Assembly (NCBI GenBank): GCA_963727805.1
Contig: CAVSHF010000003.1
Coordinates: 992,001-1,056,000 of the forward strand
DNA: 64,000 nucleotides
Source: an uncultured Nitrospiraceae bacterium
Lineage (GTDB): Bacteria > Nitrospirota > Thermodesulfovibrionia > Thermodesulfovibrionales > Dissulfurispiraceae
Direction of reading: 5' to 3'
Shown: positions 1-64,000 of the stretch, piece by piece
Position numbering within the stretch: the first letter of the stretch is position 1
How the letters are laid out: each line of letters begins with the position of its first letter
The notes under the pieces: generated by a model
What the model was told of the DNA's origin: nothing
The model's database searches: none
What the model saw: the letters and a program-made list of their open reading frames with translations, nothing else
Program-made: the position numbers and the translations under genes

Positions 1-98
1 CATATATTGCATATTTCATTCATTGTCATTGGTCTCCCTCATTTTGTTGCATCATTCGGGGAGAAGACGGCGCCCTGTCCCCGCATGATGAACGACAA

Positions 99-920
99 TT
101 AAGATATCTTCGCTGCCTTGGCGATCGGTGGGGTCGGGATATTCGAGCCGTGACGTTCGATGCAGTTGCTCTGAGCAGTGATACCGTAGTTTGCAGAAGA
201 TACAGTACCATTCGTTTCGTACTTGCCGTCCTTCCAGGCATTCAAAAGTTTGACAACATGATAGACCGTGCTTGCGGTGACGCGGGCACAACGGTCCTTT
301 CGTTCGGGGCTCTTAAGATCTTTGTCTGCTGCCTTCATCCATTTGCAGACCGATATGTGGCAAAAAGGAGAATCGCTGACTGTTTTAGGAAGGACAGTTT
401 TGATCCTGGGATTGCTGGGCGTGAAGATCGGCATCTGCGCATTGGCATACCAATCAAGCATTTCGCCTCCCATCAGCGCGCCATCTTCAGACCCGGCTAT
501 CCGAGGCTTATTATCATATTGGCCACTATATTGGCTCCCATAGGCGCGCCGCAGATGGTCCCCCATCCCATGATTCCACCTTCGAGAAGGAGCAAGAGTC
601 TATATGAAAAGACTTGTATGGCTCTCCAACTTTCTCTCTCAGCTGAGTGAAGACGCTGCTGATCACGGCCGCGCCGCAAAGAGTCGACACCATTCATTAT
701 GGGCAAGTGCAGCGGTTTGCGCAGGGTCAAGCTTCACATACGGCCATGGCCATTTTTCTGTCGGCCCTTCCCTGGCTTCCGCGTTAGAAAGTAAGTTCCC
801 GAGCTGATCGGCAGTCGAGCCGATAGCTAATAATCCTGCACCTGCAATGAACTTTCTTCTTGAAACCGTGTCGTTTCCGGATACCTTTTTTTTAATCCTC
901 CTTTGTATGAAATTATTCAA
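99..920 (-). pseudogene. Frameshifted split-Soret cytochrome c / C-GCAxxG-C-C family protein
   Basis: Tat-like SRRKF signal and KWPWPYVKLDP in ORF 663..920. CGAAVISSVFTQLREKVGEPYKSF continues in another frame, EGGIMGWGTICG lies in ORF 497..730, and SPFCHISV..ERKDRCARVTAS in ORF 99..566. About three 1-nt frameshifts (near 680, 595, 505); the C-terminal heme motif reads CIERH instead of CxxCH. Confidence 0.75.
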
Positions 921-983
921 ATAATGCGAATCTCCTGATCCGGCGTGGATGACTATAGACGTTCATCCTTGTCTTTATCCGAC

Positions 984-2072
984 CTAGTCCTTCATTGGCT
1001 TGATGAACATGAAGTAGACCATCGTCCAGTTGCCGAGGATTATAAATATGGTCGCCACGATGCTTGATAGGGCGAGGGATGAAACGCCGGTCAACGCATG
1101 ACCTACGGTGCATCCCCCTGCAGTCGCTGCTCCAAAGCCCATAACGAGGCTGCCAAGGAAAACCCGTATGATTTCATTCGCCGGAGGGGCCTGTAATTTG
1201 AATTCGCCGAGTCCTTTGGCGCTAATGTAAGCGCCTAGTGGAATACCCAAAATATATAAAGCACTCCAGGTGCCCTTGAAAATCCCCCAAAAATTAAACA
1301 TAGGATCGAATTTGGACATACTGTCTCCCATCGTCACGGCTAGGAATGCCTCTGCCGTCGGTCCCGCCGCCGAAAGGCCTCGTGTCTGCCCTCCCCAGTA
1401 ATTTGATGCCCAGAGCGCAAAGATAAGGATCACGCCGATCATGGCGCCGGTGAGGGACCATGAATAGCCTTTCCTCGGTCCCTTGGCAAAGGGCTTCCCT
1501 TTCAGGACAATCGGAATGATGATGAGAGCGATAACGCCGATGACTGCCCATTTCATCGATAACCCGCCAAAGATATCCCACAACGCAGGGTTGAAGACGG
1601 CCTCATCGCCGCTGCCAATCGAAACTTTGTAGCTCTTCAGGAATTCCATGACTGGTTTGAGGGGACCATGATAGGTAGCGATAAGAGAAGAGGCAAAACC
1701 GAGAGTGGCCACGAGAGCGGATGTATAGCCTTCTCCCACACGGTATATTATGCCGCTACCGCAACCGCCGGCCATCACAATGCCAAGTCCGAAGACATAG
1801 CCGCCGACCATATTGGCGATAACATTGAAGGATTGCCTCCTGAGACCGAAATCACCCATAAATCCGAAGTCTTCAAGCAGATTCGCGCCAATGATTGCGA
1901 TCAAAAGTGCCAGCAGATATGACCGGAATAAGGTAAAGTCTTCGAGAAATATGATGTCTCTAAAAGCCGAATTCATGCAGTAACGACCTCTCTGAAGAAC
2001 AAAACCGAAAAGAATACCGACAAAGAGCCCACTTGCCAATACCATAAAACTTGCCTGCTGGACTTCCTCCAT
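984..2072 (-). CDS. YeeE/YedE family (thiosulfate/sulfur-compound) transporter
   Basis: Hydrophobic 362 aa; LQRGRYCMNS, GGCGSG and GGCTVGH Cys motifs typical of YeeE/YedE; AAGGAG RBS upstream. Confidence 0.9.
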   Translation of the reverse strand: MEEVQQASFMVLASGLFVGILFGFVLQRGRYCMNSAFRDIIFLEDFTLFRSYLLALLIAIIGANLLEDFGFMGDFGLRRQSFNVIANMVGGYVFGLGIVMAGGCGSGIIYRVGEGYTSALVATLGFASSLIATYHGPLKPVMEFLKSYKVSIGSGDEAVFNPALWDIFGGLSMKWAVIGVIALIIIPIVLKGKPFAKGPRKGYSWSLTGAMIGVILIFALWASNYWGGQTRGLSAAGPTAEAFLAVTMGDSMSKFDPMFNFWGIFKGTWSALYILGIPLGAYISAKGLGEFKLQAPPANEIIRVFLGSLVMGFGAATAGGCTVGHALTGVSSLALSSIVATIFIILGNWTMVYFMFIKPMKD

Positions 2073-2187
2073 AGAGCTTCTCCTTTTTCTTCAATTAATC
2101 ATTTGTGTGGCAATGCCACGACTACCGAATTATCTCCTTTCGTCCATATGACGAACGACCAAGCCGACTTTTTCAAAAAAGGAACAA

Positions 2188-2317
2188 TGGAGGGGAGCAG
2201 TGGGAATCGAACCCACCACGGCACCTTATGAGTGCGACACACTGCTTTGACGCCCGTATGTCTTTAGCCGTGACACTGGTTTTGCAGACCAGGTGAGGCG
2301 CCAACCCCGTGCCCCCC
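2188..2317 (-). tRNA. Atypical tRNA-Cys(GCA) on a tRNA-Sec-like scaffold with a 59-nt variable region (selC*-like)
   Basis: Minus strand: acceptor GGGGGGCA/TGCTCCCC, discriminator T, encoded CCA; D arm GGGGT-TGGC-GCCTC; anticodon arm CTGGT-CTGCAAA-ACCAG; T arm GTGGG-TTCGATT-CCCAC; 130 nt in total. Confidence 0.8.
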
Positions 2318-2548
2318 GGGAACAGCTCACAAAAGAGACGGCTCCCGCCTTTTACGCTATCCGTACAACGGAAACAGCAGGTTATTTGACTTGATATGGG
2401 TTCCGAACTGGAACGGCGAAACTGAAGGGTATTCATATCTTCATTCGGTTCGCCTTTTTTGATACGTCGTGGGAAGTTGTCTCGGAGAGTGTCCTATATT
2501 GAAGGCCTATGCCCATGTCTATGATAGCTTGGTGGATCATTTGCAGAT

Positions 2549-2578
2549 AATTTAGTATTGCTTCAATATATATGTCAA
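2549..2578 (-). promoter_or_regulatory. Possible sigma70 promoter upstream of the atypical tRNA and yeeE
   Basis: TTGACA-18 nt-TAAATT on the minus strand in an AT-rich intergenic stretch. Confidence 0.35.
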
Positions 2579-3279
2579 ATTGTTTTTGTGGATGGCTTAA
2601 ACGGGAGTAATAGATTTGTCGCTACAATCCAAAAACTGGCGGACGCCGAATGGCGGAGAATGCGGGCGTAACATTAAAGTTACCGGTAACCAACGGTGTC
2701 CCTGAAATATCCGATGCGTTGACTTTTTGGTAACATCAAATAAATGTTCCAGCGATGTTCCTATAATCGACAATGCACTCGACACGGTGAAGACGCTTTG
2801 TTTCAATAAGTAATCGAGAGCGGTACTGTTCGTCAATCTTTACCGAGTTCGTCTCCCTGTCATGTTTGTGAGCGTATAGATAAAAGATTCTCTCAGAGGA
2901 AAAGAACGATAGTTGAGATAATATTTTGAAAGTAATTTGCTATAATTAAACGAATAATAAGAGGTTTATGCTCCACTTTAATCTGCTAGCGTGATATCTT
3001 TCATAGCGCCAGAAGAAGACAGGGGTAGCTGTAAATATGTAACGCCTCGAAGCAGGCTAAGTTCAGTCATCTGATAAAAGGGTGCAATTGATCTCTTTTG
3101 GAAAAAACATCTTTGGCCGGAAGTCGTCTCCAACCAAGACATCTACGCTAACTTCGGGCAACTCCCTCCAAAAGTATTTATCTCGCATCACAAAAGATCG
3201 ATCTGTTGCTAACGGTGATATAATCAAGTTTCAGACCTCAAGCAAGACAACAGCGATCGTAAACAGGTGGAGATAGACC

Positions 3280-5592
3280 ATGGCAGAAAGGAATAAGCGC
3301 AAGATGCCAGATGATCATTCATACTTACGCCGGAGAGCCGAGGAGGTGCTGAAAGGGCACGGGGAATTGGACAAAATTCCCGCCGCTCATTTAACGCGCA
3401 TATTTCACGAGTTACAGGTGCATCAGATGGAGCTGGAGATGCAGAATGATGAACTTCGCCGTACGCAGCAGGAACTCGAAACAGCCCGCGAAAAATATTT
3501 TGACCTATATGACCTAGCCCCATCGGGATATGTCTCCCTAAACGAAAAGGGAATAATACTGGAGGCCAATCTAGCGTTCGCAACATTGTTGGGAGTAGAG
3601 AGAAGCAATTTAGTCGGGCAGCCGCTGTTCCGGTTCATATACAGGGAAGATCAGGACTTATATTACCATTGTCATAAACAGCTTGTTGGAACAAATGCGA
3701 ATCAGGCGTGCGTACTGAGAATGGTGAGAAAGAACGGTGCCTCACTTTGGGTGCAAATCGATATCAGCACAGCTCAAGGCATCGACGATACGACGGGGTC
3801 CCGCGCAGTCATAATCGATATCACTGAGCGGAAACAGATAGAGGAGACGCTGAAGAAAAGCGAAAAGCGCTATCACTCGCTCTTTGAAAACATGTCTGAG
3901 GGGTCTGCTTACTGCAAAATGCTTTACGACAATAACGGCAGCCCGACAGATTTTGTCTACCTCGCGGTCAACTCGGCATTCGAATGGCTGACCGGATTGC
4001 ACAATGTAGTGGGTAAGAATGTCACAGAGGTAATCCCAGGGATTAAAGAGTCACATCCGGAGTTATTCGAGATATATAGCCGGGTGGCATTGACTGGTCG
4101 GCCGGAGAAATTTGAGATCGAATTCAAACCTTTGGTGTTATGGTTCTCTATTTCAGTTTATAGCACTGAAAAGAATTACTTCGTAGCTGTTTTTGATGAC
4201 ATTACCGAGCGTAAGCAGGCGGACCGTCGCCAGACACTTTCGGCTCAAATCCGTGGCATTCTGAACGATCCGCCTGCCATTGCTGATGCAATCAGCCGTA
4301 TCATCACCGAAATTAAGAGGGACATGGTCTTTGACGCTGTGGGAATTCGCCTGCATCGCGGTGATGACTTTCCGTATGTTGCTCAGGACGGTTTTTCTAA
4401 AGAATTTCTCATTAAGGAAAATACGCTAGCTGTTCGCAGTCAGAATGGCGGGGTTTGCATGGATAAAGATGGCAACATCAGCTTGGAGTGTACCTGCGGT
4501 CTGGTTATTTCCGGACGGACTGATCCGACAAATCCCGTTTTTACTCCGAGGGGAAGCTTCTGGACCAACGAGTCATTTACATTATTGGATCTCCCGATTG
4601 ACAAGGATCCGAGGCTTCATCCTCGGAACCGCTGCATACTCGAGGGCTTTCATTCCGTGGCTCTCATTCCGCTGAGGGCCGGCAGCCAGATCGTAGGCAT
4701 ACTGCAACTCAACGATCGTAGACCCAACCGATTCACACCTGAGCTAATCTCTTTCTTTGAAGAACTGGCCGCCATTATTGGCATTGCTTTTGCGCGTAAG
4801 CAGGCGGAGGAGGAGATGAAAGAAGCAAGGGAACTGAGCGATGCCTTGAACTTAAAGCTCGAAGAGGCCAATAAAGACCTAGAAGCTTTTAGCTATTTGG
4901 TTTCTCACGATTTGAATGCACCCCTACGTCACATGACAGGCTTTGCGAAACTGCTGCAAAAGCGGATGGAAGAGCAACAGGATGAAAAAAGCCGCCAGTA
5001 TGCACTCTTGATATCCGATGCGTCGACAAAGATGGCGAGGCTTATCGATGACTTGCTTTCCTATTCACGTCTTGGCCGCGAAGAGATGCCAAAGAGGGAA
5101 GTGAACTTAGATCACCTCTTAAAGGAGTCCATCGATGAGATTTCAGAGGAAACGAAGGAGCGGGACATTATGTGGAAGCTTGGTGATCTGCCCACAGTCT
5201 ACGGTGAACAGTCGATGCTGAAGCTTGTGCTCGTCAATTTCATCTCCAACGCGGTCAAATTCACAAGTACTCGACCCAGAGCCGAAATCGAAATTGACTG
5301 CAACAAGGGCGAAAAAGAGGTTATATGTTTTGTTAAAGACAACGGTGCTGGGTTTGATATGAAACACGTGGACAGACTCTTCGGAGTATTCCAACGCCTC
5401 CACACACAGGACGAATTTGAAGGCACTGGCATCGGCCTAGCAAATGTTCGTCGTATCATTTCGTTGCATGGAGGCAGGACATGGGCCGAAAGCTCTGTGG
5501 GTAAAGGAGCTACGTTTTACTTTACACTTCCAATACCGAAAGAGCAAGAATATAATGTGCTCTCCCCAGGGGATCAGGCACCTGAAAGATGA
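3280..5592 (+). CDS. PAS-PAS-GAF sensor histidine kinase
   Basis: Two PAS/PAC repeats ending DITERK, a GAF domain, H-box SHDLNAPL, N-box NFISNAVKF, and DNGAGF and GTGIGL G-boxes. Confidence 0.92.
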   Translation: MAERNKRKMPDDHSYLRRRAEEVLKGHGELDKIPAAHLTRIFHELQVHQMELEMQNDELRRTQQELETAREKYFDLYDLAPSGYVSLNEKGIILEANLAFATLLGVERSNLVGQPLFRFIYREDQDLYYHCHKQLVGTNANQACVLRMVRKNGASLWVQIDISTAQGIDDTTGSRAVIIDITERKQIEETLKKSEKRYHSLFENMSEGSAYCKMLYDNNGSPTDFVYLAVNSAFEWLTGLHNVVGKNVTEVIPGIKESHPELFEIYSRVALTGRPEKFEIEFKPLVLWFSISVYSTEKNYFVAVFDDITERKQADRRQTLSAQIRGILNDPPAIADAISRIITEIKRDMVFDAVGIRLHRGDDFPYVAQDGFSKEFLIKENTLAVRSQNGGVCMDKDGNISLECTCGLVISGRTDPTNPVFTPRGSFWTNESFTLLDLPIDKDPRLHPRNRCILEGFHSVALIPLRAGSQIVGILQLNDRRPNRFTPELISFFEELAAIIGIAFARKQAEEEMKEARELSDALNLKLEEANKDLEAFSYLVSHDLNAPLRHMTGFAKLLQKRMEEQQDEKSRQYALLISDASTKMARLIDDLLSYSRLGREEMPKREVNLDHLLKESIDEISEETKERDIMWKLGDLPTVYGEQSMLKLVLVNFISNAVKFTSTRPRAEIEIDCNKGEKEVICFVKDNGAGFDMKHVDRLFGVFQRLHTQDEFEGTGIGLANVRRIISLHGGRTWAESSVGKGATFYFTLPIPKEQEYNVLSPGDQAPER

Positions 5593-5735
5593 TCCCATTG
5601 ATGGTTAATTCATCTCATTTTTTTTTGAGATTTTGTGGGTGCCCTACTCTGCAATATTGAATTCGAATTCCGGTGCTTAAAACTCTCGATTCGTAGTGAT
5701 AGCAAACAGCCGGAGAGAGTCGCCCACGGTGTTGA

Positions 5736-6758
5736 TTACGTGGTGGCGTCAATATTTTCAGGAGAAGAGACTTTCGGCAAATATACTCCCACTTTTGTGC
5801 CGCGGCCCGGTTTGCTGTCTATAAGGATCTTCCCCTTATGCCCCTCAATGATTTTTTTTGCTATAGGCATCCCCAGTCCCGATCCGGAGCTCTTCCTTGT
5901 ATAATACGGAATGAAAATATTTTCCAGTGTCTCCCTGTCCATTCCCGGTCCATTGTCCTCGATTCTAATGAGAAGATGCGACTTCTCGGGCGACATGCTG
6001 ATGCGAACATGCTGCCCTTTGCCCGATGCCTCGATTGCGTTATTGATGAGGTTAGAGAGCGCCCGTTCAACCCGAAAGCCATCAACTTCAGCCATTACAG
6101 ATTGCGAAGGAAGATCAAGTGTAAGTAAGGTGCCGTTTTCGTCAGCCTTCAACTTACAGGCTTCGCAGGATTTGTTAACAATATCCCGGATATCCTGCGC
6201 TTTGATCTCCAGCATTATCGGTTTCGCGAAGTCAAGAACATCAAATACTATCTTTTGCATGACCTCTGCCGATTCCATAATAACCTCGGCGGCGGTATCG
6301 TTATTCTCCTTTTTTTCCATAATGCGTTTGGCAAATCCCATGATAGTAATCAGCGGATTTTTTAGGTCATGCACTATCATCGTCGCTGCCTGCCCCAGAC
6401 CCATAAGATAGCGGTCTCTTTCGGATTGTTTGCGATATCGCCTTTCCCGGTCTATGAATGCGCCGGTAAGGACAGCAAACATGCCTATAAAAAAAAGGGC
6501 CAGAAGTCGTTCGGACAGAAAGGTCCCTGTAAGGTTCAGAAAAACATAGGGGAGATAAAGCACCAAAACAAAAATAAAGGCGCCGATTGCACCCCGTAAC
6601 CCGAAAAATAACGCCCCCAGCAGAACAGGTATATAGTACAGCTCGGCATATATGCCGAGCAAAGCGTGTATTGAAACAACCGTAGAATAGTGCAGATAGC
6701 TTATCAGTATCGTCAATGCGGAAATAACTGCCACAGAATATTTATTTCTATTGCTCAT
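5736..6758 (-). CDS. Membrane-bound sensor histidine kinase
   Basis: N-terminal TM helices; H-box VHDLKNPL; NLINNAIEA, DNGPGM and GSGLGM motifs. Confidence 0.9.
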   Translation of the reverse strand: MSNRNKYSVAVISALTILISYLHYSTVVSIHALLGIYAELYYIPVLLGALFFGLRGAIGAFIFVLVLYLPYVFLNLTGTFLSERLLALFFIGMFAVLTGAFIDRERRYRKQSERDRYLMGLGQAATMIVHDLKNPLITIMGFAKRIMEKKENNDTAAEVIMESAEVMQKIVFDVLDFAKPIMLEIKAQDIRDIVNKSCEACKLKADENGTLLTLDLPSQSVMAEVDGFRVERALSNLINNAIEASGKGQHVRISMSPEKSHLLIRIEDNGPGMDRETLENIFIPYYTRKSSGSGLGMPIAKKIIEGHKGKILIDSKPGRGTKVGVYLPKVSSPENIDATT

Positions 6759-6906
6759 AACCTTTCCGATTCAAAACCATCTGATTTTATTGCTGCTTCA
6801 AATATAGCCAGATATGATACGTCTGACAAACTGTGACTCGGATGGCCTCCCTGAGATTTTTTGTAATCAGCATTTCAAAGTACATTGCAGGTTAGAAGCT
6901 AGTACA

Positions 6907-8310
6907 TCAATGTCTTATGTTAGAAAGAGGTACAATTACTCTTACTGTAGTGCCTCTACCCTTGTCACTGGCAATCTCCACTTTCCCTCTCCAAGGATAA
7001 ACACGTTCACGCATTCCTATCAGACCGAAGGATTGAGGCTTTGATAGTTGTCCGTCTGTTATACCTTCGCCATTATCCATGACTTCCAGTGTCACTTGAT
7101 GGTCATCATCCTTTATTAGTCTTGCTGTCACCTTTGTCGCCTTTGCATGTTTGAGGACGTTTGTCAATGCTTCCTGGAATATTCTAAAAAACGCAATACC
7201 CCGTTCTTTGTCTAAATAGATATCAGAAGGTTCTTCGATAACAGTGCATTCAATTCCTGTTCGTTCCTGAAATTCATACGCCTGCCATTCCATCGCAGCC
7301 ACAAGGCCGAAATCATCCAATAGCGATGGTCTCAACTCAGTACAGATACGCTTGACCGACAGGATCGTCGCATTAAGTCCGTCCAGCATTGCACCGACCT
7401 TGTCGAAAAGCGGTTTGTGGTCTGCGTATTTGTTATGTAACCAGCTTAAATCCATCTTCATAGCCGTTAGCGTCTGACCAAGTTCATCGTGTATATCACG
7501 TGCAATGGTTCTTCTGTCATCTTCCCTGATGGTTTGCAAATGGGCGGCAAGATTACGTAATCGATCATGTGCCGTTTCTAGTTCTGCGGTTCGTTCCATA
7601 ACTTGCAACTCTAATTCCTCATGCGATCTCTTGAGAGCTTCTTCCATCTTCTTACGCTCGGTGATATCTGTGCCAATGCTCAACACTTCGACCAGGACTC
7701 CCCCAGAGTCAAACACCGCCCTATTGGTCCAGGAGATCCAGACCCGGCGGCCGTCATGGAGCATGTTCTCAATAACGTTCCCCTCGAATGCTGCAGGGTT
7801 CCTGCAAATGATTTCCATGAGCGGGCGGAAATCCTGGCCACTGCTTTCGGTTTCTGGCGTAACGGTACCGATCACGTTACGCCCGAGGATTTCGTCCTCC
7901 CGATACCCAAAGAACTTGCACCCGAACTCGTTTAGGAAGGTAATTTCACCGTCTGATTTCCAGCGCAGGATTATGCTGTTGGCGTTTTCGACTAGCTCGC
8001 GGTATTTAAATTCGCTTTCCCGCAGCGCAGCCTCGACTCGCTTGCGCTCGGCGATCTCTTTTTGCAATATCTGTTTTTCGAGTCCTATCTTTGCCGAGTA
8101 TCTAATGATAGGCAAGAGAATAAAAGTAACAATCAGAGACACAAAGATAGCGTCAATGGCACCGATCTCGGCAAGTTCACCTGAAATCATGCCCCCCCGC
8201 AAGATACTCTGAATTAAAGTAAGAACGAAGGTGAAGATTTCCGCAATAAGTACCGCAAATAGAAAAAAATGCCACGTTTTTATGCGTTCTAATGTTCGGA
8301 ATATATCCAT
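6907..8310 (-). CDS. PAS sensor histidine kinase, HisKA_3 (NarX/UhpB-like) type
   Basis: Two TM segments, PAS domain, IARDIHDELGQTLT, QEALTNVLKHA and SFGLIGMRER motifs. Confidence 0.9.
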   Translation of the reverse strand: MDIFRTLERIKTWHFFLFAVLIAEIFTFVLTLIQSILRGGMISGELAEIGAIDAIFVSLIVTFILLPIIRYSAKIGLEKQILQKEIAERKRVEAALRESEFKYRELVENANSIILRWKSDGEITFLNEFGCKFFGYREDEILGRNVIGTVTPETESSGQDFRPLMEIICRNPAAFEGNVIENMLHDGRRVWISWTNRAVFDSGGVLVEVLSIGTDITERKKMEEALKRSHEELELQVMERTAELETAHDRLRNLAAHLQTIREDDRRTIARDIHDELGQTLTAMKMDLSWLHNKYADHKPLFDKVGAMLDGLNATILSVKRICTELRPSLLDDFGLVAAMEWQAYEFQERTGIECTVIEEPSDIYLDKERGIAFFRIFQEALTNVLKHAKATKVTARLIKDDDHQVTLEVMDNGEGITDGQLSKPQSFGLIGMRERVYPWRGKVEIASDKGRGTTVRVIVPLSNIRH

Positions 8311-8554
8311 AGGCTGTATTATAGCGCAACTTTTGGCGCTAAGTCAGGATTCTGAGGATACACTTCCAGAGTCGTATGGTGCCTGCTACGAGAGGCGTTG
8401 TTTCAACCGGACAATAACTATATTCTTTCTGATATCATCAAGTTTCCAGTGATTGATTTGGATTTGATGGTTATCAAACATGCTCAGCAGGTATTTTAAG
8501 GATGGAGCAGCAATCGAGGAAACTACTTAAATAGTTTCTAATTTATGATCATTT

Positions 8555-8627
8555 TTAGTGGTCAGCAGTTATTGAGGACTTCTTGGTATGCAAATCGATT
8601 CCACAGTAAAATGTCATCGTGACCTCC
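8555..8627 (-). mobile_element. IS110-family transposase N-terminal remnant
   Basis: GGAGG RBS then ATG at 8617 giving MTFYCGIDLHTKKSSITADH*. Y-x-GIDLH matches the start of IS110 DEDD transposases; the rest of the gene is absent. Confidence 0.5.
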
Positions 8628-9146
8628 TTTTAGCTTTTGAATGCGATACAATTATCGTATCAAACGGATGTCGCTCTCAATAATTATCAAGCACTGCGCA
8701 CATTTAGCCAGGGGTGTTGATTTCCGAAAAAATGTGTCACAAGTGGCTTGCCGTGTACGCCCCTTACTCTTCACGGACCATTTAACTTAAGTCACATTAA
8801 GGTCAGCCACAATGCCGCATTTCTGAATGAAGAGTTCTGGTATCTCCCGCTCACTAAAAACAACGGCACTGCTTTATCAGTAAAGAGATAGATTAGTTTT
8901 AGAAATAGGCAAGACTTACTGGTCTAAATAAATACAAGCTTGTCAGTCAACTTTCCAGCTAGTATACTCATAGTACTACAGCTGATTCTTATATATATAC
9001 AAACAAAATGGCATCAAATTGGTTCAACCAGCTAGCTCTTTGATGCCGAGTCGCTTTAGTTGCCGCTCGGTCGCGTAGCACAAGTGTGGATTGTGGCGCG
9101 AGGGGGCTGCACTGCTGGGTGAAAACAGCATTATATTGCAAAAGGA

Positions 9147-11606
9147 GTGCTAATGATGGACCGCTTTATTTGTATTCATGGGCATTTTTATCAACCCCCC
9201 AAAGAAAGTCCTTGGCTAGAGGCAATTGAGATCCAAGATTCTGCGTTTCCTTACCACGATTGGAATGAGAGGATTTCAGCTGAATGCTACGGTGCAAATG
9301 CCGTGTCGAGAATATGGGATACGGAAGGAAGAATAGCCCAATTGGTGAACAATTATGCCAGCATAAGCTTCGACTTCGGACCGACTGTCCTGCTCTGGAT
9401 GCAAAAGTATGCCACCGACGCCTATGAGGCAATTCTAGCGGCTGACCGGCAGAGCCTGGAGAAATTCTCTGGTCATGGAAATGCTTTGGCCCAAGCCTAC
9501 AATCATATGATCCTGCCGCTGGCCAACAGCCGCGACAAGAAGACCCAGATTATCTGGGGAATAAAAGATTTTGAATATCGCTTTGGACGTAAGCCGGAAG
9601 GGTTGTGGCGCCCGGAGGCAGCAGTAGACCTGGAAACCCTTGACCTTATGGCACAACACGGCATCGGCTTTGCCATACTTGCCCCCAGGCAGGCAAGCCG
9701 GGTTCGGCGCATTGGGGGTGATGAATGGCAGGACGTGAGTGGTGGAAAAATCTATCCTGCCATCGCCTACCGGGTGTCGCTACCGTCTGGCCTTATCATG
9801 AACCTATTCTTTTACGACGGTCCCATTGCACAGGAGCTTGCATTTGAAGGATTGTTAAACAACGGCGAGACGTTCGCCAACCGGCTGCTGTCCGCTTTCG
9901 CCGACGACTCTCCTCGCCTCGTCCATATCGCAACGGATGGCGAAAGCTATGGGCATCATCATCGCAACGGCGACATGGCTCTGGCGCACGCGCTCCATCA
10001 TATTGAGACCAACAAACTGGCACAGGTGACGAATTATGGTCGGTACCTGGAAGATCATCCACCGGCATACGAAGTGGAAATCTTTGAAAACAGCTCGTAG
10101 AGTTGCGAGCATGGCATAGAACGTTGGCGGTCGGATTGCGGGTGCAACAGCGGCGGTCACCCGGGTTGGAATCAGGGTTGGCGGGCTCCTCTGCGTGCAG
10201 CCCTAGATTGGCTCCGCGATGCCGTAACCCCGGCTTATGAACAAATGGCCGGACGGTTTCTGACTGATCCCTGGGCGGCTCGAGACGACTACATCGACAT
10301 CATCGTGGATCGATCACCCGAGCGTATCAGTGCGTTTATGATTCGACACGCGACCCGTCCCTTAAATTCCGAAGACGAGATCACGGTCCTGAATCTCATG
10401 GAGCTCCAACGCCACTTAATGCTCATGTACACAAGTTGCGGTTGATTTTTTGACAAGCTTTCCGGCATTGAGACGGTTCAGGTCATAAAATATGCCGGCA
10501 GAGTTCTGCAGTTGGCCGACCAGCTTTTTAGCGAAACCTTCGAACCCGCCTTTCTCGAACATCTTGAACTGGCCAAGAGCAACATACTTGAACACCGTAA
10601 TGGTCGCGCCATATACGAGATATTGGTCAGGCCTGCCATGCTCGATATGAAAGACATTGGCGCCCACTATGCCTTAAGCTCTCTGTTCCAGGATATCGGC
10701 GAGCGCAGCTCGATCTACGCGTATTCCGCCACCCGGGAGGACTACCGCAGTTTTCAGGTCGGAGGCTCAAAGCTGGTAATCGGGCGGGCCACGGTCACTT
10801 CAGAGGTTACGCGCATATCCTCCAGCTTGTGCTTTGGCGTTCTACATCTCGGTGATCACAGTATCGCCTGCGGCACCGGTGAATATCAGGGCGCGCAAAA
10901 ATATGAAGCGTTGGCCAAAGAGATTTCCGCGGCTTTCGCCGGAGCTGACTTCCCGAAGACCATACTTCTGCTGGGCAAATACTTCGGGACGTCCACGTAC
11001 TCTCTGACCTCGTTGTTTGCCGATGAGCGGCGAAAAGTCCTTAACATTATCATGGGGCCAACTCTGATAGAGGCTGAAGCTGCATATAGCTCAATTTATG
11101 AGCACCATGCTCCCTTGATTAGCTTTCTGACCGGGTCCGGCACGCCACGGCCCAAAGTCCTGTCGGTCGCCGCTGACTTGTGCTTGAATGCCAAGCTTCG
11201 CAGGGTGCTTCAAGGGGAGGGGCTTGACCCCGAAGTCGTAAAACCTCTTCTTGAAGAAGCTCGTTTGGCCGGCGCAACTCTGGATGCAACTGCTCTAGGC
11301 TTGTTACTGGCCGCTAACATCGAGAGTCTGGCCAAACAACTTTTCATACAACCTGATGACCTTTCTCGCATAGAGAGATTGAATAAGGCTGCACAACTGG
11401 TCCGGACCTTGCCGTTCGAGGTTAATCTCTGGAAAACCCAAAACATCTGCTATAAGATCCTGCAAGCCCATTGTCACAAATTCAAGGAGAAAGCAGCCTT
11501 GGGCGACCAAAACGCGCAAGCATGGTTACGCCATTACACCGTTTTGGCTGAGAATTTTTTGCTGCAGGTTTACATATGCCCCGTAAACAGCAACCCTGCG
11601 ATTTGA
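9147..11606 (+). pseudogene. GH57 glycoside hydrolase / DUF3536 protein with two in-frame stops
   Basis: ORFs 9147..10100, 10245..10445 and 10512..11606 share one frame. Motifs HGHFYQPP, ATDGESYGHH, S*SCEHGIERWRSDCGC and YTSCG*FFD; TAG 10098-10100 and TGA 10443-10445 replace conserved Trp. Confidence 0.85.
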
Positions 11607-11969
11607 TGAACGTCATCATAGAGGGTACAGATATAGCGTAAAAAAAAGCCTAATAACCATCGCCTCCACCTTACGCCTTGAATGTACACTATCGAACGTA
11701 ACTGTCGAAATCAGATTCTCAACTTCTACTTGTATCCCGTGCAATAGCTGCATCGAGGCGATTGCTTCGGTTTCTACTCATACTCAACTGAGCTGCCACT
11801 TTGAAGAATGGTCAGCATGCGGAGTTCCACACAGTATGACAAAGAGCTGAAGCAGAACAAATGTACAATCTAGTCAAGATGCCATCGATGAAATTCTGTG
11901 TCTCTAAAAAACAACTTGATCAGATATCTGGTATTTTTGCAAAATAATATGTGATGATGAGGGCGCGAA

Positions 11970-12776
11970 ATGAGTCAACTTAAGAATCCGTTAGAAGTTT
12001 ACAAAATCCTCCCGAAATCCAATTGCGGTCAATGCTCGGTTCCGACATGTATGGCTTTTGCTGCTGCCGTACTAATGGGTAAAAATCAACTGGCCGATTG
12101 CCCTTATATCCCAAGCAGCATCTCCGAATCATTTTCCAAGAAAATAACTATACACAAATCCATCGCCAAGAACAGAGAGGAGGTAGTTGAAAAATTAAGA
12201 AGCAAAGTGTCTGCTATAGATTTAATGTCGTCAGCGCATAGATTGGGGGCAACTATTATTGGTGAAAAGTTAGCTATCAAATGCCTGGGCAAGGAGTTCT
12301 TTATAGATCAAATGGGAAATATTACATCTGAATACCACACTCACGCCTGGATGGCGTTTATATTACTTGACTATATTCTTAACAGTAAAGGCGGAAATAT
12401 ATCTGGGGAATGGGTCCCATTCAGAGAACTGAAAAAGGGAGCAGGGATGAGCCCTCTTTTCGAGCAACTGTGCGAAAAACCCATGAAGCATATGGCTGAC
12501 ACCGGCACGGATCTTTTTAAAGATCTGATTTATATTTTTAGCGGGGATAGAGCAACCAATATGTTTTCATCCGATATATCGCTCATCTTGTATCCGCTCC
12601 CTAAAATACCCTTCTTAATCTGCTACTGGAAAAGGGATGGTGATATAGAGTCATCACTTCATGTTTTCTTTGATTTAACAGTTGAGGATCATATAAGCAT
12701 TGATGCAATTCATGCACTCGGAACGGGGTTAGCTGTTATGTTTGAGAAGGTCGTTCTAAAACACAAAAATGCTTAA
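11970..12776 (+). CDS. Fe-S domain (CxxCxxxxC..C) plus DUF3786-like protein
   Basis: LPKSNCGQCSVPTCMAFA..LADCP N-terminus; C-terminal GEWVPFRELKKG and LYPLPKIPFLICYW typical of DUF3786. Confidence 0.8.
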   Translation: MSQLKNPLEVYKILPKSNCGQCSVPTCMAFAAAVLMGKNQLADCPYIPSSISESFSKKITIHKSIAKNREEVVEKLRSKVSAIDLMSSAHRLGATIIGEKLAIKCLGKEFFIDQMGNITSEYHTHAWMAFILLDYILNSKGGNISGEWVPFRELKKGAGMSPLFEQLCEKPMKHMADTGTDLFKDLIYIFSGDRATNMFSSDISLILYPLPKIPFLICYWKRDGDIESSLHVFFDLTVEDHISIDAIHALGTGLAVMFEKVVLKHKNA

Positions 12777-13414
12777 AGCCTTCGATGATCCTGTTGGACC
12801 GTGGTTTCCGAACCAACGGACAACGCCATAATCGGGTTAGGCAGTCCTCAACATGCGTTGACTACAGGAAGGACATCTCGCCTAACACGTAGCCTTGAAA
12901 GTAACAGTTTCTTTCAGAAAATAACATTTTTGGCGAAATGGCTGAGGTGTTGATTGTCAGATGAAGTATTTCGGCGGGTTCTCACATGAGTCATCGAAGG
13001 CGCGTATTCTGAATACACTGGTTGGTAGAAACTGGAAGCATCGCTGGCAAGGGTACGGTTGCCATGGGTAATATCCGCAATTATTTTCCGTATTTTATTG
13101 AGCTCCTCCAAATGAACTGTCAATAACAGGGGCCATCCTCAAACCCAATCTTCCATGAGCCGACAGTCTTCATCTATGAAGGACGCTGCATTACCTCGTT
13201 CATGTATTTGAAGACGTGGATTCATAGTGATTCACGTCGCGCGCCACTCTCTCCGACTGTTAGTTTCCACACTGTCCAACAGGCATCAATTTATCACAAC
13301 TGTCGTTGATTGCCGAAGGAAACATGACGCCCAGAGAATGACCAGACGATGTCATTGGATGGTAGGGTTATTAATAAAAACTGGCCGTACCGGCCAAAAT
13401 AACAGTTATGCAAG

Positions 13415-13471
13415 ATAAAATCGCCGCGAACCATTTTTACCAGGTAATGGTTCGCGGTTGATTTTATTTTT
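13415..13471. terminator. Long inverted repeat, probable intrinsic terminator
   Basis: ATAAAATCGCCGCGAACCATT ... AATGGTTCGCGGTTGATTTTAT with A/T runs, just past the 13497..13919 stop. Confidence 0.7.
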
Positions 13472-13496
13472 CTCAAGAAAGTTCTAATCGATATAC

Positions 13497-13919
13497 TTAT
13501 TCTTTTTCCGATTCCATTGCTTTAAGTCTTTCGACGCATGGGAGTGATAACTCTTTGTCATGCTTTTTCAGGCATCCCATGATCCCTCCATTTGCTGGAT
13601 CGGCATTCGTACAGAACTGAGCCATATCAGTGTCGCAGGCCTGACGGAACATCTTCTGTTGCTGAACCCTTTCCTTAATCTCTCCTCTTCTACCATGAAT
13701 CTTTTCCTCATAAGTTCTGCATGCATCTGTCAGTTCGCTTTCATGCGATTCAAGGCACTGGATAGTGGCTACTCCGGGGCTAATGTTTTGGCAGAACTTC
13801 GAAATATCCTCAACGCATGGATCCACTTCCGCAGCATAAGCATTTGTGCCTAAAATCAGCCCGATACAAAGAAGTCCGGCCGAGAACACTGCTGAAAAAC
13901 ACATCTTAATTTGTTTCAT
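13497..13919 (-). CDS. Secreted cysteine-rich repeat protein
   Basis: Signal peptide (AYAA); two repeats of C-x2-D-x3-FC...CL...LS/T-x2-C; GGAGG RBS. Confidence 0.75.
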   Translation of the reverse strand: MKQIKMCFSAVFSAGLLCIGLILGTNAYAAEVDPCVEDISKFCQNISPGVATIQCLESHESELTDACRTYEEKIHGRRGEIKERVQQQKMFRQACDTDMAQFCTNADPANGGIMGCLKKHDKELSLPCVERLKAMESEKE

Positions 13920-14030
13920 TTATCCTCCCATCATTTTATTGGTTTAGGTCATACAGGTTAGAGCAGGTATGCTTTGATTATATCAATATAATCTCAGCGG
14001 TCAAGTTATCGTCTAAACGATAACAATCAT

Positions 14031-14619
14031 ATTTTTGTTCTCAATGCAAAGCCGAATATAGACAAGGGTTCGCTATGTGCAGTGGTTGCAATAACCCACT
14101 TCTTCCCATACTGTCACCGCAACTCCCTAAAACAGAAGATGGAAAACCGGCGATGGTGGAGCTCTATTCTCTCAGCAATGAAGCTGAACTAGCTTTAATG
14201 AAAAGTATTCTCGAAGTGGATGACATATACGATTTTGTCCGAATAAATTTTTGGGTTGTATGGAAATTGGCACTCAGATTGCATTACTTAATAAGAAGAC
14301 AATAATGGTTAAAAATGATGACTATGGAAGGACGTCGGAACTTGTCACCGATTTCTTAGCTCAGACAGCAGAGGAAAAAGATGCCCCACGAGCAGAATAT
14401 AGGCTAGTTGATAAGATCAGGATGGCGATCGAGGTTCTGATATACGGGTGGTTAACGCCGGGTGGAAAAAGGAATCATAAAAATAAGGAAAAGTCCGGCG
14501 GGTCAAACCTGCAAGATTTGCGGCAACAGTTCATCGGACAAAATTCCACTAAACTATGCTTAGCAATGTGCATGTTCATCGGCATCGAATTCTGCCCCAC
14601 TCTCGGCACTCAATTTTGA
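14031..14619 (+). pseudogene. DUF2007-like (putative signal-transducing) protein, start lost and frameshifted
   Basis: In frame upstream of ORF 14075 the sequence reads FCSQCKAEYRQGFAMCSGC (zinc-ribbon-like) with no ATG. NEAELALMKSILE is followed by a frameshift near 14250 into GTQIALLNKKTIMV..DKIRMAIEVLIYGW. Confidence 0.6.
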
Positions 14620-14868
14620 ACCAAACCAGCTTATTATTTTATCTTAGATTTCAGGCGATATACTTAAAATATGACTCTCCGCTTGCAGAAAGAGATCCAT
14701 TCCTATTAGTGCTGGTCTAGTCTAAGGAAAACCAAATAGTTTTGTTCCTTCGCATCTTTTGTCGGTACCTTATCCGCACAAGACATTTCATACTTTGACT
14801 TGAACAAGATGATTACTATAATGAAGATGATGGCAAAACAACAATTAACAAAAAAGGAGAATGAGAAA

Positions 14869-15498
14869 ATGAAACCGTGTTTGTCGATAAGTGCAATTTT
14901 ATTGTTGGTACTTACATTCTGTATTAGCGGTGCAAGTGCACAACCTATGGACCAGGGTTCAGGGATGCAAGCTGATCCGCCAGGACAGATGAATATGAAG
15001 TGCGGCGGTATGATGCACGAAGGTATGATGCACGAAGGTATGATGCATGAAGGGATGATGCATGGAGACATGATGGAACGGCAACATCATATGAAAATGA
15101 TGCTGATGCGACTCGGTCTCGATGAAAAACAGAAGGCAGAAGTGAATAGAATAATGACTGCACACATGAAAGATGTCATTAAAAAGAAGGCTGATTTGGA
15201 CATCGCAAAATTTGATCTACAAAGCATTCTCAGCAAAGATCCCATGGACATGAAAGCTGCCGAATCAAAGCTAAAGGAGATTGAGGCAATTAAGACAGCC
15301 CTATTCCTTGCTCATCTAACTGCTCATCAGGAGATTAAATCAGTACTGACGCCCGAACAACAAAGAAAAATGAAAGAGATGATGGAAATGCATATGATGG
15401 GCGGCGGAATGATGGGCAAAGGTGGCTGTGGCTGTGACATGAAGACAGGTGTGACGAAAGGAAAAGAGCATTACGAGCACGATAAAATGATGAAATAG
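14869..15498 (+). CDS. Spy/CpxP-family periplasmic Met/His-rich metal-binding protein
   Basis: AAGGAG RBS before ATG 14869, signal peptide (ASA-Q), LGLDEKQK and VLTPEQQRK (LTxxQ) motifs. Confidence 0.8.
   Translation: MKPCLSISAILLLVLTFCISGASAQPMDQGSGMQADPPGQMNMKCGGMMHEGMMHEGMMHEGMMHGDMMERQHHMKMMLMRLGLDEKQKAEVNRIMTAHMKDVIKKKADLDIAKFDLQSILSKDPMDMKAAESKLKEIEAIKTALFLAHLTAHQEIKSVLTPEQQRKMKEMMEMHMMGGGMMGKGGCGCDMKTGVTKGKEHYEHDKMMK
15007..15066 (+). repeat. 15-bp coding tandem repeat x4 (GGTATGATGCACGAA; GMMHE)
   Basis: Two exact and two degenerate copies read directly. Confidence 0.95.
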
Positions 15499-15510
15499 CT
15501 CTTGCTGCGG

Positions 15511-15546
15511 CATAACAGGGCGCCAACAGTTTGGCGCTCTGTTATG
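15511..15546 (+). terminator. Hairpin after the Spy/CpxP-like gene
   Basis: CATAACAGGGCGCCAA-CAGT-TTGGCGCTCTGTTATG; no strong U-tract. Confidence 0.6.
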
Positions 15547-15672
15547 TGTGTGATTTATAGACATCGTTTCAATTTAGTATCTTCCTGGTAAGGAGTTTTG
15601 ATAGGGCATATTGCCACGAATCATTGTACCACAGTCAAAGCAGAGCTGAGCCAGTCCATTATAACACTTTAA

Positions 15673-15713
15673 ATACTGACCTGTTTAAAGGAGGCAGGTC
15701 AGTATCTGTTTTT
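15673..15713. terminator. Intrinsic terminator-like hairpin between convergent genes
   Basis: ATACTGACCTG..CAGGTCAGTAT followed by CTGTTTTT. Confidence 0.6.
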
Positions 15714-15876
15714 CTTCATTCCCAGTAGAAATGTTGTTTAATGAGCCTTGCCCCTTAAATACGCATTAGTGGCGTTCCCAAACCGACTGAACCGGATCTG
15801 CGATATAAAGGCACATACCTCTTCTTAAGGGAATAACCCAGATATCAGAATATTTCAATGAGAGTCACAGGGATGC

Positions 15877-17277
15877 TTAGAGCAAGAATTCGGCAAGGTT
15901 AAGGTTGTATTTGTTATAGTCCAGCGTCGTTTTGATGGACCTGCGATAGCTACCGGTAAGATCTTTCTCCGCAAGATCGATGGGAGTATTTTCTATCCTT
16001 CTGCCCTGCGAATCAACTACTAGCACTATTTTCGGTCTTTCGGGTTCATCGGCATTACCTTTATACACAATACCAAGTTCGCCATGATCGAGTACTACTA
16101 GGGTGCCTATGGGGAACACGCCGACCAGCTTGATAAACATCTTGAGCAGAAGTGGATCGACATCCTTGCCGGCGCCTTCAACGAGAATCTGAAGTGCCTT
16201 CTCAGGCGATTTCGGAACCCGCGAATATACCCTTGAAGAGGTCATGGCGTCAAACCGGTCAGCGATAGTGACAATCTTGGAATATAAATCCAGTTTGCGC
16301 TGCTGGGGTACAGAAGGATATCCTGATCCGTCATAATTATTATGATGTTCGTATGACACAATAGCGCCTTGGATCATCATGGGATCCATCTTCATGGTGT
16401 GCATAATAATCTTGACTCCCTCGCTGGGATGGCTCTTCATAACCTTCCACTCCTCATCGGTAAAAGAGGTTTCCTTATTGAGGATTTCCTTTGGAATGTT
16501 CACCTTGCCGATATCGTGAAGAAAAGCTGCGATGCCGAGTTCGGACAGTCTCTTTTTATTTAGGCCGAGTTTCAGCCCGAGTCCGATGGAAAGGATACTC
16601 ACATTGACCGCATGGTAATACGTATAGTCGTCATAATCCTTCACAGCAGTCATCCTGATCATCGTCTGCTCATCCTGCAGTACCTGGCTGATTAGAGAAT
16701 TCACGACCAGTCTCGCCTTCTTTATTTCAATCCTCTCGCCCTCTTCTATCTGTTTTATAGCGAACTTGAGGTGTGCAGCTCCATTAAAATAGTGCTTTTT
16801 GAGCATACGTCGGCTATCGACAATACTTTCTTCACAAGCCTGTTTCGGGATCCCGATATTGATGGAATCGATTGTGTCAATCCCCTGCTTCAAAGCAGTA
16901 AAAGGCGAATCAGAGGAGAGGCACGATAGAAAAGCTCTCATAAAGTTCTGCAGATTAACTCGCGAGATCGTCCCACTGATAGTGATGCTGCCCAATCCTC
17001 GTTTACGGAATTCGCTGATAAGAAAATCGAAGTTCAAATAGTATTGGATCGAATAGCGCACAGGCGCCCGATTAATATAGAAATATTCACCGAGAAGTTC
17101 GATGTCGAGCTTCGTTTCAGATACCAGTGCCGCATTCACGAGCTCGACAAATGCATTAACCGCGTTGATAAAGGCTTCATTGTCAACACTGTATGTCTGT
17201 CCAATCCTGAGAATGATCGCCAGCCTGTTGATGATATCTTTCGCATTCTTTATAGCCTGAGCATGTTGCCTATGCAT
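15877..17277 (-). CDS. HD-GYP domain cyclic-dinucleotide phosphodiesterase
   Basis: YTYYHAVNV, LHDIGK, EHHNNYDGSGYP and IADRFDAMTSSRVY motifs. Confidence 0.9.
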   Translation of the reverse strand: MHRQHAQAIKNAKDIINRLAIILRIGQTYSVDNEAFINAVNAFVELVNAALVSETKLDIELLGEYFYINRAPVRYSIQYYLNFDFLISEFRKRGLGSITISGTISRVNLQNFMRAFLSCLSSDSPFTALKQGIDTIDSINIGIPKQACEESIVDSRRMLKKHYFNGAAHLKFAIKQIEEGERIEIKKARLVVNSLISQVLQDEQTMIRMTAVKDYDDYTYYHAVNVSILSIGLGLKLGLNKKRLSELGIAAFLHDIGKVNIPKEILNKETSFTDEEWKVMKSHPSEGVKIIMHTMKMDPMMIQGAIVSYEHHNNYDGSGYPSVPQQRKLDLYSKIVTIADRFDAMTSSRVYSRVPKSPEKALQILVEGAGKDVDPLLLKMFIKLVGVFPIGTLVVLDHGELGIVYKGNADEPERPKIVLVVDSQGRRIENTPIDLAEKDLTGSYRRSIKTTLDYNKYNLNLAEFLL

Positions 17278-19063
17278 GTTGCATTCTCCGCAGGGCCGTA
17301 ACCACTTGTTCCCTCACTAACGGCTCAGAAGACTTCTGTAGTTTCTCAAACAGCGGAAGCGCCTCGTTGCTCCGGATCAATCCAAGGTAATATGCCGCAC
17401 ACGCCCTCGTTTCAGTCTTCTTTTTGATTCCTAAGAAGCTCCTCGTCTTCAGCATCTCGATCATGGAGTCTTCGAGTTCCCTACTATTAGAAGACGCTAG
17501 GGCTTCGTAATATGACAGTTTCTCGCTAAAATCCCTCTTTTCAAATCCCTTTCCATTGATAGTTTCAATAATGGCGTCTTGACAGAAAAGTCGAGCGTCC
17601 TGATTATCTCTAGCTATGACTCCCATACCTTTTATGGCTAATAGCCTCACTGTCGAATCGCTATCGTAGAAGAATTCCTTAAGCACAGGGAGGGCCTTGA
17701 CATTCTTGAAATCATTTAAGGCCTTGACTACTTCAAGCCTTACTCGCGGATGATCGTGTTTTGCAGTTTTCAGTATATCGTCTAACACGGCCTCATTACC
17801 TATATGTCGAAGCACGAAAACTATGTTCCGTACAACATACCAAGTCGGGTCTCCCAATCGCGCGACTAGGGCCCCTATAGCATCCTTCCCGATTTGGATA
17901 AGGATATCGTTGACTTTACGACGAGCAGATATGCTCTGGAGAATTCCGAGGAGAGACACGAGGGAATCGACACCGTCCTTGCCGAGACCCCGGGCATAGT
18001 CGAGCAGCCCTTCCTCGTCGATTGCCTTAGAGGAATCAAGCATGCGCCCTATGTGCGCTATGATTTCGGAAGATTTGCAAAAAGATAAAAGTTTTTGAGC
18101 ATTGTCGCGGATCGTCGGCCCCCCAAGCCTATCCTTAGGCATTCCTTCGATCCCTCTGAAGATTATTTGGGCAGGTTCGAAATCATCATCCTTGATGGCA
18201 TAGGCAATAATATCTTCCAACGATTTCACGATAATCCCTGCCTCGGCACTGTCCTGAGCCTGCATGAACATCTCAACAAGAATCTGCGCAAGATGAGCGG
18301 TCTTTTTCGAGTATTCTGAACTTTCTTCGACAACCATGATGCCCTTCTCTTGGATTAATAGTCGGCTGGCGTCAAACTTCGTGACCTCTTTTTCGCTGAG
18401 AGCATCTTTATACGCCAGTAACAGTCCGCTCTCCAGACTTGAAGATTGTGCCTGGTCCTCTCCTGTTATACAGGAGGCAAGACTCCACGGCTGCTGGTCT
18501 TCAGAAAGAGATATGTTTCCCAGCCCCGGAGCCTTACCCTCCAAAGAGAAACCCCCACCATCTTCTTCCCCCATTCCATCTCCCATTTCATCTCCCTGAA
18601 AGCCCACCCCGGACCCATCCCCTGCCTGGAAAAAGAGATCATTGATCACCAATTTGATGTTTGCGAACCCCTTCTCCCATGTAGAAGATGCGAAGTCTTC
18701 ACTGATGGTGTCGTCCCTATCAAAATGCATCCCAATCAACTTAAGAAATTCTTCGAGTTCCGACGAAGAGAGTCCCTCTTTGAACACTATTTCCTTAATT
18801 CCATCCTTGAAGAAAAAAAGAGCAAGGTTATCCATTTTCTCGGAACTTTGGTAGACTGGCTCTGAACCGACCAGTATTTCATTAGGTTTTATACGGAGGA
18901 TAAAATCTCCACTCGAGTCTAAATATTTTCTCACAAGGGCATAAGTCTCATCGATGGCGCTACGATAAACTGTGTTGTTAGCTGGATAGATATGCAGCAG
19001 CTTCTTAGCCTTTAAAGCCGCATTGATAAAGTTTCTTGCGAGACTTACTCTGTCATTTTCCAT
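17270..19063 (-). CDS. HEAT-repeat protein coupled to HD-GYP gene
   Basis: IYPANN N-terminus, acidic Gly-rich linker, HEAT repeats (LGDPTWYVVRN, HDHPRVRLEVV); overlaps the HD-GYP start by 8 nt. Start taken at ATG 19063 (TTG 19087 possible). Confidence 0.8.
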   Translation of the reverse strand: MENDRVSLARNFINAALKAKKLLHIYPANNTVYRSAIDETYALVRKYLDSSGDFILRIKPNEILVGSEPVYQSSEKMDNLALFFFKDGIKEIVFKEGLSSSELEEFLKLIGMHFDRDDTISEDFASSTWEKGFANIKLVINDLFFQAGDGSGVGFQGDEMGDGMGEEDGGGFSLEGKAPGLGNISLSEDQQPWSLASCITGEDQAQSSSLESGLLLAYKDALSEKEVTKFDASRLLIQEKGIMVVEESSEYSKKTAHLAQILVEMFMQAQDSAEAGIIVKSLEDIIAYAIKDDDFEPAQIIFRGIEGMPKDRLGGPTIRDNAQKLLSFCKSSEIIAHIGRMLDSSKAIDEEGLLDYARGLGKDGVDSLVSLLGILQSISARRKVNDILIQIGKDAIGALVARLGDPTWYVVRNIVFVLRHIGNEAVLDDILKTAKHDHPRVRLEVVKALNDFKNVKALPVLKEFFYDSDSTVRLLAIKGMGVIARDNQDARLFCQDAIIETINGKGFEKRDFSEKLSYYEALASSNSRELEDSMIEMLKTRSFLGIKKKTETRACAAYYLGLIRSNEALPLFEKLQKSSEPLVREQVVTALRRMQHA

Positions 19064-19326
19064 GTCTTTTCTAACAAGGATTTGCAACCATGCTCAGCAT
19101 AATAAATATCGATACGCCACTGAGTAATGTTCTTAATCCGATCAGATATGCTGCCTCTCCTTACGTAGCGTTACTTTAGTTATCGAAAAATCAAGTAACC
19201 TCTTTAATTTGAGCTGCCAATACTGGAGATGCGCATGATATTGGGGACAGCTTGCATTAGTGATCCCGTTTCCAAGATTCCACTATATGGCTTGTATGTC
19301 ATATTTTGACCGTCGCTTTTCAACTG

Positions 19327-19347
19327 ATTTTAGAACTATTTTAGAAC
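19327..19347. repeat. Tandem direct repeat ATTTTAGAAC x2 beside the tRNA 3' end
   Basis: ATTTTAGAAC-T-ATTTTAGAAC read directly; a possible integrase arm-site relic (inference). Confidence 0.5.
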
Positions 19348-19406
19348 GGCCTGTTTGGCTTTTTGGAGGCTGGACATGACAGTCTGTTTTATAAGAGAAA
19401 AAGAGA

Positions 19407-19479
19407 AGCCACCTGCCGGAATCGAACCGGCGACCTACTGATTACGAATCAATTGCTCTACCAGCTGAGCTAAGGTGGC
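19407..19479 (-). tRNA. tRNA-Thr(CGT)
   Basis: GCCACCTTAGCTCAGCTGGTAGAGCAATTGATTCGTAATCAGTAGGTCGCCGGTTCGATTCCGGCAGGTGGCT; canonical cloverleaf, CCA not encoded. Confidence 0.95.
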
Positions 19480-19530
19480 AGTCTACTATTTTAGTTGATA
19501 TTCTCCAAGACTGCAAAATATGGCACTAAA

Positions 19531-19572
19531 GCTGATTTCGAATCAGCTGCACTACCACTGTGCTATCCCGGC
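19531..19572 (-). pseudogene. 5' half of a tRNA-Thr-like gene
   Basis: GCCGGGA-TA-GCAC-AGTGGTA-GTGC-A-GCTGA-TTCGAAA-TCAGC: 5' acceptor strand, D arm and anticodon arm present; no T arm or 3' acceptor strand. Confidence 0.75.
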
Positions 19573-19573
19573 G

Positions 19574-20128
19574 TCAATGGATCTTTATTTTATCAAATTC
19601 ACAACGAAAATGCTCAAGTGTTTCTTCATCAACGATGCAAATTTCGACAAGCTGCAATGAAGAGCCTTGATTCATTTGAAGATATTTTAAAGCCTGATAA
19701 ACAAGGATTCCGGCGCACCGGTCCTTGGGAAATCCGAAGATACCTGAACTGATTGCGGGGAGAGAGATACTTTTAAGGCCTTCTTCTGATGCGAGCACAA
19801 GACTGCTCAGAACAGCATTCTCGAGCTTGCTATCTTCGTCTCCTTCACCCATCCTTGGTCCGACAGCGTGAATGACATATCGAGCAGGGAGTCTGCCGGC
19901 TGTCGTAATCGCGGCCTGCCCCACTGGAACGTAGCCTATTTTGTTGCTCTCATCCTGGATTATCTGTCCGCCATTTCTCACGATAGCGCCTGCGACTCCT
20001 CCACCATGCTGCAGGTGAGAATTGGCAGCATTCACAATAGCATCAACCTCGCGAGAGGTGATATCTCCAAGGACAAGCCTCAAGATTTTATCGCTGAGCT
20101 TTATTTCAGAAACGATCTTCACAACCAT
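19574..20128 (-). CDS. Macro domain protein (ADP-ribose deacylase/hydrolase, YmdB-like)
   Basis: GDIT..VDAIVNAANSHLQHGGGVAGAI, VIHAVGP and PAISSGIFGFP motifs. Confidence 0.92.
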   Translation of the reverse strand: MVVKIVSEIKLSDKILRLVLGDITSREVDAIVNAANSHLQHGGGVAGAIVRNGGQIIQDESNKIGYVPVGQAAITTAGRLPARYVIHAVGPRMGEGDEDSKLENAVLSSLVLASEEGLKSISLPAISSGIFGFPKDRCAGILVYQALKYLQMNQGSSLQLVEICIVDEETLEHFRCEFDKIKIH

Positions 20129-20221
20129 TAAAAATATACAGGAAGCTGCCCAAAAGTCAATGAAGGCCTTCCAAATAAGATAAAACTTTCACTTCCCGTA
20201 AGATACATGTAAAATAGATGG

Positions 20222-21439
20222 ATGAAAACAGCTTATTTTGAATGTCCAGCAGGTATCAGCGGCGATATGTGTCTCGGGGCCCTCGTCGATGCCGGAGCGA
20301 GTCTCTCCGCAATAAAACGTTCATTGAAAAAAATCCCGATAGCCGGTTATACACTTTCTTCCAGAAAGGTTATACGCGCTGGTATTTCAGCCACGAAGGT
20401 CGATATCAAAATAAAAAAGCCAGTGGTAAATGCGTATCTGGATACGCCAATTCATAACGAACAAGCACGCAGATGGAAGGATATTCAAAACATTATCAGA
20501 AAGTCTATCCTGCCCGAAAAAATAAAAAATAAAGGACTCATTATCTTTAAAGAACTCTTCGAAGCCGAGGGCAAGGTGCATGGGAAACCCTTCGATTCGA
20601 TACACCTTCATGAACTCGGGGCCACGGACTGTATAGTAGACATTTTCGGAACCTTGATCAGTTTGGACTTTCTTGGTATTGAAAAGGTAATCGCCTCGCC
20701 AGTCAATCTCGGTCAGGGTACCATAAATACGGCACACGGCTTACTTCCTGTGCCTGCACCCGCAACCATTGAATTACTCAGGGGATACCCTGTTTACTCT
20801 TCTGAAATACCTTTTGAGCTCACTACTCCTACCGGAGCCGTCATTTTAAAGACTCTTGCATCGTCATGTGTGTCGTTTCCCCGAATCACCGTCGAAACGA
20901 TTGGGTATGGCGCAGGCAACAGGGATATCACGGCCATGCCGAATGTTCTCAGACTGATGATCGGTGAAGAATACACGGTAAACAACAAGCCAATATCGCC
21001 AGCATCTGAGAATTCGGTCATAATTCTAGAAACTAATATAGACGATATGAATCCTCAATATTTTGAGTGTGTGATGAACAGGCTTTTTGTCGCTGGCGCC
21101 CTCGATGTGTTTCTCGAAAACATAATCATGAAAAAAAGCCGTCCTGGCATCAAACTAACAGCAATCGTCAGGGAACATGATGTCGATAAAATGGCAGATA
21201 TTTTATTTAACGAGACCACAACAATCGGAATACGCATTTATAGGGCTGACAGAAAGATTCTTGAAAGGGAAGTGAAACGGATAAAGACACGATACGGCTT
21301 CGTAAGGGTTAAAGTCTCCCGTTTAAAGGGGAAAATTGTAACAACCACCCCTGAATACGAAGACATCAAGGCTATTTCAGAGAAAACAAATACTCCGATA
21401 AAGAATATCGCTGAGGAAGTCACGAGCTGCAAATCCTGA
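20222..21439 (+). CDS. larC: Nickel pincer cofactor biosynthesis protein LarC
   Basis: GISGDMCLGAL, IHLHELGATDCIVD, ELTTPTGA, ETNIDDMNP and PEYED motifs. Confidence 0.92.
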   Translation: MKTAYFECPAGISGDMCLGALVDAGASLSAIKRSLKKIPIAGYTLSSRKVIRAGISATKVDIKIKKPVVNAYLDTPIHNEQARRWKDIQNIIRKSILPEKIKNKGLIIFKELFEAEGKVHGKPFDSIHLHELGATDCIVDIFGTLISLDFLGIEKVIASPVNLGQGTINTAHGLLPVPAPATIELLRGYPVYSSEIPFELTTPTGAVILKTLASSCVSFPRITVETIGYGAGNRDITAMPNVLRLMIGEEYTVNNKPISPASENSVIILETNIDDMNPQYFECVMNRLFVAGALDVFLENIIMKKSRPGIKLTAIVREHDVDKMADILFNETTTIGIRIYRADRKILEREVKRIKTRYGFVRVKVSRLKGKIVTTTPEYEDIKAISEKTNTPIKNIAEEVTSCKS

Positions 21440-21558
21440 TAATACTCTAATCTTATCATTAGCATTTTCATTCAGCCTCCTTATTTGAGAAAAGATCTTC
21501 TTTTCTGGTAATCTTTTCATTAATATCTTTTCTCATTCACTACGGATACGGAGCTACC

Positions 21559-23136
21559 ATGTTAAAAACTGATACGTTAAAAAAAGTACTGCTTTCAGGC
21601 AACGAAGCGATAGGACGGGGTGCAATCGAGGCTGGCATCTCGTTTGCGATCAGTTATCCCGGCACGCCGGCCACTGAAATTCTCGAGTATCTCGCTAAGA
21701 AATTTACTGGTGGGGCCGAATGGGCGATCAACGAAAAAATTGCACTTGAAACAGCTATAGGCGCATCATATGCTGGCAAAAGGGCACTCTGCTCGATGAA
21801 ACATGTCGGGCTGAATGTTGCGGCTGATCCCCTGATGACTGCCGCCTATCTCGGCATACGGGGCGGCCTGGTGCTTGTTGTTGCGGACGATCCCGGCGCC
21901 TACTCTTCCCAAAACGAGCAGGATTCACGCATTTACGCTCAATTCGCCAAGATACCATGCCTCGAGCCCGCCGATGCACAGGAAGCGAAGGATATGGTGA
22001 TAGCGGCGTTTGAACTATCTGAAAAGATTGAACTCCCAGTCATGGTGCGAACCCTCACACGGGTATCACATGCATCTTCTCCTGTCACAATTAACAAACC
22101 TCGTCAGCAGAACGCCCTGTCCATCGAGAAAAATCCCGAGCGTCTTCTTGCCGTGCCGAGCAATGTCGTGAGATTGCATAAGGTGCTTAATGAAAAGCAG
22201 GATATGCTGGTCGCATGGGCCGGAAGTTCCGGATTAAACAAGATCGTTAAGAATGGCCAGAAAAAGGGAATCATCGCCTGCGGTGTGACCTCCATGTATG
22301 CACAGGAATATGGCAATGACTTTGCTCTTATGAAGATAGCCACTTACCCATTCCCCGAAAATATGATCGAGGCATTTGTCAAGGGATTGGAAGAGGTATG
22401 GGTACTGGAGGAAGGTGAGCCCATCGTCGAGGAACTTGCCCTGAAATACTTCCCCCGGGTAAAAGGCAAAATCTCCGGTGATTTGAGCCGTGAAGGCGAG
22501 CTTGGTCCCGACGCTCTCGCTCCCTATGTCTGGAAAGTTCCTCCCATGGGACTCGACATGCCCGATCTGCTTAAAAGACCACCGGTTATGTGTCCTGGGT
22601 GCCCACACAGGGAATTTTATAAATCCCTGGTTGCTGCCGGCCCATCGTTTACCGCGGGAGATATCGGCTGTTATACGCTCGGGGCTAGCCCTCCCCTGAA
22701 GGCATTAGACACCTGCTTGTGCATGGGAGCGAGCATCAGTAAAGCAGCGGGGATCGCCAAGCAGGGAGTGAAACGTGTGGCGGCGGTCATCGGCGATTCC
22801 ACATTTCTCCATTCAGGGATACCAGCCCTGATCAGCGCTGTATACAACAGGGCCAATATATTAGTCATTGTCATGGACAATGCGTCGACGGCAATGACTG
22901 GCCATCAACCGACTCCGCTGACCGGAATAACCGCAAAGGGCGAAGAGGGAGGAAAGGTCTCTCTTGATGAACTCTGCCGGGCCTGTGGCGTAACTTCCCT
23001 TGAAGTCGTCGATCCGTTTAACCATGAATCGACTGAGAAGTTGATCAGAGAAAAACTCGATGCCGACGGTGTAAACATTATAATTTCCCGCAGGCCTTGC
23101 GTGCTTATTGCGGGGAAGACCAAGAAGAAAAGCTAA
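21559..23136 (+). CDS. iorA: Indolepyruvate:ferredoxin oxidoreductase alpha subunit (no C-terminal ferredoxin domain)
   Basis: SYPGTPATE, MKHVGLNVAAD, SSQNEQDSR, RPPVMCPGCPH, GDIGCY and GDSTFLHSG motifs. Confidence 0.88.
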   Translation: MLKTDTLKKVLLSGNEAIGRGAIEAGISFAISYPGTPATEILEYLAKKFTGGAEWAINEKIALETAIGASYAGKRALCSMKHVGLNVAADPLMTAAYLGIRGGLVLVVADDPGAYSSQNEQDSRIYAQFAKIPCLEPADAQEAKDMVIAAFELSEKIELPVMVRTLTRVSHASSPVTINKPRQQNALSIEKNPERLLAVPSNVVRLHKVLNEKQDMLVAWAGSSGLNKIVKNGQKKGIIACGVTSMYAQEYGNDFALMKIATYPFPENMIEAFVKGLEEVWVLEEGEPIVEELALKYFPRVKGKISGDLSREGELGPDALAPYVWKVPPMGLDMPDLLKRPPVMCPGCPHREFYKSLVAAGPSFTAGDIGCYTLGASPPLKALDTCLCMGASISKAAGIAKQGVKRVAAVIGDSTFLHSGIPALISAVYNRANILVIVMDNASTAMTGHQPTPLTGITAKGEEGGKVSLDELCRACGVTSLEVVDPFNHESTEKLIREKLDADGVNIIISRRPCVLIAGKTKKKS

Positions 23137-23216
23137 TCTGATGAATCCAGGGTATGCTGCAGTACATTTATAGTGTCAGCATTGAAAGAAGTGCTTTAGT
23201 CCCTTAAAATACTTCC

Positions 23217-24221
23217 ATGATAAAGAAAATTAAAACAAAAGACTTGCGCGTTGGCATGCATGTCATAATACCCGCGTCATGGTTAAACCATCCCTTTGCG
23301 AAAGGCCAGTTCGATATTAAATCGAAGGATCAAATAAAAAACATTATCGATAGCGGGTTTGACGAGGTCAAGATAGATACCTCTAAGACAGTAGCTGTAG
23401 TCGATACTGAGAACAAAGACCATGGTGACAAGGATATGATTCCCCCACAAAATTGGGCATCTGGGAAACTGGTCCCTCCGGAGCTGCTGGAAGCAATCCA
23501 TGATAAAAATATGCTCCCCGGGAAAAAAGCAGATGTAGTCTATAAGTCTTCAATTGAACTCATGGGTAGACTCTTAGATGACCCGAAAGCTGAAAACATA
23601 AGGGAGGCCAAGAAGGGGATAGCCGACATCGTCGATATGGTCTTTTCCCAGGATGATACTTCCTACTATTTGCTCAAGATAACGTCCCATGACTTTTATA
23701 CGTACACTCACTCAGTCAACGTAGGCATTTTCGGAATAATGCTGGCCAAGAATCTCTTCAAAAACTCCAATGCTCATAACATGCATGAACTTGGGGCCGG
23801 TTTCTTTTTGCATGACCTTGGCAAGGTACGCGTCGATCCGGCGATTATCAACAAGCCAGGGAGACTTACCGAGGAAGAAATGAGACAGATGAAGACCCAT
23901 CCATACCAGAGTTATAAAATATTGCAAGAGACGAATCAACTATCTGAGGAGTGCGGCATCATCGCTATGCAGCACCACGAACGGGAAGACGGCTCCGGAT
24001 ATCCAAGAGGGCTCAAGGGCAATCAAATCCACACCTATGGACGCGTATGTTGTATTGCCGATGTGTATGATGCTCTGACTGCAGAACGTTCATACAAAAC
24101 CAAATTATCTTCTTTTGAAGCTCTGAAATTAATGAAAGAGAAAATGCTTAACCATTTTCACCAAGAGATTTTCGAGAAGTTTGTCTTGTTGTTTAGTGAG
24201 GCACAGATTAAACATTCGTAG
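23217..24221 (+). CDS. HD-GYP phosphodiesterase with N-terminal DUF3391-like domain
   Basis: DLRVGMHV..WLNHPF N-terminus; YTYTHSVNV, LHDLGK and HHEREDGSGYP motifs. Confidence 0.9.
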   Translation: MIKKIKTKDLRVGMHVIIPASWLNHPFAKGQFDIKSKDQIKNIIDSGFDEVKIDTSKTVAVVDTENKDHGDKDMIPPQNWASGKLVPPELLEAIHDKNMLPGKKADVVYKSSIELMGRLLDDPKAENIREAKKGIADIVDMVFSQDDTSYYLLKITSHDFYTYTHSVNVGIFGIMLAKNLFKNSNAHNMHELGAGFFLHDLGKVRVDPAIINKPGRLTEEEMRQMKTHPYQSYKILQETNQLSEECGIIAMQHHEREDGSGYPRGLKGNQIHTYGRVCCIADVYDALTAERSYKTKLSSFEALKLMKEKMLNHFHQEIFEKFVLLFSEAQIKHS

Positions 24222-24286
24222 GAGTCTGTCGTCAGTACAGTCTTTGCTGCTCCATCCATTATGACACGGCTAAGATCCGATAGGTG

Positions 24287-25345
24287 CTAGCTTTCCAATA
24301 TGTCCCGATATCGGTAATACGCCGCGCAACTGCCCTCCGAACTGACCATGCAGGCACCTACCGGCTTATCGGGATTGCAGACTTTCGCAAAAAGAGGACA
24401 CTCAGAAGGCATCTTTATTCCCCTCAGCACAAGACCGCACATGCAGCCCTTCGGCTCAGCGATGTCCGGAACTTCCAGATCAAAAACCACTTCTGCATTC
24501 CTGTGCTGCCACCTATCCCTCAGCCTTAGTCCACTACCAGGTATCATCCCGATACCACGCCAGTAACTATCAGAGATCTCAAAAAAATCATCGATGAATC
24601 GTATTGCCTTCGGGTTGCCTTCTTCTTTTACGACACTTTTATATTCGACCTCGACAGAAACCTTTCCTTCTATCATTTGTTTTAATAACATGGCTATGCC
24701 GCTCAAGATATCGTTGGCTTCAAACCCAGTAACCGCACAAGGAATCAAGTATTTTTCAGGAATGAATTTATAAGGACTAGTTCCGATGATAGTACTCACG
24801 TGCCCGGGCAGGATGAAGCCGTCTATCCTGACGTCTTCCGATAGGAGCAGCGCCTCCAGCGCGGGAGGAACTACTTTGTGCACCGAGTAAAGGTAAAAAT
24901 TCGGTATCCCCATCCTCTCGGCCTCGGAGACGGTTGCTGCCGTTGATGGTGAGGTCGTCTCGAATCCTGCTGAGAAGAATACGACCTTCTTGTCTTTGTT
25001 CTCCCTGGCGATCTTCAGCGAATCGAGCGGTGAGTAAACGATTCTTATATCAGCGCCCTCCGCCCTCACTTCCATGAGCGACTGCTTCCCTCCGGGCACC
25101 CTCATCATATCGCCGAATGTAGTCAATATGGCACCGTCCTTTTTTGCAATGGCGATCGCAGTATCGATATCTTTTATCGATGTCACGCAGACCGGACAGC
25201 CAGGCCCGCTCAGCAATCTCAGGCCCTCCGGCAGGAGGCTCCTGATGCCATGCCGGAAGATGGCCACGGTATGGGTACCGCAGACTTCCATAAAGTTAAC
25301 AGGCCTACCGATATGGCTGAACAAGTTCTTAATTATATCGATCAA
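24287..25345 (-). CDS. hypD: Hydrogenase maturation protein HypD
   Basis: MEVCGTHT, GPGCPVC, GFETT, PGHVS and CMVSSEGSCAAYY motifs. Confidence 0.97.
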   Translation of the reverse strand: MIDIIKNLFSHIGRPVNFMEVCGTHTVAIFRHGIRSLLPEGLRLLSGPGCPVCVTSIKDIDTAIAIAKKDGAILTTFGDMMRVPGGKQSLMEVRAEGADIRIVYSPLDSLKIARENKDKKVVFFSAGFETTSPSTAATVSEAERMGIPNFYLYSVHKVVPPALEALLLSEDVRIDGFILPGHVSTIIGTSPYKFIPEKYLIPCAVTGFEANDILSGIAMLLKQMIEGKVSVEVEYKSVVKEEGNPKAIRFIDDFFEISDSYWRGIGMIPGSGLRLRDRWQHRNAEVVFDLEVPDIAEPKGCMCGLVLRGIKMPSECPLFAKVCNPDKPVGACMVSSEGSCAAYYRYRDILES

Positions 25346-25360
25346 GTCTCAATTCCCCTC

Positions 25361-26605
25361 CTAAAAAAGATTTACTGTCACACTCTCACCATGGTCAAGA
25401 CCCAGTTTATTGCTAGGGATAGCAACAACACCATCAGCCTTCACCAGAGTGGTAATTAATCCCGATTTTCCCAGAATTGGGAAGGCGATATATTTACCAT
25501 CCCGCACTTCAACGTAAACGCGAATATGGTCTTCCCTCCCCGCTGCAGAAGCAATGCCTTTCGCCATCGTTGCTGTGAGGGTTTTGCGAAAATCTTTTTC
25601 TTCGTTGATTCCGGATAGCCTTCTTATAATCGGCTTGATGAAAAGATCGAAGCAAACGACGGCCGCTGCAGGATGCCCGGGAAGCCCCAGCACCGTTTTT
25701 GTATCGATGATCCCACCGATCAACGGTTTCCCTGGTTTGAGCGCAACGCCGTGAAAGAGAACACCAGGCTTTCCAATATCATCGATAATCTGGGCTGTCG
25801 TATCCTTCGTCCCCACCGAAGTCCCCCCGATAATCAGAACCATATCGGAAGATTCCAGCGAAGAAAGTACCGCGTTCCGTATAATGTCGTACTTATCCCT
25901 GAAAATACCTTTCTTCAGCGGTATTCCGCCCTCCTCTGCAATAAGACCTGCAAGTGTGAAAGAATTGATGTCCCTCACCTGTCCGGGATTCACCTGAGAG
26001 GCAGGAGGGACGATCTCATCACCGGTTGATATCAGAGATACCGAAGGCTTCCTGAATATCTCAGCCTCTGCTATACCTATACCTGCCAGGGCCCCAATAT
26101 CCTGTGCCCTTAGCCGATGACCTTTGCGAATGACTACCGATCCCTTTCTGATATCTTCGTCACGCTGTATCACATTTTCACCTGGGGATACTGGCCTCAA
26201 GACCTCTACCATCGAATCAGAGACAACCTGAGCATGCTCCAGCATAACTACCGCATCGGCACCAATCGGGATCATTCCACCTGTAGGCATTTTGGCGGCT
26301 TCGCCAGCCACAATTTCAAAGATCGGTCTTTCCCCCATGAATACTTCATTGTTAACGTTAATGTATGCTGGAAAAGTCTCTTTCGCACCGTAGGTATCGG
26401 CAGACCTAACTGCATAGCCATCCACTGTAGACCGTGCAAAGCCCGGAAGGTCTTCTCGCGAAATAATATCCGACGCCGCAATCCTGCCATAACATTCTTC
26501 GATCTTCAATCGTTCGGGAGCCCCGGTAATGGTATGATTCGGCGGCAACAATTCAAGGATCATCATTAGCGCATCAGACGGAGAGAGATAATTCTTATCG
26601 AACAT
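25361..26605 (-). CDS. moeA: Molybdopterin molybdotransferase MoeA
   Basis: RSTVDGYAV, TGGMIPIGADAVVMLE, STGDE, GGTSVG, KPGKP and GLPGHP motifs. Confidence 0.93.
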   Translation of the reverse strand: MFDKNYLSPSDALMMILELLPPNHTITGAPERLKIEECYGRIAASDIISREDLPGFARSTVDGYAVRSADTYGAKETFPAYINVNNEVFMGERPIFEIVAGEAAKMPTGGMIPIGADAVVMLEHAQVVSDSMVEVLRPVSPGENVIQRDEDIRKGSVVIRKGHRLRAQDIGALAGIGIAEAEIFRKPSVSLISTGDEIVPPASQVNPGQVRDINSFTLAGLIAEEGGIPLKKGIFRDKYDIIRNAVLSSLESSDMVLIIGGTSVGTKDTTAQIIDDIGKPGVLFHGVALKPGKPLIGGIIDTKTVLGLPGHPAAAVVCFDLFIKPIIRRLSGINEEKDFRKTLTATMAKGIASAAGREDHIRVYVEVRDGKYIAFPILGKSGLITTLVKADGVVAIPSNKLGLDHGESVTVNLF

Positions 26606-26694
26606 GGTATCGATACGTCCAGCTCAGGTGGTCAAAAAAAAGGATTTGTAGGGGTTCTCTATTAAGAAGTTAATTGACAATGACTGTGGCACGC

Positions 26695-27378
26695 TCACAG
26701 CGGGCTCTTTTTGACAGCAGCCGCTTCACTACCGTTCCTGAGGATATCAAGCATCCGGAGGATGGAATCTTTATGGAGACTCTCGATCTGTTTCTTATTT
26801 ATCCCTCTCTTTCTTTTCTTGTTCAGAAAAGAAAGGAAGACAATCGATTTATATATTCTTTTGTTGGTCTTAAAAGAGAAGAGAAAGCTCTCAACTGAGC
26901 CCTCGAGAAACAGCTCATGTCTCTTTTTCATTGTTTTGCTCATCGTGACGTATTGCAGCCAGTAAACCTTATCGATAACACTGTCTGCTTTCAGCTCCAC
27001 CCATGTATGTCCCATGTCTTTCATGTCCTCAGTCAGAGTTTCATGGGCAACGGTATCGGCGGCCAAATGACTCAGGTATCCGTAGACAAACGCTTTTTCC
27101 GGGCCTCTCTTTGCTTGTTCAAGCATATTGAAAGCCAGTTCCCAACTGTGTGAACTCTTGTCATCTGGAAGATATTTCTTCCCCAATATAGTATCAGCCA
27201 TAAGATTACCATAAAGAAAATCCTGTCGGTATTTACGCAGGAGCGCCATGACACCTGCGGGGATGAGAGGGGCAAAAGAAAAGATTTCGTTTCCAAGATA
27301 CATATGCGTCATTGGTCCCCACGCAAAGGCAAAAGAAGGCACGATGAGAACAGCAATAAAGGTCATGATAAATAGCAC
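26695..27378 (-). CDS. Zinc-dependent phospholipase C family protein
   Basis: Signal peptide followed by WGPMTH; GYLSHLAADTVAH; HTWVE. Confidence 0.8.
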   Translation of the reverse strand: MLFIMTFIAVLIVPSFAFAWGPMTHMYLGNEIFSFAPLIPAGVMALLRKYRQDFLYGNLMADTILGKKYLPDDKSSHSWELAFNMLEQAKRGPEKAFVYGYLSHLAADTVAHETLTEDMKDMGHTWVELKADSVIDKVYWLQYVTMSKTMKKRHELFLEGSVESFLFSFKTNKRIYKSIVFLSFLNKKRKRGINKKQIESLHKDSILRMLDILRNGSEAAAVKKSPL

Positions 27379-27380
27379 GG

Positions 27381-28859
27381 TTATGACTCCTTTAAAAAAT
27401 TCAGCAGCAGTCTGACTCCGACACCTGAAGCACCTTTGGGTGAGTAAGGCCTTTCGTTGTCATTCCAGGCTGCGCCAGCGATATCGAGATGAACCCATGG
27501 GGTTTCACCAACAAATTCTCTGAGAAAGCACGCCGAGGATGAAAGCGCCCCTTTTCTGCCCCCCACATTCTTGACATCCGCGATATCACTCTTCAAGTAA
27601 TCCTTATACTCTTCAAAGAGAGGCATGGGCCACACCCTTTCATAGACCTCTTCTGAAGCTGCCCTCAGCCGGTTCATGAGTACTTTATCAGTACCCATCA
27701 TTGCGATGGCTTCATTGCCGAATGCCATGCTGCATGCTCCCGTAAGTGTGGCAATATCTATGATCGCACCCGGCTTCTTATATTTTATTGCATAACCGAT
27801 GGCATCTGCAAGTGTCAGTCTGCCTTCGGCATCGGTGCTGATGATTTCGACGGTCTTTCCCGTTATCGTCCCGACAACATCCCCCGGCCTCGATGCGCTG
27901 CCCCCAACGAGGTTCTCGACCGCCGGCAGGATTCCGATAACATTTACCGGCAGCTTCATTGTGGATATCGCCTTGAGCACTGAGAGGACGGCAGCACCGC
28001 CTGCCATGTCGTACTTCATCTTTTCCATCCCGTCGCCTGGCTTGATATCAAGCCCTCCACTGTCGAAGGTGACCGACTTGCCGATAAGCACGAGCGGCCT
28101 GCCTTTCCCGCCCTTATATTCGATAATAATGAATTTCGGCGGCTCGTTGGAACCTTTTGTTACCGAAAGATAGGCACCCATTTTTTCCTTCTCGATTTCC
28201 CGCCTTTCGAGGATTTGCACAGTTACTCTTTTCCCTATAAGAGACTTTGAAATACTTGCCATGGCAGTCGGTGTCATATCGTTGGAGGGTGTATTGACCA
28301 AATCCCTGGCAAGAAACGTGGCTGAAACGAGGGTCTGAAGCCATACAACAGGAAGCGTCTTGTCGTCATCGAGGACAGTGATTGATGACATAGCTTTCTC
28401 TAGCTTGCCATTGTCATGCGTCGTCTTATATTTCTCGAAACAGTAAATGCCGAGGAGCCCTCCCTCAAGGAAATAGAATATCGGTTGCTGCGCAAAGTGG
28501 ACCTCACCAGGGAGATAAGCGAATATCCTTGTGGACACCGCCACCTTAACCATACCCAGCTCTTTCAATTCTGAGAAGGCTTTTGCTCCCGCCTGCCTGA
28601 TCTTCTCTTGAGAGAGTCCTTGCCTCTTGCCTAAGCCCGTCAGAAGTATTCTTGAGGAATTGATGTTGTTCACAGGAAGCAGCATGTTCTGCCCATGCCT
28701 GCCAATAAAATCTCTGCTGTTAATGCTCCTGGATATGACGCCGTTGACCATAAGGTCGAGGCCCGAATAGCTGTCAGTAGCATAATCCTCGAAGAACGGA
28801 AGGATGAGAATGTCGGCCTCAACCTGCTCTTCCAAGACGTCTCTTATAAAAATATTCAT
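27381..28859 (-). CDS. pepA: Leucyl aminopeptidase (M17)
   Basis: GKSVTFDSGG, MKYDMAG, TDAEGRL and ATLTGA motifs. Confidence 0.95.
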   Translation of the reverse strand: MNIFIRDVLEEQVEADILILPFFEDYATDSYSGLDLMVNGVISRSINSRDFIGRHGQNMLLPVNNINSSRILLTGLGKRQGLSQEKIRQAGAKAFSELKELGMVKVAVSTRIFAYLPGEVHFAQQPIFYFLEGGLLGIYCFEKYKTTHDNGKLEKAMSSITVLDDDKTLPVVWLQTLVSATFLARDLVNTPSNDMTPTAMASISKSLIGKRVTVQILERREIEKEKMGAYLSVTKGSNEPPKFIIIEYKGGKGRPLVLIGKSVTFDSGGLDIKPGDGMEKMKYDMAGGAAVLSVLKAISTMKLPVNVIGILPAVENLVGGSASRPGDVVGTITGKTVEIISTDAEGRLTLADAIGYAIKYKKPGAIIDIATLTGACSMAFGNEAIAMMGTDKVLMNRLRAASEEVYERVWPMPLFEEYKDYLKSDIADVKNVGGRKGALSSSACFLREFVGETPWVHLDIAGAAWNDNERPYSPKGASGVGVRLLLNFLKES

Positions 28860-29473
28860 TCTGTTCGGAGGGGGGGCGTCTTGGCAGTCCTGTTGCAGGT
28901 ATTCATCGCCTTTTCAATGCCGCCGGTTATAATTGACTCAACAGCATCCATAGCTTTTATTATACCATCTTCGATGACCTTTTTTTCTGAGGCCTTGAAG
29001 CGGCGCAGCACATATTCATCGACAGGCATCTCTCTATCTCTTCCGATGCCAATCTTGATTCTGACAAATTTCTTTGTGCCGATTTCCCTAATAATAGACT
29101 CGATGCCTTTGTGTCCGCCCGACGACCCAGCGAGTCTTATCTTCACGACGCCAGGCTCAAGATCGAGGTCATCATGGATAACAATAAAATTACCGACCTC
29201 CCCTTCCCGGATGAGATTAAACTTCTTCAGTACTTTCCTGACGGCAACACCACTTAAATTCATATAGGTGAGTGGTTTAAGCAGTACTACCGGAGTAGCA
29301 TCGATACTGCCTTTTCCGAGGGAATAGCCGTCCCTTACGGCAAGCGGGACACGAAATGCGTCGGAGAGCCTTTCAAGAACCATAAAACCGACATTATGGC
29401 GCGTTGCTGAGTACTTCTCGCCCGGATTGCCAAGGCCGGTAATAATCCACAAATTTGTAGAATCGGTTTGCAT
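28856..29473 (-). CDS. pth: Peptidyl-tRNA hydrolase
   Basis: GLGNPG..Y..TRHNVGF, KPLTYMNLSG, HDDLDL and GGHKG motifs. Confidence 0.96.
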   Translation of the reverse strand: MQTDSTNLWIITGLGNPGEKYSATRHNVGFMVLERLSDAFRVPLAVRDGYSLGKGSIDATPVVLLKPLTYMNLSGVAVRKVLKKFNLIREGEVGNFIVIHDDLDLEPGVVKIRLAGSSGGHKGIESIIREIGTKKFVRIKIGIGRDREMPVDEYVLRRFKASEKKVIEDGIIKAMDAVESIITGGIEKAMNTCNRTAKTPPLRTE

Positions 29474-29496
29474 AAGCAACAGTCGTCTGGGCGCCT

Positions 29497-29540
29497 TAAA
29501 AACGGAAGCTCTGAAGAAGATGCGTTATCTTCAGAGCTTC
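29497..29540 (-). terminator. Hairpin between rplY and pth
   Basis: GAAGCTCTGAAGA..TCTTCAGAGCTTC followed by CGTTTTT on the minus strand. Confidence 0.6.
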
Positions 29541-29558
29541 AACATTTCCGGTAAGGTT

Positions 29559-30206
29559 CTATCCGGCAGCTTCCTCGGTCTTCTTGCCCTTTTTTATGAC
29601 TTCCGGCTCGACAACCTCAACAGCAACCGCTTCAGGTTCCACAACAACTTCCTCCTTGATCGCCGTGACGGTAACGATCATTTTTCCGGGATCCGTGATG
29701 ACCCTGATACCCTCTTCGAGCTTCAGGTCGCTGACATGAATTGTCTGGCCTATTAAGAGATTACTAACATCCACGGTGACATGGCCGGGGATCTTGTCGG
29801 GAAGACACTCAATCTCGATTTCCCTGATGCCGTACTGCAATATACCCTTATCTCTCTTGACTCCTATTGCTTCGCCAGTTGTGACGATATGAACCGCAAT
29901 CTCAATCTCTTCGGTAGCGGATATTTCTTGAAAATCCACATGAAGCAGTTCCCCCAGAAGCGGGTCAACCTGATAATCCTTGACAATAGCCTGCTTCTGC
30001 CCCTCCGGCAAATCGAGGTTCACAAGCACCTGCTCACCGGCAGTCTTGTTGATGAACTGGGACAACTCTTTTGCCGCAATCTGCACCGGCAAAGATGCGC
30101 CCCCCCGGTACACAATTGCAGGTGTATATCCGCTTCGCCTTAGGCTCCGCGCTCCACCTTTGCCTCTCGCCTCTCTTTTTGCTACGTTAAGACTAAATCT
30201 TTCCAT
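29559..30206 (-). CDS. rplY: 50S ribosomal protein L25/Ctc
   Basis: GKGGARSLRR..PAIVY and LLHVDF motifs; conserved prs-rplY-pth order. Confidence 0.95.
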   Translation of the reverse strand: MERFSLNVAKREARGKGGARSLRRSGYTPAIVYRGGASLPVQIAAKELSQFINKTAGEQVLVNLDLPEGQKQAIVKDYQVDPLLGELLHVDFQEISATEEIEIAVHIVTTGEAIGVKRDKGILQYGIREIEIECLPDKIPGHVTVDVSNLLIGQTIHVSDLKLEEGIRVITDPGKMIVTVTAIKEEVVVEPEAVAVEVVEPEVIKKGKKTEEAAG

Positions 30207-30260
30207 AATTCCTCCTCAAATATAGCATCACATGCTTGGTTTTTCTATTTGGTTTTTCTA

Positions 30261-31202
30261 TCATGAAAAAAGGGAACTCACTGAGCTTTCGTCGTGGATC
30301 CTCTTTATGGCTTCCCCTAGAAGTTTCGATATCGATAAGACCTCCAGCTTGCTGCAAATCGCCATCTTTTCCCTAAGTGGAATAGTATCGGTGGCTATTA
30401 CCTTTTCGAGTGGCGAGGCATTGATTCTCTCGATAGCTGGCCCCGAAAGCACTGCATGCGTGCATGCTGCCATAACCCTCCGTGCACCGCCGTCGATCAA
30501 GGCCTGCGCTGCCTGAGTCGTCGTCCCCGCAGTATCGATCATATCATCAAGAATAATGGCATCCTTGCCTCTGACATCTCCAATAACATGCATGACTTTG
30601 GAAACATTGGCGACTTCCCGACGTTTATCGATTATGGCAAGAGAGGCGTTGAGCCTTCGGGCAAAGGATCTCGCCCTTTCAACCCCGCCCGCATCGGGAG
30701 AGACGATCACCAGTTCGTTGAATTCACATTTCTTTAAAAAATCGTACAAAACCGGCGCCGCGTAAAGATGATCAACCGGTATGTTGAAAAAACCCTGAAT
30801 CTGTCCTGCATGCAGGTCTATCGTCAATACCCGGTTCGTCCCGGCAGCCGTCAGTAAATCGGCAACTAGTTTGGACGATATAGGAACACGAGGTTGGACC
30901 TTCCGGTCCTGTCTCCCATAACCGTAATATGGAATGACCGCCGTTATTCTACTTGCCGACGCCCTTTTGAGCGCGTCGATTACGAGAAGCAACTCCATGA
31001 TATTATTACTTACCGGCGTGCACGTAGGCTGAATTACGAAAATGTCAGAGCCCCTCACATTTTCATTGATCTGAACCATAAGTTCGCCGTCACTGAAAGT
31101 TGTCACTGTAGTATCGGTCAAAGGGATGCCGATATACTCGCTGACTCTTCTTGCAAGCTCCCTGTTTGCGTTGCCAGTAAGAATTTGAATACCGTTAGGC
31201 AT
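30261..31202 (-). CDS. prs: Ribose-phosphate pyrophosphokinase
   Basis: [33 protein letters not shown] and DDMIDTAGT motifs; start at ATG 31202. Confidence 0.97.
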
Positions 31203-31257
31203 TTTACTTCCCTCCAAAATTTTTTAAGTCTCAAAAGCTTGCTAAAACCGATTATAA

Positions 31258-31329
31258 CTGGGGCGCCAGGATTCGAACCTGGGAGTGGCAGATCCAAAAT
31301 CTGCTGGCTTACCGCTTGCCGACGCCCCA
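31258..31329 (-). tRNA. tRNA-Gln(TTG)
   Basis: TGGGGCGTCGGCAAGCGGTAAGCCAGCAGATTTTGGATCTGCCACTCCCAGGTTCGAATCCTGGCGCCCCAG; classic ispE-tRNAGln-prs position; CCA not encoded. Confidence 0.95.
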
Positions 31330-31425
31330 TTTAGGACACAGAGGATAGGAATCAGGGATCATGCTATCTCTAGATTCACTATTTTTCACTCTTTCATCCT
31401 GTATTCTAACCTTTTAAAACAACGA

Positions 31426-32292
31426 TTACCGTGTATTCACCACCCTGCGCCAGTATGGGGAAAAAAGTTGAGACGCCTTATGGGCGCTCTCCCTATCCTC
31501 AAATAGGCCGAATACTGCTGAACCACTTCCGCTCAGGAGTGCGACTGAAGCCCCTGCCGCCAAAAGCCTCTCCTTAATTTCACCAATAACAGGATGCTTC
31601 TCCATCGCAACCTTTTCAAAGTCATTGTGCAGAAGAGACCGAAGGAGCGAAAGAGGCCCATTATTCAACACTTCAACAATTAGCTTGATATTATTAAGCT
31701 TTTCCTCAGTATTTGTCAAATCTGAGATGGTGCTTTTAGTGCCTCTCGAGTCCGCCATTGCCTTATACGCCCAAGCTGTCGGAATTGAGGCTTCGGGTTT
31801 GATGAGCAGCAGCGTTCGAGAACTGGAAATATGTTCGGGACACAGCATTTCGCCTCGACCCTGAGCCAGCGCAGCTGGACTATCGAAAAAAAACGCCACG
31901 TCGGATCCAAGCGTGACTCCAATCCGCTTGAGCACATTAGTTTCCAATTTCAATCCCCATAATCTGTTCAAACCGATTAGCGCATAGGCGGCATCACTGC
32001 TGCCCCCTCCCAAGCCAGCACCTGAGGGGATCTCCTTTGTCAAATATATCCGCGCCCCCTGGGTTGTTCCAGCAACCTCTCTAAGGGCGAGGGCAGCTTT
32101 GAAGATGAGGTTCTGCTCAGCTGGGATTTTCATATCCGAATAAAGCTCGATAGCTGAAGACGGCTCAAGGGTGATAGTGTCATGAAGATCGATGCACTGC
32201 ATAAGTGAAATGATGTTATGATATCCGTCGTCTCTCTTGTCAAGGACATATAACGACCAATTTATCTTGGCGGGCGGGGTCAGAGTGATCAT
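31426..32292 (-). CDS. ispE: 4-diphosphocytidyl-2-C-methyl-D-erythritol kinase
   Basis: PAKIN, DDGYH, KEIPSGAGLGGGSSDAA and LSGSGS motifs. Confidence 0.96.
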   Translation of the reverse strand: MITLTPPAKINWSLYVLDKRDDGYHNIISLMQCIDLHDTITLEPSSAIELYSDMKIPAEQNLIFKAALALREVAGTTQGARIYLTKEIPSGAGLGGGSSDAAYALIGLNRLWGLKLETNVLKRIGVTLGSDVAFFFDSPAALAQGRGEMLCPEHISSSRTLLLIKPEASIPTAWAYKAMADSRGTKSTISDLTNTEEKLNNIKLIVEVLNNGPLSLLRSLLHNDFEKVAMEKHPVIGEIKERLLAAGASVALLSGSGSAVFGLFEDRESAHKASQLFSPYWRRVVNTR

Positions 32293-32328
32293 AACGACAT
32301 TTCGCAGATCATTCAGGTAAAGAATGCG

Positions 32329-34062
32329 TCATTTAATATTGTGTTTTGCTTTGAGCTTTAAAATCTTCTCTTCAACCCTCTCCTTGACTCCCTCTTCCTT
32401 CTCATGGAACTTTAAGGCATTGTTCCATGCATCGAGCGCTTCGTTGGGATTTCCCATCGCCTCATAAACATCGCCAAGATGCTCATAGAGAACAGGATCG
32501 TCATTGACCGATCCGAGGGCTTTCCTGAGATACTTGAGTGCTTCCTTTTGTTTGCCGAGCTTGAAATAAACCCAACCGAGGCTGTCGATAATATAGCCGC
32601 TGTCAGGTTTGAGATCGAGCGCTTTCTGAATAAGGGACAGTGCCTCCTGCAAATGAATCCCCTTGTCCGCGTAACTGAATCCAAGATAATTCAGGGCATC
32701 TGCATGCTTCGGGTTGATCTCAATCACCTTTTTCAGAGAGGCAACCATATCATCAAAATGGCCAGTCTTCTCGTCCAGGACTGCCGCAGTGAAATAGAGC
32801 TCATCATTGTCTTTGAAGAGATCGAGTCCCCTTTTTAAAACCTCTTCGGCCTTCTTGTAATCCTTCGCCTGAATATAAATGTTACCAAGCTGGCTGAAAA
32901 TCTCAGGTTTCGTCTGATCGAAGGTAAGTAGTTCCTCGTAGACCTTCGCAGCATCAGAAAGATGGTTCAGCTTCGTGTAGATAAACGCCAGCGTCAGGAA
33001 GGCATTTAAGTTCTTTGGATCCAGGACAAGTATCTTCTTAAGTTCAACGATTGCCTCATCATAGCGTTTCAGTTCATCAAGGGCAAGGGACAGATAATAG
33101 TGAGCAGCAATATCATCAGGCTTGGCAGTCGTGACAAGCCTAAACTCAGAAACAGCCCTGTCATACTCATGTTCCTGAAGATAGAGCATTCCAAGCTTGG
33201 CATGAATGTCTACATTGGGGATATTTCTGGCGATCTCTTCAAGTTCCTTGACCGCCTTGTCGTATGACTTCCCTGAAATATACAACTGGGCGAGTCGCTC
33301 CCTAATAAAGACATCCTGGGGATTCAACTCCAAAGCCTTCCGATAATACTCCTCCGCTACCTTTAGATTGCCCTTTATCTCATTCACCAGCCCGAGGTTT
33401 AGATATGCCGCCTCAAAAGATGGGTTGATCTCGATAATTTTTTTAAACTGCTCCTCGGCAGCCTCATATTTCTTTTTTTCTACATAGATCGTACCAAGAT
33501 AATAGATAGCCATGAGATTATCAGGAGCCTTATCAAGGACTTGCTGGAAGAATTTCTGGCCCTTCTCGAAATCATGCTTCGAAGCATAGAGAACCCCGAG
33601 GAAGAGAAGTGTCTCGGTCTTTTCCGGTTCAATCTTCAAGGCCCTTTCATACATGGCGATGGCATCATCAACTCTCTTCTGCGAATTGTAGAGTTCTCCA
33701 AGGTACATCATTGCGGGAACATAATCAGGACTTTCTTTAAGAACTTCCTCCAGCCTTACAATCGCTTCCGTTATTCTGTCCAATTTCACCAGCATGCGTC
33801 CGGTCTGGGTCTTGAGGTAAGCCGATGACGGGTCGAATTTGAGCGCATTCGCGTAATTGTTCAGCGCTTCTTCCCACTTACCGTTGATCTCATTTTCGTA
33901 TCCAAGCAGGTATTCAATATCTGCCTTCTGCTGGACAGGGATTGGAAGATTTTCAGTCGTGCCACCCGAGGTTTGTATTTTTTCGGCTGCACTGCATGAA
34001 ACGGAGACAAAAACAGTCACAAAAAAAAGTAGAAATAAAGAAAGAGCTAATTTTACCGCCAT
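32329..34062 (-). CDS. Exported tetratricopeptide repeat protein
   Basis: Signal peptide, many TPR units, ALNYLGF and IIDSLGWVYF; usual position upstream of ispE. Confidence 0.9.
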   Translation of the reverse strand: MAVKLALSLFLLFFVTVFVSVSCSAAEKIQTSGGTTENLPIPVQQKADIEYLLGYENEINGKWEEALNNYANALKFDPSSAYLKTQTGRMLVKLDRITEAIVRLEEVLKESPDYVPAMMYLGELYNSQKRVDDAIAMYERALKIEPEKTETLLFLGVLYASKHDFEKGQKFFQQVLDKAPDNLMAIYYLGTIYVEKKKYEAAEEQFKKIIEINPSFEAAYLNLGLVNEIKGNLKVAEEYYRKALELNPQDVFIRERLAQLYISGKSYDKAVKELEEIARNIPNVDIHAKLGMLYLQEHEYDRAVSEFRLVTTAKPDDIAAHYYLSLALDELKRYDEAIVELKKILVLDPKNLNAFLTLAFIYTKLNHLSDAAKVYEELLTFDQTKPEIFSQLGNIYIQAKDYKKAEEVLKRGLDLFKDNDELYFTAAVLDEKTGHFDDMVASLKKVIEINPKHADALNYLGFSYADKGIHLQEALSLIQKALDLKPDSGYIIDSLGWVYFKLGKQKEALKYLRKALGSVNDDPVLYEHLGDVYEAMGNPNEALDAWNNALKFHEKEEGVKERVEEKILKLKAKHNIK

Positions 34063-34096
34063 AATAATATCACCCCGGGGTCTGATTCAGAATCCT

Positions 34097-34125
34097 AAAA
34101 TAAATGGGGTCCCATCGGACCCCAT
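34097..34125 (-). terminator. Intrinsic terminator closing the glgP-rSAM-peptide unit
   Basis: ATGGGGTCC-GATG-GGACCCCAT-TTATTTT on the minus strand. Confidence 0.8.
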
Positions 34126-34153
34126 GTGACTTGACTGCGATAGTCTTAAATGC

Positions 34154-34216
34154 TCAGCAAGAACCTTTACACTTGCAGGTCAGTGACACTTTTTTAGAAA
34201 CTTTTTTGATGATCAT
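34154..34216 (-). CDS. 20-aa Cys-rich peptide MIIKKVSKKVSLTCKCKGSC, candidate rSAM-modified RiPP precursor
   Basis: Translated by hand; AAGGGGG RBS 7 nt before the ATG; 45 nt downstream of the rSAM/SPASM stop and just before a terminator. Confidence 0.72.
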   Translation of the reverse strand: MIIKKVSKKVSLTCKCKGSC

Positions 34217-34261
34217 CGGGTTTCCCCCTTCTTAGGGTATTGACAGGCTTCATGCCCGTTT

Positions 34262-35440
34262 TTATTTAATTATACCATAATGAAAGCATTTGTAAAGGTC
34301 ACGCTCTATGCCTGCAACCATGTCAATTCCCTCCTTATCTTTACCCGAAATCATGGAGGCGCGATAACGACATCCCCCTCTGCAATCATCAATCACCCCG
34401 CACAATAATCGGGCGCACTCAAGGTCCTGCAGGTTCACCGGCGTAATTCGCTTCCAGGCATCACTTAGCCCTTTGCCGATGGTTCCAGCAGGTCTGTGGG
34501 AATAAAATGCACATTTACAGATTTCCCCCGCAGCGAGCACCGCTGCAAGGTGAAGACCGCACCCAAAACCCTCGCCGCCGCCATGCAATCCCCCGCCGAA
34601 TCCATAATCGAGAAACTTGCCGCCGATCGCGGGAGTCACCTGAAGCATGTCATTATCTTTAAATCTCCCTTCCGGGCAGGGCACATCTACAGTCCAATCA
34701 CGGATGCCAAGCCCTTGAAAAAGATGTTCCATCTCATCGAACTCGGTCTGATTCTCACGGTGTACCATGGTCGCAACCGAAACCGGCATTCCAAAACCAA
34801 GAGCCATCTCAACAGTCTTGATTACCTTCCGAAAAGTTCCTTTTCCCCTGAGTGTATCGTGACCGTGCTCCATTCCGTCGATACTTAACTGTATCTCGTC
34901 AACATGCAGTTTACTTAAAAGGTTTTGATCAAGCAGAAGACCGTTGGTAAACAATATTTTTCTGTACGCATATTCAGGCAAGAGAGCATTGACCTCCTCA
35001 AAATGGCTGTGCATCAGCGGTTCGCCGCCAGTAATCAATAGGCGGAGTCCTTGCATGTTTTCGAACTCATCAAGCACGGATTTCAATTGCGGAATTGTCA
35101 GTTCCCTATTTCGTGGAACTCCAATGTAACAATGCCGGCACCTCAGATTGCACTTGTCGGTAATTTGAAGTTCGAGATAACGCAATGAGGGCGCTGGAGA
35201 CAAGTTAACAGGTGGCCGTTTTATAGCAACAGGATTTGTGGTTAATATCCCTTCAGAGAGGCAATACTCGATAAATTCAGTCTCAGCTTCATTTGGATCG
35301 CCCCCTTCCAGAGTCGTGCACTCCCTCAGATAGCAGAAAGCCCCGTCATCAAGCTCATACAGTTCGTCTTTCTTTATGTCATAGAGAGACGGGATTTCGA
35401 GCCATTTCAGGACGAACCCTTCGGAAAGACGATATCTCAC
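34262..35440 (-). CDS. Radical SAM/SPASM protein with probable N-terminal RRE (PqqD-like) domain
   Basis: CNLRCRHC, ITGGEP; SPASM-type C..GEICKC..C..C..CRGGC..C; about 70-aa N-terminal extension ending EFIEYCLSEGIL. Confidence 0.88.
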   Translation of the reverse strand: MRYRLSEGFVLKWLEIPSLYDIKKDELYELDDGAFCYLRECTTLEGGDPNEAETEFIEYCLSEGILTTNPVAIKRPPVNLSPAPSLRYLELQITDKCNLRCRHCYIGVPRNRELTIPQLKSVLDEFENMQGLRLLITGGEPLMHSHFEEVNALLPEYAYRKILFTNGLLLDQNLLSKLHVDEIQLSIDGMEHGHDTLRGKGTFRKVIKTVEMALGFGMPVSVATMVHRENQTEFDEMEHLFQGLGIRDWTVDVPCPEGRFKDNDMLQVTPAIGGKFLDYGFGGGLHGGGEGFGCGLHLAAVLAAGEICKCAFYSHRPAGTIGKGLSDAWKRITPVNLQDLECARLLCGVIDDCRGGCRYRASMISGKDKEGIDMVAGIERDLYKCFHYGIIK

Positions 35441-35443
35441 AAA

Positions 35444-37879
35444 TTAAGGAGGCGTGATCTGGGAAATGTGCCAGATATTATCAGCGTATTCATTGATCGC
35501 CCGGTCGCTTGAGAATTTCCCCGAACGCGCCATATTAAGAATAGCCATTTTCGTCCAACGCTCTTTGTCCCCGTAAGCTAGCGCCACATCATCCTGGCAA
35601 TGAATATAGGATTCAAAATCAGCGAGGACAAAAAACCGGTCTCCGTCGAGGAGCGTCCTGACTATTGGATGGAAAAGGGCCGTATCATCGGGAGAAAAAT
35701 ATCCTTCCAGAAGCTGGTTGATTATTCGATGCAACACTGGATTTTTCTCATAGTAATGATGGGGATTATATCCATGCCTCATCTCCATGATTTCTCCGGC
35801 GGTCAGCCCAAAAAGGAAAAAATTATCCTCTCCCACCTCTTCGCGTATTTCCACATTCGCTCCGTCAAGAGTCCCGATCGTCAGGGCACCGTTCAATGCG
35901 AACTTCATGTTCCCTGTGCCGGAGGCCTCAAAGCCAGCCGTCGAGATTTGTTCCGAAAGCTCGGCGGCCGGCATGATTCTCTGGGCAAGAGTCACGCCGT
36001 AATTCGGGACAAAAACCACTTTAAGCAGCGAACGTGTCCTGGGATCTCTTTCGATTGCCTCGCTTACATTGTGAATCAGCTTTATGATCAGTTTGCACAA
36101 ATAATAGCCCGGCGCTGATTTTCCCGCAAAGAGGACTGTCCGCGGAGTGAACAGCCCATCGTCTTTTCCATCCCGGAGACGATTATACAGAGTAATGATG
36201 TGGAAGATATTGAGGAGCTGACGCTTGTATTCGTGAAACCTCTTGACCTGACAGTCCAGCAGAAAGTCTGGCGGGATCGAGAGTCCCGATGTCTTTTCGA
36301 GATGTCCCGAGAGCGAGGTTTTGTTCGCCTCTTTTACCTTGCGAAAACGGCTCCGGAATTCTGAATCGTCGGCGAAAGGTTCGATTCGTTTCAGTTCATC
36401 GAGGTCTTTCATCCACTTTTCGCCGATAACTTCGGTTATCAGGCATGAAAGCCGCCTATTGCCTTCTATGAGCCACCGACGGGGCGTGATGCCGTTAGTC
36501 ACGTTCCTGAACTTGCCGGGGTACATGGTATGAAAGTCGGGGAAAACGTTTTCTTTCAATATCTCTGTGTGGAGCCACGACACTCCGTTTACCGCATGGC
36601 TTCCTACAATAGCAAGGCGCGCCATATTGACCCATCGTTCGCCGTCTCCGGTTATAACAGACATTTTCATCCTTCGGTCAGGCTCATCCTTAAAATTCTC
36701 ACCAACCTGAATGAGAAATCTTCTGTCAATCTCACGTATTATCTGCATATGCCGGGGGAGCAGGTGCCCCATCAGTCCTTCTGACCAGGTCTCGAGCGCC
36801 TCGGGTAGGATCGTATGGTTCGTATAGGCAAAGCTCTTCGTAGTTATGTTCCATGCATCATCCCATTCGAGATCGTCTTCATCGACCAGAATACGCATTA
36901 GTTCAGGAATAGCGATGGAAGGATGTGTGTCATTAAGCTGGATTGCCACCTTGTCAGGGAACTCATCATATTTTTGATGAAATTTCCTATAACGCCGTAT
37001 GATGTCCCTGAGCGTGGCACTCACAAAGAAAAATTGCTGTTTCAGCCTCAATTCCTTACCGGCGACCGACTGGTCATCGGGGTACAACACCTTTGAAATG
37101 TTCTCGCTTACCGTCTTATCCTCAACTGCCTTCACGTAATCTCCGCTGTTGAAGTATTCGAGATTGAACTCCCTCGATGATTTCGCCGCCCATAGCCTGA
37201 GAGTATTCACAGTATCGTTCTTAAAGCCGGGCACCGGATAGTCATATGCCATGGCCATGACATCCTCGGTGTCAACCCATTGCATGCGCAACCTTGCGTC
37301 ACTGCCGATGAGAGTCTTGACATTACCATAAAACTTTACAGGAGAGAGCACTTCGGGGCGCGGGATTTCCCATGGATTGCCATACCTGAGCCAGCTATCT
37401 GGTGCTTCGATCTGGTAACCGTTCTTTATGCGCTGAGAAAATATCCCGTATTCGTAGCGGATGCCATAACCATATCCAGGGTAACCAAGAGTTGCCATCG
37501 AATCAAGGAAGCAGGCGGCAAGCCTTCCCAGTCCGCCGTTGCCGAGACCAGCATCCTCTTCAAGATCGGCAAGTTCATCATAAGTCATCCCGAGGACATT
37601 CGCCGCATAACGGTAATCATCGACAAGACCGAGGTTAGTGATGTTGCTTTCAAGCAGCTTGCCCATCATGAATTCAAGGGACAAATAATAAACCCTCTTG
37701 GCATTACAGTTATAATAATGTTGCTGGGTGTTGATCCAGCGCTCGATGAGAAGATCCCTGACAGAAAGAGAAAAACTGATGAATTTGTCCCTCTCAGTGG
37801 CCGAATAACGGTCCTTGGCGATCGAATAGATTAGATGATCGACGATAGCTTTATGAAAAAACTGGAACGAATCACTCAT
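35444..37879 (-). CDS. glgP: Glycogen/alpha-glucan phosphorylase
   Basis: GLGNGGLGRLAAC, QLNDTHP, KRFHEYKRQ and EASGTGNMKF motifs. Confidence 0.97.
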   Translation of the reverse strand: MSDSFQFFHKAIVDHLIYSIAKDRYSATERDKFISFSLSVRDLLIERWINTQQHYYNCNAKRVYYLSLEFMMGKLLESNITNLGLVDDYRYAANVLGMTYDELADLEEDAGLGNGGLGRLAACFLDSMATLGYPGYGYGIRYEYGIFSQRIKNGYQIEAPDSWLRYGNPWEIPRPEVLSPVKFYGNVKTLIGSDARLRMQWVDTEDVMAMAYDYPVPGFKNDTVNTLRLWAAKSSREFNLEYFNSGDYVKAVEDKTVSENISKVLYPDDQSVAGKELRLKQQFFFVSATLRDIIRRYRKFHQKYDEFPDKVAIQLNDTHPSIAIPELMRILVDEDDLEWDDAWNITTKSFAYTNHTILPEALETWSEGLMGHLLPRHMQIIREIDRRFLIQVGENFKDEPDRRMKMSVITGDGERWVNMARLAIVGSHAVNGVSWLHTEILKENVFPDFHTMYPGKFRNVTNGITPRRWLIEGNRRLSCLITEVIGEKWMKDLDELKRIEPFADDSEFRSRFRKVKEANKTSLSGHLEKTSGLSIPPDFLLDCQVKRFHEYKRQLLNIFHIITLYNRLRDGKDDGLFTPRTVLFAGKSAPGYYLCKLIIKLIHNVSEAIERDPRTRSLLKVVFVPNYGVTLAQRIMPAAELSEQISTAGFEASGTGNMKFALNGALTIGTLDGANVEIREEVGEDNFFLFGLTAGEIMEMRHGYNPHHYYEKNPVLHRIINQLLEGYFSPDDTALFHPIVRTLLDGDRFFVLADFESYIHCQDDVALAYGDKERWTKMAILNMARSGKFSSDRAINEYADNIWHISQITPP

Positions 37880-37951
37880 GTTCCCCCCATTTAGGTTTAA
37901 TATACCACAGTTTATTGTCTGAAAGACAAAGAATCTGATAAACTTTTCGTC

Positions 37952-39448
37952 ATGACCGAACTACATATGCCGGCTTTCCCTGACGATCATGAGAAAGAAG
38001 TCTATCAGGTGATCATCAGCAGGCTTGAAGGTGCGCAGATCTCCGATGCCAAATACCGGCAGAGGCAATTTGAACTGATTGAAAAGGGAATAGGCGGGTT
38101 CATTCTCTTTGGCGGCGTCAGGGAGGAAATAAAAAAATTTCTAGCCGAGTTGCAGTCTCTCTCTCGCATCCCGCTTTTCATCGCTGCAGACATTGAACGC
38201 GGTGTAGGGCAGCAGGTTCAGGGAATGACTTCCTTCCCTTCCCACATGGCCTTTGCCGCGGCTATCGACCGGATAAAACAACAAGATCTCACTCTGCTTC
38301 ATCAGACAATCGAAGCAACAGCTGCCGAGGCAAGAGACATCGGTATCAATATGCCGCTCATCCCGGTCCTTGACGTAAACAGGAATCCTGATAATCCGAT
38401 CATATGCACGCGCGCCTTCTCGGATGATCCTGAACTAACAGCATGGTTCGGTTTCAACTATATCAGAATACTCGAAGGTAAAGGTCTTATTAGCTGCGCT
38501 AAACACTTTCCCGGGCATGGCGATACATCAACCGACTCCCATATTGCGCTGCCAGTGATTCGCAATAATAGAGACGATCTCATCAGTGTGGATTTATTCC
38601 CCTTTCGCATGGCCATTAAAGAAAAAGTAAGCAGTATTATGATCGGACACTTAAGTGTGCCTGCTCTCGATTCAAGACCTTCTAGCCTTTCACATAAAAT
38701 CATAACAGGCCTGTTAAAAGATGAGCTGGGTTTTACAGGTCTGGTGCTTACCGATGCCCTGAATATGCATGCCCTCAGGGAGTTCGGCGATGTTGGCCTG
38801 GAGTGCCTAAAGGCCGGTGCCGATATCCTCCTGCATCCTGACAATCCTAATGCGATGGCTGTAGAGTTGCTGTTAGCGCTCAAAGAAAAAAAGCTTGATC
38901 CCGGAATTCTTGACGCTATCGTCAAAAAGATCATCGATGCGAAGGCGGTCCTTAATCATGGCGCCGCTCCAGCGATCGATTTTGAGCGGCATGCGGTCCT
39001 GTCGAAAATGATCTCCCAAAAAGCAATCACATTGATCAAAAGTGCTCAAGGGCTTTTGCCTTTGTACGATTCCAGCGGAGTTCGTATTGTTTTTTCGGGA
39101 GAGAGTAAACATTTCGAGATCACTCCGCTAAAGGACTTCTTCTCTCCTTCTGGCGATTCGAATATCTTGCTGATTGCAATCTTTACGAGTGTTGCTGCCT
39201 GGAAGGGATCATCGGGGATCAGCAATGAGGAGAGGCTGAAATTAACTGGCCTTCTCAGAAGGGCGCGGAGGTCCATCGTCGTCTCCTTCGGAAGCCCTTA
39301 TGTGTTACGATATTTTAAGGATGCCGATGTCCTGATTGCAGCTTACGACCCGACAATACAAGCACAGCATGCAGTTCTGAATTGTTTGCGCGGAGCAAGT
39401 ACTTTTACTGGAAAGCTTCCCATCCATATACCCGAGGTGTCGACATAA
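37952..39448 (+). CDS. nagZ: GH3 beta-N-acetylhexosaminidase
   Basis: AADIERG, KHFPGHGDTSTDSH and TDALNM motifs. Confidence 0.88.
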   Translation: MTELHMPAFPDDHEKEVYQVIISRLEGAQISDAKYRQRQFELIEKGIGGFILFGGVREEIKKFLAELQSLSRIPLFIAADIERGVGQQVQGMTSFPSHMAFAAAIDRIKQQDLTLLHQTIEATAAEARDIGINMPLIPVLDVNRNPDNPIICTRAFSDDPELTAWFGFNYIRILEGKGLISCAKHFPGHGDTSTDSHIALPVIRNNRDDLISVDLFPFRMAIKEKVSSIMIGHLSVPALDSRPSSLSHKIITGLLKDELGFTGLVLTDALNMHALREFGDVGLECLKAGADILLHPDNPNAMAVELLLALKEKKLDPGILDAIVKKIIDAKAVLNHGAAPAIDFERHAVLSKMISQKAITLIKSAQGLLPLYDSSGVRIVFSGESKHFEITPLKDFFSPSGDSNILLIAIFTSVAAWKGSSGISNEERLKLTGLLRRARRSIVVSFGSPYVLRYFKDADVLIAAYDPTIQAQHAVLNCLRGASTFTGKLPIHIPEVST

Positions 39449-40695
39449 AGCTTGATCTTTCCCCATATGTCCAGGTCTTCAAGAACCGACGCATAGCCGT
39501 TGTCACCCTTCTCGGCTTCTCCTCAGGTCTCCCTTTTCAGTTGACTGGAGGCTCGCTGCAGGCGTGGATGGCGGTAGACGGCATAGACCTCCGCACTATC
39601 GGCATTTTTTCTCTCGTGGGCCTGCCCTATATCATAAAGTTTCTCTGGTCGCCGCTAATGGACAGGTTCGTTCCACCTTTCCTCGGCAGAAGACGAGGGT
39701 GGATGATCTTAACCCAGCTCTCCCTGGTCCTGGGCATATGCGCCATGGCCTTCAGCGCTCCATCCCAAGCCCCCGTCCTTTTAGCAGTGCTTGCCCTGGT
39801 GGTCGCCTTTTCTTCGGCCTCTCAGGACATTGTCATTGACGCATACCGCACCGACGTTCTTCATGAAAAAGAAAGGGGGGTCGGTGCAGCAGTCTCCGTC
39901 ATGGGTTACAGAATAGCCCTAATCGTATCGGGGGCATTTGCCCTAGTGCTTTCCGACCAGATCGGATGGCGAAACACATATCTCTTCATGGCCGGAGTAA
40001 TGGGCATAGGACTTATAGCGGCTGTGATTGCAGAGGAACCCGCCCTTTCCGTTGTCCCGCCGCGAAGCTTGAAAGAAGCGGTTTGGGGACCTCTCAAAGA
40101 CTACTTTACCAGATCGTCGGCAGTCTCGCTGCTTGTCCTGATCATGCTATACAAATTAGCCGATGCCTATTCCACTTCCTTGATAACAGCATTCCTCATA
40201 AAGGGGATAGGCTTTACAGCCACCGAGGTCGGCACCATCAATAAGGGGCTCGGAATGGCTTCGCTTATTTTCGGGGCCATTTTTGGCGGAACCCTGATGG
40301 TAAAGCTCGGCCTCTTCCGCTCGCTGCTCTACTTCGGCATCTTACAGACGGTTTCGAATCTTTCGTTCTCGGGTCTTGCACTGATAGGGAAAAGTTACGA
40401 GATGCTTATCTTTGCCGTAGCTTTCGAAAGCCTGACCAGCGGCATGGGCACAGCGGCCTTTGTGGCGCTTATAATGACGATCTGCAACCAGCGATTCAGC
40501 GCAACTCAGTATGCAATGCTTTCATCCCTTGCGGCATTAGGTCGAATACTCATTGCTCCGACTTCGGGGTATCTCGTCATGTCGGTCGGTTGGCCGGCCT
40601 TTTTCTTCATCGCAACCCTTTCAGGGATTCCCGGGCTGATCATACTCTGGAGACTCAAGGATACAATCCTGGCATTGAAGCACGAGGGGGATTAA
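39445..40695 (+). CDS. ampG: AmpG-family muropeptide MFS transporter
   Basis: LGFSSGLP, KFLWSPLMD, GRRRGW, SASQDIVIDAYR and SATQYA motifs. Start uncertain: ATA 39445 after GAGGTG, or TTG 39382. Confidence 0.92.
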   Translation: MKLDLSPYVQVFKNRRIAVVTLLGFSSGLPFQLTGGSLQAWMAVDGIDLRTIGIFSLVGLPYIIKFLWSPLMDRFVPPFLGRRRGWMILTQLSLVLGICAMAFSAPSQAPVLLAVLALVVAFSSASQDIVIDAYRTDVLHEKERGVGAAVSVMGYRIALIVSGAFALVLSDQIGWRNTYLFMAGVMGIGLIAAVIAEEPALSVVPPRSLKEAVWGPLKDYFTRSSAVSLLVLIMLYKLADAYSTSLITAFLIKGIGFTATEVGTINKGLGMASLIFGAIFGGTLMVKLGLFRSLLYFGILQTVSNLSFSGLALIGKSYEMLIFAVAFESLTSGMGTAAFVALIMTICNQRFSATQYAMLSSLAALGRILIAPTSGYLVMSVGWPAFFFIATLSGIPGLIILWRLKDTILALKHEGD

Positions 40696-40703
40696 CTGGA
40701 CGG

Positions 40704-41465
40704 TCAGTCTGCCCGGGACGTGCCCTTCCCTGACACTTGCGCTCTCAATATAATGATCCCTGGCTTGTTTCTCACATATTCCATAAAAGCCTCATCGACA
40801 ACCTGTTTGATTTCTTTTGATGAAGAGGCATGTCTCAGAAAGGATGATCTTCCCACTCTGATGAAAATCCCGACGTGAGAAACGTCAAGCCCGTCGCGTT
40901 CGGAATATATGCCGATATAATCACCTGTCTTCAGCCCTCCGACCACCTGACTATCCAGTGAGGATGAAGGGATATACTTGATGTCTCTATGCACCGGCTC
41001 TATCCCCGCCAGAAAACAGGTGCCCTCTTCCTTCAGATTGAGTATTTTAGGTACAGTTCTTGTATTGCGAAGTCCGATAGCGTCGGTGATATCTTCGATA
41101 TGATCACGATTAAAGTTGACCCAATCGGTGAAGAAGTGGTTCCGGTTTTCAAAAGAGACAACTCCGCCTCGATACCTTATTTTTTTCAGGCTTTCCCTGA
41201 ATTCTGAAAACGATGACGAAAGTCTCATCGCCTCTACATAGTCGATAAAAGTAAAACAATCGAGAGCTTCAAGGTTTATGACCAGTATCTCTTTTCTTTT
41301 CTGGTCGCCTATCAGAGTAGATTCCTGATAAAGCATTCCTAAAAACCTGCGGGAGAGAAATTCGATGCGATCACCCGGGTCATCGATTGATCCAGCTTCC
41401 TTCATGAGGGTCTCCAGAGTTTCAGCCGACCACTGTCCCATAGTGATCAATTCTTTTTCAGTCAT
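40704..41465 (-). CDS. DUF1460 / NlpC-P60-like N-acetylmuramoyl-L-alanine amidase
   Basis: LDCFTFIDYV, IRYRGG..RNHFFTDW, GLDVSHVG and HASS motifs. Confidence 0.85.
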   Translation of the reverse strand: MTEKELITMGQWSAETLETLMKEAGSIDDPGDRIEFLSRRFLGMLYQESTLIGDQKRKEILVINLEALDCFTFIDYVEAMRLSSSFSEFRESLKKIRYRGGVVSFENRNHFFTDWVNFNRDHIEDITDAIGLRNTRTVPKILNLKEEGTCFLAGIEPVHRDIKYIPSSSLDSQVVGGLKTGDYIGIYSERDGLDVSHVGIFIRVGRSSFLRHASSSKEIKQVVDEAFMEYVRNKPGIIILRAQVSGKGTSRAD

Positions 41466-41540
41466 AGCTTCATCCTGAGTGCATGATATCGGAAAGCCTA
41501 TCGTGTTTTCAATCCCACGACTCTATGCTATGATATTTTT

Positions 41541-42491
41541 ATGAAAATCATCGACGTCCATACTCACGGTATCGGCGGTTACGATACGAGGACAACCGAT
41601 ATCGAACATATCCTGAAGATCGCGGAAATCCACGGTTCATATGGCGTTACCGAAATTGTTCCTACGGTCTATCCCGCGACTACCAGGGTAATGCGAGACA
41701 ATCTGGCATTGATAAAAAAAGCTATGGAAGCGCAGGCTTCTGAGCCCGTCCTCAAGCCGGAATTCTACAATCTAAAATATGGTGCTGCCGAAAACCGTAA
41801 CCCGGCACGGATTATCGGTGTGCATCTCGAAGGGCCATTTTTAAACCCATTGAAATGCGGCAGCCTCAATGCAATAACCTTTATTGATCCGACAGATTAC
41901 AATCTTGGGCAGTTGATCGAAGGATTTGAGGACATGATCAGGATCATCACGATCTCACCCGAACTCGACGGCTCACTAAATCTCATAAAGAGGATTTCAG
42001 CCAGGGGAATCATTGCGAGCATGGGCCATTCCAATGCGACATATTCCGAGGCCCAAGCCGCTCATAAAGCAGGGGCAAAAGGTATAACACATTTGTTTAA
42101 TGCTATGCGTCCATACCACCACAGGGAACCGGGCATCGCCGGATACGGTCTTTTAGACCCGGATGTCTATATCGAGGTAATCGCAGACCCATTCCATCTG
42201 CATCCAGGGACTCTCGAACTGATCTTCAGGGTCAAGAACCCGTCTCGGATTATCATCGTCTCAGACTCTATCAAGGCAGCGAAAGTCCCGGCAACATCGG
42301 TTTCTACCCGGGAAGGATTAGCGGATATGCATGGTAGGCTGCTCGGCGGTTCTATGGTCATCACCGAAGCAGCAGATGCCCTGGCAGAAACCCTGCGTCA
42401 TGCGATGCCTGATGCATATTACAAATCCGTCATGCTCGCTTGTATCAGCTCAAACCCCGAGAAGTATCTTTCAACATCCTCCCCAGCATAA
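41541..42491 (+). CDS. nagA: N-acetylglucosamine-6-phosphate deacetylase
   Basis: DVHTHG, GVHLEGPFL, GHSNA and THLFNAM motifs. Confidence 0.92.
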   Translation: MKIIDVHTHGIGGYDTRTTDIEHILKIAEIHGSYGVTEIVPTVYPATTRVMRDNLALIKKAMEAQASEPVLKPEFYNLKYGAAENRNPARIIGVHLEGPFLNPLKCGSLNAITFIDPTDYNLGQLIEGFEDMIRIITISPELDGSLNLIKRISARGIIASMGHSNATYSEAQAAHKAGAKGITHLFNAMRPYHHREPGIAGYGLLDPDVYIEVIADPFHLHPGTLELIFRVKNPSRIIIVSDSIKAAKVPATSVSTREGLADMHGRLLGGSMVITEAADALAETLRHAMPDAYYKSVMLACISSNPEKYLSTSSPA

Positions 42492-42599
42492 ATGCAAGGA
42501 TTGATCACTCAAGCCGCGAGTCGAGCCCTTAGTTTCTGCTATTCCCAGTCCAGACTTGGAGTGTTACGGAGACTCCCCTTCCCAATAGTGATAGACCCG

Positions 42600-42854
42600 T
42601 TACTGCAGGCCGAGGTCTTTTGCCGCTGCACGCAAAAGAGGCTCGTTCACCTGTATATTTGACATTAGCGGGCTCTTCGCGTGTTTTGCTGCGCGTATCA
42701 GCTCGTTGGTGGATGAAAATTTACCCCTGAGATCGGGGGCGTTGCGACCATTATGGCATGGAATGCAGGCCTCATATGTACTGGCATCGACAGTCGAAAA
42801 ACATCCCGCAGCTATTATCAAACCCGCTGCCAGCAATATAGTAGAACCCCTCAT
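42600..42854 (-). CDS. Small monoheme c-type cytochrome
   Basis: Signal peptide, CIPCH motif, downstream Met (SPLM) as a possible sixth ligand; AAGGAG RBS. Confidence 0.7.
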   Translation of the reverse strand: MRGSTILLAAGLIIAAGCFSTVDASTYEACIPCHNGRNAPDLRGKFSSTNELIRAAKHAKSPLMSNIQVNEPLLRAAAKDLGLQ

Positions 42855-42972
42855 AGTTGTATCTCCTTTTATTTAATCAGCTATTGTTTTATTATAGTAC
42901 ATAATCATTATTCCACAAAGAGAGGCCTTCAGGTGAAAGTTTCCATACAGAGATCGAAATCAAGGAAATGAT

Positions 42973-44292
42973 ATGCTAATGCTCCTGCAACTCTTTTCCG
43001 ATTTCGCAAAGGGGAACGGCATTCCCATTGATGCGTTTCTAGTCGGCGGTGCGGTCAGGGACATACTTTTGGGCCGTGAGATAAAAGATGTTGATGTCGC
43101 CGTTAGCGGCAATGCGATAGATATCGGCAGGTCCTTTGCTGCTGTTGCCGGTGGCTCCTTCGTTCTCCTCGACAAAGATTTCGGCATCGTCCGGATCGTT
43201 AAAGACCATGCATACATCGATCTCTGCGCGATGCGCGGAGCATCGATCGAAGATGACCTCTCCGATCGGGACCTCACCGTAAACGCAATGGCGATCCCGC
43301 TGTCGGAAATATCGGAAATAAAAGAAATGGGCATATCCCGATCTACCCTTACAGACATTGTCATTGATCCCTTCGACGGATGGCGCGACCTGAAATACAG
43401 CATCATCAGGATGGTTTCTGAGGAAAACCTTATCAACGACCCCTTGAGACTCCTCAGGGTACATCGTTTTTCGGCAACCCTCAACTTCACGATAGAGGTC
43501 CATACCTCTACGGCTGTGAAAACCCATGCAGCCCTGATCACGAATGCGGCTGTAGAGCGCATAGCCGAGGAGTTGAGATGTATTCTTATGGTTGATGACT
43601 CTTATTCTGCAATCAAGGAGATGGAAAAAAACGGTCTCCTCTATCATCTATTCTCCGAATTGACGGAATTCTCGCCGGAGTCGTGGCATCACGTCCGCCA
43701 GTCATACGGTTATATGGAACATATCCTGAGGAACCTGCCACTCTATTTCCCCGGCAAGAACTCGCCGATCTGGGACTATTTCGCTGAAGGACACAGGACA
43801 TTCTGCCTCAAGTTGGCGGTGCTTCTTCAGGATGGAGAAAGAGCAGAGCAAGTTACCCAAAGACTCAAACTGTCATGGACGGAAATTAAATTCGTCCGCA
43901 TGATATTATCCAATAGCAAGGTTGTCACCGCGTTAAACACCGACAACAAATCCGTTATCATCGGACTGCTGCGTGAATTCGGAGACAATCTCTATGCGTT
44001 GCTTATCTACAACCTCGCCTCTGACCGTGTATGCCAGCTGTCCGGGAGCCCGCTTGTATCCCTCGTCAGACAGATTATCTCAATATACCAAGATGAATTC
44101 ATTCCTAGAAATAAAAAGCTTCCGTTCATTGATGGAAACGACTTAATTGAACAATTCAGGCTTTCGCCTTCTCCCTTCTTCAAGGATCTACTTGCCGCCA
44201 TTGAGTTGCTCGCACTCGAAGGACACGTGAACTCCCGAGAAGAGGCGCTGAGGGCAGCTGGGAAGATAATCAAGGAAAAATTCCTGAACTGA
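42973..44292 (+). CDS. Class II tRNA nucleotidyltransferase, probably CC-adding type
   Basis: LVGGAVRD..KDVD, DDLSDRDLTVNAMA and DPLRLLR motifs; the flexible loop appears deleted; HD degenerate (LLQD). Confidence 0.85.
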   Translation: MLMLLQLFSDFAKGNGIPIDAFLVGGAVRDILLGREIKDVDVAVSGNAIDIGRSFAAVAGGSFVLLDKDFGIVRIVKDHAYIDLCAMRGASIEDDLSDRDLTVNAMAIPLSEISEIKEMGISRSTLTDIVIDPFDGWRDLKYSIIRMVSEENLINDPLRLLRVHRFSATLNFTIEVHTSTAVKTHAALITNAAVERIAEELRCILMVDDSYSAIKEMEKNGLLYHLFSELTEFSPESWHHVRQSYGYMEHILRNLPLYFPGKNSPIWDYFAEGHRTFCLKLAVLLQDGERAEQVTQRLKLSWTEIKFVRMILSNSKVVTALNTDNKSVIIGLLREFGDNLYALLIYNLASDRVCQLSGSPLVSLVRQIISIYQDEFIPRNKKLPFIDGNDLIEQFRLSPSPFFKDLLAAIELLALEGHVNSREEALRAAGKIIKEKFLN

Positions 44293-44513
44293 TCGACGTG
44301 TGTGCATCAATCGAATGTTTTTGCAATCATAGGCAGTGCGGTCCCGATTTTGTGGTCTTTTCAAGACCCAACGCTCTTTTCCTTAGCGGTTTTGGAGGCC
44401 GGTGCTACCTCACGATTTATTTTCCCTGAAGTGGCTGACCGGACAAGTCAGATTCCTCCCCAATATCGCATCGCCTGAATGTCAGCGGAGCTGGTTGTTA
44501 TCGAGTCTCTTTC

Positions 44514-45014
44514 TCAGCTGTTCGACGATCGACCGCAGCATTTCTTGTATTTTTTCCCGCTGCCGCATACGCATGGGTCATTGCGCCCGATTTTGGGAGT
44601 AGAGCGGATGACCTGTTTGGGTGACACGGGTTCCCCGCTCACAAAGTACCATGATTCAGCCTCTTTTTTAAAGGTAGCCATTTCGTGGTGTTCTTTTTTG
44701 ATGCCGTTCTCGGTATACGACGCGATAAATTCGACCTGTTCTTCTCTTTCTTCAGGTCCGCCACCCGCTGTTTCCAGAATCTCGAGCTTATGCCAGTCAG
44801 CACTAGCCGCCCAGGTACGCGTACTTTTTTCGTCATAGTCCGACCGGTAATCAGGATGAAGGGATGTGAAGATATACTCGATTTCCTTCTTCACATAGGC
44901 ACTATACCGCGCCCTCATGACTTGCTCAGCAGTCGTAGCCGCTCTCTCTCCCTTTATCAAAGGCAAACAGCACTCATCATAGGCGACATCTGATCCACAC
45001 GGACATGTATTCAT
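44514..45014 (-). CDS. YchJ-family SEC-C motif protein
   Basis: [16 protein letters not shown] and [18 protein letters not shown] motifs. Confidence 0.9.
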
Positions 45015-45039
45015 TCATTATCTCCTTGTCATGGGACAG

Positions 45040-45207
45040 TTACATTCCCTCTTGCATCGCTGATATTTCGCCTTCTTCAAACATAGCCATATTGATACAT
45101 TCTTTGATCGCCTCTTCGATACTATTGATGTTTTCAAATTTTTTCATGTCAACAATTCTCTGCAAATAAAGCATCTGATTCTCGGAAAGATCAATGGATA
45201 CTTGCAT
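45040..45207 (-). CDS. 55-aa protein, ribbon-helix-helix-like (not in ORF track)
   Basis: GAGGGGTG RBS; MQVSIDLSENQMLYLQRIVDMKKFENINSIEEAIKECINMAMFEEGEISAMQEGM; fills the gap between two co-oriented genes. Confidence 0.7.
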   Translation of the reverse strand: MQVSIDLSENQMLYLQRIVDMKKFENINSIEEAIKECINMAMFEEGEISAMQEGM

Positions 45208-45260
45208 ATTTCACCCCTCGGGAAAGATTTTCAGATTACGGTACTCCATCCCATCACCCT

Positions 45261-45953
45261 TCATGCAGAAGCCCTGCTTTCCCATGCTAAGGCCCTTTCG
45301 TATTCCCCAAAAAGCAGTTCTCTTCTCTTGAATTCACGCGAATGGAGTCTCCGCCTTTCTCCTTGCCGAGATATGCCGATAGCAGCATGGAGCATTTCAT
45401 GATAGACAACAAAAGCAATAAAATACCGCGGAACGCTTTTCTTATCGAGCACAGGGTTTATCCTGATGAGATCAGACCTTCCGCTGTAGCTGCCCAGAGT
45501 CCTCTTTCGAACAGAGTAGCGCGAACTTTTTGCCCCCCATGTAATCATGGCTTTAATCATGCCACCGAAGTATTGCTCGTTAATCTCATCGAACAACTCA
45601 CGGAGGTCGTAGAATCTGCCCCGGGTCTTCACAGAGACCTTTTTTGGCGGCCTTTTGTTCAGCAGCTCTCGATTGTTACGAACAAAACAGCGAAAATGGG
45701 TCATATCACCCTTTCTGTTTTTCAGGAAAACTATGATTTCACCAATAACATGATTATCCGCGTTGAGAAACATCCGGTGAAGGCGAACATGCATAATGCC
45801 GTCCCTCACCCTCGCCGATAGCATGCTTGTCGAATTTTCGGTGAGCACAAGCGAAACGGCACTGCCGAGGCTTTTTTCAATATAGCATCTGAGAGAATTC
45901 CCGGTATGGATAAAGGCAAGCGGCAGTTGATCGTCAATAAATTCCTTCCTCAT
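45261..45953 (-). CDS. SprT-like zinc metalloprotease
   Basis: LGSY..IRINPVLD, YHEMLH (HExxH) and HSREF motifs. Confidence 0.8.
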   Translation of the reverse strand: MRKEFIDDQLPLAFIHTGNSLRCYIEKSLGSAVSLVLTENSTSMLSARVRDGIMHVRLHRMFLNADNHVIGEIIVFLKNRKGDMTHFRCFVRNNRELLNKRPPKKVSVKTRGRFYDLRELFDEINEQYFGGMIKAMITWGAKSSRYSVRKRTLGSYSGRSDLIRINPVLDKKSVPRYFIAFVVYHEMLHAAIGISRQGERRRLHSREFKRRELLFGEYERALAWESRASA

Positions 45954-46009
45954 ACTATCAATAACTATACCACAGCTTCACTCTCTCGGTGATGTGATAA
46001 TATAAACAT

Positions 46010-46702
46010 ATGGAGAGTGGAAAGATCCTCATCATAGAGGACGAACAGAAGATAGCCGATATCGTCAAATCATATCTTCAGCGCGAGGGCTACAACGTGA
46101 CAGCAGTTGCAACCGGTGAAGCCGCCCTCAAGGAGATCGGGAGCGCATTTGACCTCGTCATCCTGGACCTCAGATTACCGGATATCGACGGAGAGACTGT
46201 CTGCAAGGCCATCCGGGAGGTGTCCGACATTCCAGTCATCATGCTTACCGCAAAAAGCGCCGAGGACGACAGGGTAAAGGGCCTGAGTATGGGGGCCGAC
46301 GATTATGTAGTAAAACCGTTCAGCGTCAGGGAACTCGTGGCGCGGGTAAAGGCCCACCTCAGACGCTCAAAAAAAGACGAAAAAAGAGAGCTTTCCTTTA
46401 ATAGAGGGGTTCTGGTTATCGATACGCTTTCGCGGGAGGTCAAAAAAAAGGATCACGTGGTTGCCCTGACGAGCACGGAGTTCAGAATACTTCTCAGCCT
46501 TGCCGAAAGGCCGAATATTGTATTCGCCCGTCTTCATTTAATCAACATCGTACAGGGCTATGATTTCGAAGGGTTCGACCGTGTTGTGGATGCACATATC
46601 AAGAACATCAGGCACAAGATCGAGGACGATCCCCAAAAGCCCACTTTCATAAAAACTGTCTACGGCATGGGATACAAGTTTATAGGTGAGCCGGACAAAT
46701 GA
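46010..46702 (+). CDS. OmpR-family response regulator
   Basis: IIEDE, LDLRLP, MLTAK, GADDYVVKPF and winged-helix TVYGMGY. Confidence 0.95.
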   Translation: MESGKILIIEDEQKIADIVKSYLQREGYNVTAVATGEAALKEIGSAFDLVILDLRLPDIDGETVCKAIREVSDIPVIMLTAKSAEDDRVKGLSMGADDYVVKPFSVRELVARVKAHLRRSKKDEKRELSFNRGVLVIDTLSREVKKKDHVVALTSTEFRILLSLAERPNIVFARLHLINIVQGYDFEGFDRVVDAHIKNIRHKIEDDPQKPTFIKTVYGMGYKFIGEPDK

Positions 46703-48054
46703 GAACGAAGTTATTTCTCGCTTTTATAGTAATAATACTCGCCGCCCTGTTATCGACGATTGTCTTTGAAGTTAAGATTCTCAAAGACTTCGATAATTAT
46801 GTCAGCGGCATACGAGATGATCAAATTCACTGGATAATGGTTTCGATAGAGGGCGCCTATGATGACGGCTCCTGGGACAGTCAGGTACTGTCTGAATCCA
46901 TACATTGGGCTATGATGCTCGGTCTAGACATCAAGATTCTGGATGTGCAAGGAAAGGAAGTTGTCCCTTCACATCATTACATCGAGTCCCTCTCTCCCAG
47001 CATGAAACATCGCATGGAAGAACTTTTTCATATTCACACCGCTACTAATCACAATTATGCAGAGTTCCCGATCTATGCTAAAAGCGAAAATATCGGCACG
47101 CTTATGGCACGATCTTTTCAGAAAAAGGATCTCGCGGAAAAGGAAGCGATATTCAAAGACCGGGTCAGGCATTTTCTGTATATTTACTTACTCATAGCCG
47201 GTGCAGGAACTATTCTGATCGGACTTTTGCTCATCCAATACCTTTCCAAACCGGTGATGTCACTGAAAAAAGCTTCTGAGAAAATAGCCGGTGGCGACTT
47301 TTCAGTAAGGATCTATTCTGAATCATCAGATGAAGTCGGTGATCTTGCAAGAACCTTCAATAAAATGGCGGAATCGCTTCAGAAGGAAGAGGAATTGAGA
47401 AAACATCTTATGTCGAATGTCGCTCATGAACTGAGAACACCCCTGGCCATAATGAAGACCCATGTTGAGGCAATGGAAGATGGAATAGTGATAGATACAC
47501 GGAAGGGCCTCGAGAATATCGAAGTCGAGATCGAAAGGCTTATAGCCCTCGTTAAGGGCATTGAGGATATCACCGCGGCCGAGGCGAGCTTCTTCGTAAA
47601 AGGAGAAGCTGCGCAGATCGACCTAAAGGAGTTCATCTCCGGACTGGTCGAGGATCTGGCTCCCTCATTTCAAAATCGGGGACTTTATGTCAAAATTGTA
47701 AATGCTACCAATCTTATCGTCACCATAGATGTAGAGAAGCTCGAAAGGGTCCTCATTAATATCCTTTCAAACGCCTTGAAGTTCACAGACAATGGCGGAG
47801 TTTCGATCGACTATGGCATTACAGGGAGCAGGTTTTTTATCGAAGTAAGAGACACTGGCAGGGGGATCCCGGAAAGTGACTTACCGCTCATTTTGAATCG
47901 CTTTTACCGCTCTGAACAATCCGGCGTCGAAGGACTGGGACTCGGCCTCGCCATCGCAAAAGAGCTCGTTGATGTCATGGGCGGGGAGATCACTGTTAAA
48001 AGCATAGTCGGAGCTGGATCACGTTTCAGGGTATCAATGCCGTTTGCGGTATAA
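46699..48054 (+). CDS. HAMP sensor histidine kinase (BaeS-like)
   Basis: Two TMs, HAMP, AHELRTPL, NALKFT and GLGLGL; ATGA overlap with the regulator. Confidence 0.93.
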   Translation: MRTKLFLAFIVIILAALLSTIVFEVKILKDFDNYVSGIRDDQIHWIMVSIEGAYDDGSWDSQVLSESIHWAMMLGLDIKILDVQGKEVVPSHHYIESLSPSMKHRMEELFHIHTATNHNYAEFPIYAKSENIGTLMARSFQKKDLAEKEAIFKDRVRHFLYIYLLIAGAGTILIGLLLIQYLSKPVMSLKKASEKIAGGDFSVRIYSESSDEVGDLARTFNKMAESLQKEEELRKHLMSNVAHELRTPLAIMKTHVEAMEDGIVIDTRKGLENIEVEIERLIALVKGIEDITAAEASFFVKGEAAQIDLKEFISGLVEDLAPSFQNRGLYVKIVNATNLIVTIDVEKLERVLINILSNALKFTDNGGVSIDYGITGSRFFIEVRDTGRGIPESDLPLILNRFYRSEQSGVEGLGLGLAIAKELVDVMGGEITVKSIVGAGSRFRVSMPFAV

Positions 48055-48089
48055 TATTGAGAAATCTTTTTTGGAAGGAGTGAACTACG

Positions 48090-48626
48090 ATTAATACGCT
48101 CGACATCATCATCCTTGTAATCATGGGCCTGGCAACCGCATTCGGCATATGGAGAGGTATGGTCAGCCAGATATTCAGTATTGTCGGCATCGTCGGCGGA
48201 TATTTCGCCGCAGTTCACTATTATGCCCCCCTCGCTACTCACCTCACCTTTATAGATGCTGGCGTTGCAAAAATTCTGAGCTTCATTCTTATTATCATCA
48301 TCTGTATCATTGCCGCAATGGTGATCGCCTGGCTCGTAGGCAAGGTCTTTAAATTGCCCGGTCTCGGTATCCTCAATAGCCTTGGTGGAGGCGTTGTCGG
48401 TTTTATAAAGGGTTTTCTGATAGTTGCGTTATTGGTCATCTTACTGCTCGCTATACTCTCGCATGACAGCCTTCTGCTTGAGAAATCAATTACTCTTCCC
48501 TACGTACTGAAGGGTATCAAGATCGTCGACAGCATGGTCCCGCAGGACCTCAAAAACCAGTATCATAAAAAGATCGAAAACCTTAAAAACCGGGTACTCA
48601 AGGAAGAGCTGGAGCGGAAAAAGTGA
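48090..48626 (+). CDS. cvpA: CvpA family membrane protein
   Basis: (M)NTLDIIIL..GIWRGMVSQ..LNSLGGGVVGFIKG; likely start is ATT 48090 (first ATG at 48123). Confidence 0.85.
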   Translation: MNTLDIIILVIMGLATAFGIWRGMVSQIFSIVGIVGGYFAAVHYYAPLATHLTFIDAGVAKILSFILIIIICIIAAMVIAWLVGKVFKLPGLGILNSLGGGVVGFIKGFLIVALLVILLLAILSHDSLLLEKSITLPYVLKGIKIVDSMVPQDLKNQYHKKIENLKNRVLKEELERKK

Positions 48627-49408
48627 AAGCCGCCCTCATCCAGCTGAACATTGTATGGGAAGACAGGCAGCGGAATTACGAAAAAGCCGAGTCCTTTGCG
48701 AAAATGGCTGCCGGAGACAGTTGTGATCTTATTGTGTTACCCGAGATGTTCAATACAGGCTTCTCGATGGATCTTGCCACTACCCCTGATGAGGGCATCG
48801 GCGCGACCACATCAGCACTTTCTGAAATAGCGCGAAAAAACAACATCAACCTGATAGCGGGATTCCCGATCAAGGCGCCGGGTGAAGATAAGGGGCGCAA
48901 TATGGCGGTCGCATATGACAGGAAAGGCATGCTCATGGCAACCTATACCAAGATGCATCCCTTTTGCCTCGCTGATGAACAGAAGTATTATATCGCTGGA
49001 GACAATGTGACCACATTCGATATCGACGGCGTCCCGTCGAGTATCTTCATCTGTTATGATCTTAGGTTCCCGGAGGTCTTCAGGAAGGTTGCCAAACGAG
49101 TCCAGGCGATCTTCGTAATAGCAAATTGGCCTTCTGAGCGAGTTGAACACTGGAATGCCCTTTTGAAGGCGCGCGCCATCGAGAACCAGTGCTTTTTGAT
49201 AGGTGTCAACAGGACCGGCATAGACGGCAATGGCATCTGCTATTCTGGATCATCCTGCATTATCGATCCGATGGGTAGTTTCATCTGTTCAGGCGGTGAG
49301 AGCGATGAGTACATTGTCTGCGTTTTCGATCCCGGTCGAGTCAATGAAGTAAGGTCAAAATTCCCTTTTTTGAAAGACATGAGACTTGATGATGATAAAG
49401 AAGACTGA
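48623..49408 (+). CDS. Carbon-nitrogen hydrolase (nitrilase superfamily amidase)
   Basis: LPEMFNTGF, YTKMHPF, ICYDLRFPE and ARAIENQ motifs. Confidence 0.92.
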   Translation: MKAALIQLNIVWEDRQRNYEKAESFAKMAAGDSCDLIVLPEMFNTGFSMDLATTPDEGIGATTSALSEIARKNNINLIAGFPIKAPGEDKGRNMAVAYDRKGMLMATYTKMHPFCLADEQKYYIAGDNVTTFDIDGVPSSIFICYDLRFPEVFRKVAKRVQAIFVIANWPSERVEHWNALLKARAIENQCFLIGVNRTGIDGNGICYSGSSCIIDPMGSFICSGGESDEYIVCVFDPGRVNEVRSKFPFLKDMRLDDDKED

Positions 49409-49754
49409 ATACGACGCGATACAGCCTTATATAACCAAGGATGGCTCGATTATTCGCGAACTGATGCATCCCTTCGTACATCTTAACCGCAATCAAAGCC
49501 TTGCCGAGGCCGTTGTTCCACCCGGCGCAATGACGCACCTGCATAAGCATCTGCAGAGCGAAGAAATTTATCATGTTCTTTCCGGAATTGGACTCATGAC
49601 ACTCGGGAATGAGCAATTCGAGATTAAAGCTGGTGATACGGTCTGCATAGCACCAGGCACTGTGCACAAGGTAAAAAATACCGGCGTCACCTTGTTGAAA
49701 ATTCTCTGCGCCAGTGCCCCGTCCTATTCTCACAGCGACACGGAATTGCTCTAA
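49386..49754 (+). CDS. Cupin domain protein
   Basis: TKDGSIIREL, HKH..SEEIYHVLSG, PGTVHKV and PSYSHSDT motifs. Confidence 0.88.
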   Translation: MMMIKKTEYDAIQPYITKDGSIIRELMHPFVHLNRNQSLAEAVVPPGAMTHLHKHLQSEEIYHVLSGIGLMTLGNEQFEIKAGDTVCIAPGTVHKVKNTGVTLLKILCASAPSYSHSDTELL

Positions 49755-49927
49755 ATGAATTCGGAACAATTATCTTGTACCCCGGCAGTACGATGACGAT
49801 GCTACAGCCTCTTTGCAATCCACTTTTTGTTGATATGATTAAAATTAAAATGTCCGGGGGGAAATAGTTATATCACTTTCGCGTTCTCGAATGCATCGTG
49901 ATCATTTTATTTCAACGAGGAGGGATT

Positions 49928-50401
49928 GTGAAACGTATAGCTTCTTTCATGATCATATTTATCTTACTGACTGTAGGCGCCTTTGCCGGGGAAAGGAAGC
50001 CCGTCAAGCCAGCAACAAGAGACAGATGCCCTGTCTGCGGGATGTTCGTTGCCAAGTACCCCGATTCCATGGCCCAGATATTATATAAAGACGGATCTGA
50101 TGCGTTCTTCGATGGACCCAAGGACATGTTGAAGTATTACTTCAATTTCGAAAAATATGCGCAGGGTAAGGAAGCGACAGACATCGATTCCCTATATGTG
50201 ACGGACTATTACAGCCTAGCGCCTATCGACGGATTCAATGCGGTTTATGTACTCGGAAGCGATGTCTTCGGACCGATGGGCAGGGAGCTCATTCCCTTTG
50301 AGAAACTTTCGGATGCCGAGGAATTTAAAAAGGACCACAAGGGCACCTCAATCCTTAAATTTAGGGATATTACAATCACTATTGTTAAAGGGCTCGATTG
50401 A
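49928..50401 (+). CDS. NosL-family copper-binding accessory protein
   Basis: RCPVCGMFV, FDGPKDM, VTDYYS and GPMGRELIPF motifs; GTG start after GAGGAGG. Confidence 0.88.
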   Translation: MKRIASFMIIFILLTVGAFAGERKPVKPATRDRCPVCGMFVAKYPDSMAQILYKDGSDAFFDGPKDMLKYYFNFEKYAQGKEATDIDSLYVTDYYSLAPIDGFNAVYVLGSDVFGPMGRELIPFEKLSDAEEFKKDHKGTSILKFRDITITIVKGLD

Positions 50402-50700
50402 TGTTCACAAGAAAATCTGATTTCTTCTTCCTCTTCATAGCAGTCAATTTGTGTGCGCTCCTTCTCTTTTTTCTGCATGCCATTTTTATGCATGGAAATT
50501 TGCAGACTTCTCTCAGGGAGAAAGGCGACATGATAGAGAGACTTGGGCTCACCGATCTCTGCCTATTTACCGATGCCAGGTACACAAGGCATCCATCCAT
50601 GGCTGATCTGAATACCCCATTTCAGGACCACCCAACAGCTCTTGAGCACTTTCCTTCAGGGACGCTTGTAGGACCGCCGCTGCATCTCAGGACTAAATGA
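50398..50700 (+). CDS. Small membrane-anchored protein of the NosL/ABC module
   Basis: One TM, then LGLTDLCLFTDARYTRHPS..PFQDHP..LEHFPSG; overlaps both neighbours. Confidence 0.7.
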   Translation: MMFTRKSDFFFLFIAVNLCALLLFFLHAIFMHGNLQTSLREKGDMIERLGLTDLCLFTDARYTRHPSMADLNTPFQDHPTALEHFPSGTLVGPPLHLRTK

Positions 50701-51830
50701 GCCGTCTCAATAGACAGCGGAACATTATCGATTTTACGCTTTCTTCACTTTTGAGAAGAAAGAGGAAAAACACTGCACTAGCCCTGGTATACACGCTCGT
50801 CGTCTTCGGTCTTGCTTCAGTCCTTTTTTCTACCCAGGCGCTCAAACGTGAGGCTTGCAGCGTTTTGCAAAAAAGCCCTGAGGTCATCATCCAGCGACTT
50901 GTCGCAGGAAGACAAGATCTGATACCCGCATCATATGTCGAGAAGGTAGCTAGCATCAGAGGTGTGCAGTCAGCGCAGGGACGTTTTTGGGGCTATTACT
51001 ACGACCCTACCATAGGGGCCAATTACACCCTGATGGTCCATGACAGGCCCGCTCATCAAGAGGGAACGATTGTCGTCGGGAAGGGAGTCGCACGGACTCT
51101 GCATGCGGAAAAAGGTGATCTCTTACCCTTCAGGACGTACGACGGGTCCTTTATAAGCCTCGAAGTGAGTGATATTCTTTCCGCGCAGTCCGAACTCGTA
51201 TCTTCCGATCTCGTAATGCTTACGGAAAACGACTTCCGTCAGATAACCGGCGTACCCAAGGGTTCTTTCACCGACGTAGCCGTTACGGCGCGAAATGCCA
51301 AGGAGTTGGCAACAATAGCCGAAAAGATAAAGCGCCTACTTCCCGATACGAGGCCTATCATAAAGGATGATATCCTGCGGACCTATGAAACCATCTTCGA
51401 TTGGCGGGGGGGTATATTGCTTGTAATCCTCACTGGGTCGATGCTAGCCTTTGTCATCCTTGCCTGGGACAAGGCAAGCGGCCTCAGTTCCGAAGAGAGA
51501 AAAGAGATCGGTATCCTGAAGGGAATCGGATGGGAGACTTCGGATGTTATACTGATGAAATTCTGGGAGGGAGTGGTGATCTCGCTTTCGTCATTTTTAC
51601 TGGGGTGCGTCTTGGCTTATGTACACATTTTCTTTGCCTCTTCGGCGCTCTTCGAGCCGGTCCTCAAGGGGTGGTCCATCCTCTACCCACAATTCAGGCT
51701 CACGCCCTATGTAGATCCTCTGCAAATAGCGACTCTCTTCTTCCTTACCGTCATTCCCTATACGGTAGCGACGATCATTCCCTCCTGGAGGGTCGCCACA
51801 ATGGACCCTGACTCGGTCATGAGGCTCTAA
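50697..51830 (+). CDS. FtsX/LolE-like ABC transporter permease
   Basis: TM-periplasmic-3TM layout with ERKEIGILKGIGW. Confidence 0.88.
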   Translation: MSRLNRQRNIIDFTLSSLLRRKRKNTALALVYTLVVFGLASVLFSTQALKREACSVLQKSPEVIIQRLVAGRQDLIPASYVEKVASIRGVQSAQGRFWGYYYDPTIGANYTLMVHDRPAHQEGTIVVGKGVARTLHAEKGDLLPFRTYDGSFISLEVSDILSAQSELVSSDLVMLTENDFRQITGVPKGSFTDVAVTARNAKELATIAEKIKRLLPDTRPIIKDDILRTYETIFDWRGGILLVILTGSMLAFVILAWDKASGLSSEERKEIGILKGIGWETSDVILMKFWEGVVISLSSFLLGCVLAYVHIFFASSALFEPVLKGWSILYPQFRLTPYVDPLQIATLFFLTVIPYTVATIIPSWRVATMDPDSVMRL

Positions 51831-51841
51831 GCGGAGGCGAT

Positions 51842-52528
51842 ATGATCGAAGTGATGGAAATAAGAAAGGTTTTCAATGCGGGCAAGCCCAATGAGTTCGT
51901 TGCTATAGATGGAGTCAGCCTGTCCATAGAACATCATAAGGTAACGGTATTGAAAGGACCCAGCGGATCGGGCAAGACCACGCTACTGGGCATTCTGGGC
52001 TGCATGGCCCGCCCCACTTCGGGACGAATCATTCTTTCCAAAGGAGAAATAACAAGCCTCCCGGAGAGGTTTCTCACGGAGATTCGCCGCACAACCTTCG
52101 GTTTTGTTTTTCAGCAGTTCAACCTCATCAAGGGCATAACGACCATAGAAAACGTCATACTTCCGGCATATCCCGTTGGGGACAGCCCGGTCGTCCTGAA
52201 GAAGAGGGCCATGGAGCTCCTCTCTCTCTTCAACCTTTCACAAAAGGCCTACTCGAAAGTGGAGTGGCTTTCGGGAGGAGAGGCTCAAAGGGTAAGCATA
52301 GCTAGGGCGTTGATGAACAACCCTGAGGTAATCATCGCCGACGAACCTACGGCAAACCTCGACACCAAACTTTCGAGAGAATTCATGGAAATCGTCGGTA
52401 ATCTTAACGGGCAGGGCAAGACAGTAATCATAGCGAGCCATGACCCGATAGTTTATGATTCACCCATCGTCGACAGGGTCGTCGAAATGAGAGACGGGAA
52501 GATTATTGCCGGGGCAACTGAGAAATGA
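51842..52528 (+). CDS. LolD/MacB-type ABC ATP-binding protein
   Basis: GPSGSGKT, LSGGEAQRV and ADEPTANLD motifs. Confidence 0.93.
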   Translation: MIEVMEIRKVFNAGKPNEFVAIDGVSLSIEHHKVTVLKGPSGSGKTTLLGILGCMARPTSGRIILSKGEITSLPERFLTEIRRTTFGFVFQQFNLIKGITTIENVILPAYPVGDSPVVLKKRAMELLSLFNLSQKAYSKVEWLSGGEAQRVSIARALMNNPEVIIADEPTANLDTKLSREFMEIVGNLNGQGKTVIIASHDPIVYDSPIVDRVVEMRDGKIIAGATEK

Positions 52529-53529
52529 TTTTCCGGCCAGCCATTATCGCGCTACTCTGCGGTTCGGCCATTATAAGTTTCATGCTGATATATGCGGCAT
52601 ACTATGGGTTGCGAATCGTAAGACAATGGAATATCACGAGCGGCAGCGAACTGCAGTTAAGCCTCGAACGAAAGACCTACCTTCTATCAACTATCATGAG
52701 CTATGTATTGGCATTTCAGCTCGCCTCCTTCTTCCTCTTCATATTTACGGTGGATGACATACACCCCCTCTTTGTCGGAGCAATGTGCGCGGCGGGGACC
52801 CTCAACGTAAACCAGTACGGCTATCCTACGGTCATCATGAAAATGATCAATTTCCTGCTTGCCGGCGTGTGGCTAATTGTCAATTATGTGGACAACAGGG
52901 CTTTTGACTATCCGCTCATAAAAAAGAAATATTTGTTGCTGCTAGTGGTAGCCCCTCTCGTAGTCGCGGAAATGGTGTTACAGGGCTCCTATTTCCTCAA
53001 CATGAAGGCACATGTTATCACCTCCTGCTGCGGCAGCCTCTTCAGCACAGAGACGGAGGGGGTCACTTCCAGCATCGCAGCACTACCGCGCTTGCCCATG
53101 GAGACCACCTTTTATGCAAGTATGGTACTGACCCTGGGATCGGGGATCAATTTCTATCGTAGGAACAACAGTTTGGGCTACTTATATTCAGCGTTAAGCA
53201 TCGCAACCTTTGCCGTATCAGTGGCGGCCCTGATATCGTTCATATCTCTTTATTTTTATGAGCTTCCCACACACCATTGTCCTTTTTGCATCCTGCAGAA
53301 AGAGTATGGCCACATTGGCTATCTTCTTTATCTCACGCTTCTAGGCGGGGCCGTGTCCGGCATGGGAGTCGGAGCACTTATGCCCTTTAAGAACATTCCG
53401 AGTTTATCAACCGTAGTCCCTGCAGTCCAAAAAAAGCTCGTTATAGCAGGACTCACCCTTTATCTCATTTTTGCAGCAATCGCAACCTACGAGATACTAT
53501 TTTCAGGGCTGAAACTCGAAGGATACTGA
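52525..53529 (+). CDS. Polytopic membrane protein with Cys/His motifs
   Basis: About 8 hydrophobic segments; GAMCAAG, ITSCCGS and PTHHCPFC motifs. Confidence 0.75.
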   Translation: MIFRPAIIALLCGSAIISFMLIYAAYYGLRIVRQWNITSGSELQLSLERKTYLLSTIMSYVLAFQLASFFLFIFTVDDIHPLFVGAMCAAGTLNVNQYGYPTVIMKMINFLLAGVWLIVNYVDNRAFDYPLIKKKYLLLLVVAPLVVAEMVLQGSYFLNMKAHVITSCCGSLFSTETEGVTSSIAALPRLPMETTFYASMVLTLGSGINFYRRNNSLGYLYSALSIATFAVSVAALISFISLYFYELPTHHCPFCILQKEYGHIGYLLYLTLLGGAVSGMGVGALMPFKNIPSLSTVVPAVQKKLVIAGLTLYLIFAAIATYEILFSGLKLEGY

Positions 53530-53558
53530 AACAATAAAGACTGCCTTCTTTCTTTCCA

Positions 53559-53592
53559 TCTTCATAATTTCTTCAAAATTGCATGCTATTCT
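53559..53592 (+). promoter_or_regulatory. 11-bp tandem direct repeat plus extended -10 upstream of the metal efflux operon
   Basis: TCTTCATAATT/TCTTCAAAATT followed by TGcTATTCT. Confidence 0.5.
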
Positions 53593-53700
53593 TATTCATA
53601 AGCTATGGATAAGGGATTGACAAGCATCTTCGGTGCTGATAACCATTAATAGAAAGCCGCTTTCAAAATCAAAAAATGAAGCGCAAATGCGGAGGGAATA

Positions 53701-54093
53701 ATGAAAAAGATGTTCATGTTGACAATGGTGCTGCTTTTAATTGGGACAGGCGCAGCCTTTGCGTCAGGCCTGGAGCTCAAACAGAAAGCAGGTGAATATA
53801 ATGTTGAAGTAAGGCTCGACAAGAACCCGGCGGTTGTCGGCAATAACAGCATTGAAATTCAAGTGAAGGATGCTTCGGGGCAATACGTGACCGATGCAAA
53901 GGTAAAGGTCGACTATACGATGCCAGCCATGCCGGGCATGCCGGCCATGAATTACAAGTCCGACGCGGCGTTATCCGGCAAGAAATATGCGGCAAAGATG
54001 AACCTTTCCATGTCGGGTTCATGGAATGTCGCGGTCAAGATATCAAAGGGCGGCAAGACTTCCACCGTTAAGTTCAATGTGGATGCCCAGTAA
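53701..54093 (+). CDS. FixH/YtkA-like periplasmic Met-rich protein
   Basis: Signal peptide, YTMPAMPGMPAM and LSMSGSW motifs; directly upstream of cusCBA-like genes. Confidence 0.8.
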   Translation: MKKMFMLTMVLLLIGTGAAFASGLELKQKAGEYNVEVRLDKNPAVVGNNSIEIQVKDASGQYVTDAKVKVDYTMPAMPGMPAMNYKSDAALSGKKYAAKMNLSMSGSWNVAVKISKGGKTSTVKFNVDAQ

Positions 54094-54136
54094 GAGCAAC
54101 AATTACGAGGGTAAACGGAGGACAGTAGGCGACACC

Positions 54137-55417
54137 ATGCTGCTTATTGCCTTCTGTTTGTTGTTATCCTCTTACTGCTTACTTTTCCCTCCTTCGGGTT
54201 TCGCAGAAGACCTTAATCTGCAGCAACTCATTGACGAGGCGCTCAGCAACAGTCCCGATCTGCATGCCTCCAGAGCGCGGGCAACGGGGGCAGAATACAG
54301 AATACCCCAGGTGCAGACACTTCCCGATCCTATGGTCTCGGTGGGCTACCAGAACGAAGGGTTCAAGAAATACACCTACGGCACATCGGATGATGCACAG
54401 TGGATGTTCTCCGCCTCTCAGACCATTCCTTTTCCGGGGAAGCTGGCCCTCAAAGGCGAGGCGGCGGCAAAGGAATCGGAGAGCACTTATGCGAATTATG
54501 AATCCCTCCTTCTGAAAACAATAGCCAGAGTGAAGGAACTCTATTTCGATCTATATATTGCGTATAAAAATATCGATCTGCTTCACGAAAGGACAACTCT
54601 GTTCAGCCGGGTTGAGGATGCCGCCCTTGCCCGTTATTCCACCGGAAAAGGCTCACAGCAGGAAGTACTCATGGCCCAGACAGAGAAATATGTGCTCCTC
54701 GAAAAGGATGAAATGCTCCGGCAGAAAATACAATCCCTGGAGGGCTTGCTCAATATCGCGGTTGGCAGACCCGCTGATGCCCCGCTTGGAAGGCCGTCTG
54801 ATACATCGCTTTCTATGTTTCCTTATGCGATGAATGATCTTATCAAGATCGCAAATGAGCGGTCTCCTGAAATTGCGGCTAAAGATAAAATGATAGGGGC
54901 TGCAGAAGCAAAGGTAGCCTTCGCAAAAAAGGACTATATTCCGGACTTCACAGTGGCCGGCAGCTATTTTGCGCGTGGAAATGGCTTCGAGAACATGTGG
55001 AGTCTCACTACAAGCGTCAACGTGCCGATATTTTATAGAACAAAACAACGGCATGCCGTAAACGAAGCCGATGCGTCTCTCAACGCGGCCCGGAGTGAAA
55101 AAGAATTGATGAGACTTACGATCGCCTCGGCTATTAAGGACAATTACTCGACGCTCACGGCATCGGATAGACTCATGTCGCTTTATAAAGAAGGCCTCAT
55201 ACCGAAGAGCCGCCAGGACGTGGAACTTGCGCTTTCGGGATATAAAACAGGAACTGTCGACGCCCTGACGGTCATCACAAAACTCAAATCGGTCATCGAT
55301 TTTGAAATTTCCTACTGGGGTCAATTTGCTGAGCATGAGAAGGCCATCGCCCGACTTGAGGCGATCGCGGGGCTGTCGCACATTACTACTACAGAGTTAA
55401 CGGGGAACTTAAAATGA
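54137..55417 (+). CDS. TolC-family outer membrane efflux protein (CusC-like)
   Basis: LPDPMV, SQTIPFPGKL, ARYSTGK and YKTG motifs. Confidence 0.88.
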   Translation: MLLIAFCLLLSSYCLLFPPSGFAEDLNLQQLIDEALSNSPDLHASRARATGAEYRIPQVQTLPDPMVSVGYQNEGFKKYTYGTSDDAQWMFSASQTIPFPGKLALKGEAAAKESESTYANYESLLLKTIARVKELYFDLYIAYKNIDLLHERTTLFSRVEDAALARYSTGKGSQQEVLMAQTEKYVLLEKDEMLRQKIQSLEGLLNIAVGRPADAPLGRPSDTSLSMFPYAMNDLIKIANERSPEIAAKDKMIGAAEAKVAFAKKDYIPDFTVAGSYFARGNGFENMWSLTTSVNVPIFYRTKQRHAVNEADASLNAARSEKELMRLTIASAIKDNYSTLTASDRLMSLYKEGLIPKSRQDVELALSGYKTGTVDALTVITKLKSVIDFEISYWGQFAEHEKAIARLEAIAGLSHITTTELTGNLK

Positions 55418-56643
55418 AAAAAAAAGTTCTTTTTATCTTTATCGGCATTGCGATTGTCGCTCTGGCAGCACTGGTCTATCTTCGAACAAATGCTTCGTCG
55501 CCGGCAAAGACAAAAGTGAGCACGGCACAGGTTCAGCCGATGCCGGGTATGGATATGGGGCAGCAGCAACAGGCGCAGGCTCAAACAACCCAGCCTCAGA
55601 ATGAGGCAGCATCGACACAGCCTGATCAAGAAGAAGCGCTGACGGTCGAAATTCCGCCGGACAAACAGCAACTCATCGGAGTAAAGACCGTTGTTGCCGA
55701 GATCAGGCCCATGCAGAAGATTATCAGAACAGTCGGGCTCGTCGAATACGACGAACGCAGGCTCGCCACGGTGAATACGAAATTCGAGGGATGGATAGAA
55801 AAACTCCATGTCGATTATTCCGGAAGATATGTCCGCAAAGGCGAACCGCTTGTCGATATATATAGCCCCGAACTCCTTGCCACGCAACAGGAGTTCATTA
55901 ATCTTTCGAAATGGGAGAAAGACAGCAAATCGGTCAAGAATGAAACAGTGGGCTCGATGCTTTCAAACGACTCAAAAGCCATCATCGAAGGGGCGCGGCA
56001 GAGATTGCGCCTGTGGGACATCAGCAATGCCCAGATCGACAAGATTGAACAGACCGGAAAACCTATGCGAACTCTTACCATCTACAGTCCCGTCAGCGGA
56101 TATGTTGTACAGAAGGCCGCGCTTAAGGGCATGCGCGTCATGCCGGGTGAAAAGCTCTTTGATATCGCTGATCTTTCCACTGTGTGGATAGTGTCTGATA
56201 TCTTCGAATATGAGCTTCCGCTCATTCAGTTGGGTGAAAAGGCCACCATCAGCTTGAGCTATTTCCCCGGCAAGGAATTTACTTCGATCATCGACTATGT
56301 CTATCCGACTATCGCCGGCGATACCCGTTCTGCAAAGGTGCGCTTCACCATCGCCAATCCCGGCAACAAGCTGAAGCCTCAGATGTATACCAATGTCGAG
56401 GTAAAGATCAACCTCGGAAAGAAGCTCATCATTCCCAATGACGCGGTTCTTGACTCAGGAAAGCGTCAGGTCGTCTATGTCGATAAGGGAGAGGGCAATT
56501 TTGAACCGCGGGAGGTGAGTATCGGAATCAGGGCCGACGGAATGGTCGAAGTCACCAAGGGTCTGAAGGCGGGCGAACGCGTCGCGTCATCCGCGAACTT
56601 CTTGATCGATTCCGAGGCGAAATTGAAGGGTGTTGTTAAGTAA
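55414..56643 (+). CDS. cusB: CusB-like RND periplasmic adaptor
   Basis: GWIEKL, IYSPEL, LKPQMY and ANFLIDSE motifs. Confidence 0.88.
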   Translation: MKKKVLFIFIGIAIVALAALVYLRTNASSPAKTKVSTAQVQPMPGMDMGQQQQAQAQTTQPQNEAASTQPDQEEALTVEIPPDKQQLIGVKTVVAEIRPMQKIIRTVGLVEYDERRLATVNTKFEGWIEKLHVDYSGRYVRKGEPLVDIYSPELLATQQEFINLSKWEKDSKSVKNETVGSMLSNDSKAIIEGARQRLRLWDISNAQIDKIEQTGKPMRTLTIYSPVSGYVVQKAALKGMRVMPGEKLFDIADLSTVWIVSDIFEYELPLIQLGEKATISLSYFPGKEFTSIIDYVYPTIAGDTRSAKVRFTIANPGNKLKPQMYTNVEVKINLGKKLIIPNDAVLDSGKRQVVYVDKGEGNFEPREVSIGIRADGMVEVTKGLKAGERVASSANFLIDSEAKLKGVVK

Positions 56644-59600
56644 TGATCGCTAAAATAATCGATTTTAGCGCGCGGAATAAGTTTGTCGTATTTCTTTTCG
56701 TTGCTTTCCTTATCGTCTGGGGATTCTGGGCACTCCAGAAAACGCCGCTTGATGCGATCCCCGATCTAAGCGACACCCAAGTCATCATATTTACCGAATG
56801 GTCCGGCAGAAGTCCGGATCTCATCGAGGACCAGATCACCTATCCTATTTCGTCGACGCTCCTTGCCGCTCCCGAAGTTCGGTCTGTGAGGGGATTTTCA
56901 TTTTTGGGGAGTTCCTTTATCTATGTCATCTTTAAGGAAGGCACCGACATCTACTGGGCGCGAAGCCGTGTCCTCGAATATCTCCAGGCCGTCAAGAACA
57001 AGATCCCCGCTGATGTCAATCCTGTTCTCGGTCCCGACGCAACAAGCGTCGGGTGGGGCTTCTCCTACGCCGTCGTCGATGAGACCGGCGGCCATAACTT
57101 GGCGGAATTACGTTCAATTCAGGACTACAATGTAAAGCTTGCCCTTGAAAGTGTCCAGGGCGTATCGCAGGTCGCCAGCATCGGCGGCTTTGTAAAGCAA
57201 TACCAGATAACCATCGACCCTAATAAGCTTCTGGCCTATAACATTCCCTTACCCAAGGTGCTCGATGCGGTCAAGAAGAGTAACCAGGATGTAGAGGGAA
57301 GAGTGCTCGAATTCGCCGGCACCGAATACATGGTTAGAGGCAGAGGCTATATCAAAAGCCTGAGCGACATAGATAACATCGCTGTGGGTGCCAGCAGATC
57401 GGGAACACCTGTCTATTTGAGGGACATCGCCCGCGTGCAGCTCGGACCCGAGATACGACGCGGCCTTGCAGAGCTTAATGGGAAAGGTGAAGTGGCAGGA
57501 GGCATCGTTGTAGTCAGATTCGGACAGAACGTCCTGGACGTCATTGACAGGGTAAAACAAAAGCTAACATCCGATGTCGAGCCGAGCCTTCCAAAAGGGG
57601 TGAAGATCGTCGTTACCTATGACAGGACGGACCTCATCCATCGTTCTATCGATACACTAAAAGAAGAGCTTATAAAGCTATCAATTGCCGTAAGCCTGGT
57701 CTGCATCATATTCCTTTTTCATCTCCCGAGCGCGCTCGTGGTGATCCTGACGCTGCCCGTGGCCATCATTATTTCGTTCATCTGCATGTACTATCTCGGC
57801 GTCACTTCGAATATCATGAGTCTGAGCGGCATCGCGATAGCTATCGGCGCAATGGTAGATGCATCGATCATCATGGTCGAAAATGCCCACAAAAAGATGG
57901 AGCAGTGGGAGTGTAATCATGAGTTGTATTGCGGAAGGCTCGATGTAATAATCGATGCAGCGAAAGAAGTGGGGCCTTCACTCTTTTTCTCGCTTCTGGT
58001 GATCACGGTCGGGTTCCTTCCAGTTTTCACGCTTCAGGAGCAGGCTGGCAGGCTCTTCAAACCTCTTGCTTACACCAAGACCTTTGCAATGCTGTTTTCT
58101 TCCTTCCTTGCGATTACGCTCACTCCCGTGCTGATGTCCCTTTTCGTTAGACAGAGTGCTCTTGGCAAGATCCCGATTATTAAATACCTCTTCACTATTT
58201 ATCCTGAAGAGAAGCACCCAGTAAGCCGCATTCTGCGAAAGCTCTACGAACCTATCGCGCGAGGGTCGCTTCGATATAAAAAGACCGTTATCGTTCTCGC
58301 AATCCTCGTTTTGGCTTTGACTGCATATCCCTTTATGAAGCTCGGCTCCGAATTCATGCCCCCGCTCTATGAAGGTTCTCTATTCTATATGCCCGTGACG
58401 GTTCCGGGAGCTTCAATATCGGAAGTGTCAAAACTCCTCCAACTCCAGGACAGGATACTCATGCAGATACCTGAAGTATCGCAGGTATTCGGCAAAGCCG
58501 GGCGCGCTGATACCGCTACCGATCCTGCACCACTTGAAATGTTTGAGACCATCGTCAATCTGAAACCCGAATCTCAGTGGAGACTGGGGATGACCATGGA
58601 GAAGCTCAAATTCGAGATGAACAATGCCCTTACCATCCCGGGCGTTGCCAACTCCTTTACCATGCCGATAAAGGCCCGCACAGACATGTTATCAACGGGG
58701 ATAAGAACCCCGGTCGGCATCAAGATCCTTGGTTCCGATATTGACGAGATCGAGCGCATTGGTCTTGAGATAGAAAAACTCGTGCAAGAAGTTCCCGGCA
58801 CTCGCACCGCCTATGCCGAACGTGTCACCACAGGATATTTCTTCGATATCAATGTAAAGCGCGAGGCAGCCGCTCGTTACGGACTAAACGTGAAGGATGT
58901 GCAGGAGATCATCCAGTCCGCCGTAGGGGGCATGAACGTTACCACTACCGTAGAGGGAAGAGAACGGTATCCCGTAAACGTGCGCTATTTCAGGGATATG
59001 CGAAGCGACATCGAAGACATCCAGCGGGTTCTTGTTCCTGTCATGGAAGGCCCGGCGGCTGCAATTATCCCAGGGATCCCTCTTCAACAGCCGAGAATCA
59101 CCCAGGTCCCGCTCGCCGAACTCGCCGACGTTAAAATAGTAAAGGGACCGACTGCCATCAAGAGCGAAGAAGGGTTACTTACCTCTTACGTCTACATCGA
59201 CTTCGCGGGCAGGGATGTGGGAGGCTATGTCGACGAGGCGAAAAAGAAAGTTGCATCACTGAAAATGCCTGCGGGATATCGGCTCCAATGGAGTGGTGAG
59301 TATGAGTACCTCATGCAAACTCACGAACGCCTGAAGATTGTTATACCTTTAACTTTATTCGTCATCTTCGTCCTCATCTATTTCAACACCAAGTCCTTTA
59401 CTAAAACAGCCATCGTATTCCTAGCCGTGCCATTCTCGCTCGTGGGATCGTTCTGGCTGCTCTATCTGCTTGGTTACAACATGAGCATCGCCGTATGGGT
59501 CGGAATTATCGCGTTGGCAGGTCTCGATGCCGAGACCGGTGTCGTAATGCTCTTATACCTTGAGCTGGCATACGAAAAATGGAAAAAGGAAGGAAAGTTG

Positions 59601-59882
59601 ACGAATCTGGACGCATTGAAAGAGTCGGTCATGTATGGCGCGGTGAAGAGGATCAGGCCCAAGATCATGACGGTTGCCGTCATCCTTGCGGGACTTGTAC
59701 CGATAATGTTCAGTCACGGCACCGGATCCGATATAATGAAGAGGATCGCGGCGCCAATGGTCGGCGGCGTTGTAACCTCGACTATTCTCGAACTCATCAT
59801 ATACCCAGCTATATACATGCTCTGGAAGGGACGGGAGGTCAGGAAGGTCGAGGCCACTCGCTCTTATGGAATAGAGAGCTAA
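56643..59882 (+). CDS. cusA: CusA/CzcA-family Cu(I)/Ag(I) RND efflux permease
   Basis: PLDAIPDLSD, GAMVDA, EFMPPL, APLEMFE, MPIKARTDML and RIRPKIMT motifs. Confidence 0.93.
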   Translation: MIAKIIDFSARNKFVVFLFVAFLIVWGFWALQKTPLDAIPDLSDTQVIIFTEWSGRSPDLIEDQITYPISSTLLAAPEVRSVRGFSFLGSSFIYVIFKEGTDIYWARSRVLEYLQAVKNKIPADVNPVLGPDATSVGWGFSYAVVDETGGHNLAELRSIQDYNVKLALESVQGVSQVASIGGFVKQYQITIDPNKLLAYNIPLPKVLDAVKKSNQDVEGRVLEFAGTEYMVRGRGYIKSLSDIDNIAVGASRSGTPVYLRDIARVQLGPEIRRGLAELNGKGEVAGGIVVVRFGQNVLDVIDRVKQKLTSDVEPSLPKGVKIVVTYDRTDLIHRSIDTLKEELIKLSIAVSLVCIIFLFHLPSALVVILTLPVAIIISFICMYYLGVTSNIMSLSGIAIAIGAMVDASIIMVENAHKKMEQWECNHELYCGRLDVIIDAAKEVGPSLFFSLLVITVGFLPVFTLQEQAGRLFKPLAYTKTFAMLFSSFLAITLTPVLMSLFVRQSALGKIPIIKYLFTIYPEEKHPVSRILRKLYEPIARGSLRYKKTVIVLAILVLALTAYPFMKLGSEFMPPLYEGSLFYMPVTVPGASISEVSKLLQLQDRILMQIPEVSQVFGKAGRADTATDPAPLEMFETIVNLKPESQWRLGMTMEKLKFEMNNALTIPGVANSFTMPIKARTDMLSTGIRTPVGIKILGSDIDEIERIGLEIEKLVQEVPGTRTAYAERVTTGYFFDINVKREAAARYGLNVKDVQEIIQSAVGGMNVTTTVEGRERYPVNVRYFRDMRSDIEDIQRVLVPVMEGPAAAIIPGIPLQQPRITQVPLAELADVKIVKGPTAIKSEEGLLTSYVYIDFAGRDVGGYVDEAKKKVASLKMPAGYRLQWSGEYEYLMQTHERLKIVIPLTLFVIFVLIYFNTKSFTKTAIVFLAVPFSLVGSFWLLYLLGYNMSIAVWVGIIALAGLDAETGVVMLLYLELAYEKWKKEGKLTNLDALKESVMYGAVKRIRPKIMTVAVILAGLVPIMFSHGTGSDIMKRIAAPMVGGVVTSTILELIIYPAIYMLWKGREVRKVEATRSYGIES

Positions 59883-59894
59883 TCGACGTTGTCA

Positions 59895-60368
59895 TTAATT
59901 CTGCTTCCTGTATCGGATAAACAGGCCATTTAAGAAGTTCCTGAGAAACTGATCGCCGCACTCTTTATAGTTTTTGTGCCCCTGCTTTCTGAATAATGCC
60001 GTCAGTTCAGATTTTGAGACGGCGATATCAGCCAGTTTCAAAACTCTTAGCATATCATCCTCTTTCAACTCCAGGGCAATCCTCAGTTTTTTTAAAATGG
60101 CATTATTCGTTAATGGAGAGGCCGCTTTCTTAGCCTGACCCGGTTCAGTTTCTTTCTTGCCTCTTTTATGTAAAATTAACCCATCCAAAAAATATCCTAA
60201 AATCCTGTCACTGCACGCCACGTAGCCTTTATCTTCTTCTCTTTTAAGAATAGCAGTTAAGGTGGCTTGATTCATTTCATACTCCGCCAGTTTGAATATC
60301 TCAATCATCGTCGAATCGTTAATATTCAAAGCGTACCTAATCCGCCTAAGTACGTCATTGTTAGTCAT
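59895..60368 (-). CDS. DUF1456 (YehS) family protein
   Basis: MTNNDVLRRIRYAL, NNAILKKLRIAL and CGDQFLRNFL motifs. Confidence 0.9.
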   Translation of the reverse strand: MTNNDVLRRIRYALNINDSTMIEIFKLAEYEMNQATLTAILKREEDKGYVACSDRILGYFLDGLILHKRGKKETEPGQAKKAASPLTNNAILKKLRIALELKEDDMLRVLKLADIAVSKSELTALFRKQGHKNYKECGDQFLRNFLNGLFIRYRKQN

Positions 60369-60395
60369 TGCAACCTCCTCGCTGATACAACGAAT

Positions 60396-61196
60396 TCAGT
60401 GTTTATGGAACAGATAGTGTGAATGCAGATGGCTATGGGCCTTGCCATCGTGATAATGGATATGCTCATGGATCAGATTTACTTTTAGCAGAAGCTCTTC
60501 ATCGTAGAGAATCTCGTCTGCAGAGCCTACTTTTTCGAGCCGGTGTTCTTCCGAAAGTACAGCAACCCTTGAATGAAGTTCACCGACCAGCGAGAGGTCG
60601 TGCGTAGCGATGACGATAGTCTTTCCCGCTTCATTCAGGGCGAGGATCAATTCCATAAGAAAAACCTGTGTCCTGGGATCAAGGCCATTCGTGGGTTCAT
60701 CGAGCAAAAGCACATCCGGGTTCATAGTGAGAACCGAACCGAGGGCTACCCGCTTCTTTTCACCTCCCGAAAGCATATAAGTGGGCCTGTTGCTGAGGTT
60801 TTCGATCTTGAGCATCTTAAGAATTTCGATTGCCCTGTCCATGGCCTCCTCACGCTCCAATCCGATTTGAAGGGGACCAAAGAGCAGCTCGTCGATGACC
60901 GTGGGACAAAAGAGCTGGATATCTGAATCCTGAAAGACATAGCCAATCTTCTGGCGGAAAAAGCGGAGAAAGTTCTTTTCCTTAAGTGAGCTTTCCGTCA
61001 CCGATTGATCATGAAAGAGATAATCACCTTCCGATGGGAATAGCAGCCCCGCGAGGATCTGAAGGAGCGTGGATTTGCCACTTCCGTTCGACCCAATGAC
61101 TGACAATTTCTCTCCGCACTTTATTCCCAAGCTGACGTCGATCAGGGCTGAGAACTTTTGATAATAGGAGTATTGTATATTCTGAACGTTGATCAT
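60396..61196 (-). CDS. cbiO: ECF Co/Ni transporter ATPase (CbiO/NikO)
   Basis: GSNGSGKS, LSGGEKKR and LDEPT motifs; His-rich C-terminus. Confidence 0.9.
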   Translation of the reverse strand: MINVQNIQYSYYQKFSALIDVSLGIKCGEKLSVIGSNGSGKSTLLQILAGLLFPSEGDYLFHDQSVTESSLKEKNFLRFFRQKIGYVFQDSDIQLFCPTVIDELLFGPLQIGLEREEAMDRAIEILKMLKIENLSNRPTYMLSGGEKKRVALGSVLTMNPDVLLLDEPTNGLDPRTQVFLMELILALNEAGKTIVIATHDLSLVGELHSRVAVLSEEHRLEKVGSADEILYDEELLLKVNLIHEHIHYHDGKAHSHLHSHYLFHKH

Positions 61197-61224
61197 CGAT
61201 TAATCTCCCATTCTACAGTGATAA

Positions 61225-62154
61225 CTATTTCATTAGCAGACATACCATTGCTGCCGCAATCAAACACAACCCAGTTGACCAATCCTTGCCCGTCATTTTC
61301 CGATAATGATAAAGCCTTATCTCCCCAGAAAAACCTCGCGACAGCATGGCTTTGAAGACCTCATCACACTCCATCTGGGTCTTCTTAAAAACAAAGGCTA
61401 TCCTGCCGGCGATCCATTCGCGGGCCTCTGTCCTACCAGTGACGCTGGCAAGCCTGGCCTTTTTTGCAAGATACATGTCCGATACAATATGGGCGAATGT
61501 AAACATGTACTTGTACGTCATAGAGATAATGATAAGGAATGTGTCGGGGACCTTGATGATCTTCAGGGCCTTCACGATATCAGCAAAGGGAGTGGTATAA
61601 AGAATCAGAAAAGAGATCGAAAGCGAATTTAGCACCCTCAGCGTCAGAAGGGATATTATCGAAATCCCCCCTTCGGTAATCCCAATGATCTGCGGCACAT
61701 GATATATCCAGAAGTCGTACGAGCGAGACAATGTGAGCAGAAGGATGATGACTTTTCCCGGAACGATCACGTTCAGTGCCGATGGAGCGGACACGAGAAA
61801 GCCGAAGACAAAACCGAGCACAAGCACTTTTTTATAAAAGGCGATCATGTTGAGACGGCAGAGTGCGGTAAGGATGAAGACAAAAAGAGAGATCGTGGCC
61901 TCGGGAAGCACCGTCCTTTTCAGGCTTATCACGATGATTAGAACTATCCAGAAAACGATCTTTATTCTGGCGTCGAGGTCATGCAAAAAACTCCTCTTGG
62001 ACGATAAATCCCATTGGGTATATCCTTCGGTAAAAAGTTCAGCAAATCCCCGGATCCCCTTCTCAAGATAGGACATGTCAACACGTCCACCGCCCCGCAT
62101 CTGAGAAGATGCAGAAGAAGATTTCAGCAGAAAGGCCGGTATGTCATTTTTCAT
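61225..62154 (-). CDS. cbiQ: ECF Co/Ni transporter T component (CbiQ/NikQ)
   Basis: LDARIK, AKKAR and AMLSRGF motifs. Confidence 0.88.
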   Translation of the reverse strand: MKNDIPAFLLKSSSASSQMRGGGRVDMSYLEKGIRGFAELFTEGYTQWDLSSKRSFLHDLDARIKIVFWIVLIIVISLKRTVLPEATISLFVFILTALCRLNMIAFYKKVLVLGFVFGFLVSAPSALNVIVPGKVIILLLTLSRSYDFWIYHVPQIIGITEGGISIISLLTLRVLNSLSISFLILYTTPFADIVKALKIIKVPDTFLIIISMTYKYMFTFAHIVSDMYLAKKARLASVTGRTEAREWIAGRIAFVFKKTQMECDEVFKAMLSRGFSGEIRLYHYRKMTGKDWSTGLCLIAAAMVCLLMK

Positions 62155-62479
62155 GCTTGACCAGAATCTTTGAGATGATATAGAGAACTAAAGCTACAGC
62201 GGCTATACCAACAATGGCGGATCCTATGTATGAGACCGCTTGCGTACCAAAAGAGGCCCCTTCTCCACCGAAATTATAATCAGCGATTGGAGCCTTCCAG
62301 ATATCAGCAATTTTTTTCATCCCTTCAGGCACATACCCTAATATTTTTCCGAGTGCCTCGGTCCCCCATTCTCCCCATGCTTCACTAGCGCCTAATCTTT
62401 GGGGCAGATAGATGCCCAGAGGTGTGAGAAGCGCCATTATGCCTAATCCAACCCAAAGTTTCTTCTGGAATATCGTCAT
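62144..62479 (-). CDS. PDGLE/NikN-like ECF accessory membrane protein
   Basis: LLTPLG..AWGEWG..VPEGM..APIADY with two TMs. Confidence 0.82.
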   Translation of the reverse strand: MTIFQKKLWVGLGIMALLTPLGIYLPQRLGASEAWGEWGTEALGKILGYVPEGMKKIADIWKAPIADYNFGGEGASFGTQAVSYIGSAIVGIAAVALVLYIISKILVKHEK

Positions 62480-62480
62480 A

Positions 62481-63161
62481 TCAAGTCTCCTTTTCCGCAT
62501 AAAGTAGTCCTGATTCGTTTTTCATGAAGTATTTGAGAATCCAGGCCGTCATCATGCCCTCGACGATACCGAAAACTGCAAGGTGCTCTATCGCCATGGC
62601 GGGAATTGCGATCGACAGCGGATAGGGAGCATACAGAGGAACGCCATCCGGTCCTGCAGCGATAAGCGGCTGAATGCCGAATTCAATACCAGTAAGGATC
62701 GCGGCGAAAGAAAGACCTATATGCCCTGCAAAGAATGCGGCCAGATAGAATCTGGATCCGACTTTTGCTCTGCCCTTAATAAGCTTGAAGGTCCAGTAAG
62801 AGATGAAAGGCATCACCACGGCCATATTGAAGCAGTTGGCTCCGATCGCTGTAATCCCGCCATCGCCGAAGATGATTGCCTGGATTATCAGGACAACGGA
62901 GACGGTAAGGACAGCCGCCCACGGTCCCAAAATGATCGCTACTGTCCCGGCACCGACAGCATGCCCCGAAGTGCCTCCAGGAATCGGGATATTGAACATC
63001 ATGATGAGAAAGGAAAAGGCGGCAGCCATGGCTAGATAGGGAATGTGTTTATGCGACAGTTCGTTCCTTATCTTCTTCAGGGCTATAGCCCAAAATGCTA
63101 TTGAGACTCCATACAGCGGAATATATGTTTGGGGGCTCAAATATCCATCGGGTATATGCAT
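62481..63161 (-). CDS. cbiM: ECF Co/Ni S component (CbiM/NikM)
   Basis: MHIPDGYL N-terminus at ATG 63161 after GAGGAGGAG; GGTSGHAVG and GDGGITAIGAN motifs. Confidence 0.93.
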   Translation of the reverse strand: MHIPDGYLSPQTYIPLYGVSIAFWAIALKKIRNELSHKHIPYLAMAAAFSFLIMMFNIPIPGGTSGHAVGAGTVAIILGPWAAVLTVSVVLIIQAIIFGDGGITAIGANCFNMAVVMPFISYWTFKLIKGRAKVGSRFYLAAFFAGHIGLSFAAILTGIEFGIQPLIAAGPDGVPLYAPYPLSIAIPAMAIEHLAVFGIVEGMMTAWILKYFMKNESGLLYAEKET

Positions 63162-63171
63162 CTTCTCCTCC

Positions 63172-63465
63172 TCAGAATTTCCAGGTGATCCCGGCAACAT
63201 AGGTAATATCCTCTTCTGCTCTATTGAGGCTGCCCTTGATGCCGACGTCAAGGTCCAGATGTTCGGAAAGCGAACAAATGAGACCTCCCAAGATGAAAGC
63301 AATATGCACAGTATCATCCACGTCAGGATTCCTGTTGATGCCGATATTTGCCACCGCCCTCAGATCTTTCCCGACCTCTACCTCAGTAGCAAGGGAGGCA
63401 TGCCTAAGATTTTTTCTATCATGAGCAATGTTTTCGTTCCTCATATATCCAAGGTTCACATAATG
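63172..63465 (-). pseudogene. C-terminal remnant of an outer-membrane beta-barrel transporter
   Basis: VNLGYMRNEN..HASLATEVEV..LDLDVGIKG..YVAGITWKF: amphipathic strands and terminal Phe, but no signal peptide or N-terminal part. Confidence 0.6.
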
Positions 63466-63476
63466 CACACTCGAGT

Positions 63477-63538
63477 GAAAATAAAAAAGCCACGAAGACT
63501 TTTTTAGACCTGCAGGTCTTGTAGCAGCCTTCGTGGCT
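63477..63538 (-). terminator. Terminator-like hairpin in the leader of the Ni/Co uptake operon
   Basis: AGCCACGAAGGC..GTCTTCGTGGCT followed by TTTTTATTTT. Confidence 0.7.
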
Positions 63539-63549
63539 CTGCGATCTCT

Positions 63550-63578
63550 ACAATAGCAGAGAAGGACCTCTTTGTCAA
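63550..63578 (-). promoter_or_regulatory. Sigma70-type promoter for the Ni/Co operon
   Basis: TTGACA-17 nt-TATTGT, with TG one base upstream of the -10 element. Confidence 0.65.
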
Positions 63579-63650
63579 GACAGTCATGACTAAGAAAGTC
63601 GCAGTTTTCGATGATATCCCCGGCCTGCGAAAAGTGATACAATATCTCTT

Positions 63651-64000
63651 ATGCTCAGTAATTTCTCAGATCCATATTCCATTTCCGGACTGACCGCTCA
63701 GGTAAGCTTCGATTCGCTTAAAGGGTTTGTTTATGATATCGCGGGTCTCCGCCACGGCGGGGCGAATTATGACGCCCTTGAAGAAAGAGCCTTCTCTATC
63801 GAACAGTTTTTCCGCTCTCTGGAGTTGAGCGTTAAAAGCCAGCAGGTATCTTTTCATGGTAAAGCTTTTCGAAATATTATTGCGGACACAGGTGAACCCC
63901 GTGATGAAAAGGGAATGGTCCTTATCGGCGCCCACTATGATGCTGCACAAGGAAGCCCGGGTGCCGACGATAATGCAAGCGGGATTGCGGCTCTGCTCGA
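63651..64000 (+). CDS. M28 family peptidase (5' part, runs off the window)
   Basis: Open frame from ATG 63651 containing NIIA..IGAHYD..SPGADDNASGIAALL. Confidence 0.88.
   Translation, partial: MLSNFSDPYSISGLTAQVSFDSLKGFVYDIAGLRHGGANYDALEERAFSIEQFFRSLELSVKSQQVSFHGKAFRNIIADTGEPRDEKGMVLIGAHYDAAQGSPGADDNASGIAALL

Follow-up and report, generated by a model that had tools for sequence, protein, structure and literature searches.

The gene at positions 2188 to 2317 of the window, the 64,000-nt stretch of DNA from an uncultured Nitrospiraceae bacterium that was analysed here, is a real gene of the Nitrospirae-type selC*/tRNA-ReC class, a known rare class of tRNAs that is thought to place cysteine at selenocysteine positions. 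The class itself has been described before; what sets this gene apart is the branched, enlarged variable arm, which is conserved across related bacteria. The gene probably encodes a working tRNA-ReC with an enlarged arm and would be transcribed as the leading RNA cistron of an operon for selenium shortage. The best reading of the arm is that of a structurally constrained add-on, which may perhaps act as a block to SerRS.

Read on the minus strand (2317 to 2188), the RNA folds at -55.1 kcal/mol with a z-score of -2.27, which was equalled by 3 of 200 shuffles, and its minimum-energy fold is the full cloverleaf (Table 1). The plus-strand reading was dropped, as its fold is no better than that of shuffles (z -0.94). 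An earlier note on this DNA, which gave no strand, had described a 130-nt tRNA with the shape of tRNA-Sec and Cys identity, and this description holds at these coordinates on the minus strand: the 8-bp acceptor stem, 5-bp T stem, UGGC D loop, CUGCAAA anticodon loop, U73 and CCA are all contained in the minimum-energy fold. The note had also pointed out that the encoded CCA is absent from the two canonical tRNAs of the window; this is so, but 36 of the genome's 47 tRNAs have CCA at their called ends, some of which may be acceptor-stem ends, so that the CCA of selC* is not special. Of the tRNA finders proposed in the note, ARAGORN calls no selC* gene in either the window or the whole genome, and the Rfam tRNA-Sec model (RF01852) reaches 46.1 bits (E 5.8e-07) and just misses its gathering score of 47. 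The gene shares with bacterial tRNA-Sec the 8/5 fold, and hence the long acceptor, together with the 4-nt D loop and the long variable arm of the tRNA-Sec-like cloverleaf, but differs from it by GCA in place of UCA, by U73 in place of G73 and by a D stem of 5 rather than 6 bp. The helices of the acceptor, D and T arms are 100% paired across the 13 closest relatives, U73 is present in 126 of 126 distinct selC*-type relatives, and the consensus of the tRNA body is identical between 32 branched-arm and 79 short-arm members.

Table 1. Features of the selC* locus in the window.
Feature	Position	Strand	Details
selC*/tRNA-ReC-type tRNA-Cys(GCA)	2188..2317	minus	130 nt, 8/5 acceptor/T fold; fold, Rfam, alignment
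Acceptor stem, 5' strand	2310..2317	minus	8 bp with 2192-2199, G1:C72
D arm	2295..2308	minus	5-bp stem, 4-nt UGGC loop, tRNA-Sec-like
Anticodon arm	2276..2292	minus	5-bp stem, loop CUGCAAA, anticodon GCA at 2285-2283
Branched variable region	2217..2275	minus	59 nt
P1 basal helix, 5' strand	2267..2272	minus	CACGGC/GCCGUG, 6 bp with 2217-2222; 32/32 relatives
Junction strand	2263..2266	minus	purine-rich NAAR, 4 nt, then invariant G
P2 hairpin	2236..2262	minus	7 + 2 bp in this gene; covarying, with variable length and sequence
Third branch (P3/J31)	2223..2235	minus	13 nt; conserved U, A, G; one covarying pair; weakly paired here
T arm	2200..2216	minus	5-bp stem, UUCGAUU loop
Discriminator and CCA	2188..2191	minus	U73, encoded CCA
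yeeE	984..2072	minus	YeeE/TsuA-family sulfur/selenium transporter, 362 aa, Cys-only (C32, C104, C321)
Split-Soret cytochrome c-like gene	99..920	minus	C_GCAxxG_C_C; probably third cistron
Promoter, predicted	2549..2578	minus	sigma-70-type (TTGACA, 18 nt, TAAATT), consensus match
LysR-type operator, predicted	2579..2613	minus	upstream CTAT half-site kept; ATAG-N7-CTAT box by the -35 degenerate
Leader frame	2173..2436	minus	87 codons, starts 119 nt upstream, reads through the tRNA

In the available part of the original description, selC* tRNA-Cys is defined as a tRNA-Sec-like species with U73 and a GCA or UCA anticodon, with Thermodesulfovibrio and Nitrospirae included, and the roughly 52 selC* sequences of the supplement, as read here, all have a variable arm that is a single hairpin and a total length below 100 nt (Mukai et al., 2017, PMC5389517). 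The class was later renamed tRNA-ReC and is described, in the accessible text of two papers, as a substrate of CysRS that EF-Tu ignores and that SelB brings to UGA/SECIS sites; these citing papers also relate that UGA recoding was reported for a clostridial member (PMC11415595, PMC13582414). At least 20 tRNA-ReC table rows, of 36 places in the supplement of the latter paper, are all short-armed, and the accessible part of the same source calls the partitioning between tRNA-Sec and tRNA-ReC unclear (PMC13582414). An exact pattern of anticodon arm and T loop, searched in 317 genomes of the window's order, gave 129 matches in 124 genomes (24 long-armed, 105 short-armed), and the reversed control pattern gave 0. 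In one genome of the order (G230), the stretch from anticodon to T loop is letter-identical to the selC* of Thermodesulfovibrio yellowstonii in Mukai's table. Of 25 long-arm matches in a species collection, 23 are labelled Thermodesulfovibrionales, Dissulfurispiraceae or Nitrospirota. The 126 distinct selC*-type genes form one series, with 87 of 90-109 nt, 35 of 118-132 nt and 4 of 141-148 nt, where the size counts are not frequencies, as all long-arm loci and part of the short-arm ones were fetched. The gene is dispensable: no copy was found in two genomes of the genus that are nearly complete, and that of a third genome is decayed.

Through this series, the window gene is linked continuously to the published Thermodesulfovibrio-type sequences, with which it shares the anticodon arm and T arm pattern, the tRNA-Sec-like body, GCA with U73, G1:C72, the order of bacteria, and a genome with selA, selB, selC, selD and canonical tRNA-Cys; the difference lies in the 59-nt branched arm and the total of 130 nt, against a single hairpin and less than 100 nt in the published members of the available supplement, a common trait rather than a defining one (PMC5389517). 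The deltaproteobacterial selC*-selB*-cysS* systems, in contrast, have an 8/4 fold with an A51a bulge, selB* downstream and a cysS* without anticodon domain, whereas the window gene has an 8/5 fold with no selB* or cysS* adjoining, in a genome with one selB and an unlinked truncated CysRS-like gene. With the tRNA-ReC of Desulfotomaculum nigrificans, as far as the accessible text describes it, the window gene shares Cys identity on a Sec scaffold, and SelB/SECIS-dependent use of UGA is predicted here; it differs by lineage and type, by an arm that is more than twice as long and branched, and in that its activity is predicted only (PMC11415595, PMC13582414). The proposal of the earlier note that this is a selC*-type tRNA-Cys with an extra RNA domain is thus supported by the match to the class, by the relatives and by the covariation in the branched arm.

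The branched set comprises 32 distinct genes from four families with arms of 46-60 nt, with two decayed copies and one unrelated arm excluded. All six pairs of P1 are kept in the 32 genes, and four of them have changes on both sides; the junction reads NAAR followed by G across the four families, with the G in 32 of 32, and the P2 run anchored at the junction has 5.4 pairs versus 2.1 in shuffles. The third branch measures 12-14 nt in the relatives, with its U, A and G positions kept in 29-31 of 32 genes and one covarying pair (C-G, U-A, A-U) in 30. Among the 13 closest genes, aligned by sequence only, 92.8% of cells pair and 15 pairs change on both sides, versus 7.9 in shuffles (0/500) and 2-4 in slid controls, including 7 of 10 pairs of P2, while the third branch is only 63% paired; these measures are inflated by kinship, and the structure was drawn from one of the 13 sequences. 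Since P1, P2 and one pair of the third branch are kept or covary among relatives, a three-way junction with a weak third helix is the supported fold of the arm. The earlier note had likewise seen a three-way junction, but closed by a 4-bp CACG/CGTG stem and bearing two hairpins. Its junction stands with a closing helix of 6 bp, and its GACATAC/GTGTGTC hairpin was right, with pair probabilities of 0.99-1.0. The GCAC/GTGC hairpin is a near-equal alternative in the window sequence (pair probabilities 0.33-0.53; -52.2 vs -54.3 kcal/mol) that only 2 of the 32 branched genes can form, and it was rejected together with the 4-bp stem. Homologs lacking the insert or its covariation, which by the note would have pointed to a recent inactivating insertion, are not what was found, as 32 relatives share the covarying branched arm; such an insertion was rejected on the covariation in P1 and P2.

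Intermediate arms of 31-36 nt consist of a basal helix, an A-rich bulge and a hairpin, and suggest stepwise growth of the branched arm. On a SelB tree of 30 genomes the branched-arm label needs 4-6 changes, a spread that on this tree is read as transfer or repeated loss; a search of viral contigs with arms of about 18-48 nt for carriage by phages gave 0 exact matches. Unrelated arm expansions are found in L055, L175 and L178-L180. L055 measures 141 nt, L178-L180 (G377, G361 and G491), from one genus of another class, measure 146-148 nt, and L177 is about 154 nt long without CCA; the arms of all these genes are long and irregular. Both L055 and L177 belong to arrays that hold further selC* copies together with a second selB. 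A subgroup (L008, L011, L017, L052-L054, L158 and L174) has a D arm that is 4 nt longer, besides the enlarged variable arm. In the literature searched, no branched or 120-150-nt bacterial tRNA arm was found described; the 2018 tRNA-ReC survey, the 2017 figures and most subscription papers lie outside that search.

The genome harbors a canonical tRNA-Cys, for which the earlier note had advised to look, and a separate 98-nt tRNA-Sec gene, as well as selA, one selB, two UGA-containing selD, three UGA-containing molybdopterin enzymes, a UGA hydrogenase and a UGA YeeE. The selB* and second cysS that the note had also suggested as companions did not materialize, as no selB* accompanies the branched arm and the second CysRS-like gene is not distributed along with it. 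Among the 50 genomes searched, branched-arm genomes have a single selB, two being found only in G163 and G175, and no SelB column tracks the branched arm in 30 proteins (of 51 full-length matches); a dedicated SelB* partner was therefore rejected. The second CysRS-like protein (406 aa, G000:C3:1748735-1749955) lacks the anticodon-binding end, lies beside nifU/nifS-like genes and presumably has changed zinc-ligand positions. It is present in 27 of 71 genomes, many short-arm genomes among them, and as a query finds no match in branched-arm genomes outside its own genus within these 71, so it does not co-occur with the branched arm and was rejected as its partner. A CysRS of 711 aa (G000:C5:204823-206958) carries an N-terminal domain fusion, which is taken here to be serine acetyltransferase (CysE)-like; open frames of at least 700 aa suggest that this CysE-like/CysRS fusion may be common in the order.

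These results bear on whether the arm could be a binding module, i.e., a natural aptamer through which a protein or a selenium metabolite switches or recruits the tRNA. Such a role would fit the unpaired junction residues that are conserved in four families, and aptamers on the V-arm sequester or recruit tRNAs in engineered systems, according to the accessible part of the report (PMC7590224). It is nevertheless unlikely, as no partner was found among the SelB and CysRS-like proteins, P2 varies freely, one member (L064) with a 27-nt arm without P2 has an intact body, unrelated expansions exist, and the conservation of the junction may reflect folding only. Equally to be treated as doubtful is the wider proposal of a 118-148-nt intron-free tRNA family in which the arm would be a protein- or selenium-sensing aptamer that gates Cys-for-Sec recoding in a LysR-controlled starvation regulon with Cys twins. 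The arm is rather read as an add-on because no dedicated SelB or CysRS goes with it and P2 is free in length. The available text on engineered aptamer-tagged and V-Spinach tRNAs (PMC7590224) describes molecules that also carry extra RNA on the variable arm, but these are artificial, whereas the arm of the window gene is a natural, conserved and branched domain.

T-N11-A is the binding signature of LysR-type regulators. The genome has both a predicted T-N11-A operator at the selC* promoter, with the box partly degenerate here, and a LysR_Se gene, which in relatives is often directly upstream of selC* (NF040786 over cut-off). The box, ATAG-N7-CTAT, was found in 62 of 123 upstream regions versus 2 of 113 coding controls and 0.8 in shuffles. 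In the motif search it abuts the TTGAC -35 element, usually about 50 nt before the tRNA and with a further CTAT upstream, while in the window's own genus a leader of about 250 nt lies between the promoter region and the tRNA. When the genome was scanned with a matrix built without its own sites, six operator-like sites scored above 12 bits, while three column-shuffled controls gave none (plus strand only). Such a site precedes each of the two selC* copies of the genome (36.8 and 21.6). The others are at G000:C3:167249 (-) before a 715-aa molybdopterin enzyme, which has only distant UGA paralogues (26-28%), C3:1233727 (+) before yedF, C3:963476 (-) before a PHP-like gene upstream of two rhodaneses, and C3:819324 (-) before a response regulator, where it may be due to chance. 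LysR_Se is the orthologue of HrsM, which according to the accessible texts represses Cys isogenes in Methanococcus when selenium is adequate (PMC11097638, PMC5322559). Compared with HrsM/LysR_Se as presented there, the window system shares LysR_Se near the locus in relatives and, for YeeE and the hydrogenase, Cys-only selenoprotein twins behind an operator, but is bacterial, and its putative regulon, for which the sign of control is inferred, adds a recoding tRNA and a transporter. No description of a selC*/LysR selenium-shortage regulon was found in the literature searched, on which the 2018 survey and the 2017 figures may bear.

The second selC* copy of the genome (L027, 121 nt, G000:C3:960042-960162), 34 kb from the window, is decayed, with a G at position 32 and a broken T loop and P1, but it shares its upstream region with the window copy and has the best operator score in the genome. 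It heads an operon for a Cys-only [NiFe] hydrogenase, of which a twin at G000:C3:1352680-1354389 is 75% identical and has a UGA at C63, the first motif's cysteine and an N-terminal selenocysteine position. A similar relationship holds for YeeE, a listed selenoprotein family in the available part of PMC13188914: a twin at G000:C5:569866-570948 has two in-frame UGAs, both followed by hairpins, and two-UGA twins are present in 11 of the 13 genomes with a cassette YeeE, the remaining genomes having a Cys second copy in one case and, in one that is 82% complete, none. All 16 twins that were examined carry their UGAs at positions aligned with C32 and C321 of the window's YeeE. Operator scores are 23.6-50.4 before 15 cassette YeeEs, whose sites are included in the matrix, and at most 6.4 before 16 UGA twins. 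No UGA twins were found in 14 DCCP, 19 YedF, 17 split-Soret and 4 CMD genomes. A Cys-twin rule for all genes downstream of selC* was therefore rejected, and the term 'Cys twin' is limited to YeeE and the hydrogenase, because none was found with UGA for these four other genes.

selC* neighborhoods are selenium gene clusters with LysR_Sec_metab, YedF, a double-cubane protein, SelB, a rhodanese, a split-Soret cytochrome and YeeE. In close relatives, the selC*-yeeE unit comes immediately after a selD-rhodanese-FeS cluster, from which it seems to have become detached here; a transposase-like gene (G000:C3:483977-484843) is located directly upstream of that cluster. The split-Soret gene of the window has a single-nucleotide frameshift within a run of T near 680, which makes it a pseudogene or reflects an assembly error. 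yeeE starts 115 nt after the CCA of selC*, and in branched loci it often follows at 20-60 nt. Among loci with enough sequence, a YeeE start within 400 nt was found in 18 of 32 branched loci, but in none of the 77 short, 8 middle and 3 longest ones. This association could be taken to mean that the tRNA-like fold acts mainly in cis, by processing or attenuation of the yeeE leader, perhaps in connection with the leader frame that continues across the tRNA. Control by a nested tRNA was proposed for selB (PMC8124441), and at 38% divergence all 7 close relatives keep the leader frame open over 40 codons, while the other frames have 2-4 stops. The probability of this frame staying open by chance is, however, about 0.01-0.04, and with 57 synonymous and 250 nonsynonymous changes it lacks synonymous bias, hence it was rejected as a conserved protein. 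An anti-Shine-Dalgarno function, in which the arm would pair with the ribosome-binding site of yeeE, is not above shuffles (1 of 18 at p<=0.05) and was dropped, since no pairing is conserved. In addition, 14 of the 32 branched loci are without YeeE, the link to the branched arm is probably one event of shared descent because the cassette YeeEs form one clade, and the anticodon, U73 and CCA are kept as in a charged tRNA. A mainly cis-acting role is thus quite unlikely.

In the preferred reading, that of a working tRNA-ReC, the LysR_Se/HrsM-family regulator would keep the selC* promoter on under selenium shortage, with the sign of control taken from HrsM, and the transcript would yield both the tRNA and the mRNA of the Cys-only YeeE as a stand-in for its selenocysteine twin. 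By analogy with other members of the class, CysRS would charge the tRNA with cysteine by means of GCA and U73, and the 13-bp acceptor/T arm would exclude EF-Tu and suit SelB. SelB may then deliver the Cys-tRNA to UGA and SECIS, so that selenoproteins are completed with cysteine; candidate UGA targets in the genome are the two SelD, the three molybdopterin enzymes, the hydrogenase and YeeE. Sequence, fold conservation, gene content and motif are established by the present analysis; charging, delivery and regulation are extrapolated from the class. The arm domain presumably points away from the L-shaped body and selection may have acted on its compact folding, not on binding to a partner. Its likeliest benefit would be to break the long regular stem that is read by SerRS, and so to keep serine, SelA and selenocysteine off the tRNA. 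In the accessible part of a study on engineered tRNAs, bulges in the V-stem can block SerRS, and large V-loop inserts allowed marginal activity only (PMC7590224), so that the 59-nt arm may also impair decoding. As most members have short arms with unbroken stems (105 of 129 matches), the class as such can do without a SerRS block. The guess of the earlier note that the role is non-ribosomal or regulatory is not the preferred one here, as the class has a reported ribosomal role, the body is equally conserved in branched and short-arm members, and no selB* or co-occurring cysS was found.

Use of the tRNA at Cys codons, as an extra isoacceptor for UGC/UGU via EF-Tu or as a carrier of serine or selenocysteine, is very unlikely. 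GCA does pair with UGC/UGU, a selC* from a deltaproteobacterium was functional with EF-Tu in Escherichia coli according to the available supplement of PMC5389517, and in Aeromonas a GCA-bearing tRNA-Sec inserts Sec at Cys codons, as stated in the accessible text of PMC11415595. However, the genome has a canonical tRNA-Cys, the gene folds as 8/5 (13 bp) and not as the 8/4 of the deltaproteobacterial member, the discriminator is invariably U73 rather than G73, and the operator is of a selenium type. That the gene is a selC* pseudogene inactivated by insertion is highly improbable: decayed copies do exist (L007 and the second copy of this genome), and the operator and last gene of the operon are damaged at the window locus, but P1 and P2 have compensatory changes over 32 sequences, the body is fully paired, and the gene scores 137.8 bits with a model whose training set includes it, within the 137-143 of its closest relatives and above the 91.8 of the decayed copy.

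Because the window gene is missed by the standard tRNA finder ARAGORN, such genes are under-annotated. If the branched tRNAs decode, the size limit of natural bacterial tRNAs, for which the largest other tRNA of this genome gives a value of about 98 nt, would move to 130-148 nt, and they would provide a natural scaffold for RNA domains on a tRNA that is compatible with both the ribosome and SelB, which is hard to achieve by engineering. The combination of the operator with pairs of Cys and Sec twins offers a testable answer to when and why tRNA-ReC is used, namely as a fallback under selenium shortage.

Follow-up and report, generated by a model that had tools for sequence, protein, structure and literature searches.

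The question raised by this locus is whether a 20-codon open reading frame (ORF) behind a radical SAM/SPASM enzyme gene encodes a peptide that the enzyme modifies, and what such a product would be used for. Within the window, the whole 64,000-nucleotide stretch of DNA that was analysed, an earlier note made from the sequence had described a radical SAM/SPASM gene followed by a ribosome-binding site, a 20-codon ORF and an intrinsic terminator, with the enzyme gene starting 3 nt past glgP. This layout was confirmed. All of the elements are present in the order described, on the minus strand like every feature given below, and the glgP stop codon (TAA, 35446-35444) is followed after 3 nt by the GTG start of the enzyme gene at 35440.

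The enzyme gene (34262-35440) encodes 392 amino acids, and its orthologs share the start MRYYLS at the same place as this GTG. The Pfam profile Radical_SAM (PF04055) scored 73.9 bits against a cut-off of 29.5, and profile matches to the radical SAM core covered residues 84-270 (34631-35191), with the core motif C97-x3-C101-x2-C104 invariant in 16 orthologs. The SPASM 7-Cys motif is Cx9-15Gx4C ... Cx2Cx5Cx3C ... C. A SPASM-like Cys-rich region of the enzyme (34286-34561) contained seven Cys in the arrangement C294-x10-G305-x4-C310 ... C342-x4-C347-x5-C353-x3-C357 ... C385, all invariant or nearly so in the 16 orthologs; the spacing C342-x4-C347 is x1 in other families, and this first spacing is not Cx2C. 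Alignments to PDB profiles ran through the region for CteB (positions 78-356) and anSME (93-374), and Pfam SPASM (PF13186) gave no match in the enzyme. The C-terminal half had eight conserved Cys in all, C255 being kept in 15 of the 16 orthologs, and this could mean that the auxiliary clusters are fully ligated. Such clusters are a poorer fit to a thioether mechanism like that of CteB in which a cluster site stays open.

The best solved relatives of the enzyme by sequence were peptide maturases, SkfB (2e-21) and then CteB and anSME, and by fold they were SkfB (Foldseek 4.7e-15), CteB and SuiB. Orthologs were mutually only about 50% identical and carried only generic source names, and the enzyme itself matched generic radical SAM clusters in the ESM Atlas. 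No curated NCBIfam maturase model reached its cut-off, the best score being 106.7 bits against 650. One ortholog is, by its source name, from Dissulfurispira thermophila, so direct testing may be feasible in a named species.

The N-terminal part of the enzyme had been proposed to be a RiPP recognition element (RRE), a claim that stood in part. Residues 1-82 (35195-35440) were modelled by AF2 (pLDDT 83) as an RRE-like fold, and Pfam PqqD found no match to the N-terminal domains of 13 orthologs. The best Foldseek match of the modelled domain was TbiB1 (5v1v, TM 0.63, E 4e-3), with 6jx3 (lasso B1), SuiB, LynD, CteB and PqqD among the other best matches, and the VIA Z values were 7.5 for TigE, 7.0 for TbiB1, 6.9 for 6jx3, 5.6 for PqqD and 4.8 for CteB. 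These are middling matches, with none at E ≤ 1e-3 in Foldseek and with Z values, at most 7.5, of a level that is common according to the tool. The recognition element is present at the level of the predicted fold only.

The peptide gene (34154-34216, ATG at 34216) encodes MIIKKVSKKVSLTCKCKGSC followed by a stop codon, and a Shine-Dalgarno sequence, AAGGGGG at 34230-34224, lies 7 nt before its ATG. The peptide has a Lys-rich first half, three Cys, a near-invariant tail TCKCKxSC and no signal sequence, and its ORF has no internal in-frame TGA. Among 91 distinct ORFs the fraction of non-majority nucleotides at the three codon positions was 0.127, 0.132 and 0.434, and conservation extended to residues outside our search pattern (I3 in 90 ORFs, T13 in 89, and K or R at position 5 in all 91). 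The length was 20 codons in all copies except the 19 codons of genome G033, the strong Shine-Dalgarno sequence kept a fixed spacing, and the alternative frames were open in only 6 (+1) and 35 (+2) of the 91 copies. Judged by these sequence patterns the ORF is a real gene, almost never annotated in the genomes, and the case shows gene callers missing 20-codon genes with their own promoter, structured leader and terminator. The earlier note had recognised no precursor family, which agrees with the lack of any NCBIfam or Pfam match to the peptide; a scan of enzyme and peptide against curated families likewise returned no precursor or maturase family that fits. Literature searches found no paper on the tail motifs CKCKGSC or CKCKSSC, only TCKCK and CKCKGS papers unrelated by title, and none tying SPASM precursor peptides to Nitrospirota or RiPP radical SAM enzymes to Thermodesulfovibrio. 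Neither a curated family nor a paper was thus found to match the enzyme and peptide family.

A promoter-like site, TTTACA and TATAAT separated by 16 nt with a TG upstream (34269-34296), was located inside the last codons of the enzyme and matches 11 of 12 positions plus the TG. The consensus of 93 upstream regions was TATGGTATAAT, exact TGnTATAAT occurred in 55 of them compared with 0.33 in shuffles, and this conserved site is predicted to be the peptide gene's own promoter. Two hairpins were observed in the 5' UTR. The first (34243-34259; stem ACGGGC/GCCTGT, loop AUGAA) had all 6 pairs changed on both sides and a covariation of 0.313 compared with 0.195 in shuffles, of which 0 of 500 reached 0.313, and with at most 0.165 in slid controls. 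The second (CCC...GGG, 34224-34237; consensus CnCTnnGAAAGGGAGGTG) overlaps the Shine-Dalgarno sequence, and leader helices 2 and 3 were 64-73% paired. Rfam returned only chance-level rows for 33900-34500 (E 1.1-6.5) and no family match. A covariance model of the leader had its sole strong match in the window's genome at the peptide locus (E 1.7e-6); two weak, identical matches (E 0.19) lie ahead of a duplicated gene whose product is an exported Cys-rich protein. The intrinsic terminator (34097-34125) consists of a 9-bp stem with a 4-nt GATG loop (hairpin 34125-34104) and the T-rich tail TTATTTT, and a terminator-like hairpin followed the ORF in 54 of 91 distinct loci compared with 2.2 in shuffles. 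Contigs from metatranscriptomes of related strains overlap the region in places, including one 151-nt contig spanning 34125-34275 with 3 differences, and are weak evidence in that they are uninformative on strand, ends and RNA production.

Conservation of a short ORF beside orthologs of the enzyme had been set out in the earlier note as one of the observations on which its proposal would stand or fall, and this check was passed. A 20-aa ORF of the same design was observed directly downstream of the enzyme gene in 26 of 30 ortholog loci, and the peptide ORF was found downstream in 69 of 80 named Nitrospirota loci (3 of the other 11 have less than 120 nt after the gene). Enzyme orthologs (E ≤ 1e-100) were present in 33 of 41 related genomes, and each of these same 33 had exactly one match to the peptide pattern TGYAARTGYAARNNNWSNTGYTRR; the other 8 had none, and the reversed pattern, used as a control, had 0 matches in all 41. 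The pairing is therefore beyond chance, and a short candidate precursor gene is kept beside the enzyme. Enzyme and peptide genes were unlinked in 5 of the 33 genomes (G029, G030, G031, G033, G034), each with the peptide gene intact and with its own ribosome-binding site and terminator.

In a sample of 401 genomes of the phylum, which like the 41 are related and hence non-independent, 160 had the enzyme and 156 the peptide pattern, with 153 having both. The exceptions comprised G184 (99% complete) and G376, which had the peptide and a third protein with seven Cys (see below) without an enzyme ortholog; G215 and G223, which had the enzyme without either of the other two; and G334 and G387, which had the enzyme without a match to the peptide pattern. 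A second pattern match in G242 (CKCKCCC*) lay inside a larger ORF and was taken as chance.

The third protein, of about 110 aa with seven invariant Cys, had the same phyletic pattern as the enzyme across the 41 related genomes (33 of 41). In the phylum sample it was found in 156 genomes, 149 of which also had the enzyme (149 of the 160 enzyme-positive genomes). At 5 of 16 surveyed loci, and in many genomes of families f25, f2 and f12, its gene and that of the enzyme were divergent neighbours; in the window's family it lies far from the enzyme, behind cutA. No significant match of this protein was obtained against Pfam, NCBIfam or PDB sequences, and the ESM Atlas returned only "hypothetical protein" clusters from Nitrospirota. 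The genes flanking it served as controls and were rejected as parts of the system, CutA for its differing pattern (40 of 41 genomes) and an M29 aminopeptidase for its presence in 30 of 41, including 4 of the 8 system-negative genomes.

The pair cannot be called a minimal system, as had been proposed, since this protein co-occurs with it, and the suggested link to glycogen mobilisation fails because only 7 of 30 loci had glgP upstream, and these all belong to the genus of the window. What survives of the original interpretation is the pairing with the peptide and the RRE fold. The absence of an adjacent protease or exporter also held, none being found next to the pair within the window. The flanks of the pair are housekeeping genes, and among 88 flanking ORFs of 16 loci no protease or exporter recurred; nor was any transporter, protease or immunity gene recurrent beside the pair in these loci. 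Neighbours in some relatives included a heavy-metal P-type ATPase, rubrerythrin and SOD.

Established in this picture are the two genes as a conserved and co-inherited pair, and the modelled fold of the presumed docking domain. The occurrence of the trio in anaerobic Nitrospirota points to an enzyme-tailored peptide that is probably intracellular. Our preferred reading, which we hold to be moderately probable, is that the enzyme docks the peptide on its RRE-like domain and modifies its tail, and that the modified 20-mer acts in the cytoplasm with the seven-Cys protein. Most transcription of the peptide gene would start at its own strong promoter and give a terminator-ended mini-mRNA of about 165 nt, with the 5' UTR, by its covarying hairpin and the small hairpin over the ribosome-binding site, possibly controlling stability or translation. 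The Lys-rich half of the peptide likely docks on the N-terminal domain of the enzyme, and the predicted activity of the enzyme is radical chemistry on the near-invariant tail T-C-K-C-K-x-S-C. The likeliest chemistry would be the formation of at least one Cys-derived thioether cross-link of the type that SkfB, CteB and PapB make, with a Cys-to-thiooxazole conversion as by SbtM the second choice; both chemistries of such radical SAM enzymes are described in PMC11002830. The whole modified 20-mer probably stays in the cytoplasm, the sole argument being that neither leader protease nor exporter was found, and together with the seven-Cys protein it may have a conserved cellular role, for example in metal, iron-sulfur or redox handling, and would not act as an antibiotic.

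A narrower version, which we put forward only tentatively, is that the 20-mer is a housekeeping peptide-derived cofactor or metal ligand, its three Cys rebuilt to thioether or thiooxazole and used intracellularly with the seven-Cys protein. If true, PQQ and mycofactocin would be joined by a third cofactor system derived from a peptide, with a precursor that to our knowledge would be one of the shortest of its kind.

The shared phyletic pattern of the enzyme and the seven-Cys protein, with their divergent genes side by side in the loci noted above, would also fit the seven-Cys protein being the true substrate, cross-linked as QhpC is by QhpD (a Cys-Asp/Glu cross-linking radical SAM enzyme according to PMC11002830), and the 20-mer being a scaffold, an activator or a joined second substrate. 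We consider this unlikely, although worth keeping in mind: of the two it is the peptide gene, not the seven-Cys gene, that lies nearest to the enzyme and accompanies it most consistently, and in the window's family the seven-Cys gene is distant, behind cutA. RRE domains, moreover, usually bind short leader peptides. We rate as quite unlikely a reading in which the peptide stays unmodified and serves as a small micropeptide that binds metals or clusters or has a regulatory role, co-inherited only because it shares a pathway with an enzyme that acts on another target. A CxCxxxC tail with Lys is reminiscent of the metal sites of metallothioneins, the peptide and the seven-Cys protein are retained in G184 and G376 without an enzyme ortholog, and the heavy-metal P-type ATPase, rubrerythrin and SOD near the pair in some relatives are in keeping with such a role; against these stand the joint loss of enzyme and peptide in 8 of 41 relatives and the arrangement itself, since an RRE-bearing radical SAM/SPASM gene followed by a short Cys-rich ORF is the standard layout of maturase and precursor.

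The enzyme also shares its architecture with sactipeptide and ranthipeptide maturases, as would be expected of a conventional RiPP, secreted as an antibiotic or signal by means of a protease and an exporter encoded at other loci. Such a product we regard as very unlikely, given an 8-residue core that is near-invariant although the enzymes themselves have diverged to about 50% identity, a single peptide copy per genome lacking a signal sequence, and housekeeping flanks in which no transporter, protease or immunity gene recurred. Hardly credible at all is an untranslated ORF within a conserved non-coding RNA or an attenuator of downstream genes. The conserved structured leader and terminator could be read in this way, but changes in the ORF are mostly synonymous, its length is fixed save for the one 19-codon copy, its spacing from a strong Shine-Dalgarno sequence is fixed, the other two frames are seldom open to the same extent (+1 least of all), and the ORF persists when moved to other contexts.

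The preferred reading, a peptide modified by its neighbouring enzyme, can be set against several known systems. SCIFF systems are conserved across whole clades of anaerobes and have no known protease or exporter of their own, and their precursors have about 45 residues with six Cys. Like the Nitrospirota locus, these SCIFF/ranthipeptide systems (CteA-CteB, Tte1186; PapA-PapB) have one enzyme with an RRE, a radical SAM core and a SPASM or SPASM-like region beside a short Cys-rich peptide, and CteB was among the best matches of the enzyme by both fold and sequence. The Nitrospirota peptide differs in having 20 residues and three Cys, which sets it apart from the SCIFF precursors, and in being co-inherited with a third, seven-Cys protein. 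The PapB family model (NF047865) scored 54.7 bits against 340, and no SCIFF maturase model was among the best 25 of 69 matches, all of them far below cut-off. The ranthipeptide/SCIFF name is used here as in PMC10114670, according to which SkfB also works on a short peptide and forms thioethers with Cys as the donor. The sequence match to SkfB, the partner of SkfA, covers only the radical SAM core (positions 88-235), the sactisynthase family StsB (NF045574) scored 62.4 bits against 625, and the Nitrospirota locus is without the export or immunity operon of sactipeptide systems. An alternative chemistry for the Cys-rich tail is offered by the radical SAM/SPASM enzyme SbtM and its partner SbtA, in which a Cys (or Sec) of a short peptide becomes a thiooxazole and 4 H are lost (PMC11002830); the SbtM model (TIGR04082) reached 52.7 bits against 350, and the Nitrospirota peptide has no in-frame TGA for Sec. 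The pair QhpD-QhpC, in which a radical SAM/SPASM enzyme makes Cys thioethers inside a small Cys-bearing protein (PMC11002830), is the analogy for the seven-Cys protein as target; in contrast to that system no amine dehydrogenase genes were found, and the seven-Cys protein matches no family or solved sequence.

The systems of PQQ (PqqA/PqqD/PqqE) and mycofactocin (MftA/MftB/MftC) resemble the Nitrospirota pair in their very short precursor, invariant reactive end and RRE-needing radical SAM/SPASM enzyme and in an intracellular product, which is probable here, and PqqD matches the N-terminal domain of the enzyme by fold. Here, in contrast, the RRE is fused to the enzyme and no protease or further tailoring enzymes recur nearby, and the models for PqqE (TIGR02109, 55.1 against 381.35) and MftC (TIGR03962, 76.1 against 265) stayed below cut-off. 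An RRE-bearing radical SAM/SPASM enzyme with a short Cys-rich peptide is a known kind of system, to which this family adds a pair that no curated model fits. Its profile, a 20-residue peptide with a core near-invariant across the phylum and a third protein, fits peptides of a cofactor-like or housekeeping kind, such as PQQ, mycofactocin and SCIFF, and not antibiotics, and if it belongs with these it would be a new conserved piece of anaerobe physiology, possibly with new cysteine chemistry.

The gene for the radical SAM/SPASM enzyme was found on the minus strand, where it starts with a GTG at 35440, three bases past the TAA stop (35446-35444) of a glycogen phosphorylase gene (glgP; TIGR02093, 1165 bits), and ends at 34262, encoding 392 aa. 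This start call is sound, since the orthologs begin MRYYLS at the equivalent position. Beyond the enzyme stop, the same strand carries a Shine-Dalgarno sequence (AAGGGGG, 34230-34224), the short ORF MIIKKVSKKVSLTCKCKGSC (ATG at 34216, stop at 34154) and a terminator hairpin with a 9-bp stem and a 4-nt loop followed by TTATTTT (34125-34104). The genes downstream encode a TPR protein whose N-terminus looks signal-like, IspE and ribose-phosphate diphosphokinase. No protease or exporter gene was observed among the locus neighbours in the window using Pfam and NCBIfam. The layout described in the earlier note, with the enzyme 3 nt after glgP, a ribosome-binding site, a short ORF, a terminator and no adjacent protease or exporter, is present in every part. 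The opposite strand contains GH3 hexosaminidase and AmpG genes (37952-40695, plus strand); the former is beta-N-acetylhexosaminidase-like (NagZ type) and the AmpG muropeptide permease gene overlaps it. The two, a pair for cell-wall recycling, diverge from glgP.

Enzyme orthologs (E<=1e-100) were observed in 33 of 41 related genomes, with the remaining 8 containing generic radical SAM core matches alone (E 1e-14 to 1e-21). An ORF of 20 codons reading M-x-I-K/R-K-V-S-K/R-K-x-x-x-T-C-K-C-K-G/S-S-C was found within 450 nt downstream of the enzyme in 26 of 30 listed ortholog loci, and just downstream in 69 of 80 named loci (titled Nitrospirota, Thermodesulfovibrionales or Dissulfurispiraceae, bar a few oddly labelled bins); three of the eleven named loci lacking it end at a contig edge. 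Searching with the DNA of the tail plus stop gave exactly one match in each of the 33 enzyme-bearing genomes and none in the 8 enzyme-free genomes, and the reversed pattern, used as a control, gave none in the 41. The peptide gene was unlinked in five genomes (G029, G030, G031, G033, G034), lying on another contig or 24 kb off; even so it was complete and had both a strong ribosome-binding site and a terminator-like hairpin. Among 91 distinct peptide copies, the non-majority fraction at codon positions 1, 2 and 3 was 0.127, 0.132 and 0.434, with codons 14-17 and 19-20 fixed by the search pattern itself. Residues outside the pattern were also kept, including I3 (90 of 91), K5 as K/R (91 of 91) and T13 (89 of 91). 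By the codon-position bias and these kept residues, the short ORF codes for protein and is under purifying selection.

Pfam assigned the enzyme a Radical_SAM core and nothing else. The NCBIfam scan likewise bore out the core, with 69 weak matches all falling there, and every curated family model tested scored far under its cut-off (best, WgkB, 106.7 bits vs 650). The 120 homologs among the matches listed all have unspecific names ("radical SAM protein" and the like), including one from Dissulfurispira thermophila. In an alignment of 16 orthologs, C97-x3-C101-x2-C104 was invariant, C255 was present in 15, and a SPASM-like set was observed (C294-x10-G305-x4-C310; C342-x4-C347-x5-C353-x3-C357, with x1 for this x4 in other families; C385). 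Against solved structures, the ortholog profile matched SkfB (2e-21), PqqE, MoaA, CteB (positions 78-356) and anSME (93-374), and the best fold matches of the AF2 model (pLDDT 80.8) were SkfB, CteB and SuiB. Residues 1-82, which gave no Pfam match, were modelled separately (pLDDT 83), and their best structural matches were RRE-bearing proteins. Foldseek returned TbiB1 (TM 0.63, E 4e-3), the lasso B1 protein 6jx3, SuiB, LynD, CteB and PqqD, while VIA, run against 48,161 chains, returned TigE (Z 7.5), TbiB1 (7.0), 6jx3 (6.9), MibB (6.2), NisB (5.7), PqqD (5.6), MccB (5.5), SuiB (5.2) and CteB (4.8), along with a few unrelated winged-helix proteins. Because leader-binding domains dominate the match list, we accept a predicted RRE-like fold, at middling scores, for the N-terminus where the earlier note had placed an RRE.

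The last codons of the enzyme contain, at 34296-34269 on the minus strand, a promoter-like sequence, TTTACA-16 nt-TATAAT with TG upstream, in which 11 of 12 positions match. These codons (DLYKC..YGIIK, 34262-34300, minus strand) double as -35 and extended -10 elements of the predicted peptide promoter. The consensus of 93 distinct upstream regions consisted of TATGGTATAAT, an A-rich stretch, GGGCATGAAGCCC, then CnCTnnGAAAGGGAGGTG and ATG. Exact TGnTATAAT was found in 55 of the 93 (0.33 in shuffles), usually 51-67 nt upstream of the ATG, and in 2 of 8 unlinked peptide copies. The DNA motif is kept where the encoded enzyme C-terminus differs (YGII vs YDIM). This suggests that more than the protein sequence constrains it, so that the C-terminus may be under dual constraint, as protein and as promoter. 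Of 91 loci, 54 have a terminator-like hairpin after the ORF (2.2 in shuffles), and with its predicted promoter and terminator the peptide gene is, as read from the DNA, its own transcription unit.

Within the leader, a first hairpin showed changes on both sides in all 6 pairs, with a covariation score of 0.313 vs 0.195 in shuffles (0 of 500 reaching 0.313) and at most 0.165 in slid controls, and a second, small hairpin pairs CCCU with AGGG of the Shine-Dalgarno. The leader region matched no Rfam family, and a leader covariance model found the peptide locus as sole match in its own genome at E 1.7e-6. A weak resemblance (E 0.19) was seen before two identical genes of that genome (L167:1500-1760 and L168:1320-1640; C3:910468 and C3:2144107), which encode a small exported Cys-rich protein with a signal peptide, then CACGETCPCD...CSCGK. 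A 151-nt metatranscriptome contig from a related strain spans 34125-34275, with a synonymous change in codon 16 plus L12M, and is a weak sign of expression.

Across 401 phylum genomes, comparison of two tables placed the enzyme (E<=1e-60) in 160, the peptide pattern in 156 and both in 153, as counts over kin, that is, non-independent samples. Of seven enzyme-only genomes, the tail is variant (TCTCKSSC) in one (G279), the locus is cut by a contig end in two (G050, G075), and no peptide lies within 800 nt of the enzyme in four (G334, G387, G215, G223). Three genomes were peptide-only by pattern: G082, where a fragment of the enzyme lies at the end of a contig, and G184 (L134) and G376 (L135), where the ortholog is absent and the best radical SAM matches reach ~1e-26 to 1e-28. 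A second tail-pattern match in G242 (C41, L136:2000), CKCKCCC*, ends an out-of-context frame inside a larger gene and was taken as chance. Several families and genera contain genomes with and without the system, and there the genes go together; in large families of the phylum it was not found (0 of 75, 0 of 28 and 0 of 11 genomes sampled).

Among 88 flanking ORFs of 16 loci, we found no recurring protease or exporter. The flanks vary, including TPR-IspE, pyruvate:ferredoxin oxidoreductase and, beside the pair in six loci (L063, L092, L098, L100, L108, L117), the oxidative-stress and metal genes for rubrerythrin (4 loci), Fe/Mn SOD (2), nitroreductase (2) and a heavy-metal P-type ATPase (1). 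An ORF of 109-113 aa without Pfam match was divergent from and adjacent to the enzyme in 5 of the 16; two relatives carry a Cys-rich DUF1284 protein in that slot (L067:2573-3019, L087:2527-2961). By profile search, one copy of this 7-Cys protein was found in 33 of 41 relatives, exactly those that carry enzyme and peptide, and the protein was found in 156 of the 401 phylum genomes, 149 of them enzyme-positive. Eleven genomes have the enzyme without it and seven the reverse, including G082 and G140, with enzyme fragments at contig ends. G184 and G376 retain both peptide gene and 7-Cys protein without an enzyme ortholog, and in G376 the peptide gene still precedes the TPR gene that follows it in the window. 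Seven Cys are invariant in 27 members (C-x3-C ... C ... C-x2-C-x6-C-x10-C), and the family has no match in Pfam, NCBIfam or PDB sequences; judged by sequence, this third component is new. The window's own genome encodes it ~1.28 Mb away (C3:2304255-2304599, minus strand, 114 aa). The gene abuts cutA in 18 of 24 unlinked-type loci, and in the own genome (L142:5001-5632, C3 about 2304255-2304889) it overlaps the cutA end in the row purF-M29 peptidase-cutA-7Cys. CutA (40 of 41 genomes) and the M29 peptidase (30 of 41) differ in phyletic pattern and were used as controls, neither being counted as a component of the system.

These comparisons establish a system of a predicted RRE-rSAM-SPASM enzyme, a protein-coding gene of 20 codons that sits next to the enzyme or is inherited together with it, and, as third member, a Cys-rich protein that is co-inherited as well. 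The RRE would dock the peptide by its Lys-rich half, and the enzyme would modify the tail T-C-K-C-K-x-S-C. Judged from the closest solved enzymes, SkfB and CteB, thioether cross-links would be the likeliest chemistry; CteB joins Cys to Thr (PMC11002830). Conversion of Cys to thiooxazole would be the alternative, by analogy with SbtM, which the same review reports to carry out this reaction. An intracellular product, cofactor-like or metal- or redox-handling, is favoured by four features: a nearly invariant core, one copy in each genome, the lack of export or protease genes beside the pair, and the co-inherited 7-Cys partner.

We found neither the peptide motif nor such a system in these organisms in the literature (open-access papers and bioRxiv). 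Sactipeptide, ranthipeptide and SCIFF systems share the gene layout observed here. The present peptide has half the length and half the cysteines of SCIFF.
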